From Octopus sinensis (Eukaryota), in assembly GCF_006345805.1 (NCBI RefSeq), contig NC_043014.1:8742001-8806000 (forward strand): 64,000 bases of DNA, written 5' to 3'. Of the stretch, positions 1 through 64,000 are shown in pieces. A model generated the notes under the pieces. That model saw only the letters and a list, made by a program, of their open reading frames with translations. It ran no database searches and was not told the origin of the DNA. Position 1 is the first letter of the stretch. Every line of letters begins with the position of its first letter. A program made the position numbers and the translations under genes.

Positions 1-596
1 TAGGAACTAGAGGAGAATATTATTCTTTGACCAGTAAACCGTTAATTTTGGCTGTTGTGAATCAGCTATGATTTTAAAGAGAATCTAAAGAGATAACACT
101 CAGGGGTTAGTGGGTCAGATGCTAAAATCACACCAGAAAATACATTAGGAAAACTAAGTATAATCTTATCAAAAGTCATTAAAATTTACTTATTTAATTT
201 ATTCATTTTATTGTCTTAGGAGTTGTCGTTATTATTCATACATTGACTGACTACAGGTCAAATCTTATATAAATATGATTATCTTCATTATGATAGACAA
301 TCCCCTAACACCTTGTAAATTGATCTTATAAGATTTGACCTGTAGTCAGTCAATGTATGAATAATAACGACAACTCCTTAAGACAATAAAATGAATAAAT
401 TAAATAAGTAATTTTTAATGACTTTTTGATAAGATTATACTTAGATTTTCCTAATGTTCTTTCTGGTGTTTTAGCATCTGACCCCTTAACCCCTGACTGT
501 GTTATCTCTTTAGATTCTCTTTAAACTCATAGCGATTTCAACAGCAATAAATAACGGTTTACTGGTCAAAGAATAATATTCTCCTCTAGTTCCTAG
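1..596. repeat. Long inverted repeat (arms ~1-269 and ~328-596, ~58-bp spacer), probably continuing beyond the window start
   Basis: taggaactagaggagaatattattc at 1 is the reverse complement of gaataatattctcctctagttccta at ~571-595; the arms align throughout with scattered indels. Confidence 0.9.
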
Positions 597-1380
597 ATGC
601 CTGTTGATTAAAACCAGACTTGCAGTCTACTAACTCTTCTGTAGAACTAGAACCTCTTTTTTTTCTTTGTCTTTTTTTTTTTCCCTTCTCTCCCTATTTC
701 TTTTTCTCTTTCTCTTTTTTCTTTTTTCTTTTTCTTCTTCTTATTCTCTGTTTCCTTTCTCTTCTCTTTTAGTCCCCCCTTCCCCCCCCCCTTTTTGCTC
801 CCTCCTCCATTATTTTCTCTCTCTTTTCTTCTATTCCCTCTCTATTCTTGGCCGCTCTAGAAAGCCCTTCAGCCTTTAAGAGTTAAATAGCTACAGCCTC
901 TTGTGAATAGCAGTAATGTGATTAATGTGGCAAATACCTAATCATATAACAAGGATTGATACTACCTCATTGTGTTCAACCATTGAAAAATTTATCGCCT
1001 GTGAATATGAAATTCATCTCCATTTCTCTGGAAATTTACATCTACACCATTGGGAATTTGTGCATCTATACAAAGGATTAATTCACCCTCTCTGTAATCT
1101 AATAAGCAGGAAATGAGACCCACCTCGTTGTAATTAACAATGGATAATTTGTCTTCTGTGAGTATATAATCCCTCATCATATCTATGGAATGCATATGGA
1201 TTAGGTCACCTTCTCTGTGATGCTATCAAAACTTTTTTAAAATTCTGTGATAGACTGTACATCATCTTTAATGAACTTTAATGAACTTTAGAAATCTGTT
1301 TATGTTACTTATTTATCTACATTACTTCATGAGTATAGCCTCACCTAGGATGTCAATAGGAAACTAGAGCACTCACTGTA

Positions 1381-1471
1381 TTTTAGCTGATGAGTACGGG
1401 ACTCGTTATATGCTGTAATCTTTGCAACTTTTAATAAAAAACCTGTCCTGTATTAAACGATCGTACTAAAA
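1381..1471 (+). ncRNA. Type I hammerhead ribozyme motif, degenerate (G12 to T), at a probable Penelope-like element terminus
   Basis: Stem I ttttag/ctaaaa; core CTGATGA 1387-1393; stem II gtacgggac/gtcctgtat; TAAAC in place of GAAAC; palindromic stem III ACGATCGT; GTA cleavage triplet; (TA)n follows at ~1503. Confidence 0.75.
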
Positions 1472-1960
1472 ACCTATCCATTCTTGTTGCTTCTTTCTCG
1501 CTTATATATATATAATATATATTAATATATATATATATATATATTATGAATTAGAAAAAAAACACCTTTTAGCAAATCAATAATGAAAAATAAATTATAC
1601 CATCTAGAAAATTACATATAATAGAAACATTAAATATAGAATAAAACAACGATGACTAAGTAATATGCAAAATAATAAATAAAACGTATATATTTGGCGT
1701 GGAGGTGAGATTGGACACGCCAGTAAGAATTTTAAGGCAGATTCCTGGGGCATATATATATATACACACACATACATATATACATACTGGTATACACAAA
1801 TACATATAATTATATACATATAGGCATACATATATATACACATATATACACTATACACACACACACACACATACATATATATAGAGAGTGAGAGCTACAT
1901 AAAACCATGAATTTATAGAATTGTATAGAAACAGTATATATATATGTATATATGTGTAAA

Positions 1961-2480
1961 TGCAGGAGTGGCAGTGTGGTGAGAAACATACTTCCCAACC
2001 ACATAGTTCCAGGTTCAGTCCCACTGCCTGGCACCTTGAGAAAGTGTCTTCTACTATAGCCTTGGGCCAACCAAAGCCCTGTGAGTGAATCTGAAAGAAG
2101 CCTGTTGTGTATATATTATATATATATATAATATATATATATAATATATATATATGTATGTATGTATGTATATATATATTTTATCTATGCACCCTTTTCA
2201 AGCCTAGCCAGACTCATGGGCCTGGTTTCCCAGTTTCTGTGGCATATGTGTTTCCCCTCAGCTGGATGGGATGCCAGTCCATTGCAGCGTTATTCAAGAA
2301 ACAGGAAGAAAGAGTGAGAGAAGGTTGGGTCGAAAGAGTACAACAGGGGTCGCCACCACCCCCTGCCAGTGCTTCGTGGAGCTTTAGGTGTTTTTGCTCA
2401 ATAAACACACATAACGCCCGGTCTGGGAATCAAAACTGCAATCCTCTGACTGCTGCCCTAACCACTGGGCCATTGCGCCT

Positions 2481-2541
<61 letters not shown>

Positions 2542-2778
2542 GATATATATATGTATATACACTTACATACGTGTGTGTGTCTGTGTTTGGCTCCCACTAT
2601 TGCTTGATAACCAATCTTGGTGTGTTTACATCCCTGTAACTTAGCAGTTCAGCAAAAGAAACCAATAGAATAAGTACTAGTCTTAAAAAAAAAGTTCTGG
2701 GGTCGATTTGTTTGACTAAAACCCTTCAAAGTGGTGCTCCAACATGACCACAGTCAAATGACTGAAACAAGTAAAAGA
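1961..2778 (+). mobile_element. tRNA-derived SINE, family A (A/B boxes, CORE-like ccttgggcaagtg, internal microsatellite), interrupted by a family C SINE
   Basis: Head ggagtggcagtgtggt...ggttcagtccc; 3' end cagtcaaatgactgaaacaagtaaaaga; more than ten related copies in the window. Confidence 0.85.
2187..2484 (-). mobile_element. tRNA-derived SINE, family C, nested in the family A microsatellite
   Basis: Reverse complement of the head gtggaggcgcaatggcccagtggttagggcag; body shared with copies at 26870, 50950 and 53411. Confidence 0.85.
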
Positions 2779-2837
2779 ATATATATATATGTTGGCGATT
2801 TTCTTTCTCCGTTTTCCCTTCTTTGGACTTTTTCTAT

Positions 2838-2872
2838 GTTTCTGATGAAGAGCTCCGCTCCAAACGTGAAAG
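2838..2872 (+). ncRNA. Minimal hammerhead motif (degenerate) within a ~180-bp PLE-like end fragment (2791-2972) between (TA)n tracts
   Basis: gttt-CTGATGA-a-gagc(tcc)gctc-CAAAC-GTG-aaag; G12 and the cleavage triplet are altered; related element at 14368. Confidence 0.6.
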
Positions 2873-2986
2873 CCTCTTTCTTTTCTTTCATTTCTTGAGC
2901 ATCCAATAACACAGTACTAGTTCCACATCCTCACATTGTTGTTTTTTCTTGCTTGTTCTTGTTTGGATTGACTATATATACATAAA

Positions 2987-3370
2987 TCTCTCTCTATATA
3001 AACGGCAGTTTGTCTGTCTGTGTGTCTGTGTGTCTGTTAGGTTGTACCCTCACCCTGACCACGGCTTTCAACCGATTCTGATGAAACTTGACACACACAT
3101 AGCCCAATGTCATAATTCAAAACTAACGCAGCGAAAATTTTGAAAAGTTCCCCCAGTTCTGAAAAAAATCGATAAATTCGACATGGGGTGCGAGAATCAG
3201 AAACCAAACCACAGACCGTCTAGGGGACGCAACTCCACCTTTTTTAACTCTCAAAAAAATTTACCATCATTTTTTTCCCATTTTTTTGCTATTTTTTGGC
3301 TATAACTCTCTAAAAATGCTTTATAGTTATTTCCCTTACAAACCTGAGCAACGCCGGGCGATACTGCTAG
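2987..3370 (+). mobile_element. Non-autonomous Helitron
   Basis: 5' TC...TATATA after an A, subterminal hairpin cctgagcaacgccggg, 3' CTAG followed by T; same 3' end at 18913 and 19591. Confidence 0.8.
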
Positions 3371-3390
3371 TATACATATAAATATATATA

Positions 3391-3745
3391 TACTCTTTTA
3401 CTTGTCTCAGTCATTTGACTGCGGCCAGTTATTCTGCGGACACTTATTCTTTGTAAGCCCAGTACTTATTCTATCGGTCTCTTTTGCCGAACCGCTAAGT
3501 GACGGGGGACATAAACACACCAGCATCGGTTGTCAAGCAATACTAGGGGGACAAACACAGACACACAAACATATATATACATATATACGACAGGCTTCTT
3601 TCAGTTTCCGTCTACCAAATCCACTCACAAGGCATTGGTCGGCCCGGGGCTATAGCAGAAGACACTTGCCCAAGATGCCACGCAGTGGGACTGAACCCGG
3701 AACCATGTGGTTGGTTTGCAAGCTACTTACCACACAGCCACTCCT
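3391..3745 (-). mobile_element. SINE family A
   Basis: Near full-length reverse-complement match to the other family A copies. Confidence 0.9.
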
Positions 3746-3917
3746 CGGAGTAAACACATAAATGTGAAACAAGGTGGAAAAAAGAGTACTCAAATACCAG
3801 AGTTAGAGTAATATGCTTTATTTAAAAACAGCAGAAATTCAACAAAACTGTCTGACGGACAGGAACGTAAAACTCCGAGTAACAGCTTTTGTTAGATTTC
3901 TGCTGCTTTTAAATAAA
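3746..3917. mobile_element. Fold-back PLE-like terminal fragment with a degenerate hammerhead (3848-3885, +)
   Basis: Inverted arms tttatttaaaaacagcagaaattcaacaaaactg / cagcttttgttagatttctgctgcttttaaataaa enclose ctgt-CTGACGG-ac(aggaac)gt-AAAAC-tccga-GTA-acag; second copy at 34070. Confidence 0.7.
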
Positions 3918-4627
3918 TTTTATATATATATATATATATATAAAATACAAAATGGGACAAGAACGCAAAACATCTGGACAGTTAGGTGATACAAAAAGGG
4001 ACAACAAAACATCCAGATAGACGATACAAAGAAAACATGGATGGATCATTCAAAGTTTTCTTTCCTCAGTCAAGTACCAGATTATCCTCGCAATTTCAGC
4101 TGATTATATGTAAGAATTAAACTAAAGCGTTAAGTTTGGCAGGATTTGAACTCGGAAAGTAAGGGGATGAAATAAAAGTATTATAAAGTGATTTAGTGCA
4201 GTGTTCTGCTGTTCTTGCCCTTCCCCTCATAATATCAATAACACACATATTACAAGCTACCTACACACACACACACACATTACAAAATACACACTACAAA
4301 CTACATCCATGCACACATATCTTATACACACACATTATGAACTACACATACACACATATTATACACTATACACATACATATTACAACTTACACATTACAT
4401 ACACACACAATTACAATCCACACATACACATTATGTGCTTATACACACATACAAACATACATTATATATTACACACATGCACACACACACACAAGCTCCA
4501 CATGACACACATCACATACCCCAAAACAACCCGAGTAAAAGGGTGTGAGAAGAGAATGGAAATGTCAAATAATTCTGAGGATTTGAAATGTTATTGAAGG
4601 TTGATGACAAATATATTTGCAATAACG

Positions 4628-5200
4628 TGTGTGTGTGCGTACGTATGTATGTATGTATGTGTGTCTGTGTATATATATGTATGTGTATGCATATGTATAT
4701 GTGTGTATGTATGTGTCTATGTATAGATGTTGAATCTATGCATGTGTGTGTATATGTATGTATGTGTGTCTGTGTATATATATGTATGTGTATGCATATG
4801 TATATGTGTGTATGTATGTGTCTATGTATAGATGTGTGAATCTATGCATGTGTGTGTATATGTATGTATGTGTGTCTGTGTATATATATGTATGTGTATG
4901 CATATGCATATGTGTGTATGTATGTGTCTATGTATAGATGTGTGAATCTATGCATGTGTGTCTGTATGTATGTTTATGTATGCATGTGTGAGTGTATGTG
5001 TATATATATATATATATGTATGTGTGTGTATGTATGTATCTATGTGTAGATGTGTGAATCTATGCGTGTATGTTTGTGTATATGTATGCATGTGTGTGAG
5101 TGTATGTATGTGTGTATATATGTACGTGTATGTATGTATGTATGTATATGTGTATATATGCATGTGTGTGTGTGTGTGGTGTGTATGTATGTATGTGTGT
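4628..5200. repeat. TG/TA-derived minisatellite with a ~88-bp higher-order unit
   Basis: Marker gaatctatgc recurs at ~4732, 4838, 4945 and 5056 within degenerate (TG)/(TA) sequence. Confidence 0.75.
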
Positions 5201-5255
5201 TACTGGTGTAATGTGTTATTGGAGTAACAAGTTAGTCGTATTATGCGTACTCCCA

Positions 5256-5622
5256 AAGGCAGTGAGCTGGCAGAAACGAGCTGGCAGGGCAAAATGCTTA
5301 GCGACATTTCATCTGTCGCTATGTTCTGAGTTCAAATTCCGCTGGGGTCGACTTTGCCTTTCATTCTTTCAGGGTCAATAAATTAAGTACCAGTTACGCA
5401 CTGGGGTCGATATAACCGACTTAATCCATTTGTCTGTCCTTGTTTGTCCTCTCTATGTTTAGCCCCTTGTGGGTAGTGAAGAAATAACTACATTCTGAGT
5501 TCAAATTCCGCTGAGGTTGACTTTGACTTTCATCCTTTCGGGGTCAATAAATTAAGTACCAGATAATTTAATCAACTGGACCCCTCCTGCAAAATTTCAG
5601 GCCTTGTGCCTAGAGTAGAAAA
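5256..5622 (+). mobile_element. SINE family B (tRNA-like head plus Meta/MESC-like domain), dimeric, with 18-bp TSD
   Basis: B box gagttcaaattcc; body gtcgactttgcctttcatcctttcggggtc; TSD tattatg(c/t)gtactcccaa at 5239-5256 and 5623-5640. Confidence 0.85.
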
Positions 5623-6149
5623 TATTATGTGTACTCCCAAGGTGATGTGCATATGTATGCATTACTGGAGTGTGTGTGTGTGTGGTAGTGTGTGCAGTTG
5701 GTGTAATGAGAGTGAATGCGTGTATGTCAGTGTTATTGGTGTAAAGTATGTGTGTGCACATGTATGCAAGTGTGTATGAGCACATGCACAAGAATCTGTG
5801 TATATGTGTATATTGACTCCTCATTACATAATTAAATGATTGTGGTCTATTTTACCAACTCTGACTCTGACTCCAGCTACCCCTTAATTATTTCCGACTC
5901 CTCCTTATGCAATTAAGAGATTGTGGTCTACATGTCTCATAAAGCATATGCATACGCTTGTACTTTGAGTAGGCCTATGTGTTATAACAGTTTTACCGAC
6001 GCCGATTCCAGCTACTCCTGAATTGTTTCCGATCTCGACTCCACACTCCTAGTAATCTGAATGTGAAAGGGTTAAAAAAGCTTAAAATCAAGGATTGTGT
6101 AAAAAAAGTCATGATTCTGGGTTCAGTCTCACTGAGTGGCACCTTGGAC

Positions 6150-6710
6150 AAAATTTTGGGGGAGGGGGCCAGTCGATCAAATCGACTCCAGTACGCAACT
6201 GGTACTTAATTTATTAACCCCGAAAGGAATTTGAGCTCAGAACGTAAAGACAGACGCAATACCCATTTCTTTACTACCCACAAGGGACTAAACACAGAGA
6301 GGACAAACAAGGACAGACAAATGGGTTAAGTCGATTACATCGACCCCAGTGGGTAACTGGTAGTTATTTAATCGACCCCGAAAGGATGAAAGGCAAAGTC
6401 GACCTCAGCGGAATTTGAACTCAGAACGAAACGGCAGATGAAATACCTCTAATTTGAACTCAGAATGTAGCGGCAGACGAAATACCTATTTCTTAACTAC
6501 CCACAAGGGGCTAAACACAGAGAGGACAAACAAGGACAGACAAACGGATTAAGTCGATTACATCGACCCCAGTGCGTAACTGGTACTTAATTTATCGACC
6601 CCAAAAGGATGAAAGGCAAAGTCGACCTCAGCGGAATTTGAACTCAGAACGAAACGGCAGATGAAATACCTCTAAGCATTTTGACCATCGTGCTAACGTT
6701 TCTGCCATCT
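6150..6710 (-). mobile_element. SINE family B tandem array
   Basis: One head at the right end followed by repeated body/tail units. Confidence 0.85.
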
Positions 6711-7105
6711 GCACCTACACAAACTATATAAAATTACAAATATAGAATTAAATACACACACACACACACAAATGATTAAAACGAAAGAGACTAGTGTATA
6801 TAAATTAGCCTTGTTTTTTTTATTTTTTTGCGGGATCCCCACCTCCATCCTCTTTCAGATTTCTCGGAAACCACTGGTTGGGGAAATGTAGCTCTCTATC
6901 CAATTGTCCGTTTCGTTGCCATTCTCATTATTTCATAGAACACACTCATTTACTCGCAGCCTATCTGTCGAAATCAACCGAGAATAATCTTTTACCATAT
7001 GATTTGTCAAACAATGGCGCCCAAGAGACTCGGCCAGGGCAGCGAGGTAATAATTAAGCACCATTACAATAATCACAACAACAACAACACCACCACCACC
7101 ACCAC

Positions 7106-7145
<40 letters not shown>

Positions 7146-7343
7146 AACGATAATTAATGATTCTGAAACCACCACTGGAAATGACAACACGAAAACTTGT
7201 GGAACTAAAATACCATGTTTACATGTAACAACAACCACTACCACCTTTTCTGCTGCTGCTGCTGCTACTACTACTACTACTACAGCTATTACTACCACTA
7301 CTGCTACTACTACTACTACTGCTACTACTACTACTACTACTGA

Positions 7344-7375
<32 letters not shown>

Positions 7376-7845
7376 TGGCGCCGAATCAAATGTGAAGCCT
7401 GTTTGTGGTCGCTGGCAGTGGTAGAAATAACAGCCAAATCTACAAATAACATTCTACTGTATAAACACACACACACTCGATAATATTGTCCCTGTGTATG
7501 AAAAATAAAAAGGCAAGATGGCCACAGCTGGAATGTCTATCGATTATAGGTCTGTTCAGAAATTTCTGGTGGGGGTTAAACAACAACAACAACAACAACA
7601 CAGATATGATGACTTAGATAGAGAATGGTTGCATTTGAGACAGTCCTTGGGCAGGCTTGCTCCCTTAACAGGCTTATAGAGCAGACCCAAAAGTGGTCCC
7701 CGCCCGACACACGGAAAGCACTGCTGATGGTGGACTGCTCCAATGGCCCTCACTAGCTACACGAAAGACAGATACATAATTAACCACTATGCTTCCTAAC
7801 CCCACATTCACTTCGGTCATCAAACTAAGGTAAAGACCCCGCCTT

Positions 7846-8142
7846 CAGTCATGAATGACCATGGGACTGTGCCTAGAAAGTTCCCGTCCGAGGTAGGAGT
7901 CCAAGCAAGGTTGTTAGTGGAAGACCGGCAGTCACCCATGCATAGCGGCCTCTTCTCTCCATGTCATCGATGTTCTCTAAGGGAGAGGCAAAGGGGCCGA
8001 TACAGCTTGGCACCAGTGGCGTTTGCAATTCATTGCTATGGTTGAGTGAACTGGAGCAACACAACACACAGCCTGGTCCAGGAATCGATCTCATTACCTC
8101 ATTCTGTGAGCCCAATGCTCTAAACACTGAGCCATGCACTTT
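7846..8142 (-). mobile_element. tRNA-derived SINE, family D (V/CORE-like body)
   Basis: Reverse complement resembles 38596-38901 in head, ttgctccagttcactc body and tail. Confidence 0.7.
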
Positions 8143-8197
8143 CACACACACACACACACACACATAAAGGGGGTCCACTTCGGTCATAAATGAGCAT

Positions 8198-8606
8198 AGG
8201 TGCAGGAGTGGCTGTGTGCTAAGTAGCTTGCTTACCAACCACATGGTTCCGGGTTCATTTCCACAGCGTGATACCTTGGGCAAGTGTCTTCTACTATAGC
8301 CTCGGCCCGACCAAAGCCTTGTGAGTGGATTTAGTAGATGGAAACTGAAAGAAGCCCATTGTATATATGTATATGTATATATATATGTGTGTGTATGTTT
8401 GTATGTCTGTGTTTGTCCCCCAACATCGCTTGACAACTAATGCTGGTATGTTTACGTCCCTGTAACTTAGCGGTTTGGCAAAAGAGACCGATAGAATAAG
8501 TACTAGGCTTACAAAGAATAAGTCCTGGGGTCGATTTGCTCGACTAAAGGCGGTGCTCCAGCATGGCCGTAGTCAAATGACTGAAACAAGTAAAAGAGTA
8601 AAGAGT
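8198..8606 (+). mobile_element. SINE family A, full length
   Basis: Runs from the head to the gtaaaagagtaaagagta tail. Confidence 0.9.
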
Positions 8607-8670
8607 ACGGGACTGCATCTAGAAAGTTCCCCTCCGAGTTACAAGTCCGGGCAAAGTTTATGGAAGACCA

Positions 8671-9285
8671 GTGGAATTTGAACTCAGAACGTAACGGCAG
8701 ACGACATACCTATTTCTTTACTACCCACAAGGGGCTAAACACAGAGAGGACAAACAAGGACAGACAAACGGATTAAGTCGATTATATCGACCCCAGTGTG
8801 TAACTGGTACTTAATTTATCGACCCCGAAAGGATGAAAGGCAAAGTCGACCTCGGTGGAATTTGAACTCAGAACGTAGCGGCAGACGAAATACCTATTTC
8901 TTTATTACCCACAAGGGGCTAAACATAGAGGGGAGAAACAAGGACAGACAAACGGATTAAGTCGATTATATCAACCCCAGTGTGTAACTGGTACTTAATT
9001 TATCGACCCCGAAAGGATGAAAGGCAAAGTCGACCTCGGTGGAATTTGAACTCAGAACGTAGCGGCAGACGAAATACCTATTTCTTTATTACCCACAAGG
9101 GGCTAAACATAGAGGGGAGAAACAAGGACAGACAAAGGGATTAAGTTCGACTACATCGACCCCAGTGCGTATTTATCGGCACTGAAAGGATGAAAGACGG
9201 AATTTGAACTCAGAACATAGCGGCAGACGAAATACGGCTACACATTTCGCCCGGCGTGCTAACGATTCTGCCAGCTCGCTGCCTT
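8671..9285 (-). mobile_element. SINE family B tandem array (three units, 184-bp period)
   Basis: tatttcttta recurs at 8711, 8895 and 9079; a single head ends at 9285. Confidence 0.9.
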
Positions 9286-10298
9286 CATCATCCATTAATT
9301 ACCATCAATTCCATGTATGCTAAACTTCACCATCACCACCACCATCATCATCATCATCAACAATACCAGCAGCATTACCCACATCTGTTTTTAGTTCACT
9401 TGATGCTATTACCCCCCACCCCCACCCAAAAAAAAAAACACCCAGCTACCTCACAGTCACACACAAACAAGAATTGCTTTTGGAAAATGTCGAATGAATA
9501 GGGAAAGCTAACTTGATATTTACATACACTCACAAGCTTCTACGGGATTTCATTCAATGCTATTATTCTTATCATTACGAATATCACACAAAAAAAATCA
9601 CATTATTACTAATATTATTATTATTATTTATTATTATTATTTTTTATTATTATTATCATCATTATTGTTATTATTATTGTTATTATTATTATCTGTCTTT
9701 GTATTATATTATCCCCCCTCATCCTTCGCTCCGGTGGCAGAAGTCATTATTATTTCTGCCTGCTGCTGTTTAGACTATGGAACAAAATGTTGCGCAAGTA
9801 ACCCTCAGCCCAAAACTCGGCAGTTGTTAAAAACTGAAATTACCGACCTACCTACTTACTAGCAAAAAAAAAAAAAAAAAAAAAAAAAATCAGATAAAAA
9901 TAAAATTTAAAAAAAAAACAAAGATACACAAAAGAATTGGCACCGAGAAAATGCCAAACCTTTGTCTAAGTTCTCATTTCGTACAAGGACTGAATTAGCT
10001 TGGAAACACCGTTTATTATTATTATTATTATTATTACATTGTTTTATAAGTTTTATTTTATGAGTTTTTTGACATCAAATTATTGTTGTGTGAGCGTTGT
10101 GGTGCAGAGGAAAGTAGGTTAGCAACAGAGTGGCGGACTAAATAAAGATGGTACACAGGGAACGGGGCAGGGGGGGGGACGACAAAGAATGTTATTAAAA
10201 TATCTGAAAACTGCTGTTGGCTGGACTTATTAGAACAGATAACATGTTGAATGTCTGACGTGTTGAAAGAGACTCCAAATGTGACATTCCAATATATA

Positions 10299-10367
<69 letters not shown>

Positions 10368-10378
10368 GCATGTATGTA

Positions 10379-10762
10379 TACTCTTTTACTTGTTTCAGTC
10401 ATTTGACTGCGGCCATGCTGGAGCACCGCCTTTAGTCGAGCAACTCGACCCCGGGACTTATTCTTTTGTAAGCCCAGTATTTATTCTATCGGTTTCTTTT
10501 GCTGAGCCAAACCGCTAAGTAATGGGGACATAAACACACCAGCATCGGTTGTCAAGCGATGCTAGGAGGACAAACACAGACACACAAACATACACATATA
10601 AACGATGGGCTTCTTTCAGTTTCCGTCTACCAAATCCACTCACAAGGCTTTGGTCGGCCCAAGGCTATAGTAGACACTTGCCCAAGATGCCACGCAGTGG
10701 GACGGAACCCGGAACCATGTGGTTGGTATGCAAGCGACTTACCACACAGCCACTCCTGCGCC

Positions 10763-10763
<1 letters not shown>
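10379..10763 (-). mobile_element. SINE family A, full length
   Basis: Reverse-complement match to the family. Confidence 0.9.
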
Positions 10764-10805
<42 letters not shown>

Positions 10806-11111
10806 CTGTTTGTGTTCGTCCTTCCCCACACCTTGACAACCAGTGTTGGTTTGTTTAAAAACTCTTCAAGGTGGTGCCCCAGCATGGCCACAGTTCAAAG
10901 ACTGAAACAAGTAAAAGATACAAAATAGGATTATGTAGCCTCAAGAAAACTATCTCTGAAAAAGAGGCTGATTAGGGCTAGAACCCCTTTTAACCATGGG
11001 TTTTCTGTTCGCTGGATTTGGACTGACGTAGGGCTTATTAAGATCTACTAAAAGCCTAATTTCTCTTAACCTAAATTAAGGTCCAGTGTAATGATAATAA
11101 CAAGGTTTTCA

Positions 11112-11542
11112 AACGTAAGGACGGACAAAATACCTATTTCTTTACTACCCACAAGGGGCTAAACACAGAGAGGACAGACAAACGGATTAAGTCGATTATA
11201 TTGACCCCAGTGCATAACTGGTACTTAATTTAATCGACCCCGAAAGGCTGAAAGGCAAAGTCGACCTCGGCGGAATTTGAACTCAGAACATAGCGGCAGA
11301 CGAAATACATATTTCTTTACTACCCACAAGGGGCTAAACACAGAGGGGACAAACAAGGACATACAAACGGATTAAGTCGATTATATCGACCCCAGTGCGT
11401 AACTGATACTTATTTAATCAACCCCGAAAGGCTGAAAGGCAAAGTCGACCTCGGCGGAATTTGAACTCAGAACGTAGCAGTGGACGAAATACAGCTACGC
11501 ATTTTGCCCGGCGTGCTAACGGTTCTGCCAGCTCGCCGCCTT
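11112..11542 (-). mobile_element. SINE family B array (two units plus a stub)
   Basis: Head aaggcggcgagctggcagaa at the right end, repeated units to the left. Confidence 0.9.
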
Positions 11543-12421
11543 GATAATATTTAAAGGCAATTAAATTCATTTTGTATTAGATAGAGTCAATAAGTGAACA
11601 ACAGAATAAGTCTAATGTGAAGAGAAAATAGAATTAAAAATAGAATTACAACAAACAGAAGATAATTTCGCGTTTATATATTTGCACAGTAAGCAATGTG
11701 TGAATAAGTGATAAAGAAAATAATGTTTTAACCTCCCATGAAATAGTTCTCGGCTGAATACAGCAAAATAGCTGTTGGAATCTCGTGTACGGATACTACA
11801 AAAAGTATGAGTAAAACGTTTCATCAAGAAACTGGAGTATCAAAAGTATGAAATAGTAAATTAAAATAAAATCTCGTATCAAATCGGCAGTTACATCTGG
11901 TGACGGACTGGCCAGGTTGCCAGCGGGCCCGATGGCAAGTGGGCCCCTGCGCCACTAGAATCCATATATGGGGGGCTCATGTTAGTATCTAAGGGGCACA
12001 TCCCCTCAAGTTTGAGAATTTTTGTATTCACTCCTGGAAGAATGCTGCAATGGACTGGCGCCACGTCCAGCTGGGGGGGAACACATACTCCACAGAAACC
12101 GGGACCATGAGCTTGGCTTGGCTTTAAAAGGGCGTCGTTTATCATTTTATATGTAGTTGTGAACCATTCTTTAAATATTGGTCATCCAATGATGAGAACT
12201 TCTATACAGGGCATTAGACGCTTGCCAAGAAGAAACTCAAGACATAAGGCAGAACCTAAGTTGCTTTATTTACCTTGTATCTATATGACCACATGCGACA
12301 AAATAGGTTCAGAGACATTGGAAACGCTATTTGTACGTTCTATGCAGTATCTTGTCATATAAATGTCGTCACTTCCGGTTTCAATCACAATTTACTTTCA
12401 CTTTTGTGCGACTAACCTGCA

Positions 12422-12787
12422 TACTTTTTTACTTGTTTCAGTCATTTGACTGTGGCCATGCTGGAGCACTGCCATTCAGTCGAGCAAATCGACCCCGGGA
12501 CTTATTCTTTGTAAGCCTAGTACTTATTCTATCGGTCTCTTTTGCCGAACCGCTAAGTTACGGGGATGTAAACACACCAGCATGGTTGTTAAGCGATGTT
12601 GGGGGACAAACACACATATATATGCATATACATATATGACAGGCTTCTTTCAGTTTCCATCCACTAAATCCACTCACAAGGCTTTGATCGGCCCGAGGCT
12701 ATAGTAGAGGACACTTGCCCAAGGTGCCATGCAGTGGGACTGAACCTGGAACCATGTGGTTCGTAAGCAAGCTACTTACCACACAGC
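12422..12787 (-). mobile_element. SINE family A
   Basis: Reverse-complement match to the family. Confidence 0.9.
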
Positions 12788-14367
12788 TTCTTCTAATTAA
12801 GGCAAAGACAACAGTTGATTCCTAAGTTGATAATCGAAATGTTAGCAGTTCGCATCTTTTCGTCGGCGAAGCACATTGATAAAAATATGTATAAAATTGT
12901 AATTTTTAAGAATTTTCTAGACAACATAGACTTTAATAATCGCTTTCTTTTTAAGTAAAAGTTATATAATTCCGACAAATCAATAATCAGTTTTCTCCAA
13001 TATAGAACAGAGGTAGTTTTTTTATATTTAAGTATAGAAATCGAAGAGAAGAAATAAAATGAAAGGTGGGGAAAATAAGAATGCGACAAACTAAATATAG
13101 ACAACCGAATAACTTAACCTGCATAGTTGGCGTAAACTAACCTGAAGTATTATTTTACCATTATTTAGACGATATTTAGAGCGGCTCAGTCAACGAAGCG
13201 TAAAACTATCAACTATTTGTTCTTCCTTTTTTTTTTAATTCTCTGTTGTCAACAAAGCCTGACCTTGTTTTTTTTTTTTAGATTATTTCATAAACACAAA
13301 CCAGGCTATTCTTTAAGATAGCAGAATTGTTTTGTTAATTACGTATAATATAAATCTCTAATTATACATACACATACGTATTATATGCATTGTACGTATG
13401 TATGTATGTATGTATGTATGTATTTATTGACAGAGCGACACAGGAAAAAGAATTTTCTGTTTTATGTATCAGTATCTACATATTTTGACGACTGAATGTA
13501 AACTATTTGTCCACTCCTACACCGCGTAATGCACCTCGCCTATATCAATATATATATACTACAATAGTTGAAGAGAAATTTGATCTTTTAAACACATAAT
13601 AACGAAATTAGAAGCAATTCAGCTTACTCGGTCACTAAATGGAGACACCTTGGGCAAGTTGTCTTCTACTACAGCCTCGGGCCGACCAAAGCCTTGTGAG
13701 TGGATTTCGTAGACGGAAACTGAAAGAAGCCTGTCGTGCCACATAAGCTCAACTCTCCTCCCCTCTTCATCTAACCTCCTCCCTTCTTCTCTCTCTCTCT
13801 CTCTCACACCTACTTCCTCCCAGCCACCTCTCCTCTCTTGCTCCGACTCCCGCTTCTTCGCTTCACTCTTACTCTCCTTTTCTTTTCTCTTCAATCCTAC
13901 CTACCTCGCTTCCCCTCTCTCCCTTCATCGTCACCCCACCTTCCCTATCCATCCCACCCCACCCATCCCTTACACCCACTCCTACATACCCCACCTCTAC
14001 CTCAGCCTAACGCACAGCCCTTGCTTTCCCCACTCTTGCCTCCCCCACATCCCAACACCATCACATCACACACCACCATATCACATCAATTCACATCACA
14101 CCACCATGCACACACTAGCACTGACCACTTCCCAGCCCCACATCCACATACCTATACATACACACATCAAGGTCACCAGCCCTCTTCCACACACACATAC
14201 AAACTCTCTTATACACATGCATGCACACCTTCCTTTGGAGATCACCACTACTTTATTATCTCTCCTTCTTCCTAGCTTTCCTGTGTGACCCCCTCCGTCT
14301 GGCATTTGCCATGATAGATCGCTAGCCATTACACATTCTTTATTTTCTCTCCTAGTTTCTTTCTGTT

Positions 14368-14405
14368 CTTTTCTGTGGAAGAGCATAGGCTCGAAATGTT
14401 AAAGG
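14368..14405 (+). ncRNA. Minimal hammerhead-like motif (variant core) in a PLE-like end fragment (~14275-14495)
   Basis: ctttt-CTGTGGA-a-gagc(atag)gctc-GAAAT-GTT-aaagg; same gagc/gctc stem II as the 2838 motif. Confidence 0.5.
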
Positions 14406-15513
14406 CTTTTTCACTTCCCGAGCGTTATACTAATACATCTGTTTGTTGTCTACACCACCTGTCTTCGTCTTTTGTTTTTTTTTTGTGAATTCTCCATATG
14501 TATGTATGTATGTATGTATGTGTGTATGTGTGCATGTATGCATGCATGCATGCATACATGTATGTATGTGTGTGTATATGTTTGTGAGTCTGTGATTGTC
14601 CCCCCAACATCGCTTGAAAACCATTGCTGGTGTGTTTCTGTCCCCGTAACCTAGCGGTTCGGCAAAAAAAGACCAATAGAAGAAGTACTAAGGTTTACAA
14701 AGAATAAGCAATGGGGTCGATTTGCTCGACTAAAAGGCGGTGCTCCAGCATGGCCACATTCAAATGACAAACAAAAATAGAATAAAGAAAGAATAAATAA
14801 TTTCAAAGAGGGATCTATTCTGTTGGGGTTCACACTTTTTCAAATTTTAAAATTAAGTGAACATTTTTAAATTTAGGGTATTGATTGAATTTTTAAGGCT
14901 GAATCTCAGGGTCCAATTTACTTGCACCAGAAGATTCTTTTGTTTTGTTGTTTTAAAGTTTGATAAATTTTTTACCCAGTCAGAAAAACAGTTATTTTGT
15001 GGATGACAACAATTGTAAGATAACAAAGCGATTATGGGAAAGACTTCCATCCGTCCCCATCCCATTTTCTCCCAAATTTGTTTATTAAAAAACATTTATT
15101 TTATGCCAAAACCCCCCGTTTTCGGATATGGAGGTTCCAGAAAATTAATAAAAACCATAACTGAAAATTTTGTGTAAAATATATCCATTTTTCTGTGAAT
15201 TATACGGAAACAAATTAAAAGTTGAAGAGTGGGGCACAGTTGTGTAGGTTTGCCTTCACTTCTTTTGTTTATATTTCTAAACCTTATCAAACCAATTACA
15301 GTCAATCATTAGCTTACTAATTAGCAGCACAAACGGGATGACCTAGTTTTCGGCGACCTCGCAGTGGTAAATACTATTTCATAGGTCACACATTCTGGGC
15401 GACAGCAGTGGCCCACTCAATTTATCGATTTCTGTGCGATTTGAACTCAGATCTAAGGAAAGTAAATGTTGTTACTAAATACTAGTTTCATCGATTCTAA
15501 CACTCTCTGCCCC

Positions 15514-15541
<28 letters not shown>

Positions 15542-15544
<3 letters not shown>

Positions 15545-16098
15545 GCCCTGATGCAGTACCAGGCAGTGGCTCTCATGGCTTCTGATCTTAACTGATTGGA
15601 AGTGTTATCATGTACATTGTTTTGTCTTGGTATAAAAGATGGGCTACAGCAAATATTCTGCTCAATACCACAGATTTGCTTGTCAGTTGTTAGACCTTAA
15701 CCAGTTGAGCATGTCCCTTAGTGGCTGACGATATGTGCATCTCTGATCACAAGCAGAAGTAGTGGGGGAGCATCATAGCCATGTGTTGAGAGGGATTCTT
15801 TGGGGTTTGAATAATTCGCCTCTGGAAACATGGGTGGTTCTTTCAACATCCTTAAACAACCCTTATTCAGGGACCTTTTGAGCGGGATGGGCTACTCAAC
15901 CTGAAGAAAATTCTAACTGGGCCCCACCTGCAAGGTTATGTGCTGTTTGTCTTGATATGAGATCACCATGTCGCACACATATGGTTGTGATGCATGTGCC
16001 TGGTGTACCCTTATCAGACGGGTAGTCATGGTGGGTATATTGGGCTTCGTATATTTTTCCCCAGTGTCACTTTGATGGCATGAACTGCTCTCTCACTC
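15542..16098. mobile_element. ~560-bp non-coding interspersed element inserted in an (AAT)n tract
   Basis: (AAT)n on both sides; a truncated second copy at ~56699-56785 also directly follows (AAT)n. Confidence 0.7.
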
Positions 16099-16318
16099 AA
16101 TAATAATAATAATAATAATAATAATAATCCTTTCTACTAAAGGCACAAGGGCAGAAATTTTGGGGGAGTGGGGGGTAAGTAGATTTAATAATCAACCCCA
16201 GTGTTTTATTGGTACTTATTTTATCGATCTCGAAAGGATGAAAGGCAAAGCCGACCTCGGCGGAATTTGAACTCAGAACGTAGCGACGGACGAAATACCG
16301 CTGAGCATATCTGTCAGA

Positions 16319-16391
<73 letters not shown>

Positions 16392-16393
16392 CA

Positions 16394-16463
<70 letters not shown>

Positions 16464-16471
16464 CATATATT

Positions 16472-16515
<44 letters not shown>

Positions 16516-16597
16516 GGATAAGATCGTTATTTAAATATCGAACTAACCAAGTGGCCAGCATGGGAATAAAAACCTTCAAAGGTAATAATAATTATTA

Positions 16598-16790
16598 AAA
16601 TTATAATTTAGGGTACCTAAGAGATACCACCACGCTGGAAATAGCAGCCAAAACTTGACTCTAAAACCACATTAAATGTTTTTTGTCTTCTCTCCTGGTA
16701 CTGTATGAGAATTTAATGTGGTTTTAGAGGCACGTTTTGGCTGCTATTTCCAACGTGGTGGTATCTCTCAGAAACCCTAAATTATGATTT
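16598..16790. repeat. Inverted repeat (~80-bp arms, 33-bp spacer) in an element bounded by (TA)n
   Basis: 16598-16677 is the reverse complement of 16711-16790 with few mismatches. Confidence 0.85.
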
Positions 16791-17265
16791 ATATATATAT
16801 AGACACAGTATGTATCAGGATGTAACTATGGAGAGAAAGTGAGATTTATAGACAACAGATTGGCAACGTTTAACAAAACAATATATGTGTGTATGATCCA
16901 TCCCACATACCTGGAAATTATAGGAGTGGTCGATTACGTGAAGATAGTTTCAGTTACTAAATAATCGCAGTAAAAATATTGGCCTAAATAAAAGTTACTC
17001 ACACGTGCACACGCCACACACACAGCAGAAATATTTCAGCAATGGAATTTATTTATTAAAAACGGAAAAAGGCATTAAGTTCGAGGTGAACAGAGTCCGT
17101 GACCTGGTTTCAATTTCCGTTTCATGCCCTTTCGGCATACATGCACAAGTCTGCCCCACGATACGACTTTGTGTCCACATAACTTAAAGAAAAATGGATA
17201 TATTTTAATGAAATTTTCTACACATACCATTCAGATGTTGTAGATTCCAATTATAGAGGAATTTT

Positions 17266-17539
17266 GTATCTTTTCGCTTTGACCGGCAGATTTTTAAAAT
17301 AATTTCTTTGTAACTAAACACTTTTAAACTTCGTATACTGGTAGAATGTGTTTATAAAACATCTTTTTCTCTTGGCTTTCTTGAGAAAATTCTGTAATTT
17401 GTAAGATATTTGTTGTTTTTTCTTCAATTTCTGCAATTTCAACCAATCAATGACGTCTATTGAGGTGAATTCAATTTCTGCCGTAGTGTTTAGTTACAGA
17501 GAAATTATTTTAAAAATCTGCCGGTCAAAGTGAAAATCC
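17266..17539. mobile_element. Merlin-like MITE (GGATCTTTTC terminal inverted repeat family)
   Basis: TIR tcttttcgctttgaccggcagattttt / aaaaatctgccggtcaaagtgaaaatcc; near-perfect 8-bp TSD ggaatttt/ggaatttg. Confidence 0.75.
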
Positions 17540-18628
17540 GGAATTTGTTGTGAAAATTCTTTCGGGGTAGGACGAAGAAAAGTTTTGGATAATTTACATA
17601 AATCGATTTTGTTTCCTTATTTTCAGAAAAACAAGGGCACTCTTTGATTGAAAAAAAATCCACAGATACTTTTCCAAGGTGTCGTATGAATATTTGCTAC
17701 TACCTGCGAGATCTGCACCTGTAGATTATATCGCAATTTCTTCTGGAATTTTTTTCGGAGTGGGACAAAGAAAAGTTTTGGATAATTTACATAAATCGAT
17801 TTTATTTTCTCTATCAATATCTTTGCCAAACTGATAAATTATGGAGACGTAAACACCCCAACACCGGTTGTCAAGTGATGGAGGACAAACAGACGCAAAA
17901 CACACACACACACATATATATATCATATATACGATGGGCTTCTTTCAGTTTCCGTCTACCAAATCCACTTACAAGGCTTTGGTCGGATCTTTTCGCTTTG
18001 ACCGGCAGATTTTTAAAATAATTTCTTTGTGTGTTTAGTTACAAAGAAATTATTTTAAAAATCTGCCGGTCAAAGTGAAAATCCGGAATTGTTGTGAAAA
18101 TTCTTTCGGGGTAGGACGAAGAAAAGTTTTGGATAATTTACATAAATCGATTTTGTTTCCTTATTTTCAGAAAAACAAGGGCACTCTTTGATTGAAAAAA
18201 AATCCACAGATACTTTTCCAAGGTGTCGTATGAATATTTGCTACTACCTGCGAGATCTGCACCTGTAGATTATATCGCAATTTCTTCTGGAATTTTTTTC
18301 GGAGTGGGACAAAGAAAAGTTTTGGATAATTTACATAAATCGATTTTATTTTCTCTATCAATATCTTTGCCAAACTGATAAATTATGGAGACGTAAACAC
18401 CCCAACACCGGTTGTCAAGTGATGGAGGACAAACAGACGCAAAACACACACACACACATATAATATCATATATACGATGGGCTTCTTTCAGTTTCCGTCT
18501 ACCAAATCCACTTACAAGGCTTTGGTCGGATCTTTTCGCTTTGACCGGCAGATTTTTAAAATAATTTCTTTGTGTGTTTAGTTACAAAGAAATTATTTTA
18601 AAAATCTGCCGGTCAAAGCGAAAAGATC
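17486..18628. repeat. Tandem duplication with a 544-bp period, bounded by MITE ends
   Basis: Identical ORFs at 17623-17829 and 18167-18373; mini-MITEs at ~17986-18085 and ~18528-18628. Confidence 0.9.
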
Positions 18629-18912
18629 GCAGTCAAGTACTTTGATATGATCGACTATTTCCCCCACTCTTCACAAATTCTAGGCCTTGTGCGTATAGTA
18701 GAAAGGAATTATTAAAGCGTTGAAGTGGCAGAATCAATTAGCACGCCGGACAAAATAGTTAGCAGCATTTCTTCCGCATTAAGTTCTGAGTTCGAATACT
18801 GCCGGGGTGGAATATGCCATTTGAGCACTGGAGGTCGATGTAATCGACTAGCTTCGCCACTACTAAAATTTCACGCCTTGTGCCTAAAGAGTAAGAAGCA
18901 TTATAATAATCA

Positions 18913-19310
18913 CTAGCAGTATCGCCTGGCGTTGCTCGGGTTTGTAAGGGAAATAACTATATAAGCATTTTTAGAGAGTTATAGCCAAAAAATAGCAAAA
19001 GAAAATGCATTAAAAATGGAAAAAAAATTATGGTAATTATTTTTTAAATCGTTGACTCATCGTAGATATTTTTAGAGAGTTACTTCCCTTATATAATAGC
19101 GAAAAAATGCATTAAAATGGAAAAAAGTTGTGGTAAATTTTTTTAAAATCGTAGACTCATCGTAGATGCGCGCTAATACCCAGAAGGGCTCGATATGAAT
19201 CACGACTATAAGATACCCGGTTTTGTTAAACTGCACTGCAGAATGTGTCTAGTAGTTAGGAATCTAAATCGTAGGAGACAGACACACAACTTCACTTCTA
19301 TATATAAAGA
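18913..19310 (-). mobile_element. Non-autonomous Helitron
   Basis: CTAG end at 18913 with hairpin; 5' TCTTTATATATA at 19310. Confidence 0.8.
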
Positions 19311-19590
19311 TTTGAGAAGCCAAAACCGAGTTCTTGATTCGAAAGGCATTTTGTTTTTCTTTGGCAGCACATGACTTCAGTTTTCCCACCAAAAATATTT
19401 ATTAAATGCAGAATACAGAAAGAAACTGCAGACTATGTGAAGTAACACGTATGTAGGCTATGAAAAAAGACAATGAATCACATTGTTTTAGTTTGCTTGG
19501 CCTTAACTAAAATGTGCGCGTGTGCGTGAGGGGGAGAGAAGGAGAGAGAGAGTCTTCATACACTAGAAGCTATGCCAGTTTTATAATGTA

Positions 19591-20482
19591 CTAGCAGTGT
19601 CGCCCGGCTTCGCAAAATGGTCACATTTCATTCAAAGCGTTAAAAATGTTATGAAAACAGGAGTGGCTGTGTGGTAAGTAGCTTGCTAACCAACCACAAG
19701 GTTCCGGGTTCAGTCCCACTGCGTGGCATCTTGGGCAAGTGTCTTCTGCTACAGCCCCGGGCCGACCAATGCCTTGTGAGTGGATTTGGTAGACAGAAAC
19801 TGAAAGAAGCCTGTCGTATATATGTAAATATATATGTGTTTGTGTGTCTGTGTTTGTCTCCCTAGCATTGCTTGACAACCGATGCTGGCGTGTTTACGTC
19901 CCCGTTACTTAGCGGTTCGGCAAAAGAGACCGATAGAATAAGTACTGGGCTTACAAAGAATAAGTCCCGGGGTCGATTTGCTCGACTAAAGGCGGTGCTC
20001 CAGCATGGCCGCAGTCAAATGACTGAAACAAGTAAAAGAGTAAAGAGTAAGAGGTATGTGTTCACAAAGTCCAAACGATTAATACGAAAAAAACCCTCCA
20101 CGCTACATCCCGAAAATTCATTTCTTTGCCGAATTTCTACAATGTTTACGGCGATTCGTTTTTATATCTTGATTTTTAAAAAATTTTCCATGCAATATAC
20201 GCATGCTTGCACGCGTGGTGAACACAGTTCACGTCAAACAGCTGACTGAATAAAGTTCACTATTCAATGCATGGGATAAGGCCTAAACAAACACATTATC
20301 GATTTTTGCACTTGCGAGAAGAATTTCGGAACAGAAATAGCTCAGTTCAATTTTCATTCGCCTAAACTTTAAGTGACCCATTTTTGGTGGTTCTACGATT
20401 TGTTGGCTAGGGGGAGATGTGCCGGGAAGTTAAACACAGAGACACACACACAGACACACAAGTTGAGTTTTATATATATAGA
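19591..20482 (-). mobile_element. Non-autonomous Helitron interrupted by a family A SINE
   Basis: ctagcagtgtcgcccggc 3' end and 5' TCTATATATA at 20482. Confidence 0.7.
19658..20049 (+). mobile_element. SINE family A, full length
   Basis: Complete head, body and tail. Confidence 0.9.
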
Positions 20483-20639
20483 TTAACCATTATAAACACA
20501 CCTCTAAGTATCACAAAGTTACACTCTCGAACGCGGTTCATATAACCTTTGAGGGTCCATATAAGATTTTGCCAAAATTTATGTGCAGAAGACTGGTCAT
20601 TACTACTGGCTCGACTCTAGGACTCTTAGGTCCAGCTAC

Positions 20640-20853
20640 CCGATTCCCATGGGGCATAGGTGACCGAGATCACAACGTTTCTCCTTAACAGGGCGCCAAT
20701 CTGTCGCAGAGTCACTAATTTACAGCTGAGTGGACTGTAGCAACGTGAAATGAAGTGTTTCGCTCAAGAACACAACCACATGCCTGGTTCCCGGAATCGA
20801 AACCATGACCCTGCAATCGTGAGCGCAACACCCTAACCACTAAGCCACGCGCC
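20640..20853 (-). mobile_element. SINE family D (diverged)
   Basis: Head ggcgcgtggcttagtggttaggg; body gttcttgagcgaaacacttcatttcacgttgct. Confidence 0.7.
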
Positions 20854-21631
20854 TTTATTTCAACAAGTGATGTTTAAAGACACAAACACACACTATCTCT
20901 CCAGATGCGTGCACATGCACACACACACAAATACACTCTTCAGACGCACACACACTCTCCAGATACACACACACACGAACTGTCCAGACACACACATACT
21001 CCAGATACACACATTTACACACTCCAAGCACACACAACCACACTCCACCAGATAAGACACACACTCTCACATTCCAGACAAACACCATCAATGCTTCCAT
21101 CAATTCCACCAACAGCGCTGCCCCCCACCTCCACCATTCGCAGTGCCACCTTCACCATCTTAGTACTTTCCCGCCTACACAGCTGGATAGCTCATCGAGC
21201 CAGCATCTAAAAATTATCCGTAGCAATAATTGTACTTATTAACCCTATTGGATAACGGAAGTTTCTCCGCGGTAAATGAAGAAGAGAATTTGGGGTGGAG
21301 GGATGATAGAAGGAAAGAAGTGCAGGATGAGAATGGAAATATCAAAGATGGCGATGGAGAGAGAGTTATCATATACACCAATCTAATTTACCTTAATAAA
21401 TAAATCTTATCGAGCCTGCAGAGAAGTGGCTCCATAGACGAGCAATGAAGATATCCTATTGCAGATCGAATATCAAATGTCGAAGTCTTAAACCTTTTGC
21501 TCGTCCTGTATATCATATGTTATACCTGGGGTCGGCGAACCGGGCTAAATTACTCCAAGTGGGATAAAAATGAAATTATTGGGGTAATAAGGACTTATTA
21601 AGCATAAGTAAGATTACATAAAAAAATGTTG

Positions 21632-22052
21632 AGATCTTTTCGCTTTGAACGGCCGTTTTTAAAAATAATTTCCACGTCACTAAACACTTTTAAACTTCGT
21701 ATACTGGTAGAATGTGTTTATAAACATCTTTTTCTCTTGGCTTTATTGAGAAAATTCTATAGTTTGTAAGATATTTGTTGTTTTTTTTTTCTTCGGTTTC
21801 TGCAATTTCAACCAATCAATGACGTCCATTGAGTTAAAAAACATTCTGTGCCGTATGAATATGTCCCACGTTTAAGAAACAGATTGGGTTTATTTACATT
21901 TCTGAAGAAAAAAAAAGATACCCTTCCCCCACCCCTAACTCTAACCCTAAACCAGATTGAAATGCAATATATCGATACTAGGGTCATAATTATGGGTGAC
22001 AATTTCATATGACACTGCTAGAAAAAACTGCCGTTCAAACCGAAAAAGATCC
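21632..22052. mobile_element. Merlin-like MITE, ~420 bp
   Basis: gatcttttcgctttgaacggc ... gccgttcaaaccgaaaaagatcc; inverted relative to the 41931 and 49305 copies. Confidence 0.85.
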
Positions 22053-22858
22053 GCGGACTGTATGAGACACGGTGAACCGCATTATTAAAAGAAGGAAATG
22101 AAAAACCACAAGGTAATTTCATCATTATTACTATCATCATTAAAACTCCTTTAAATCACACCCATTGTCTTACAACAGGAAGAATGCATTGTCCATTATT
22201 TTCCGTGTTTTTTTAAAGACTGTTCCTTTTCAGTTTTAATTTGCAGTTGCACAATTTCTGACAAGACGGGATGGTCAACTCTGAATCAGAGTTCATTTGG
22301 ATCAGTGCCCACCATGCGGTAACGAGAACCTCTATGTGGTCACTCAAATTGTTAGAAATAGTAGCCAAACGTTCTCTACGGTCTCGAATAAATATAGGAC
22401 TCATTGGATAATGTCATCCGAGACACTATTTGGATATAAGACAGGGTGGTTATAGCTGGGCCCCTATTGATGGTGGTGGTGATATAATAGAGATGGCGGG
22501 TCTGCCGTTATTCCACCCCAGCTCAGCTGTGATCGAGCAATCCTATAATCAGCCGTGGCCATCATGTCTTCTTCCGATATGTAAAGATGCGAAGACTGCA
22601 TTAATCCAGCGTGGTAGAGTGTGACCGAACTCTTTAGCAATTAAACTAGTCATATCCGGCCCAAATACCCTACCTGTTTAGTATTCAAGGTGGCCAGATT
22701 CGATCTGTCATACCCACCCTACAATATCATTCTAAGAGCAATCATATCACTAAAATCTCGGGCGTGGCGTTTAAACCGACCATATTTCAGCTCAAATATT
22801 TTACCTGCTTAATATGGTAGCATTTAAACCGATCATATTCAGCCCAAATATTATACCC

Positions 22859-23114
22859 GGATCTTTTCCTTTTGATAGACTTTATTTTCTAGTTAACTAA
22901 ACAATTTGAAACTTCGTATACTGATAGAATGTGTCAAAAGAAAACATTATTGTAAACAAAATTGAAAACAAAATTGTAATTTGTAAGTTTAACGTAGCTT
23001 AATTCTTCGAATTTTAACCAATGAAATGCCAGCATTTGAGCTGAAATCATTTGCTACGAAGTTTCAAATTGTTTAGTTAACTAGAAAATTCCGTCCATCA
23101 AAAGGAAAAGATCC
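22859..23114. mobile_element. Merlin-like MITE with a perfect 8-bp TSD
   Basis: ttataccc|GGATCTTTTCCTTTTGAT...ATCAAAAGGAAAAGATCC|ttataccc; GG termini plus an 8-bp TSD fit the Merlin superfamily. Confidence 0.85.
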
Positions 23115-23879
23115 TTATACCCGTTTAATGCTCAAACTTGCCAGATCCAGTCTCTTACACCTACCCTGCAACATCTTTCTAAAGATAAACAATTATGTCA
23201 TCAAAATCCCGAAGCTATGAGATAATGCATGATTAATCCCAAACAATTTTAATAAAAAAGTATTACATTTGAGAGAGTAATATGAACGATATATGGGTTA
23301 AGATTTCGCTTCTATTTCTAACAGGTTGATACTAGTATTATTGTTGAAGGTGGTTGAGATAATGGGGCGTTACAGGTTAGTTACAGGATGTTGTCTCAGT
23401 TTTAGACGCAGCAAATGATTTTAGTTGAATGGAGGTAATCGATTGGTTAAAATTGCCGAAATGCTCGGATTTTCAGACGAAATATCTTACAAACTATAGA
23501 ATTTTCTCAATGAAACCAAGAGAAAATGAGGTTTTATAAACACATTCTACCAGTATACGAAGTTTAAAAGTGTTTAGTTAACTAGAAATTGTGTTGACAT
23601 CTGCCGTTCAAAAGGAAAAGATCCGTTGTATTAATTGTAGTAAAGATGTGGTGATATGAAGAATGGTAAGGTAAGATTGAGGATAAAGATGGTGGTAGCC
23701 GTTGTGGTTTTTGAAGGAAACAGGGTGAAAGATATGAAGGCAAAAAGACACAAAGGATAGAAGGAGGAGGTGAAGAGGAAATAGAAGGTAAATGGGGGAA
23801 AAGACAAAAGAAAGAAGGGGAGGAAAGAGAGGAAGGAAAACAGAATGGGGGAGACGGAGAAATGGGTCAACAATTTATC

Positions 23880-24420
23880 TAGTAACACACACAAACACAT
23901 GTACGGAGACACAAACAGTACACACACACACACACAAGGATAACACATACACATTGACACTACATACACATACAGACAGTACACACGCAGACGACATAAA
24001 CAGACGACACAGAAAAACGCGCGTGCGCGCACACACACACATACAGAAACAGCACACGGGTAGCGCACACATACAGGCAGACAACACACACTACACACAC
24101 AGAGACAACAGAAACACGCACAGAAGCAACACATAGACAATATAGACATACACGCATAGAGGCGACACAGACACACATACACGCACAAAAGCAACTTGTA
24201 AACACACATACACGCACAGAGGCAACACATAGACACATACACGCACATAGGCAACATACAGACATATACACGCACAGAGGCAACACGTAGACATACATGC
24301 ACGTATATAGGCAATATAGACACATACACGCACAGAGGCAACACGTAGACACACATGCACGCACAGAGACAACACATAGACATATACACATACAGCACAA
24401 GTAAGCACATACATACACAC
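23880..24420. repeat. CA-derived minisatellite (~28-40-bp units such as cacagaggcaacacgtagacacatacacg)
   Basis: Recurring acgcacagaggcaacac motif; explains the Cys/Val-rich ORFs here. Confidence 0.75.
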
Positions 24421-25001
24421 ACGAAATTCTTGTGCGGAAGGGGGTGGGAGGAAGGACAGAGAAGGTTTTAAAACGAGAGAGAGAATAAGAGAAGCGTGAA
24501 GGGAGGAGGAGAAGGAGGTAAATACTGAATAGCAAGTATAGTGAGGAAGACGCGGTGGGGGGAGAGAAGAGGAGGGATGAAGATGAAGGCAGAGGAGAAG
24601 GAAGAGGAGAAGATAATGAGCAAAAGGAAGGTGATATTGTCACTGCCAGCTAGTCTCACATTCCTCACATATCTCTGATGATGACAACAGCGTCGACAGT
24701 TCTTATATATATATTAACTACACTTCTAACATTAATGACAATACCAACAGCCACCCACGAGCCTAGACAGCCGCTCAAACCGCTGAAAATGACAGTTAGC
24801 TCTCCCTCAAATTATATCATGGCTGTGTGGTTTAAGGAGGTTGCTTCGCGACCTGACAGTTTTTCGGGTTCAGTTTTGTCCCACGGCTTTTGCATGTTGG
24901 ACAAGTGTCTTCTATATACTCGTATGGTAGACAGTAAACGAAAGAAGCCCGTAGAGTGTATGTATGTATGTATGTATGTATGTATGCATGTATACGCAAT
25001 C

Positions 25002-25118
25002 TTTCGGTATTAGTAGACAACGTCATTCACCTATACAATGTTTCCTCGTAATATACAGAAGCAAAGAGCTAGCTAGGCTTATAAAGAGGGTGAATGACGT
25101 CGTCTACTAATACCGAAA
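25002..25118. repeat. Small inverted-repeat element (30-bp arms)
   Basis: tttcggtattagtagacaacgtcattcacc / ggtgaatgacgtcgtctactaataccgaaa, one mismatch. Confidence 0.85.
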
Positions 25119-25578
25119 ACTGCACACAAGCGCGCACACACACAAATATATATATATACACATATATATACACACGCATATATATATTTATACACATATA
25201 CACACACGCATAAACACATATGCACACACTCACATAAGCATTTATAGAGGATCTAGTATTTTTTTTTCATTCGCAAAATATGCATTTTTTTAAAAGATAG
25301 TAAAAAATCTGTAACTCGGCTATAATAATATAGTTGTCCAGGCTAATTGCTATGAAGGAATGATGTGGAGATATAATTTGGAGGAAAAACTTAGAGGTTT
25401 AAAAATCGAAAAAACTGTATTTTTAGACATTGGCGTGACAAATTTTCTGCGTTTAGCGGAGCGGTATCAACTTTAAGGTTGTACCCTGTGAAATTTATAG
25501 TTTAGTGTTTGTAACATGACATGTTCATTGTAGGTTTCTAAATAAACAGAAATACCTAACAAAATCAACATGTTACTG

Positions 25579-26080
25579 TTAAATGGGTAGAAGAAAGGTG
25601 TTCTAAGTCTAACAGCTGTTTCTGGGGGCTTGGCGATCCATATTGTGATGAACTAAATCTATCAATACAGTCCTATATTTAAGAGATGAGGAATTTTGTA
25701 CATTATTTACATTTGATGGATATTTGTCCTCATCTTGTTTGTTGTTTCGGCTGATATACCCACCAGCTTTCATCAGGTGTCTTGGGGAAATTTCGAACCT
25801 GAGTTCTCATTCCTGAGTTTTCGATGTTAATATTATCATCATCATCATCATCATCATTATTATTGTTATCATTATTATTATTCAGGTCACTGCCTGGAAT
25901 CGAACTCGGAATCTTGAGGTTAGTAACCCGTAGCTTTAATCACTCCGCCATATGCCTGTCAACAACAAACAAGATGAGAACAAATATCCGTCAAATGTAA
26001 ATCTATCAACATTACTATGGATCGGCAATCCCTCTAGAAACAGCTGTTGGACTTAGAACAGCTTTCTTCCACCCCTTTAA
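25579..26080. mobile_element. Fold-back PLE-like element (arms 25579-25650 and 26010-26080) carrying a hammerhead 3' half; its loop holds a younger insertion
   Basis: The arms are reverse complements; GAAAC-AGCT-GTT palindromic stem III at 26037-26048. Confidence 0.65.
25666..26002 (-). mobile_element. tRNA-headed SINE-like element with a hammerhead-containing tail and an inverted terminal copy
   Basis: A box TGGCGGAGTGA (25940-25950), B box GAGTTCGATTCC (25896-25907), CTGATGA-a-agctg/cagcc-GAAAC (25744-25776), inverted repeat 25705-25746 / 25961-26002, TSD taaatctatcaa. Confidence 0.75.
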
Positions 26081-26627
26081 TCTTCTCTGTCATTTGTACT
26101 CTACGTAAGTTGCACCAATTTATATAAATATCTACATATTTTATACATATTCATTATCTGAAAGTTTCCACCTTTCGCTTTCTCTCGTTTTGCATATTAT
26201 ACGTACATACATATTTTGTATTTGATGTATATCTAATCTGTTTGTCCGCATAATAGCTTTTATACCCGTTCAACTTGATCCCTCTCATAGCCTTTCTTTA
26301 CGTTGTGGAATGATCCTCTCTAAAGACATCAGAATCTAAGTTTCAATCTTTTGAGCACTGCTAGGTGTCTTCTATACGGAGAATCTCTGGATCTCATATG
26401 TGTGTGTCCGTCCGTCCGTGGTTGCGTTTGTTCCACACCATCGCTTTGCAACAATAGGGCGTGTAAGAAATAGCAGCCAAATCTTTCCTTTTCTGGGGAA
26501 AGAAGCCGTTGACGTGTGGTTTCGATGTCACATTCGTTGAAAGTATGCGCAAAAAAACTTGGAAAGGAAAAAAAAAAAACCCCACGAAACAAAACTCCAT
26601 TGCTGGGAAACTCAGACTTTCCAGGTT

Positions 26628-26667
<40 letters not shown>

Positions 26668-26869
26668 TTCAAATTACGATGAACGTAAACAAACAAACGA
26701 ACTTTCCTTCAGAAGCGTTGAGATGTCTTAGAAAGTTAAAGAAGTGATTTTAAATTCTCAAACGCAGAATAATGCTAATAATATAGCCTGAACAGGATAA
26801 GCTACCCCTATTTTGCAGAAAAACGTGTTGGCGGCCGGCTATGAGACTCGAACTCACACAACGGGAACC

Positions 26870-27173
26870 CAACGACGAGGGTTCCAGTTGATCCGACCAA
26901 CGGAACAGCCTGCTCGTGAAATTAACGTGCAAGTGGCTGAGCACTCCACAGAGTGTGACAAGGCTGGTCCTTTGAAATACATGAAGAAAGCGTGAGAGAA
27001 AGTTGTGTTGAAAGAGTACAGGTGGGTTAACCACCACCACCCCCTGCCCGAGCCTAGTGGAGCTTTAGGCGTTTTCGCTCAATAAACACTCATAACACCC
27101 AGTCTGGGAATCGAAACCGCGATCCTACGGCTGCGAGTCCGCTGCCCTAACCACTGGGCTATAGCGCCTCCAC
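26870..27173 (-). mobile_element. SINE family C
   Basis: Head and body match; same tail type as the 50950 copy. Confidence 0.85.
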
Positions 27174-27288
27174 TATATATGTATATGTGTGTGCATATAT
27201 ATATATATATATATATTATATTTTTATTTATTTATTGAAGGAGCTTCTACAGGACTAGAACTGTTTCATTCAAAAGAAATCATCAGGA

Positions 27289-27339
27289 AGCTTCCTGATG
27301 ATTTCTTTTGAATGAAACAGTTCTAGTCCTGTAGAAGCT
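27289..27339 (+). ncRNA. Type I hammerhead ribozyme with an intact core, mirrored on the minus strand by a perfect palindrome (27237-27344)
   Basis: Stem I agcttc/gaagct; CTGATGA 27295-27301; stem II ttc(tttt)gaa closed by a T-T mismatch; GAAAC 27314-27318; stem III acag/ctgt; GTA 27331-27333. Confidence 0.8.
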
Positions 27340-27421
27340 CCTTCTATAAAATAAATTAATTTACTCTGCTATGTATTGAGTACCTTATTTACTGTGGTTA
27401 ACCCCGACTCAACCCGGGACC

Positions 27422-27463
<42 letters not shown>

Positions 27464-27502
27464 TCTAGTTTCAGCTCACGAGCTGTGGCCATGCTGTGGC
27501 AC

Positions 27503-27540
<38 letters not shown>

Positions 27541-27654
27541 GTGTGTGTGTGTCTGTGATACACACACGTATGTATGTATGTAATATATATATATACTATA
27601 TATATATTATATATATATATATCTGTGTGTGTGTCTGTGATATACACACGTATG

Positions 27655-27693
<39 letters not shown>

Positions 27694-27766
27694 CTGTGAT
27701 ACACACACGCATATATGTATGTATGTATGATGTATGTATATATATATTATATATATATAATATATA

Positions 27767-27808
<42 letters not shown>

Positions 27809-28627
27809 TGGTTTAAATATTGGCACAAGGCCAAAAATTAAACAGACACATGACATGGTACGAACCGGAAATTCACGCAAAGACAGGAACATGCTCTTTC
27901 TTCATCAGTTGCACCCACCCACACACACTAGAGTAAAGAAGAAGACGAAGAAGAAGAGCTAGCTATTTTACACATCTCACACTATTATTATCCTATCCAA
28001 AAAGCTCTCTGTGAGTGCAGTGAATGTGGGACAACCTACATACAGAAAATGTACCTCGCTCTCTCTACCCGTCATATATTTTCAGTCTCTTAGACTCTCT
28101 ACCTATCACATATATATATATGTGTGTGTGTATATATGTGTACAGAAATTGCGGGGTTGTGGGTAGAAGGAATCAAGAATGTTGATGGTTTGTAATTCAT
28201 TCATTTCCTGTGAAAAAGGGCTGGTGGAATGGTGAGTGAAACTGTACACCACAAACACATATAAACATACACTTTCGTCCTCCGTTTCTTTCTCTCCTGC
28301 CCCTCGCGCGACGGGGAGCAATGGAAGGCATTCAAACCCTGCAACAGTGCATACACTACGTAATATATATATGTATATATGTGTATTACACACACATACA
28401 TACATACATATATACATACATATATACACACATATATATATGCATATACATACATACATGCGTATAGACACACACATATACATATATATATACACGCACA
28501 AATACAATATGTATGAATTATTTATACATAGACACACCATATTCGTATACTATATATGAATATATGAAAATGAATTTATATATAGAGCAGTCATACGAAA
28601 CCTGCGGCCCGCGGGACTTTCTGAATC

Positions 28628-29121
28628 GACGTTCCCTCACCCCAAAAAAATCGCTATTTAAAAAAAGAATTTTTCGACACTTTTCGGGTATGAGAAATAC
28701 GAATCTGCAAAAACATTGGCAAAAATCGGCATTTTAAAATTACCCCTCCACCCCCATTTCCTTAATTTTTTTTTTTTTTTTTACTTTTTGCAGAATTTTT
28801 TTTTTTCAAAATATGCGGAAAAATACGAACATTATGATTCGGACAAAAATTTCAGTTACGGTTAGGGTTAAGGAGTTAGGGTTAGGGTTTCAGTGTTAGG
28901 GAAAAAAGTCAAAATTGAAGAATTTGGGGTTCTTGTAGGGTTAAGGAGTTAGGGTTAGGGTTTCAGTGTTAGGGAAAAAAAGTCAAAATTGAAGAATTTG
29001 GGGTCATTGTGGATTTGAAGAATCCACAATGCCGATTTTTGGCAATTTTCCGGGGGTTTTTGAAAAAAAAAAAAAAATTAAATAAACAAATTTGGGAGAA
29101 GATGGGGGGGGGGGAAGTCTT
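28628..29121. mobile_element. Probable non-autonomous DNA transposon with TTAGGG-like internal repeats and a ~75-bp internal duplication
   Basis: Ends gacgttccctcacccc / gggggggggaagtc; the right end matches ~15040-15090 in reverse. Confidence 0.5.
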
Positions 29122-29426
29122 TCCATTAAAACTCAAAACAAATTCGATTTTACGAATGTCAAAATAGGAAATTACTGAACCAAGGACAATACAAGCAGCG
29201 CAAAGTTCAAGTAAAGAGTTCAACGAACGAGACAAGCATCGCGATGGGGTAGTCATATCCACTTTTACTTTGGCTATCAAAGTATTTCCTGATTCATTTA
29301 AGGCATGGTCACTGTTTAACTTGATGTTGTATAGATATAAAAAAATGTGGTTCAGACAATGAGTTGGAGTTGTTTTGTTTGACATGTATTTGAAAGACTT
29401 TACAAAAAGATAACTATGATAACTAT

Positions 29427-29818
29427 AGGCGTAGGAGTGGCTGTCTGCCGTTACGTTGTGAGTTCAAATTCCGCCGAGGTCGACTTTGCCTTTCATCCTT
29501 TCGGGGTCGATAAATTAAGTACCAGTTACGCACTGGGGTTGATGTAATCGACATAATACCTATGTCTGTCCTTGTTTGTCCCCTCTATGTTTAGCCCCTT
29601 GTGGGTAATAAAGAAATAGGTAAGTAGCTTGCTTACGAACCACATGGTTCCGGATTCAGTCCCACTGCATGGCACCTTGGGCAAGTGTCTTCTACTATAG
29701 CCTTGGGCTGACCAAAGCCTTGTGAGTGGATTTGGTAGACGGAAACTGAAAGAAGCCCGTCGTATATATATGTATATATATATATATTATATATATATAT
29801 ATAATATATATATATATA

Positions 29819-29854
<36 letters not shown>

Positions 29855-30058
29855 TTGTCCCCCCAACATCGCTTGACAACCGATGCTGGTGTGTTTACGT
29901 CCCCGTAACTTAGCGGTTCGGCAAAAAAAAGAGACCGATAAAATAAGTACTGGGCTTACAAAGAATAAGTCCTGGGGGAGTCGATTTGATCGACTTAAAG
30001 GCGGTGCTCCAGCATGGCCACAGTCACATGACTGAAACAAGTAAAAGAGTAAAGAGTA
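29427..30058 (+). mobile_element. SINE family A with a headless family B unit (~29443-29620) inserted in its A box
   Basis: ggagtggctgt|ctgccgttacg...aaagaaatag|gtaagtagcttgc. Confidence 0.85.
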
Positions 30059-30500
30059 ATGTAATTATTTGAATCTGAAAACCCACGAGCTTAGCTGAAA
30101 ACCACTTTGCCAAGCCCTCAATGAAATAATTAAGTAGAAAATACCCACGGCACAAAGGTTGTGTTATCTAACCGAGATATAAATAAAAAGAAAGTGAAGA
30201 ATTATGATGATGATGATGATGAAGCGGACTATTATTGCATATAAATGTGTATTTTGTTTGCTTTGCAATTTTCTGAGAAAAGAAGCAGGATATTCATCCA
30301 TCCATCCAACCTACCTCCTACCTACATGTCTATCTATCTATCTATTTGTCTGTCTATCTATCTATCTATCTATCTATCTGTTTATCTATCTATCTGTCTA
30401 TCTGTTTATCTATCTATCTGTCTATCTATCTTTGTGTCTGCCTGTCTGTCTATCTATTTGTCTGTCTGTCTATCTGTCTATCTATCTATCTATCTATTTG

Positions 30501-30532
<32 letters not shown>

Positions 30533-30968
30533 CCTACCTATCTGTCTGTCTGTCTATCTATCTATCAATCTTTATTTATCTAGCAAGCTATCTTTGTTTA
30601 CGTATCTAGCTGTCACTTCTCTCTCTCTCACACACACAAACACACTTGGGTCGTTTGTTTTATTTAAGCGAATTACTTCTATTAAGGTATTTGCGAATGG
30701 CTCCATGCGCCGGAACCGGATGTTATATAATAGAAACTTGCCATTATCTCTAGCTGGAGAATTCAGTAGAGACAGATTGGTGTGCGTGTGCGCGCACGTG
30801 TGTGTGTAGGCCATGCTGGGGCACCACATTTAGTCGAACAAATAGACCCCAATGCTTATCTTTAAAAGTCTCGTACTTATTCTATCGGTTCTATTTTGCC
30901 AAACCGCAAGTTTAAGAGGACGTAAATAAACCGGCACCGGTTGGCAAACGGTGGTGGAAAAAATATAC

Positions 30969-31044
<76 letters not shown>

Positions 31045-31282
31045 TGTGTTTGTGTGTTTATATTTATATACCACACCACCGCCTGACAACCGGTGTTAGT
31101 GTGTGTACGTCCCCGTAACTTAGCGGATCGGCAAAAGTAACTGACACAATAAGTACCACACTTAAAAATAAAATAAGTACTGGGGTCGATTCACTGGAAT
31201 AAAAATTCTTCAAGGTGGTGCTGCAATATGGCCGTAGTCTAAAAGATATTAATCTAGCTCGCTGAATAGATAGATAGAGAGA

Positions 31283-31448
31283 TGGAGTGGCTGTGTGGTA
31301 AGTAGCTTGCTAACTAACCACATGGTTCCGGGTTCAGTCCCACTGCGTGGCATCTTGGGCAAGTGTCTTCTGCTATAACGCCGGGTCGACCAATGCTTTG
31401 TGAGTGGATTTGGTAGACGGAAACTGAAAGAAGCCCATTGTATATATG

Positions 31449-31505
<57 letters not shown>

Positions 31506-31661
31506 GTGTATGTTTGTGTGTCTGTGTTTACGCAAAAGAGACCGATAGAATAAGTACTGGGCTTACAAAGAATAAGTCCCGGGGTCGATTTGCTCGACTA
31601 AAGGCGGTGCTCCAGCATGGCCGCAGTCAAATGACTGAAACAAGTAAGAGAGTAAAAGAGT
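31283..31661 (+). mobile_element. SINE family A with an internal deletion
   Basis: Head and tail present; about 70 bp are missing after the microsatellite. Confidence 0.85.
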
Positions 31662-32149
31662 AATGAAAGAGAGAAATAGAGATGGACAGATAGAGAAATA
31701 CAGAGAAAGCGAGGGAAAGAGAGAGAGATGGTGGTGGAAGAAGCGATTTAAATGGTGGGTGGCCAAGGCCTGTCGTTGAGAAAGGAATTCAAGACTACTC
31801 ACTAATCAGATAAATATACAAAACAGACCGGACGTATGTTTTAAATACAAACGATGTATTGTATGTACCCTACATACATACACTTAATCATATGTATATA
31901 CTGCACAAACAGACAATATGAGGCGTGAGGTCGGAAATGCTACCCATAGCACTTACACACGCAGTGTTACGTCACGCCAGTTGCCCCGTCAGAAAGGATT
32001 GTCTCTTTTCACAATCATATATTAGCGAGTAAAGACTACGCCGCCTGCTTTCATCGAAATGTCCGTCTAACGTCCCCGTTCACCTCCAGCATGCCTCATT
32101 ATTTTCTTACCCTACCTACATGGCGAGCTCTATACTGCTTTTCAACTTC

Positions 32150-32914
32150 TTAACCCTTTTTACACCAACCCAGCTGAAACCACTTCTGGCTCTGTAGTAC
32201 AAATGTCTTGTTTTCATAAGTTTTGAATTAAAATCTTCCATCAAACCTTAGTCACAATTTATGTTTCTAACACTAGCTTAATGATAATTAAGTTATTTAA
32301 CTAAATTCTTTGTTATATTTAAAATTAATTGAAAGAAACACAGAGCATCTCAACCGAAATATGGTAACAAAAGGGTATAATAGAGAAACAATTCTTAATC
32401 CTTTTGATACCAACCTGGTTGAAACCGGCTCTGGCTCTGTAGTACAAATGTCTTGTTTTCATAAGTTTTGAATTAAAATCTTCCATCAAACCTTAGTCAC
32501 AATTTATGTTCCTAACACTAGCTTAATGATAATTAAGTTATTTTACTAAATTCTTTGTTATATTTAAAATTAATTAAAAGAAACACAGAGCATTTCAACA
32601 GAAATATGGTACAAAAGGATTAAAATATATAATAGAGAATAATTCTTAACCCTTTTTACACCAACCCAGCTGAAACCACTTCTGGCTCTGTAGTACAAAT
32701 GTCTTGTTTTCATAAGTTTTGAATTAAAATCTTCCACCAAACCTTAGTCACAATTTATGTTCCTAACACTAGCTTAATGATAACTAAATTATTTTACTAA
32801 ATTCTTTGTTATATTTAAAATTAATTGAAAGAAACACAGAGCGTCTCAACAGAAATATGGTAACAAAAGGGTTTAAATAAATAATAGAGAAACAATTCTT
32901 AATCCTTTTGGTAC
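32150..32914. mobile_element. Tandem array of three piggyBac-like MITEs (~222 bp) plus a stub
   Basis: TTAA-CCCTTTT...AAAAGGG ends; units start at 32154, 32399 and 32650; diverged relative at ~38140-38355. Confidence 0.8.
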
Positions 32915-33097
32915 TAAACGTCAGGCCTTGTGTCTATAATAGAATGGATTGTAAGAAATAGTTAGGTTCCTTTCACTAGCGTTTTACACAGTTCAACATG
33001 TTTCAGCCACTAAAAGGGATAAATTTTGATCCTTTCACCCGAACGATTTTCACTAAGAAAAAAAAAAGTGGGGGGGGGGGGGAATATTCTTTCTAAA

Positions 33098-33385
33098 CCT
33101 AATACTTATTCTGTCTGTCTCTTTTGCTGAACCACGAAGTTACGGGGACGTAAACACTCCAGCATCTGTTGTCAAGCGATGTTGGAGGACAAACACGCAC
33201 ACACACATATATATATATATATATATAACGACGGGCTTCTTTCAGTTTCCGTCTACCAGATCCACTAACAAGGCTTTGGTCGGCCCGAGGCTATAGTAGA
33301 AGACACTTGCCCACGCAGTTGGGACTGAACCCGCAACCATGTGGTTGGTAAGCCAGCTACTAACCACACAGACACTCCTGCGCCT
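33098..33385 (-). mobile_element. SINE family A, 3'-truncated
   Basis: Reverse-complement match to the family. Confidence 0.85.
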
Positions 33386-33908
33386 ATACAACAAATTTTT
33401 AAACATCGAACTTCAGAATATAACAATAGTCAAAGGTGGGTCCTTAGACAGAAAAAAATAGCGGTGCCCTAGCATGGCCGCAGTCAATTACGTAAAGGCT
33501 AAAAAAAATTCACTCAATACTTGTTTTACGCTACGCGAGAGGAAATCGCATATTTAAATGAATGAAAGCAAGTTTATTTATATATTTTCACACACACCTA
33601 TGTGTAGTTGATACGTAAGTGATAGAAGTGAAGGATGGGCTGTGTAGGTGGACATAGGCACACTTATATGAAGACAGTTGGTTCACTAGTGGCAATATAT
33701 AGAGTAATAAAAAGTATGTACGTGTACAAGACAGACAGATAAATAGGTTGGGATGTGTGTCTGTGTGTGCGTGGTGTGTGTGAAGTAATTGTGGTTTTAT
33801 AAATGGGGAATACGTCATAACGTATTAAAAGCATTTTGAAAGTGAAAATATTTCTAGGAGCTTAACTGAAAACTGATACATAAAACATTAGCAAGAAATG
33901 TTTCTAGG

Positions 33909-33954
<46 letters not shown>

Positions 33955-33997
33955 TATATATATCGGAATGGTCATATTGCCAGTTTAGCCAATAAAC

Positions 33998-34054
<57 letters not shown>

Positions 34055-34069
34055 ATATATATATATATA

Positions 34070-34218
34070 CCGGAGTAAATACATAAATGTGAAACAAGGT
34101 GGAAAAAGAGTACTCAAATACCAGTGGTAGAGTAATATGCTTTATTTAAAGCAGCAGAAAATTCAACAAAACCTGTTACTCTGAGTTTTGTTGAATTTTC
34201 TGCTGCTTTAAATAAAGT
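34070..34218. mobile_element. Second copy of the 3746 PLE-like fold-back element, inside (TA)n
   Basis: Same terminus cggagtaaa(c/t)acataaatgtgaaac; minus strand reads AAACTCAGAGTA-acagg (HHR 3' half); different inversion point. Confidence 0.75.
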
Positions 34219-34226
34219 ATATATAT

Positions 34227-34258
<32 letters not shown>

Positions 34259-34262
34259 ATAT

Positions 34263-34299
<37 letters not shown>

Positions 34300-34509
34300 C
34301 TGTGTGTGTGTGTGTGTGTGTTTGTCCTCCCAACATCGCTTGACAACCGATGCTGGTGTGTTTACGTCCCCGTAACTTAGCGGTTCGGCAAAAAGAGACC
34401 GATAGAATAAGTACTGGGCTTACAAAGAATAAGTCCTGGGATCGATTTGCTCGACTTAAAGGCGGTGCTCTAGCATGGCCACAGTCAAATGACTGAAACA
34501 AGCAAAAGA

Positions 34510-34579
<70 letters not shown>

Positions 34580-34752
34580 AATTTGCCAAGGAAGTAACAA
34601 ACTTTATTAAGTAATTAAACTTGTTATGAATTAATTATCCACTTAAGGCAAAACAATGCTTTCTAAGACTATATATTACTAATTATAAATATAATATAAA
34701 TGTGTGTGTGTGTATGGTCATATACATATATGTATGTATACATATGTACCTT

Positions 34753-34783
<31 letters not shown>

Positions 34784-34794
34784 CACCAATTGAA

Positions 34795-35005
34795 CATGGC
34801 CGTTGCCAGTACCGCCTGACTGGCCCTTCTGCCGGTGGCACGTAAAAGCACCCACTACACTCTTGGAGCGGTTGGCGTTAGGAAGGGCATCCAGCTGTAG
34901 AAACTCTGCCAGATCAAGATTGGTGCCTGGTGCAGCCATCTGGTTCGCCAGTCCTCAGTCAAATTGTCCAACCCATGCCAGCATGGAAGCGGACGTTAAA
35001 CGATG

Positions 35006-35007
<2 letters not shown>
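34795..35007 (+). mobile_element. 3' part of an RTE-related SINE or LINE
   Basis: ggttggcgttaggaagggcatccagctgtagaaa motif and a ggacgttaaacgatgat tail. Confidence 0.6.
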
Positions 35008-35072
<65 letters not shown>

Positions 35073-35149
35073 ATATATATATATATATATAAGACTCTTA
35101 GGCCCAAACATCACTGTTTTCGTCGCGCAACGTGGGTCCTTTCGCTTTC

Positions 35150-35670
35150 TAGTAAGCGAGATCTTATCAGAAGGCCTCCAGGCAAGCGCAACAACCCACA
35201 TTACACGACAAAAACAGTGAAGTTTGTGGGTAAGAGTTTGATGCTTTGGGGACACGTAAAAAAAATGATGGTTCAAGATATTTGGTTACAATTGACGGTA
35301 ACTTGAATAGTGCCAAATACATCCAGTTGCTGAAGGACAATTTGATACCGGACTTGGATGAAGGTGAGATTTTCTAGCATGACGGAACTCCATGCCACAG
35401 ATTGCGTGCAACACAACAGAGTCTGGCTGGTGAGGGTGTTACCGTATTGAAAGATTGGCCAGCTCAGAGCCCTGACTTAAATATCATCGAGCAAATGTGG
35501 ACAGAACTAAAGAGAGGAGTTCGTCAGAAGAGTCCACGCAATCTTGAAGAGTTGTGGGAGCTCAGCCATTGAGAATGGCATCTCACAACTATTATGAAGA
35601 TGGTGAAGGATTTGTACACATCTCTTCTCAAGTGCATTGAAAAGCTAACGGAAGCCACACGAAATATCAA
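35150..35670 (+). pseudogene. Decayed Tc1-family transposase (DDE domain, DD35E spacing)
   Basis: Manual translation: IRRPPGKRNNPHYTTKTVKFVGKSLMLWG/..IDGNLNSAKYIQLL..IF*HDGTPCH..VLKDWPAQSPDLNIIEQMW; contains a stop and frameshifts. Confidence 0.9.
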
Positions 35671-36497
35671 CAATGTACAGTAACTTCTTGAAACGAACAT
35701 TATGTAATAAATTTTCACTACAGACATTTTTCCGTTTTAAAACACTGATTCTTGATTGGTTTATGTGAGGCGGCCGAAAACTTTTGTTTGTCCCCTCTGT
35801 GTGTAGCCCCCTGTGGGCAGTAAAGAAATAAGAAACGTTAGCAGGCAAGGCGAAATACTTAGCCGTATTTCGTCTGACTTTATGTTCTGAGTTCAAATTC
35901 CGCAAAGGTCGACTTTGCTTTTCATCCTTCCCTGGTCGATAAATTCAGTATCAGTTGCGCACTGGGATCGATCTAATCGACTCCTCCTCCCCCCCGCACC
36001 CCCACCAAATTTCGGGCCTTGTGCCAAGAGTAGAATAGGATATATTGGCGAGTGAACAATACTTGCTCATCAGTTGACTGACCTTATTTTTTATGATAGG
36101 AGTGATGGCAAATAAGGTGCGTTTGTGTCGTAAACAGCAGCAAAAGAAGAAAAAAAAGTCCTAAATATGCGAGTAATTTACTAAAATTAAGTTGTCAACG
36201 CCTAGACTTTAAGTACGATATTAATATTGTTTAGTTACAATCCTTTTTTTCTTTTTTAAACCTTCCCAGTGGAAATTCTGAATGGATTTTAAAAACACAC
36301 ACACACACACACGTACCTATATACACTTTTCAACAGGTAGAATGTAGTAAAAGTGACTCGATGACCGAGAGTTTCGAGAAAAGCAGTAATCAATTAGAAT
36401 CTGAGAGCTTGTCCCCTAATAAACCTGCACCGACCAATACCTTGCGAATGGATTTGGCAAACGGAAACAGGGTGGAAACCCAGTTTTCACCCAGTTT

Positions 36498-36916
36498 AAG
36501 GCGGCGAGATGGCAGAAACGTTAGCACGCCGGGCGAAATGCGTAGACGTATTTCGTCTGCCTTTACGTTCTGAGTTCAAATTCCGCCGAGGTCGACTTCG
36601 CTTTTCATCCTTTCGGGGTCGATAAATTAAGTACCAGTTACGCACTGGGGTCGATATAATCGACTTAATCCGTTTGTCTGTCCTTGTTTGTCCTCTCTGT
36701 TTTTAGCCCCTTGTGGGTAGTGAAGAAATAGGTATTTCGTCTGCCGTTACGTTCTGAGTTCAAATTCCGCCGAGGTCGACTTTGCCTTTCATCCTTTCGG
36801 GGTCGACTAAATAAAGTACCAGTTACGCACTGGGGTCGATCTAATCGACTTAATCCGTTTGTCTGTCCTTGTTTGTCCCCTCTGTGTTTAGCACCTTGTT
36901 GGTAGTAAAGAAATAG
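36498..36916 (+). mobile_element. SINE family B dimer inserted into an old family A copy (~36430-37185)
   Basis: Head plus two units; flanking duplication ggaaac(a/t)gggtggaaacc. Confidence 0.85.
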
Positions 36917-37765
36917 GAAACTGGGTGGAAACCTGCCGTGCGTGTATGTGTATATGTGTGTGTTTGTGTGCATGTGTATCTGTGTCCGTCTCACCACTGT
37001 TTGACTATCGGTATTGGTTTGTTTACGTCCCCGTAACCTAGCAATCCGACAAAAGAAAACCCAAAAGAATAATTACCTAACTTACAAGCAATGAATAAGT
37101 ACTAAGATCGATTTATGCGATTAAAAGTTCTTCGTGACAGTGCCCCAGCATGGGCGCAGTTCAACGACTGAAACAAGTCAAAATTAAATGATAGTGTGTT
37201 GTTGCTGATAATGTTTGTCTTTGTCTCGGTCTAAATTATGATTTAAAACATTCCATTCGTGACCATCCCGTATTTCTTCCTACGGCGCAGTGTAAAACTG
37301 TATACTTATTGTTATATTTGAAAACATAACTAGAGTTTAATGGGGGGGGGGGAAAAAAAACTTTTAAATATAAACTTAGCGGTTCGGCAAAAGGGACCGA
37401 TAGAATAAGTACTAGGCCTACAAAGAATAAGTCCTAGGGTCGATTTGCTCGACTAAAGGCGGTGCTCCAGCATGGCCAGTCAAATGACTGAAACAAGTAA
37501 AAGAGTATTAAAAAAAACGATTTCGTCTGCTAGTCATTGTCGATTATTGCCGATTATTGCCGGTTATTAACGAATGTCGTCGATTATTGCCGAATATGAA
37601 CGATTATTTGTTTACTTTCAACTTGCTTCGCGTTGTTGTTATTGGGCATCTTATATGTGCAAAAATCGAAATTTTACCGAGTAGTGTGACTTTGGGGTGT
37701 GTGAAATAAAAATACTGACAGTGATAAATGTCATAACAAAGTGAGATGCAGAACCAGCATTGGGG

Positions 37766-38045
37766 GCGCAATGTGTTGTGTGTTTATTGAGCGAAAACAC
37801 CTAAAGCTCCACGAGGCTCTGGTAGGAGGTGACCCCTGTTGTACTCTTTCGCCCCAACTTTCTCTCACTCTTTCTTCCTGTTTCTTGTCCCCTATTTCCT
37901 ACGCAACAGCTGAGCCTGGATGTGCATTCATCCATCCGTCGATGCTCTCGGTGTCGGGTGTTGACCTGCTTTCTCTTCTGCGGGTCTTACGAACAGCAAA
38001 GGACCACACCTCGGACTTCTCCCAGGCGCTCAACAAACAAACAAG
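37766..38045 (+). mobile_element. SINE family C with a deleted head and an alternative tail
   Basis: Body gtttattgagcgaaaacacctaaagctccacgagg followed by a unique tail ending in (caaa)n. Confidence 0.7.
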
Positions 38046-38595
38046 CAGAACCAGCAACTTCGATATCGTAAAACACATCTGCCACCATGGTACACTTTTC
38101 AGACGACACGAACGGACACTCAAGATATCTCTGGATTTTAAACCTAAAACCGCTCCTGGTTCTATGATACAAACTCCCTTATTTAAAGTGGTCTTTATTA
38201 AAACCTTACATAAATTTTTTTTTGTGAATTTATGCCCTAAACACCAGGTTAATTAATAATAACGAAATCACGTTAATTAATTCTTTGAATTTTGTTTTTC
38301 AAAATTAATTGTAAGAAATACTGTGTATTTCAACAGAAATATGGTAACAGAAAGGAAATTTCTTAAACGCCTTCGATTCACAGACGAGATAGTTTCCGTA
38401 CCAAGAGATCTGGTCAAACTTCAAACTATGGCAGGACAATTGCATACAAAAGTAATGCAATGTAGCAAGGCTAAAAATGAAATAAGGATGGCGTGAGACG
38501 AGAAGCAAGAGAAACGGTTTCGTGTTCAGAAAACTTAATGAAGTCCCTGGTGTAAAAGTAAAAGAAATATATCTTCAAACAATAAAGACAACAAG

Positions 38596-38901
38596 GTGAA
38601 GGCGCATGGCTCAGTGGTTAGAGCGTCGAGCTTACGATCGTGAGGTTGTGAGTTCGAATCCCGGACCGGGCTGCGTGAGAAAGACACTTTATTTCATATT
38701 GCTCCAGTTAACTCAGCTGTAGAAATGAGTTGCGACATCACAGGTGCCAAGCTGTATCGGCCCCTTTGCCTCTCCCTTGGATAACACTGGTGGCGTGGAG
38801 AAGGGAGGCTGGTATGCATGGGCGACTGCTGGCCTTCCATAAACCACCTTGCTCGGACTTGTGCCTCGGAGGGTAACTTTCTAGGTGCAATCCCACGGTC
38901 A
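38596..38901 (+). mobile_element. SINE family D
   Basis: tRNA-like head ggcgcatggctcagtggttagagcg...gagttcgaatccc; tail shared with 7846-8142. Confidence 0.8.
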
Positions 38902-40622
38902 GTATTTGCAATTAGCATTGGGTTTTTTTTTTTTAAATACGCTTCTAACAATTTTGAAATCATTAATAAATCTCCGAACGAGAGATATAAACAGTAACCG
39001 CTCGACAACGTAAAGTGTACTAGCCATCTGAATGTGGCTAGCCACTGGGGGTGGGGTGTTACTGACGCTTTTAGCCCCAGGAGATCAACGTCTAATGTTT
39101 CTTTTAAAACTATACAACGGTCGCTTTTCTCTGTCTCTCTCTTTCTCTCTTTCCATTCCCACACTCATACATTTGGCAGTGGTTAAGAAATTCGGCTTTG
39201 TAACAACGTGGTTTCAAGTTCGATTCCACAGCGGACCACCCTCAGCAAATGACTTCTACTACAAGGATCTGGGTCGACCAAGAACTTGCGAGAGAAGTGT
39301 AGAAGACAAAATCGGAGCTGAAGCCCGCCGTCTGTGTGTGTGTGTGTGTTGTGAGAGAGAGGGGGGAGGGAGGGAGAGAGCGAAAGGAGGGTATATAGTG
39401 ATACTGTATAGATATACACAGATAACGTAACATGTGTGACTGTACCACTGCTGATAGTGCATAAAATACACACACACACGGTGTATCGTGTTTTTGTTGG
39501 GGAAGGAATGGCTGCAGAAGACTGGTACTTTAATAGAGCTGAAAAATATAAACCTCATTCGGGTGCGTGTGTGTATGTGTATATGGCGCGCGCACACACA
39601 CGTACATAGACACAACTTTACGGAAAAAGACATACATAATAACAGAAAGACGAAGAATAAAAAAATGTGGAAATATCCCTCATCAGCTCTATAATCCGGA
39701 TTCACTGTGATTTCGCTACAAAGCACAACATCTGCTAAGTGTCGGTGATTGTAAACAATCACTAAGCGAAAAGACAAAAGACTTGTCGGACTAAAGTGTT
39801 TAGTGCTGAAATTATAATGAACCTGGTTTACATGGCTGATGAGTGGTATTTCTACGATTCTTTTTTTTTTGTCATTTTCCAAATCTTTTCACGTAACAGT
39901 TTTTGTCATTCTACCGCACCCAATCCATTTTCACAAACACACACACATTATATACACACGCACACACAACACACGCATACAAGTAACTTGGCTATGGTTC
40001 CTGAATATACTCACTATAGCCCCTACGCGCAGGGCCTCCAAGAGAAATTATACAAGGTGAACAGAGCTGGATAAACCCACCACACCAGGGTTCTATCAAA
40101 ATTCAAGGAAGCTATGAACAATTTTTTTATGTAGGAGCTTATCCGATATTCATGGGCTCTCAGGGTCCAAGACCAATATACTAGTAGTATCCCATCTCTT
40201 ATAATAGACTTTGCGTACAGCCCCTAAATATATACTGTGTTGGCCATTAATATATCGAAGGGTGAAGAAGAGCAATACAACAAAAAGTAGAAAATGGCTG
40301 CGGTGGAGTGTGGAGACGGAAATCTGATGATAAAGAAATACATCTTTAACTATACACGTACACCTATATACATACAAATATAGACACGCCTGCACACACA
40401 CACACACGGTAAAGTTTGGGGGAACAATCAGAATATGAACTTAATGCAGGAGCATTCATTACTAGACAGAAAATTACAAAAGTCACTCAAGGACCGACCG
40501 ATTAAAGAAATTAAAAATGTGTGCGTGTGTGTGTATGAATTCACTCGTATGAGCAAATGTGTTCATGACTATTAATGAATAGTAGTAACCGTTAGTCTAG
40601 GACCTATACCTAGACTCTAGAT

Positions 40623-40801
40623 CAGTGGTTTTCAACCAGGGTTCCGCAAGAAGTTAAAAAACTGCTAAAATCGGCAGTAATTTTTAATTCTCCTGTGCAG
40701 ATATGTGTGCATAAGACTATTAAATTATTGCACAGGGGTTCCTCGAGCTAGTGGAATGTTTCCTTGGGGTTCCCCTCCAGCAAAAAGTTTGAAAAGCACT
40801 G
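40623..40801. mobile_element. hAT (Charlie-like) MITE
   Basis: CAGTGGTTTTCAAC / TTTGAAAAGCACTG ends; perfect 8-bp TSD ctctagat. Confidence 0.9.
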
Positions 40802-41265
40802 CTCTAGATCTATGGTTGGAGTAATTGTGGTTTTTTGGGGTTTTTTAAATCATAGTCTCTCGTCTGCTGAACCACGGTTGACCCAGGGCTACACGATAAT
40901 TATCTACTAAAACCTAATTTATCAAAGAAAAGCGTGAGAAAAAAGTTTTGTGACTTTAATAATAACGATAAAGCAGGCAGCAGCGATGATGATGGTGGGG
41001 GAGGGTCGTCGTCGTCGTCTTAGTAATTATTGTTTACGTTATCGTCTTCATCAACGCCAGCGTCATTCATTAAAAGGAATAAGTTTTTAATGAGACAGAC
41101 AGACAGGCAAGCAAGAAAACAGGCAGGCAGGCATAAACAGCTCGCACGCGCATGCGTGTGCGTGTATATATATGTGTGTGTGTGTGTATATATGTGTGTG
41201 TGGTGTGTAGTGTGTGTGTGGTATATATTATATATAGTGTATGTGTGTGTGTGTATATATATATA

Positions 41266-41298
<33 letters not shown>

Positions 41299-41307
41299 GG
41301 GTGTGTG

Positions 41308-41378
<71 letters not shown>

Positions 41379-41508
41379 GTGTGTGTGCGTGTATATATAT
41401 GTGTGTGTGTATATATATATGTGTATGTGTGTGTATATATATATATATATATGCGTGTGTGTGTGTGTGTGTGTGTATATAGATGAAATATTGAATATAA
41501 AATATTAA

Positions 41509-41552
41509 GGGACTAGTATACTTTCTTGCATTAAAGCAGTCTTCAAGGTCCC
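41509..41552 (-). ncRNA. Variant hammerhead motif in a ~100-bp element embedded in (TA)n
   Basis: Minus strand: gggac-CTTGAAGA-ctgc(tttaat)gcaa-GAAAG-tata-CTA-gtccc; second copy at 60401-60443. Confidence 0.6.
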
Positions 41553-41930
41553 AGGTTGTGACAGGAGTGTTTCAACTGTCTATATATATATATGTATATA
41601 TATATATAATATACTGTCTATATATATATGTATATATAGAGAGAGAGGGGGAGACAGACAGACAGACAGAATACACTGACCCACAAACAATGTACAGAGG
41701 CAGGCAGGCAGGCACAGCAGACAGACAGATGGAGAGACAGACGGACGGACAGACAGACAGAAGAATAGACAGACCGACAGACAAGCAGAGTGACAGGTAT
41801 AAGGAGAGGCAAGTGGCGAGCAAGCCAAAGGCAACCACGACATTGTGGTCTGACCCGCGAGGGGAGAAAAAAAAAACCGGTTCAAATCTCACTGAAAATG
41901 AATCCCAGCGCTAGGAAATTATAAGAAATT

Positions 41931-42355
41931 GGATCTTTTCGGTTTGAACGGCATTTTTTCTAGCGGTGTCATATGAAATTGTCACCCATAATTATGACCC
42001 TAGTATCGATCTATTGCATTTCAATCTGTTTTAGGGTTAGGGTTAGAGTTAGGGGTGGGGGAAGGGTATCTTTTTTTCTTCACAAATGTAAATAAACCCA
42101 ATCTGCTTCTTAAACGAGGGACATATTCATACGGCACAGAATGTTTTCACCTCAATGGACGTCATTGATTGGTTGAAATTGCAGAAATTGAAGAAAAAAA
42201 CAACAACAACAACTATTTTACAAACTATAGAATTTTCTCAATAAAGCCAAGAGAAAAAGATGTTTTATAAACACATTCTACCAGTATACGAAGTTTAAAA
42301 GTGTTTAGTTACCTAGAAAATATGTTAAAAACTGCCGTTCAAACAGAAAAGATCC
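41931..42355. mobile_element. Merlin-like MITE, ~425 bp
   Basis: GGATCTTTTC TIRs; TSD aagaaatt/aagaagtt; internal ttaggg repeats. Confidence 0.85.
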
Positions 42356-42763
42356 AAGAAGTTTTACAACTTGGTCCCACAGGACCCTGAGAACAAACTG
42401 GTCTATAAGGAAAATTGGCCTAGGGCTAAAAAATAACAACTGACACACACATCATCAGATCCTATATAAAATACCACACACATACAAGCACAGAGACATA
42501 CACACTTCAATACATAAATATATGTGCGCGCGCGTGTGTGTAAGCACATTGCCCACATACATATAAACAGTCACACACACACCCACAAACCCCTTAGGAA
42601 TATAAACAGACACACACATATATACGAATCGCGTGCGTACGTGTGTATGTGTGTGTGCATGCGTGTATATGCACGCACGCGCATGTGTAGCACAGTTTTC
42701 TTTACAAGCTTAAACTGAGACAAAACTACGCGCGAGATAAACTTATTTTAAATAGACCTTATA

Positions 42764-42804
<41 letters not shown>

Positions 42805-42818
42805 CTCAAATAAAATCC

Positions 42819-43243
42819 ATGAAAAACAGGGTGCAAAGGATTTTGCGGTACATATGTTCGGGTTTATAGAACAAACTTATTCTTACATCAATGCATAATT
42901 GATATAATTAGATAGATCAAAAACCTTCTTCGGCCGCGTACAATGCTTACACCAAAGACTTGTATCACATTATAAAAAGGGTTGAGAAAAAGTATGTTGG
43001 GAAAGTATCTTTGTAAATCTTCGTAGGCCTTTGAAGATTTACAAAAGTACTTTCCCAGTGATACTCGGGTTTTTATCAAACCTTTTATAATGTGATACAA
43101 GTCTTTGGTGTAGCAATTGTACGCGGCTGAAGAAAGTTTTTGATCTATCTATTTATATCAATTATGCATTGATCTAAAAATAAGTTGTTCTATAAACCCG
43201 AAACATATATGTACCGCAAAACCCTTTCCATCCTGTTTTTCAT
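42819..43243. mobile_element. 425-bp palindromic PLE-like element between (TA)n tracts
   Basis: Centre at aggcct 43025-43030; arms are diverged reverse complements. Confidence 0.85.
43123..43217 (+). ncRNA. Type I hammerhead ribozyme with an intact core and an extended stem II
   Basis: gcgg-CTGAAGA-[~66 nt]-GAAAC-atatat-GTA-ccgc; palindromic stem III ACATATATGT. Confidence 0.75.
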
Positions 43244-43262
43244 TTCATTCTATATATATATA

Positions 43263-43300
<38 letters not shown>

Positions 43301-44279
43301 GTGTGTGTGTGTGTGTATTCCGCCGAGGTGGACTTTGCCTTTCGTCCTTTCGAAGTCGATTAAATAAGGTACCCGTTCGCATTAGGATCGATAATAATCG
43401 ACTTAATCCCTTCATCTGCCCTTGTTTGTCCCCTCTATGTTCAGCCACTGCCCCCGCCCCCGTTGGGCAATAAAGAAATACATGTGTCTGTGCATGTATA
43501 TATATATATATATATATATATACACGCACACAGAATACAGACCCTTTCATACAGGGACTAAAACAAGAATTATACAATTTTATAAATGATTAGCATAAAA
43601 ACACAGACATTTTTAACATAGACACAACTTTGGATCTAAGAAATTATATATAGTACTCAGAGTATATCATAAAAGTATGTTTGTGGGAGAAATTGGTGAA
43701 TCTACTGGCTGCTACACCGAGTTTTATCACTCGGTACTTTTTTCTTCTTGTTTCTGTGGTCAACAACTGGAAGGAACCGCGTCGTTGGCGACGAGTGAGT
43801 GATTTCGGAACTTCCTAAAAATATACTTTATATCATGGATTGAGTACAATATCGCTTCTGAAGCTAAAACGTGTGTATATACTTGTATTTTTGTGCACGT
43901 TTATGTATATAAAAATACACACACACACATATCCAGTCACTATATACACACACATGTACTACATGTAGTTTGTATACTTATGCTATACGCGAAACAAAGC
44001 ATATTTAGTCGGAGAAACAATTATAGATTTATTATATTATTCATTCTTAATATTGAATAATGAGTTCAAAAAAGAGTTTAATAGACGGTGACTTGGGGTT
44101 TCTTAATTAGGTTTAATAATATATTTCCGTAGAACTTGCAAGTGCTACGGTTTAAATTTTTTTTTTATATTATCGCACCATGAAATGTGTGTGTGCGTAT
44201 GTATACACACAAGCACATGTAAATATTATATCTGTATACATTGTATTCATTCTGTTTTCTCGTATTAAAATTTGTCCAT

Positions 44280-44283
44280 AGAT

Positions 44284-44378
<95 letters not shown>

Positions 44379-44381
44379 GCC

Positions 44382-44424
<43 letters not shown>

Positions 44425-44902
44425 TAGATAGATAGATAGATAGATAAATAGACAAATAGATAGGTAAATAGATAGAGATATAGATAGACGGACAGATAGA
44501 CAGAAATATAGGTAATAGATAGATAGACAGACAGACAGAGAGATGACAGAGACAGATAAAGAGAGAGAGAGAGAGAGAGAGATAGACAGATAGACAGAGA
44601 GATAGATAGAGACAGATAGAGAGACAGACAGACAGACAGAGAGATAGAGGGATAGATAGATAGACAGACAGATAGAAAGACAGACAGACAGAGAGATAGA
44701 GGGATAGACAGAGAGATAGAGGGATAGACAGACAGATAGATAGGTAATAGATAGATAGACAGACAAACAGACAGAAAGATAGACAGACAGACAGAGAGAT
44801 AGAGGGATAGATAGATAGACAGACAGATAGAAAGACAGACAGACAGACAGATAGAGAGATAGACAGACAGACAGACAGATAGAGATAGACAGACAGACAG
44901 AT
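44280..44902. repeat. (GACA)/(GATA) compound microsatellite
   Basis: Direct inspection; source of the 286-aa SVCL-type ORF. Confidence 0.95.
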
Positions 44903-44982
44903 ATGCAGGATCCAGTTATAGGCGATCCTTCGTTACTATATTTATAGATATATTTATACATGCATATTTGTGCGTGTGTGTG

Positions 44983-45019
<37 letters not shown>

Positions 45020-45354
45020 CCTTTCCTCACACTAACATATAAATATATACACAGATATGCAGGAGATCCTTAGATAAAAACATCTGTTGGGTGTTCCACT
45101 CTGCTTCAAGAAAAAGGCTTACTTTATTCTAAAAATAGCAGCAAAACGTGTCATCTTACCCCGTCTGGCAAACTTTCTGAGTCGGCTTGTGTAAGTTGTG
45201 TAAGCTCCAGCAAAACATCCAGGCTTGGCTCTCTGCTGTTTAAATTAGAACCAGCGGGCTCTTCCATGATTTAAAAAGAAAGGTGCGTGACTCTCTGTGT
45301 GTGTGAGTGTGTGTGTGTGTGTGTGAGGGACAGAGGTGGGATAGGTGAAAAGAA

Positions 45355-45394
<40 letters not shown>

Positions 45395-45723
45395 GGGTAA
45401 TGATAACAATGAACAAGCACCACGGCCCTGTGAGGGAGGGAACTTTGGGGTGTCGGTGAAGTGGTTACAAGGTGAGGCGAGACAAATCTGTACAAGTAAC
45501 CAAATTTGTGTGGGTGTATCTATGTATGTATATGATATTATATATACATATATAATATATTGTTTGTATAGGATTTCTGTGTGTATGTGTGTGTGTGCGT
45601 ATGCATATGTATATCTTCAAGAAAAACGTGTGTGAGTGTATGTATATATGTATATATTTGTATTTGGTATTTAGGGGAACGATGTGCGTGTTTTATACGT
45701 AAGGGGAGAAAAGGAATTATATA

Positions 45724-45769
<46 letters not shown>

Positions 45770-46529
45770 TATATATATATATATTATATGTATCTCACGT
45801 TAACGAGTTTCCGCAAAGCAAACGGTGATGAAGTAAAGACTCCATGGTGAATAAATAAATTATTTATATATACATATAATAATATATATATATATATATA
45901 TATATATCTATATTATAATATTATCAAATAAATATATTTATCTCTCCCTGTTAGGTAATATTTAATCCAATACAGTAGTTTTCCGTGACTCCTCCGTTGA
46001 CAAATGACACAATGTTGATGGAGGTATTGTTGTTGGTGGTGGTAGTGTTGGTGGTGGATGTGGTCTTTTTTTTTTTTTGTCCGCTGAGTAACTTAAGAAC
46101 CATTTATCCAGTACAATAAATTATCCATTTATCTATATTTCTGGTTTACGACTTAACAAACAACAACTATCGAACGATCGATGATCGCTTGATCGATCGA
46201 TCAGTCGGTCGCTCGATTGATGTGAGAATCAGCCCCGAAACCGTGATGGGAAAGGCATCAACATCACATCACATCTTCCAGTCTCTTCCACCGTTATCAA
46301 CGCGCAAAGCCATGTCCTTATGATTGGAAATCCTCATAATAAGTCTGATACAAACGTCGGTGTATATATACATCTATATATGTTATTAGTATGAGCAAAG
46401 CGCGCGTGTAGGTGCGTGTATGAAGTGTGTGCCAGACCAGACGTTGTCCCAGTTCTGTACCCTATTTTCCCTCTACCAGGCACCCGGCGGCTGAGATTTA
46501 AAACGGGTAACATTAATACTAATAGCACA

Positions 46530-46578
<49 letters not shown>

Positions 46579-47868
46579 GATATGTATGTATAACTACATT
46601 ATGGTTCTCATCACTTTCCACTCTCCTCTACTAATTAATATTACGATATGGATTATAATTATATTGTTAAACTTTCAAACTTTTTCTATGTGTGTCTGTG
46701 CTGTGCATCAGACCTCTATACGTCCTCGTTGTGGTTATTGTTGTTGTTGGTGTTGAAGCGATGGAGAACCGAGCGTAGAAAGTAATAAGGTGTCGTCCTC
46801 CACCAACACAAAAACCTTCTGATTTCTCTTCCTTACCAACACCGACGTCACCGTCGCCACCACACGTACGTTTCCACACACATCCACATACGCACACATA
46901 CACACACAAGGAAAGGGTGGGAGGAGAAGACACGGAGTTGCGGGAAGAGAAAGGTGCGTTGAAAGAGGGGTCGAGGTAAAAGATAGAGAGAATAAAGGAG
47001 TCGGAGTAGAGTAAGAGGGTCTGAAAGAAAAAGAAAAAAAACAGAGGGAAGAAAGACTAAGAAAGACGAGGGAGTGAGAACAGACAAAATACAGGTTTGC
47101 GAGAGAGGGAAACGAATGGTGGGAGTCAGAGGGATAAGAGGCGAAAGGAAGTGAAAAATATGTACAGGGAAATGAGGAGGAGAACGTAAGGAGTTATTAG
47201 AGAGGGTGAAAGAGAGGTAGAGAGAAAGAGAGAGAGAGAGATAGGGTTACGAGAATAGAAGTGAAGGGAGGGAGAAAGAGTAAGAAAGACGGGGTCGGAG
47301 TAAAACGTTAAGGCAGTGGTGGGGAGGAAGGAAGAAAAAGAAGAAATAGGTGTGATGGGGGGGGGACGAAAGTTGTGCGGCTGCTGCTGCTGCTGTTTGT
47401 TATGGTTTAAAGTGAGGGTGACGGTAGCGGGAGGAGTAGCAAGGAAGGGGAGAGCGGGAGAAAGATAAGGAAAAAGATAACAACGTTAATATGAGCAGGT
47501 CTGATGTGTAAGTGCATGCACCTGTGTATGTGTGTGTGTATGTGTGAGTGTGTGTATGAATGTGAATGTGAGTGTGTGTACGTGAGTGTGTGTATGTGTG
47601 AGTGTGTGCATGTGTGTATCTGTGTGTGTATGTGTGAGTGTGTGTATATGTGAGTGTATGTATGAGTGTGTGTATGTGCGAGTGTGTGTGGGTGAGTGTG
47701 TGTATGTATGAGTGTGTATGCGTGAGTGTGTGTGTATATGTGAGTGTGTGTGTGTGCGTGTGTGTATGTGTGAGTGTGTGTACACAGATCTTTCTGTGAA
47801 CAAAGTTTGTGTACTTTGAATATAAGCGGGAATGTACACTGCACATGTGTGTGTGTATGTATGTATAA

Positions 47869-47905
<37 letters not shown>

Positions 47906-48441
47906 AAGTGAATGGCAAGTTAGAGGTAGTGTGTGTGTGTGTGTGTGTGGTTGCTCTGTAGTTCGAGATTGTTGGCGGTACAATATCAGTGTGGTGGTGG
48001 TGGTGGTGTGTCAGGGAGGATGTGAAGTGAGTGGGACAGCTAACCTAACCCTGGTGTCTCGGTAGCGTGTTATGTGTCGGGTTGGTGGTGTTTACGTTTT
48101 TACATTCACAAGAAGCGAGCTCTAACAGATGAGATAATCAGCATAATACCGAAATACACACACATACACCATCACCACTGCAGACTCTTTCTCTCTCTCT
48201 CTCTCACTCCTCACATATACACAAAACCCGCTAACACCACCATCGTCATCACCTCAGGAGCAATAATCACTCGCTAAAACACTTCTGCGAATCATAGGTG
48301 ACTTGAGAAATTTTCGACGGCTTTGCGTGATGCAGTCAAGCGCCTAAATCAGTTAAAACATTTATGCCCAACACTTCTCTCTCTCTCTCTCTCACCCTTC
48401 ATGCTGAATTCAAATCCAGAGAAGATTGTTCAGATCTTTCA

Positions 48442-49048
48442 TACCTATTTCTTTACTACCCACAAGGGGCTAAACACAGAGGGGGCAAACAAGGACAGAC
48501 AAACGGATTAAGTTTAGATTATATCGACTCCAGTGCGTAACTGGTACTTAATTTATCGACCCCGAAAGGATGAAAGGCAAAGTCGACCTCGGCAGAATTT
48601 GAACTCAGAACGTAAAGACAGACGAAATACCTATTTCTTTACTATCCACAAGGGGCTAAACACAGAGAGGACAAACAAGGACAGACAAACGGATTTAGTG
48701 GATTATATCGACCCCAGTGCATAACTGGTACTTATTTAATCGACCCCGAAAGGATGAAAGACAAAGTCGACCTCGGAGGAATTTGAACTCAGAACGTAGC
48801 GGCAGACGAAATACCTATTTCTTTTTCTACCCACAAGGGGCTAAACACAGAGAGGACAAACAAGGACAGACAAACGGATTAAGTCGATTATATCGACCCC
48901 AGTGCGTAACTGGTACTTAAATTATCGACCCCGAAAGGATGAATGGCAAAGTCGACCTCGGAGGAATTTGAACTCAGAACGTAGCGGCAGACGAAATACT
49001 GCTAAGCATTTCGTCCGGCGTGCTAACGTTTCTGCCAGTTCGTCGCCT
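48442..49048 (-). mobile_element. SINE family B array (three units)
   Basis: One head followed by three ~185-bp units. Confidence 0.9.
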
Positions 49049-49304
49049 AAGATCGTTTATACTATCACGGTAGTTAAGTGAAGCCAGAGTTCGACTATAC
49101 CTTCCCTACAGGTACAGTCGAACACCAATAGGGGCTGGGAGTCTCCTTGTAAAATTCCTGCGGTTTCAAAGACAGGATAGAGTAACCAGTAAGAGAAATG
49201 TCAAGCGGATGTGACCCCTGATATATACATTAAACATAGGGTGCGTCTAAAACAGTTGTTCGAACTGCTAAAAATAGCACCCAAATCTCTCTTAAACGGC
49301 ATTC

Positions 49305-49709
49305 GGATCTTTTCAGTTTGAACGGCAGTTTTTTTCTAGCGGTGTCATATGAAATTGTCACCCATAATTATGACCCTAGTATCGATCTATTGCATTTCAA
49401 TGTTTTAGGGTTAGGGTGGGTATCTTTTTTTTCTTCAGAAATGTAAATAAATCCAATCTGTTTCTTAAACGAGGGACATATTCATACGACACAGAATGTT
49501 TTCACCTCAATAGACGTCATTGATTGGTTGAAATTGCTGAAATTGAATAAAAAAAACAACAAATATCTTACAAACTATAGAATTTTCTCAATAAAGCCAA
49601 GAGAAAAAGATGTTTTATAAACACATTCTACCAGTATACGAAGTTTAAAAGTGTTTATTTGCGTGGAAATTATTTTTTTAAAAAACTGCTGTTCAAACCG
49701 AAAAGATCC
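49305..49709. mobile_element. Merlin-like MITE
   Basis: GGATCTTTTC TIRs; collinear with 41931-42355; no TSD visible. Confidence 0.85.
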
Positions 49710-50079
49710 AACTGAACAATATTGTGCCTAGCTTTAGAAAATACGGGATGGGGTTGATCACGGATAAAATGCTCTGAATCATAAAGTCGGTTAACGAGCA
49801 ATTTACCGTTGTGTAATAGTGAAAGTAAACTGTGCTAAAACAACAACAAAAAAATTGCGGTAGAAACTGAAAGTGATGTCAGTGACATGCTAAAATTTCA
49901 TTAAAGGAACAATTAATTCTTTCATTAAGTCTCGTACTCGGGCACCAACTTGTAGAGTAAATACTAGTGGTGCAGTATTTCAAAAATAGCAGCTAAAATA
50001 CACCGTTCCATCGTATTTTTAGACTAGCAAAGAACACTATTAAGAAGGCATGTTAGTGGCTTCTGTGTCGACGCATAAC

Positions 50080-50665
50080 TTTTCTACTCTAGGCACGAGG
50101 CCCGAAATTTTGAAGGAGGGGACAAGTTGATTATATCGACCCCAGTACGGAACTGGTACTTCGGAATTTGAACTCAGAACGTAGCGGCAGACGAAATACC
50201 TATTTCTATTTCTTTACTACCCACAAGGGGCTAAACACAGAGGGGACAAACAAGGACAGACAAACGGATTAAGTCGATTATATCGACCCCAGTGCGTAAC
50301 TGGTACTTAATTTATTGACCCCGAAAGGATGAAAGGCAAAGTCGACCTCGGCGGAATTTGAACTCAGGACGTAGCGGCAGACGAAATATCTATTTCTTTA
50401 CTACCCACAAGGGGCTAAACACAGAGGGGACAAACAAGGACAGACAAACGGATTAAGTCGATTATATCGACCCCAGTGCGTAACTGGTACTTAATTTATT
50501 GACCCCGAAAGGATGAAAGGCAAAGTCGACCTCGGCGGAATTTGAACTCAGAACGTAAAGACAGACGAAATACCTATTTCTTTACTACCCACAAGGGGCT
50601 AAACACAGAGAGGACAAACAAGGACAGACAAACAGATTAAGTCGATTATATCGACCCCAGTACGT
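50080..50665 (-). mobile_element. SINE family B array (headless) ending in the alternative tail
   Basis: Repeated 184-bp units; terminal gcctcgtgcctagagtagaaaa. Confidence 0.85.
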
Positions 50666-50949
50666 AAATCGAATTACCTTGACAACGCTCTTTTCCAATA
50701 TTCAGATGGCTTCTAGTCCTTCCATGCCAGCTAACTTTTTTTCGGCTATAACTTCATTTTTTTTTCAGGAACAGCTTTGATAAATTAGTGAACAGTCAAC
50801 AGCATTTTAAGAGCATAACGCTTTGAGACATGCAAACTCGTGAAATTTAACCCCAAAACTCCGTATTCTTTATTACCCTAACTCACCAAGACCGCGGTTT
50901 TCCAGCTAAGAAAATATATACCTCTCTCTACACCAGAGGAAGGAAGGAA

Positions 50950-51328
50950 GCACTCCGTCGGTTACGACGATGAGGGTTCCGGTTGATCCGAATCAACGGA
51001 ACAGCCTGCTCGTGAAATTAACGTGTAAGTGGCTGAGCATTCCACAGACACGTGTACCCTTAACGTAGTTTTCGGGGATATTCAGCGTGACACAGAGAGT
51101 GACAAGGCCGGCCCTTTGAAATACAGGTACACAGAAAACAGGAAGAAGAGTGAGAGAAAGTTGTGGTGAAAGAGTACAGCAGGGATCACCACCATCCCCT
51201 GCCGGAGCCTCGTGGAGCTTTAGGTGTTTTCGCTCAATAAACACTCACAACGCCCGGTCTGGGAATCGAAACCGCGATCCTATGACCGCGAGTCCGCTGC
51301 CCTAACCACTGGGCCATTGCGCCTCCAC
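50950..51328 (-). mobile_element. SINE family C, full length
   Basis: Intact head; tail shared with the family D copy at 61876; approximate TSD ctctac..cagaggaa. Confidence 0.9.
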
Positions 51329-52004
51329 CTCTACCAGAGGAAATATCAGTGGAAAAAATTTTCCCTATCATCCTTAACTAATGAGAAGATAAAATACGGT
51401 TTCTATCGTTATAATTCGTTCATTTTCGTGATGTGGAACAAATTTTACGAAACTGAAGTACAGAAGGAGGAGGGATCTTTTCCGTTTGAAGGCCAGATTT
51501 TCTAGTTAACTAAATAATTTGAAACATACAATAATATGGTAATTTGTCCGCCCTGTTTTCAATCCTTACAAGTTTTCTCAAGGGAGTCTGTCCCTTCTAT
51601 GAAAAGAAACTCTGTACCGAGACATCCCTTTTTCAAATACAATGTAAATCATTTGTTTTGATTACTTTGGGACGAAATTATTTCGGGGACAAATAACCGA
51701 CTGATAATTGCATTTAAATAAAGGGTCTGTGACCCATTAGTTTCTGATAACAATAACAGTTTGATAACATTACTCATGATTATAATAAGGTGGTTGTATT
51801 GTATATGACTCTCTTCTTCACACAGTATTTTGCATGACTGTAGATTCTGTAGTGGAGGGCGGGGAAAGAAAGGGAAATAAATGGAGGAAGATATCATATC
51901 AGTTGGTACGGATGAGATCTGAACAGAATGCCGAGTAACGAAAGAATTAAACGTTGCCATACAGTAAGGTTCAGGGTCTAGTGTTTCGCACTAAATTTTG
52001 CAGA

Positions 52005-52395
52005 GAGAGGCGGGGGAGGGGAGGAGGAGGAGAAGAAGAGAAGGAGGAAGAGGAGGAGAAGGAGAAGAAGAAGAAGGAGGAGAAGAAGGAGGAAGAGGAG
52101 GAGAAGGAAGGAGGAGGAGAAGAAGAAGGAGAAGAAGAAGGAGGAGGAGAAGGAGAAGAAGAAGGAGGAGGAGGAGGAGAAGGAAGAGGAGAAGAAGAAG
52201 AAGGAGGAGGAGGAGGAGGAGGCAAAAAGCGAAGCGAGACAGTAAGGCAGAAAGGGAAAAAAGATACGGAAAGTTAGAGAAAGAGAGAAATAGAGGAAGA
52301 GAGAGAGAGAGAGAGAGATGGAAAGAGAAAGAAGGGAAGAGAGAGAGGGAGAGATGGAAAGAGAAAGAAGGGAAGAGAGAGAGGGAGAGATGAGA
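52005..52395. repeat. (GGA)/(GAA)/(GA) polypurine tract
   Basis: Direct inspection. Confidence 0.95.
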
Positions 52396-52414
52396 AGTAG
52401 CGAGAGTGATAAAT

Positions 52415-53370
52415 ATGAAACATCCAATCAACATCAAGATGTTTGGATAGATCACCAGTGATGGAGACATTATACCTCCATTCATCTTCCCACACGGCCT
52501 TAGACTCAACATGGAGGCCTACATCAAGTGCTTGGAGGAGGTTGTGCTGCCCTGGGTCAAGAGGGTGGCTGCTGGAAGAACCTATGTCTGGCAACAGGAG
52601 TGTGCACTATGTCACACAAACAGGAGAACCCAGTTATGACTGACGGACACTTTTTTCTGCGACCACATAACCCCTAACATCTGGTCACCTAACTCCACAG
52701 ACTCCAACCCCCTTGATTATTGTATGGTGTTTGGTAGAGAGCTGACTCTATCTCTCGTGTAAGCGCCATCCAACCAAGATGCAAATATTTGGGAAACTAC
52801 CACCTGTGTCGTCTCTTGTGAAAGGTAGGAGAGTCCAGTTTGCTGGACATTGTTGTAGAGCTGAAAAAGAGGTAATTTCTACTCTCCTCCTCTGGAAGCC
52901 ATCTACCCGCAATACCAAAGGGCGCACACTCTCCTACCCTGATGTAATCTCCAGGGATACAGGCATCCAGCAACAGGACCTCCGTAATGCTATGATGGAC
53001 CGTGAAGTCTGGCGTAGCATGGTAAATTCCATTGTCTCGACCACGGTCGAACAATGATGATGATGATTGTATGTTGGGCGCAGTTGAGCGAGAGACCAAC
53101 AAAACTCCTTGTAATACCAAAGATGAACTGAAGGCAAGGATTACGGCACCATTCACCAACTTAAGCCAGGAGACCGTCCAGAAGAGTTGAAGGAGATTCT
53201 CAAATTGTCTGGAGGCCGTGGTTGAAGCCAATGGCGATTTTATTGGACAAATTTACTCTTTAGTATTTCGAGATATTTTAATGTAATTTTGGTAATTATA
53301 TCTGTTAAAATGAGATGTTAGTGGTATTTTCATTTTTGCATAATTTAGACGATAGTTTATTCACAGGACA
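52415..53370 (+). pseudogene. Decayed maT/DD37D-like (Tc1/mariner superfamily) transposase split by a LINE insertion
   Basis: Manual translation KHPINIKMFG*ITSDGDIIPPFIFPHGLRLNMEAYIKCLEEVVLPWVK..YVWQQE..CH..IWSPNSTDSNPLDY, resuming after 53073 as GAVERETNKTPCNTKDELKARI. Confidence 0.85.
52727..53065 (+). mobile_element. 5'-truncated RTE-like LINE 3' end (C-terminus of the RT ORF, 52779-53057)
   Basis: RRVQFAGHC.R...LLLWKP...GR..SYPD...RDTG...AMMDREVWR; (TGA)n tail; TSD attgtatg at 52719-52726 and 53066-53073. Confidence 0.85.
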
Positions 53371-53410
53371 CATGGTATACATACATACGTGTGTGTGTGT
53401 GTGTGTGTAT

Positions 53411-53711
53411 GTGGAGGCGCAATGGCCCAGTGGTTAGTGCAGCGGACTCGCGGTCATAGGATCACGGTTTTGATTCCCAGACCGGGCATTGTGAGTGTTT
53501 ATTGAGCGAAAACACCTAAAGCTCCACGAGGCTCCGACAGGGGGTCGTGGTGATCCCTGCTTTACTCTTTCGCCACAACTTTCTCTCACTCTTTCTTCTG
53601 TTGGCCTGCTCACTTAGCCAGCGGGGTGGCGTCATTTGAAGGCTAAAACAATGCGAAGCGCATTGTGACCAGCGATGTTTAGCAACATCTGATAGCCTGG
53701 TCGGTCACGGT
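53411..53711 (+). mobile_element. SINE family C with a fourth tail type (tail end duplicated at ~53833-53888)
   Basis: Intact head and body, then ttggcctgctcacttagcc...ggtcggtcacggt. Confidence 0.85.
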
Positions 53712-54190
53712 AGATATATATATGTGTGTGTGCGTGTGAGTATATATGTGTGTGTGTGTATATATATGTATATGAGTGTGTGTGTGTATATATAAATATA
53801 TATATGTGTGTGTGTGTGTGTGTGTTTGTGTAAGCGCATTGTGACCAGCGATGTGTAGCAACATCTGATAGCCTGGTCGGTCACGGTGATATATATATAT
53901 GTGTGTGTGTGTGCGTGTGAGTATATGTGTGTGTGTGAGTATATATATGTATATGAGTGTGTGTGTATGTATATATGTGTGTGTGTATATATATATATGT
54001 ATGTGTGTTTGTGTGTGTATAAACATCTTGTAGAGAGAGGGGGCGGTGTAAGGAATTTAGGAAGCGGAGAAGAGAACCAAGTGGGAAGTGTTGGAACTTT
54101 AAAATTTCCTCATAACTATATATAGAAGAAATACGCATGCTAGTAAGACAGTGCTTTATAAAGACATACGTGTGTCTGTATATATATATA

Positions 54191-54229
<39 letters not shown>

Positions 54230-54620
54230 AGAGAGAGGGAGGGGCAGAGACGTGTTTAGACCAGACACAGAGGAAGGAAGGCAGGAAGGAAGGAAGGGGA
54301 AGTAAGAGAGAAGTATTAAAAGATTCCGCCAATTCAAATGTATGGATGTATTGTTTTTTTCTCTTTTGCTGCCTTCAGTCATTGGATTGCAGTCATTTTA
54401 GGGACAATCATCGAAGGGTTTTTTTGTCAAGCGAATCCAACTGAAGTACTGACTGTTGTGTATATATTGTTTCTGTCTTTTTTTTTTTTTTTTGCCGAAA
54501 CGCTAAGTAATAAGGACTTAAATAAAGAAAACCAACACCGGTTTTCGAACGCGGGACGATGACAAACGCAAAGTCCCCCCCACACACACACACATACACA
54601 CCATATATATTCTTCTATTC

Positions 54621-55004
54621 GTTTACTTGTTACAGTCAGTTGACTGTGGCCATGCTGGGGCACCGCCTTAAAGGGTTTTAGTCGAACAAAATCAACTCCA
54701 GGACTTATTTTTTAAAGCCCAGTATTTATTCATCTTCTTTGGCTGAACAGCTAAGTTACGGGGACGTAAGCACACCAACAGGTGACGGGGGTGTGTGACA
54801 AACACACCCATACACATACACACACACACACAAATATATATATGAAGGGCTTCTTTCAGTTTCCGTCTACCAAATCCACTCAGAAGGCTTTGGTCAGCCT
54901 GAGGCTATAGTAGAAGACACTTGCCCAAGGTGCCACGCAGTGTGACTGAACCCGGAACCATGTGGTTCGAAAGCAAGCTTCTTAGCATATAGCGACGCCT
55001 GCGC

Positions 55005-55006
<2 letters not shown>
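54621..55006 (-). mobile_element. SINE family A (older)
   Basis: Reverse-complement match with more divergence. Confidence 0.85.
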
Positions 55007-55043
<37 letters not shown>

Positions 55044-55645
55044 CCTACCTACCTACCTACCTATCCATCCATCCATCATCTATCTATATATCCATCCAAC
55101 CATCCATCCACCTGTCTATCTACCTATCTATCTATCTATCCATCCATCCATCTCTCTACCTACCTATCCATCCATCATCTATCTATCTATCCATCCATCC
55201 ACCTGTCTATCTACCCTATCTATCCATCCATCTATCTACCTGTCTATCTATCTATCTATCCATCCATCTCTCTACCTGTCTATCTATCTATCTATCCATC
55301 CATCTCTCTACCTACCTACCTATCCATCCATCATCTATCTATCCATCCATCCATCTATCTACCTGTCTATCTATCTATCTATCCATCCATCCATCTATCT
55401 ACCTGTCTATCTATCTATCTATCTATCTATCTACCTACCTACCTATCCATCCATCGTCTATATATCCATCCATCCATCTATCTACCTGTCTATCTATCTA
55501 TCTATCTATCTATCTACCTACCTACCTATCCATCCATCAGTCTATCTACTTATCCATCCATCTATCTATCTATCTATCCATATCCATCTATCTATCGATC
55601 TATCTATCAGTATCTCTCTCTCCCTCTCTCTATCTATCTATCTAT
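55007..55645. repeat. (CTAT)/(CCAT)/(CCTA) compound microsatellite
   Basis: Direct inspection. Confidence 0.95.
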
Positions 55646-56057
55646 GCACACACAGACACACACGTGCTCACACCTAAACCGTGTGCCTGTAGGTGTGAGC
55701 ACACGTGTGTTCTGCCTGTTCTAATTGTATGAGCCTTTGTTGTTCCCATGTTGAATGTAACAATAAACCCCTGGCAACCACCACCACCACCACCACCACC
55801 CCGACACTATATCTACGACTACTATGACCGTGACCTGCACAAACGTGTTCGAATGATCTGCACAGAGGGAGCAAGGTCATTGTGAGGGGGGTCTCGGGAG
55901 TAGAGAGCAGTGATCGTCAGCAACATCTGCAGCAGCTGTTTCTGTGCTGTGCCAACCGTCGCCACCGCCGCCGCCACCGTCTTCCTCAGCAGCAGCACCA
56001 TCATCATCACAACCATATAGCAACTGGTGCCTAAAGACAGCATGTGTGTGTGTGTAA

Positions 56058-56670
56058 GTGTGGCAGAAACGTTAGCACGCCGGGCGAAATGCGTAGCCGT
56101 ATTTCGTCTGCCGTTACGTTCTGAGTTCAAATTCCGCCGAGGTCGACTTTGCCTTTCATCCTTTCGGGGGTCGATAAGTAAAGTACCAGTTACGCACTGG
56201 GGTCGATATAATCGACTTAACCCCTTTGTCTGTCCTTGTTTGTCCCCTCTGTGTTTAGCCCCTTGTGGGCAGTAAAGAAATTGGTATTTCGTCATGCCGT
56301 TACGCTCTGAGTTCAAGTTCCGCCCAGGTCGACTTTGCCTTTCATCATTTCGGGGTCGATTAAATAAGTACCTATTTCTTTACTACCCACAAGGGGCTAA
56401 ACACAGAGAGGACAAACAAGGACAGACACACGGATTAAGTCGATTATATTGACCCCAGTGTGTAACTGGTACTTATTTAATCGACCCCGAAAGGATGAAA
56501 AGCAAAGTCAACCTCGGCGGAATTTGAACTCAGAACGTAACGCTGAGCATTTCGCCCGGCGTGCTAACGTTTCTGCCAGCTCGCCGCTCGATTAAATAAA
56601 TGCCAGTTATGCACTGGGGTTGATGTAATCGACTTAACTCCTTTGTTTGTCCTCTCTATGTTTAGCCTCC
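56058..56670. mobile_element. SINE family B dimer (+) with a full family B copy (-, ~56372-56587) nested inside
   Basis: tcgattaaataa is duplicated on both sides of the inverted copy. Confidence 0.85.
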
Positions 56671-57939
56671 TTTAATAATAATAATAATAATAATAAATAT
56701 GCAGTACCAGGCAGTGGCTCTCAGAGTTTCTTAACTGATTGGGAGTGCTATAATGTACATTGTTTTGTCCTGGTATAAAAGATGATAAATGTATGTATGT
56801 ATATATGTATTTATCTAGTATATCGTGGTGTGAGTTATAACATTGTGTGTGTGTGTGCGTGTGTCCATGTAATATAAACCTAATAGAAGCCAGACAAAGG
56901 TATCCACAATAGAAGTAAATCAATCGTGTGCCAATACGAGGTGGGAGCGTAGCGTTCCTTTCTAGGGTGGCAGAAACACGAGAAAGGAGATACTGGGGGG
57001 CTCAACCCTTGTCTCAGACACATGCACCTCACTGTCGTGAGAGAGAGAGAGAGAGAGAATGAATTAGTGAGAGAGAGAGAGAGAGAGAGTGAATGAATTA
57101 GTGTGAGTGTGTGAGAGAGAGAGAGAGAGAGAGTGAATGAATTAGTGTGAGTGTGAGAGAGAGAGAGAGAGAATGAATTAGTGTGAGTATGTGTGTGAGA
57201 GAGAGAGTGAATGAATTAGTGTGAGTGTGTGTGTGAGAGAGAGAGAGAGAATGAATTAGTGAGAGAGAGGGAGGGAGAGAGTAAGTGTGTGTGTGTGTGT
57301 ATGAACACAAGTGCATATGCTCACAAATATACAGATACTTACCCCTTGTTGTATAAGACTGATAACCTAAAACGTTAAAATTATGCCAGGAATGCAGGTG
57401 AATCGCAAGACAGTTGCCTATTTCAGCCAACTTATCCTGGAGCCAATCACTTTTGTACATCCTTAACTTAAGGTTCTTCTACAACTGAAAATACCAACCA
57501 CTGGGACACGTTAAACCTCAGGCAGTCAGCAGTATTGTAACATTTAATCTTCAGAATCTGTGAATGGTGACAGTTGGTGCCAGTAACAATTATTTGTCAA
57601 TAGGAACATTTGGATAAATTCATTTACCGTTCTTGTGGCCATTGTTTACAACTAAGGTGGTGTAAGTGTCTTGGTTATGGTCACAATGCAGTTTTTTCAA
57701 AAGCATTCTCAACAGCTTGGCGTATATAATCCTTTTTTGAACCCAAAGAGTTCATTAGAAATGTTTTATTTATTATACAGCATATATCTCCCCCACTCCA
57801 TGCCAACGCTTTGCCTACTTAATTTTCCAACGGCAGTGACCCACTACACTTCTTAAGTACTCTGACCACGTCACAATACAGTACCTGTTACAGGACACAC
57901 CAAATGAACTAAAAGGGGCCGTTACATTGACAAATACAG

Positions 57940-57975
57940 TACGAGGGGTTGCTGAAAAGTTCCTGGCTTTGGATA
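57940..57975 (+). mobile_element. Isolated mariner-type terminal inverted repeat fragment
   Basis: TACGAGGGGTTGCTGAAAAGTTCCTGGCTTT resembles mariner termini; no partner end seen. Confidence 0.5.
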
Positions 57976-58071
57976 AGAGAAAATACAGGAAGGTCAGTTA
58001 ACCTAATGTTATATACTCAAACCAGGACACACTAGATAAATACATATATACATACATACACGCATTTATGT

Positions 58072-58440
58072 CTTTACTGCCGAACAAGGGGCTAAACACA
58101 GAGAGGACAAACAAGGACAGACAGACGGATTAAGTCGATTATATCGATCCCAGTGCGAAACTGGCACTTAATTTATTGACCCCGAAACGATGAAAGGCAA
58201 GGGTGAGACCTCGGCGGAATTTGAACTCAGAACGTAGCGGCAGACGAAATACCAATTTCTTTACTACCCACAAGGGGCTAAACACAGAGGGGACAAACAA
58301 GGACAGACGAACGGATTAAGTCGATTATATCGATCCCAGTGCGTAACTGGTACTTAATTTATCGACCCCGAAATGATGAAAGGCAAGGGTGAGACCTCGG
58401 CCGAATTTGAACTCAGAACGTAGCGGCAGACGAAATACCA
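58072..58440 (-). mobile_element. SINE family B array running into the assembly gap
   Basis: Two units share a private variant, aaggcaagggtgagacctcgg. Confidence 0.85.
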
Positions 58441-58540
58441 NNNNNNNNNNNNNNNNNNNNNNNNNNNNNNNNNNNNNNNNNNNNNNNNNNNNNNNNNNNN
58501 NNNNNNNNNNNNNNNNNNNNNNNNNNNNNNNNNNNNNNNN
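58441..58540. other. Assembly gap (100 N)
   Basis: Run of N. Confidence 1.
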
Positions 58541-58674
58541 TATGTAAGTATGTATGTATGTATGCATGCATGTATCAGGTTTAATTATACCCGGTTTGTA
58601 ATATTAAATTAATGATTAATGGACAATTTAAAAGATTAGGAGATTAAAACAGAGTAAAATCTTATAACTATAAT

Positions 58675-58758
<84 letters not shown>

Positions 58759-58795
58759 TTGTACACGCGCACGTTCTCAGAGGTAGGCAAGCAAG

Positions 58796-58859
<64 letters not shown>

Positions 58860-58896
58860 CAGATGGATAGACAGAGAGGTAGGTAGGTAGATAGAC

Positions 58897-58978
<82 letters not shown>

Positions 58979-59853
58979 ACAGAGAGAGGTGGGAAATTAA
59001 CAGTTTTCGATTATTCAAAGAATTAGAAAATAAATGGTTTGATTAAATATGGTAATTATTTATAACACTTATAAATTCTATATAACAGTACAGTTAGAAA
59101 TATAAATCAATTTGAGTATAAAATATCAGTAAACAAACTCGGCTTCTACAGATTTAGCGTTTTATAAAGAACAACAAATATCTTATTATGGTGGATATTA
59201 TTTAACCGCCATAATTTAGCTTAATGCTCTGTCGGATTGTGTATGTGATGAATGGGAGATGCAATGGCTCAATGGTTAGGGCAGCGGACTCGCGGTCGTA
59301 GGTTCGCGGTTTCGATTCCCAGACCGGGCGTCGTGAGTGTTTATTGAGCGAAAACTACTGAAGCTCCGCGATGCTCTAGCAGGGCGGTGGTGGCGAACCT
59401 TGCTGTATGAGCAGGCTGTACCGTTGCATCCATTTCCAAGTAAGCTTTATCGTAATAATCCTGATGAGACACTAATGTTATCACTATACATATTTCTCTC
59501 TCTCTTACTCTTTTTATCTCTCTTTTTCTCTTTCATCCTTTCTCTAATTCTTCTCTCCCCACCCACCGTTCTCTATCTGTCCCTCTCTCTCCCTCATTCT
59601 TCCTCCTTGACTCTCGTTGCTTACACGTGACCAGCATTCATCTTTTTTTCCTAACTTGAATTTCTTTATTTCTTCTCGTTCAGCTACAGGAATAGAATGC
59701 ATTTTTGTCTGTCTCCTGTCAGAACTTGTTTCTCCAGCGTTTACCACTTCACCTCTTTATGGCTTTATGGTTTGTTTTCACTGTCCTGTTTTTGTTACCA
59801 ACTTTGACCCTCCGCAAATTCCAAATTTTATTTTTTTTACTTTGCAGGAGCAA

Positions 59854-59925
59854 CTGTTTTGACGAAGACGCATCTTGTCCTAATGCTCGAAATGCGGAGT
59901 AGATAAAACAGCAGACAACTGATGA
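59854..59925 (+). ncRNA. Degenerate hammerhead-like motif(s) at a PLE-like end (~59850-60062)
   Basis: ctgtt-TTGACGA-..gca/tgc..-GAAAT-gcgga-GTA-gataaaacag, then a second CTGATGA at 59919; a T-rich tail runs into (TA)n. Confidence 0.45.
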
Positions 59926-60369
59926 AGGGGCTGTTCTTTATGTTGCCTGTCTCGCTTTTCTCTTTGTTTCTTTCGTTGTTCGCGAAAAATGTTCGTTTTC
60001 CATGTTTTCGTATTTCATGTTATCGTTTTTTATATTGCTTACCTTTTTTGAGGTCCTATACCCATATATACATGTGTATATACATATACATGTAAGTATG
60101 TACATGTATGCATGTATGTATGCATATATATATATATTACTTATATTATGTGATTGAACGTCACGCATCCATTTCCATATATATATATATATATATATAT
60201 AAAGGGGTTTGTACGATTGTGTTAGAGGGATATATATTATTCAAAGAAATTCCAACTCTGTCTGTTTTTTTATGTTTTTTTATATTCTTTATAATATTAA
60301 TGTAGAATAAGAATATATAGTATAATAGTATATATAGTAAAATGAAATGAAGTATTGATTGTCTTATTG

Positions 60370-60455
60370 TATAGATGAAATATTGAATATCAAATATTAA
60401 GGACTAGTATACTTTCTTGCATTATAGCAGTCTTCAAGGTCCCAGGTTGTGACAG
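60370..60455 (-). mobile_element. Second copy of the 41480 variant-hammerhead element
   Basis: Near-identical to ~41479-41565. Confidence 0.75.
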
Positions 60456-61039
60456 AGAAAAGGTATAATATATATATATACATAAATTAGCATAAACAGC
60501 TAGGAGCAATGCAATACCGTAAAGGCAGAATTCAATTGTCACTAAAGGTAACTAATAAAGGCAAGTCACCTACATTGCTAGAAATAAGAGCTAACATTCT
60601 CTTAATGCTGAAGGAAAAGTGCAAATGCATACGCACAGGCTGAGAGGGGATGTAATCGCTCCACCGCCAACTCGAGAATTCCTTAGACTAAACTTTAGTT
60701 TCGCTTATTTTCGTCGGCATCGTCAGTAAGGACTGCTCCTTCGGCACTTATCGGGCAATTCCGTCTGTCAATACATATGTATTTACCATAAAATTCTGGG
60801 TTGACCAAAGTTTCAGTTTTAGGAGTGATATTTCGTTGACCGAAATACTGTATATCAGCGCGACAAAGAAGACGTTCTAAGATGATAGATTTAATCCGTA
60901 GCTTTTGTTTAACATCGTCATCTACATTTATCACAGCCCACCCAATATAATCGAGCGTTCGAGCCCCGTCTCCGATGCCGGATGAATTCCGTTTCCCCTC
61001 CCTTTTTTCCCCCTCCGATCTGTTTTAGAAACCGTGAAA

Positions 61040-61790
61040 CACGCCGCGTGAAATACTTAGCGGTATTTCGTCTGCTACTACTTTCTGAGTTCAAATTCCG
61101 CCAAGGTCGACTTTGCCTTTCATCCTTTCTGTCCTTGTTTGTCCCCTCTGTGTGTAGCCCCTTGTGGGTAGTAAAGAAATAGGTATTTCATCCCGTTACG
61201 CTCTGAGTTCAAATTCCGCCGAGGTCGACCTTGCCTTTCAGGGTCGATAAATAAGTACCAGTTATGCACTAGGGTCGTGGTAATCGACCTCATGCATTTG
61301 TTTGTCCCCACTATGTTTAGCCCCCTGTGGGCAATAAAGAAATATATATTTATTTTAATTAATCAGTCCGATGAGGTAGCTCTACGTCACTGATTTCTTT
61401 CTTTTCTACTCTAGACATACAGCCGGAAATTTATGGGGAATGGGGCCAGTCGATTAGATCGACCCCAATACACAACAGGTACTTAATTCATCGATACCAA
61501 AAGGATGAAAGGCAAAGTCGACCTCAGCGGAATTTGAACTCAAAACGTAAAGACAGACGAAATACCTATTTCTTTACCACCCACAAGGGGCTAAACACAG
61601 AGAGGATAAACAAGGACAGACAAACGGATTAAGTCGATTATATCGACTCCAGTGCGTAACTGGTACTTATTTAATCGACCCCGAAAGGATGAAAGGCAAA
61701 GTTGACCTCGGCGGAATTTGAACTCAGAACGTAACGGCAGACGAAATACTGCTAAGCATTTCGCCCGGCGTGCTTACGATTCTGCTAGCT
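61040..61790. mobile_element. Two SINE family B arrays (61040-61343 on +, 61400-61790 on -)
   Basis: Unit matches; the minus array ends in the alternative tail. Confidence 0.85.
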
Positions 61791-61875
61791 CCTCAGAAAT
61801 ATAGGAAACATTGAACACCTCTACATACGGGTGCAATAAGCTTCAGATAACGAGAGAACCGCTATAGTGTAGAGC

Positions 61876-62205
61876 AGTGAGGGCGCGTGGCTTAGTGTTT
61901 GGGGCATTCGGCTCATGATCGTAAGGTTGTGAGTTCGATTCCCGGCGACGCGTTGTGTCCTTGAGCAAGACACTTTATTTCACGTTGCTCCAGTCCACTC
62001 AGCTGGCAAAAATGAGTTGTACTTGTATTTCAAAGGGTCAGCCTTGTCACTCTCTGTGTCACGCTGATTATCCCCGAGAAGGGTACACGTGTCTGTGGAA
62101 TGCTCAGCCATTTGCACGTTAATTTCACGAGCAAGCTGTTCCGTTGATCGTATCAGCTGGGACCCTCGTCGTCGTAACCGGCGGAGAAAAAAAAAAAAAA
62201 AGAAG
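61876..62205 (+). mobile_element. SINE family D with poly(A) and a 12-bp TSD
   Basis: TSD atagtgtagagc at 61864-61875 and 62206-62217; V/CORE-like gtgtccttgagcaagacact. Confidence 0.9.
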
Positions 62206-62484
62206 ATAGTGTAGAGCTCTGCACATGGGCTGATAACAGAATTAGAGACGGGAACTTTACTGCGGGCTACCTCGTGAGCTGGTCCACGGAAGGGGGACTT
62301 CCGGTTACGCAGTACAGAAAGATGGGCATTAAGAGAGCCGGTCGTGTGTAGCTGCTTGAAGCGAAATAAGCAATACCCCGACACATTCTTGTTCCTGATT
62401 AAGCACGGCTTAAGTAAACTATGATAAAAACAAATCCCCTTCAAATCCCAGCCAACTTAGTCTTACTATCTATTACGTTTTAGA

Positions 62485-63068
62485 GATGGTGAACTGGGAG
62501 AAACGTTAGCACGCCGGGCGAAATGCTTAGCGGTATTTCGTCTGCGTTACGTTGTGAGTTCAAATTCCGCCGAGGTCGACTTTGCCTTTCATCCTTTCGG
62601 GGTCGATAAATTAAGTACCAGTTATGCACTGGGGTCGATGTAATCGACTTAATACCTATGTCTGTCCTTGTTTGTCCCCTCTGTGTTTAGCCCCTTGTGG
62701 GCAGTAAAGAAACAGGTATTTCCTCTGCCGCTACGTTCTGAGTTCAATTTCCGCCGAGGTCGATTTTGCCTTTCATCCATTCGAGGTCGATTAAATAAGT
62801 ATCAGTTACGCACTAGGGTCGATATAATCGACTTAATCCCTTTGTCTGTCCTTGTTTGTCCTCTCTGTGTTTAGCCCCTTGTGGGTGGTAAAGAAATAGG
62901 TATTTCCTCTCCCGTTACGTTCTGAGTTCAAATTCCGCCGAGGTCGACTTTGCCTTTCATCCGTTCGGGATCGATTAAATAAGTACCAGTTACGCACTGG
63001 GGTCGATATAATCGACTTAATCCCTTCGTCTGTCCTTGTTTGCCTCCCTGTGGGCAATAAAGAAATCA
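62485..63068 (+). mobile_element. SINE family B array (three units)
   Basis: One head followed by three units. Confidence 0.9.
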
Positions 63069-63246
63069 AAATGTCTCTCAAGTCACCCTCATCTGCATGC
63101 AGTAACTGAGTTAGTGTTGATAATCTACTGCGGTGAGCATTGAAAATCAATGTTTACATGGGAGGCAACTGAGGATAGCTTAGCATTATTTTACTAATTG
63201 TAAGTTATGTCCCTTAGTATCGAAATTAACGTTACAGTAAATAGAC

Positions 63247-63292
<46 letters not shown>

Positions 63293-63301
63293 GTAGGTAG
63301 G

Positions 63302-63345
<44 letters not shown>

Positions 63346-63527
63346 TAGACAGACAGACAGTTAGATAGACAGACAGCTAGATAGGCAGACAGATAGACAG
63401 CTAGTTGGACAGACACATAGCTGGATAGACAGACAGACAGACAGCTAGAAAGACAGACAGATATCTAGATAGACAGGCAGACAGCTAGACAGACGGACAG
63501 ATAGAGAGAGAGAGAGAGAGAGGGGGG

Positions 63528-63905
63528 TATGTTTCTTTATTAGCCACACAGGGCTGCACACAGACGGGACAAATTACAAGGTAGAGCTTTTCTTTTGGGG
63601 GATAAAAAAAAGGGGGGGTTGGTTTTCGATCAAAAGGGATCGTAAAAGGAAAGAAAGAGGAAAGCAAAAAAAAGGGGGGATAAAAAATAAAAGGAAGAAG
63701 AAAAAATCGATCAATAGGGATCGTTATCACAGAAATGTCAATATTAAGTGTAAAGGGGAGGACAGATGAGGTTTACCCGTGGAAAGAAAAGCCTACGGAA
63801 AAGACCACGGTAACCTCGGTCAACGAAGTCACATGTTATATTTTTTTTTACAAATAAGCAACTCTCTGTATTAATTTTAACGGTTCATAGGATCATAGTC
63901 AAGGT
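63528..63905 (-). mobile_element. Probable LINE 3' UTR fragment inserted in a (GA)/(GATA) microsatellite
   Basis: Ends ...ttgtcccgtctgtgtgcagccctgtgtggctaataaagaaac, closely resembling the SINE B tail; no ORF. Confidence 0.55.
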
Positions 63906-63991
<86 letters not shown>

Positions 63992-64000
63992 ATATGTGTG

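Follow-up and report, generated by a model that had tools for sequence, protein, structure and literature searches.

tRNA-derived SINEs (SINE2) carry A and B boxes, are dispersed at high copy number and share their 3′ part with an autonomous partner. Their size is about 300 nt (PMC10886601). Among Penelope-like elements (PLEs), members of the Penelope/Poseidon clade such as PAc of Anolis are described as encoding a reverse transcriptase (RT) followed by a GIY-YIG endonuclease (EN) at the C terminus, without a CxxC linker; the minimal hammerhead in their pLTR overlaps the start of the open reading frame (ORF), and their insertions show two internal 3′ ends ~30 nt apart, an inverted 5′ arm and AT-rich targets (PMC11167929; PMC8557442; PMC4209133). 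An inverted copy together with a 30-40-nt tail is given as a PLE hallmark (PMC8557442) and has been explained by two internal RT start sites with extension of both DNA strands, ribozyme cleavage being dispensable (PMC11167929). Non-autonomous derivatives of PLEs are known as well, among them MRC1 (PMC8557442) and short Penelope elements (PMC6685494). Short units with a hammerhead have also been described in schistosomes, where Sm-alpha and Sj-alpha are tRNA-derived, apparently Pol III-transcribed, ~335 bp long and equipped with a type I hammerhead; this is of the canonical fast kind, the units form tandems, and the sections of these accounts used here name no PLE partner (PMC6765202, PMC2770079, PMC6155905, PMC8490949). 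Animal non-LTR retrozymes, also counted among the non-autonomous PLE derivatives, are likewise short hammerhead units; they are akin to pLTRs, and PLEs have been proposed as their movers. They are defined as tandem repeats, and no tRNA promoter is mentioned in the cited sections (PMC7229834; bioRxiv 10.64898/2026.07.22.740005). Finally, Cassandra, Helenus and Ajax ('TRIMp3'; PMC10886601) have a small-RNA-derived Pol III promoter inside a terminal repeat and are non-autonomous LTR elements with PBS/PPT.

Here, we describe an octopus repeat family that resembles each of these systems in part. It has the RT, the C-terminal GIY-YIG, the overlapping hammerhead, the insertion anatomy and the AT-rich targets of Penelope/Poseidon PLEs, but unlike the members of that clade as portrayed in these sources, its pLTR has a tRNA-derived A/B-box head followed by (AAT)n, and most copies start at this head. 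The family departs from Sm-alpha and Sj-alpha in its ribozyme, which is minimal and of PLE type, in its copies, which mostly stand alone or as inverted pairs, and in its unit, which belongs to an autonomous PLE; direct tandems occur at 2/70 loci, whereas retrozymes are defined by tandems. In contrast to Cassandra, Helenus and Ajax, the bearer of the putative promoter is a PLE, and the protein-coding element itself. The family shares with SINE2 the ~300-nt size, the A and B boxes, the many dispersed copies and the 3′ part common to an autonomous partner; however, that partner is a PLE and not a LINE, the whole unit and not just the tail is shared, the A-rich or simple-repeat 3′ end is missing, and insertions are often two-armed. 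The parts have precedents (Sm-alpha, PLE hammerheads, Cassandra/Helenus), while an autonomous PLE with a tRNA head in its own pLTR, a tRNA/Pol III promoter in any PLE pLTR and a SINE with a PLE partner were not found in full-text searches of a mainly open-access body of papers. We interpret the insert studied here as a short pLTR copy, likely copied by the element's RT/GIY-YIG protein from an RNA that likely was started by Pol III at the head (probability about 0.76).

The window insert and its hammerhead motif

The window is a stretch of 64,000 nt from Octopus sinensis (contig NC_043014.1, 8742001-8806000), and the genome searched comprised 2.72 Gb. The insert has ~350 bases, its main arm lies on the minus strand, and it is nested in a small MITE-like inverted-repeat element. 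Its parts, in window positions, are as follows.

25579..25642, no strand: left terminal inverted repeat of the recipient MITE-like element
25654..25665, no strand: target-site duplication, downstream copy (12 bp); single copy in the empty paralogous site L401
25665..25698, minus strand: PLE 'tail', ~30-35 nt separating the short from the long 3′ end (family ~280-313)
25665..25810, minus strand: predicted first ~52 codons of the PLE ORF (first ATG 25810-25808)
25744..25781, minus strand: predicted minimal type I hammerhead motif
25781-25777, minus strand: hammerhead stem I, 5′ strand
25776-25770, minus strand: hammerhead CUGAUGA
25768-25749, minus strand: hammerhead stem II
25748-25744, minus strand: hammerhead GAAAC (CAGCC-GAAAC spans 25753-25744)
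25829..25884, minus strand: (AAT/GAT)n linker of variable length
25885..25959, minus strand: tRNA-derived head; the window copy starts at family position +4
25950-25940, minus strand: A box
25907-25896, minus strand: B box
25957..26002, plus strand: inverted second arm (family 228-273, short 3′ end)
25998..26009, no strand: target-site duplication, upstream copy (12 bp)
26016..26080, no strand: right terminal inverted repeat of the recipient MITE-like element

The tRNA-like head with its A and B boxes on the minus strand, the (AAT/GAT)n linker (25884-25829), the hammerhead core (stem I strand and CTGATGA at 25781-25770, CAGCC-GAAAC at 25753-25744) and the inverted tail copy upstream of the head had all been named in a sequence-only reading of the window, and we found each of them in place. 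That reading also took the flanking 12-mer for a target-site duplication. The recipient belongs to a MITE-like family with ~64-bp terminal inverted repeats around a short variable centre (266 genome candidates; window 25579-26080; L400, L401), and because its paralogue L401 holds a single 12-mer-like site without the insert, the 12-mer is a true target duplication. The window copy has the long 3′ end (family ~280-313 is present), and its ORF-start frame is damaged. Its inverted arm matches the main arm over 42 nt at 95% identity, overlaps the head by 3 nt and the target duplication by 5 nt, and folds back on the main arm (z −7.1). Loss of the stem I partner by deletion between AAC repeats, likewise proposed from the sequence, was borne out by alignment with 29 other copies: the window copy lacks 11 nt between two AAC repeats. 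Since this gap removes both the cleavage triplet and the stem I partner, the ribozyme core of the window copy is broken.

In the family, the predicted ribozyme reads GACAC-CUGAUGA-A-stem II-GAAAC-GUU-GUGUU and has the minimal type I architecture known from the pLTRs of PLEs (PMC4209133). Both core halves are intact in 100/183 arms. The suggested consensus GAAAC-NUH-GTGTC held for the NUH triplet (GUU) and for the existence of a stem I partner but not for its last base, the partner being GTGTT in 124 and GTGTC in 4 of the 183 arms; the C of GTGTC in the window's inverted arm is private or part of the 3-nt junction overlap with the head. An unpaired base precedes stem II, and the palindromic stem III pairs only between two molecules (dimer). 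We infer a dimeric action of the ribozyme: cleavage would need a dimer or the help of a protein and would destroy the ORF start, and the ribozyme would not set the insertion ends.

A repeat family and its Penelope/Poseidon-type partner

The 30 best matches aligned over a 313-nt unit in which the head (1-78, with boxes A and B at 13 and 56) is followed by (AAT)n and a body at 135-313. The exact 34-nt ribozyme core occurred 1,878 times in the genome and its reversed control not once, so the ribozyme unit is not a product of chance. The 32-nt head pattern gave 3,655 matches (control, 0) and the 14-nt tail end gave 6,255 (control, 27); because the latter is matched exactly by 19/45 sampled long ends, there should be ~15,000 or more long ends, and the number of copies in the family is likewise put at roughly 15,000 or more. 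Across copies, the head is linked to the ribozyme, whichever side one starts from: the body lay in line with the head at 27/30 head-selected loci, and a head was nearby at 50/70 ribozyme-selected loci, while five of the remaining 20 had it 500-830 nt off and 15 had none within 1-1.5 kb. At L059, L067, L079, L089, L098 and L180, other repeats in or beside the (AAT)n linker split head from body by 500-830 nt, and the linker has the look of a landing site for elements that seek out microsatellites. The A and B boxes are well preserved in the family majority. Compared with host tRNAs, the head scored z 2-7 (20 sequences from 30 loci), Arg(TCT) being the best, and it is 64-70% alike to other SINE-like heads of the genome; in Rfam and ARAGORN, the head and the minimal hammerhead scored below thresholds. 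The family is SINE-like in being short (313 nt), dispersed, present in high copy number and devoid of a complete ORF, and differs from SINEs in its sharp internal 3′ ends and its PLE partner, where a LINE mover and an A-rich or simple-repeat 3′ end would be found. The two loci with direct tandems are L081 and L092, and tandem arrays as in non-LTR retrozymes are not the form that these copies, mostly single or in inverted pairs, take.

A degenerate RT-motif pattern gave one match, L231, in which a 5′-truncated RT of the Penelope/Poseidon type directly abuts the inverted long arm of the unit, with no base in between. Using this RT as a query, we obtained 2,481 genome candidates, and the unit body was present at 23 of the best 30 of these loci. 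An autonomous PLE with RT and GIY-YIG that shares the tail, as the sequence-only reading had envisaged, was found by this route. After nine of 50 loci were removed as duplicates or overlaps, 22 of 24 long copies reaching the ORF end ran within ~30 nt into the tRNA head, in line; in the two exceptions, one alignment ends at the junction and one breaks inside the head. No head-less version of the partner was seen among the long copies. L241 consists of an inverted arm, a partial pLTR, the ORF and a pLTR, with the predicted minimal hammerhead in its pLTRs. The genome holds 65 exact pLTR-to-ORF junctions, and in the 38 that were translated the frame from the first ATG (position 157) passes through the ribozyme into a typical PLE N-terminus. 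Furthermore, P0003, a full-length relative from another assembly (56% identical), has the same ribozyme-coded N-terminal peptide (48% over 42 aa, E 1e-6). Because the head lies behind the ORF, L241 has this layout and the junctions are in frame through the ribozyme, the whole unit is the element's pLTR; head, linker, ribozyme and tail together were shown to form this pLTR, and the autonomous element, of the Penelope/Poseidon type, resides in the same genome. The 'AT-rich tail' of the earlier reading was shown by its predicted frame to be coding, corresponding to the ORF start (~52 codons), and it was this PLE ORF start that the tail matched, instead of the LINE 3′ UTR considered there.

The RT motifs are followed by YxIxCxCxxxYxGET, EH and two His (C-terminal GIY-YIG) in L234, L262 and L266, in keeping with a single ORF for RT and C-terminal GIY-YIG, and homologues are annotated PF00078/PF26215. 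A Pfam scan was blank for L266 and the 551-aa open-frame copy, though homologues are annotated as RT. The CX2-5CxxC linker between RT and EN, reported as lacking in the Penelope/Poseidon clade (PMC8557442), is absent from L266 and present in the Neptune-like L211 and L131. The closest relatives, P0001-P0007, show 54-68% identity, and in a quick RT tree without named references the family and P0001-P0009 formed one group (support 100), from which the Neptune-like copies were separate. The assignment to the Penelope/Poseidon clade is made from the predicted domain layout and not from this tree. Identity of the long copies to their majority is 89-96%. None of the 150 copies scored has an intact ORF, the longest open frame having 551 aa, and the family may be extinct.

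Other candidate partners were rejected. The GIY-YIG search yielded mainly Neptune-like PLEs, and the unit body was shared at 0/50 loci (BLAST); the dominant Neptune-like family has a different ribozyme variant and (AT)n targets, and a GIY-YIG fragment beside L051 is an unrelated neighbour. The dominant Neptune-like PLE (L108:2362-2400, L211-L230) has several 781-aa open ORFs, a U3-A8 variant of the minimal hammerhead and two 3′ ends, and its near-identical GIY-YIG scores suggest recent activity.

To this partner corresponds the anatomy of the insertions, which we scored at 70 loci picked by the ribozyme core alone. An inverted second arm was present at 33/70 loci, and in 28/33 of these two-armed insertions one arm ended at 298-313 and the other at 266-292, ~30 nt shorter; this pairing of a long and a short arm is the PLE signature. 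Duplications of at least 8 bp were found at 36/56 two-armed insertions from both samples, compared to 13/300 mismatched or shuffled pairs, and target duplications in the family measure 8-13 bp. The outer end of the inverted arm is fixed (~273-287 or 308-313) and the inner end varies. The suggestion that the inverted arm starts at about the ribozyme cleavage site did not extend beyond the window copy, as an inner end at 228 occurred in this copy only (1/56 inverted arms). The 3′ ends are sharp and internal without a simple-repeat tail, and both recur as loose ends in reads of other runs. A shared continuation of four tail ends, in one 0.9-Mb cluster, was discounted since the two inspected are a segmental duplication. 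In addition, the pLTR-to-ORF junction copies L362, L364, L366, L380, L388, L394 and L396 run for 30-110 nt and then jump back into the pLTR or the end of the ORF, which suggests that template switches are frequent or that there are additional internal priming sites.

The idea of a SINE moved by a PLE RT is upheld with regard to the mover, given the unequal arms, the 8-13-bp duplications and the partner, and must be given up with regard to a separate SINE with a borrowed tail, since the head is in the pLTR. In the latter scenario, a separate tRNA SINE would have taken nothing but the hammerhead tail from a PLE lacking a head, and long copies would have gained theirs secondarily. Short copies are indeed far commoner than long ones (14/105 arms continue into the ORF), the head is similar to those of other host SINEs, and solo short copies could have served as new sources; however, the head sits at the same junction in nearly all of the long copies and a partner without it was not among them, which makes this scenario very improbable. 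Chance nesting at the window locus, or an ordinary LINE-dependent SINE with a LINE 3′ UTR tail, might be read from the 15 ribozyme-selected loci lacking a near head, but is set against thousands of linked copies, sharp internal 3′ ends free of simple repeats, paired unequal arms and a tail that is the start of a PLE ORF; we give it practically no weight.

5′ ends at the head and candidate Pol III transcripts

At type 2 promoters, Pol III starts just before the A box. We determined the 5′ ends of 105 head-bearing arms, which were ribozyme- and head-selected and not chosen for full length. Ends inside the head (+11..+58) were found in 36/105 arms. The other 69 reach +10, and 55 of these stop between −15 and +10, while 14 run on into the ORF; the share stopping at −15..+10 is ~80%, compared to ~0.20 expected from the loss rate inside the head (P~1e-26). 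These stops lie ~3-17 nt before the A box, and because several of the −12/−9 end calls are fold-backs, the true ends cluster at ~−5..+10. Moreover, 26 arms stop between −5 and +4, ahead of the predicted mature-tRNA 5′ end, and two junction copies begin at −3 and +4 (L397, L376). Since 5′ ends pile up at the head, Pol III initiation there is quite probable, and the short copies are mostly not mere truncated PLEs.

The same element and mover could also have used long Pol II or read-through RNAs, in which case the head would be passive and the pile-up would come from RT stalls or cDNA snap-back on a short palindrome and the tRNA-like fold, or from an RNase P-type cut. A 5-bp palindrome spans −2..+10, exactly under the pile-up, where several copies fold back, and this inverted repeat might stall or fold the cDNA; short head fold-back copies are common, the largest single 5′-end mode, at +6, is the predicted mature-tRNA 5′ end (14/150 arms), and two junction copies (L370, L374) begin in the preceding unit's ORF. 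The mapped pLTR promoter of Drosophila Penelope is also reported to resemble TATA-less LINE promoters, unlike the tRNA head here (PMC2377424). However, the 26 arms ending at −5..+4 stop upstream of the RNase P site, a hairpin of ~four pairs would hardly halt ~80% of cDNAs when much stronger downstream stems do not, and the A and B boxes are well conserved in the family majority. We consider long RNAs with a passive head unlikely and prefer Pol III initiation at the head.

Under this preferred reading, the captured head would likely derive from a host tRNA-type SINE ending in (AAT)n, and RNA polymerase III would likely start RNA at the head in the pLTR. The enzyme would cut both DNA strands 8-13 bp apart, by analogy with Poseidon biochemistry, and two internal sites on the RNA, separated by ~30 nt, would each start one cDNA (PMC11167929). 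Where the two cDNAs meet head to head, the product would be a long arm and a short inverted one, flanked by a target duplication. A head-initiated RNA primed in its first pLTR would yield the SINE-like unit, and one primed in its second pLTR would yield ORF-bearing copies.

The whole 2.6-kb protein-coding element could itself be a Pol III transcript, in which a terminator-free RNA would run from the tRNA promoter of the upstream pLTR through the ribozyme and the ORF into the next pLTR. We hold this to be doubtful, as we do its corollary that a single RNA might serve as mRNA, as full-copy template and as template of the SINE-like flood. Sense-strand TTTT is absent from both the 2,418-nt majority and the 2,627-nt natural copy L241, and 41 copies have scattered runs only (0.36 per kb), whereas Neptune-like ORFs of similar T content have 9-13. 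The expected count is 2.5-4, and the probability of none is 0.014 by base shuffle and 0.03-0.07 under codon-aware nulls; GGGG is likewise absent from the ORF (0 versus 2.8 expected), and the absence of TTTT from the short unit alone is uninformative, as 61% of shuffles also lack it. Among relatives, 3/25 comparable RT-EN segments are TTTT-free and the same three have runs elsewhere in the unit, and close and distant relatives hardly differ in Phe content (3.1 versus 3.2%). The TTTT-free ORF would be weak support for Pol III transcription. L397 and L376, which start at the head, stop ~175 and ~335 nt past the pLTR, and none of the junction copies was seen to extend from the head across the entire ORF.

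Of 20 relatives inspected, one, L284 (38% identity), has a ribozyme preceded by A/B-box-like motifs, a CCA and (AAT)n (z 3.8). The A/B-box pattern used on relatives recovers 2/9 family heads, so blanks mean little; for the L284 match, chance was estimated at ~5%, and two TTTT runs follow 80-200 nt after the start codon. L284:1475-1730 and 4265-4522 (JGI1357J11328_10009043; protein P0120) belong to a distant Penelope/Poseidon-type element in exact tandem with a 2,791-nt period, whose hammerhead overlaps the start codon and is preceded upstream by the tRNA-like motifs. It is a possible second tRNA-headed PLE, a lead and not proof.

If the preferred reading is right, SINE-type parasitism extends to a third retroelement class, with an identified partner, and there is another route to a SINE: an autonomous element captures a promoter, and through internal priming its end repeat becomes a short unit with a promoter of its own, which outnumbers the full element. 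With thousands of dated insertions that can be counted, the family would also be a natural test case for the model of two-site, two-strand priming in PLEs. In annotation, families of this kind would be misfiled as tRNA-SINEs or tRNA pseudogenes. The reading further raises the question of whether an uncapped Pol III RNA can act as a retrotransposon mRNA; were the whole element transcribed by Pol III, it would be an autonomous Pol III-run retrotransposon, with SINE birth caught in the act and perhaps repeated in L284.

RNA reads and other repeats of the window

None of the records listed as containing the stretch is registered as RNA, which counts neither way. Two RNA-seq runs (X21, X22) of a related organism were available. 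The body is abundant in these RNA reads, with both strands about equal and loose ends at each of the two 3′ sites, and molecule ends did not pile up in the two runs; equal-strand reads without such a pile-up would be the pattern expected of host read-through. A single 'goes back 55' joint is explained as well by a genomic local duplication as by a circular RNA. Two-armed insertions form long RNA hairpins that look like A-to-I editing substrates. In L002:1635-1806, A>G and T>C differences were found at 25-29 places in RNA reads and at 1 place in contigs from run X15. For 17 of these places, chosen from the RNA table and with DNA not matched, their frequency was 10.9% in RNA versus 2.1% (70/3,292) among genomic copies; at one of them, DNA had the higher value. 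A-to-I editing of fold-back arms is likely from these differences. At L002:1682, ~350 reads per run (X21, X22) share a diverged version of the pre-ribozyme sequence, which is an older subfamily or one highly expressed old copy of organism B.

Three further repeats were noted in the window. At 2790-2960, a short insert beside an (AT)n run has a decayed hammerhead-like core (CTGATGA...) and is probably an end piece of another PLE family. A near-perfect palindrome of ~107 bp at 27238-27344 forms a MITE-like hairpin, for which several miRNA models were scored, all below thresholds. Finally, a repeat with a ~185-bp period is present in many copies, 85-95% alike and in short tandem arrays, at 5256-11550, 36498-36920, 48441-50670 and 56061-63066.
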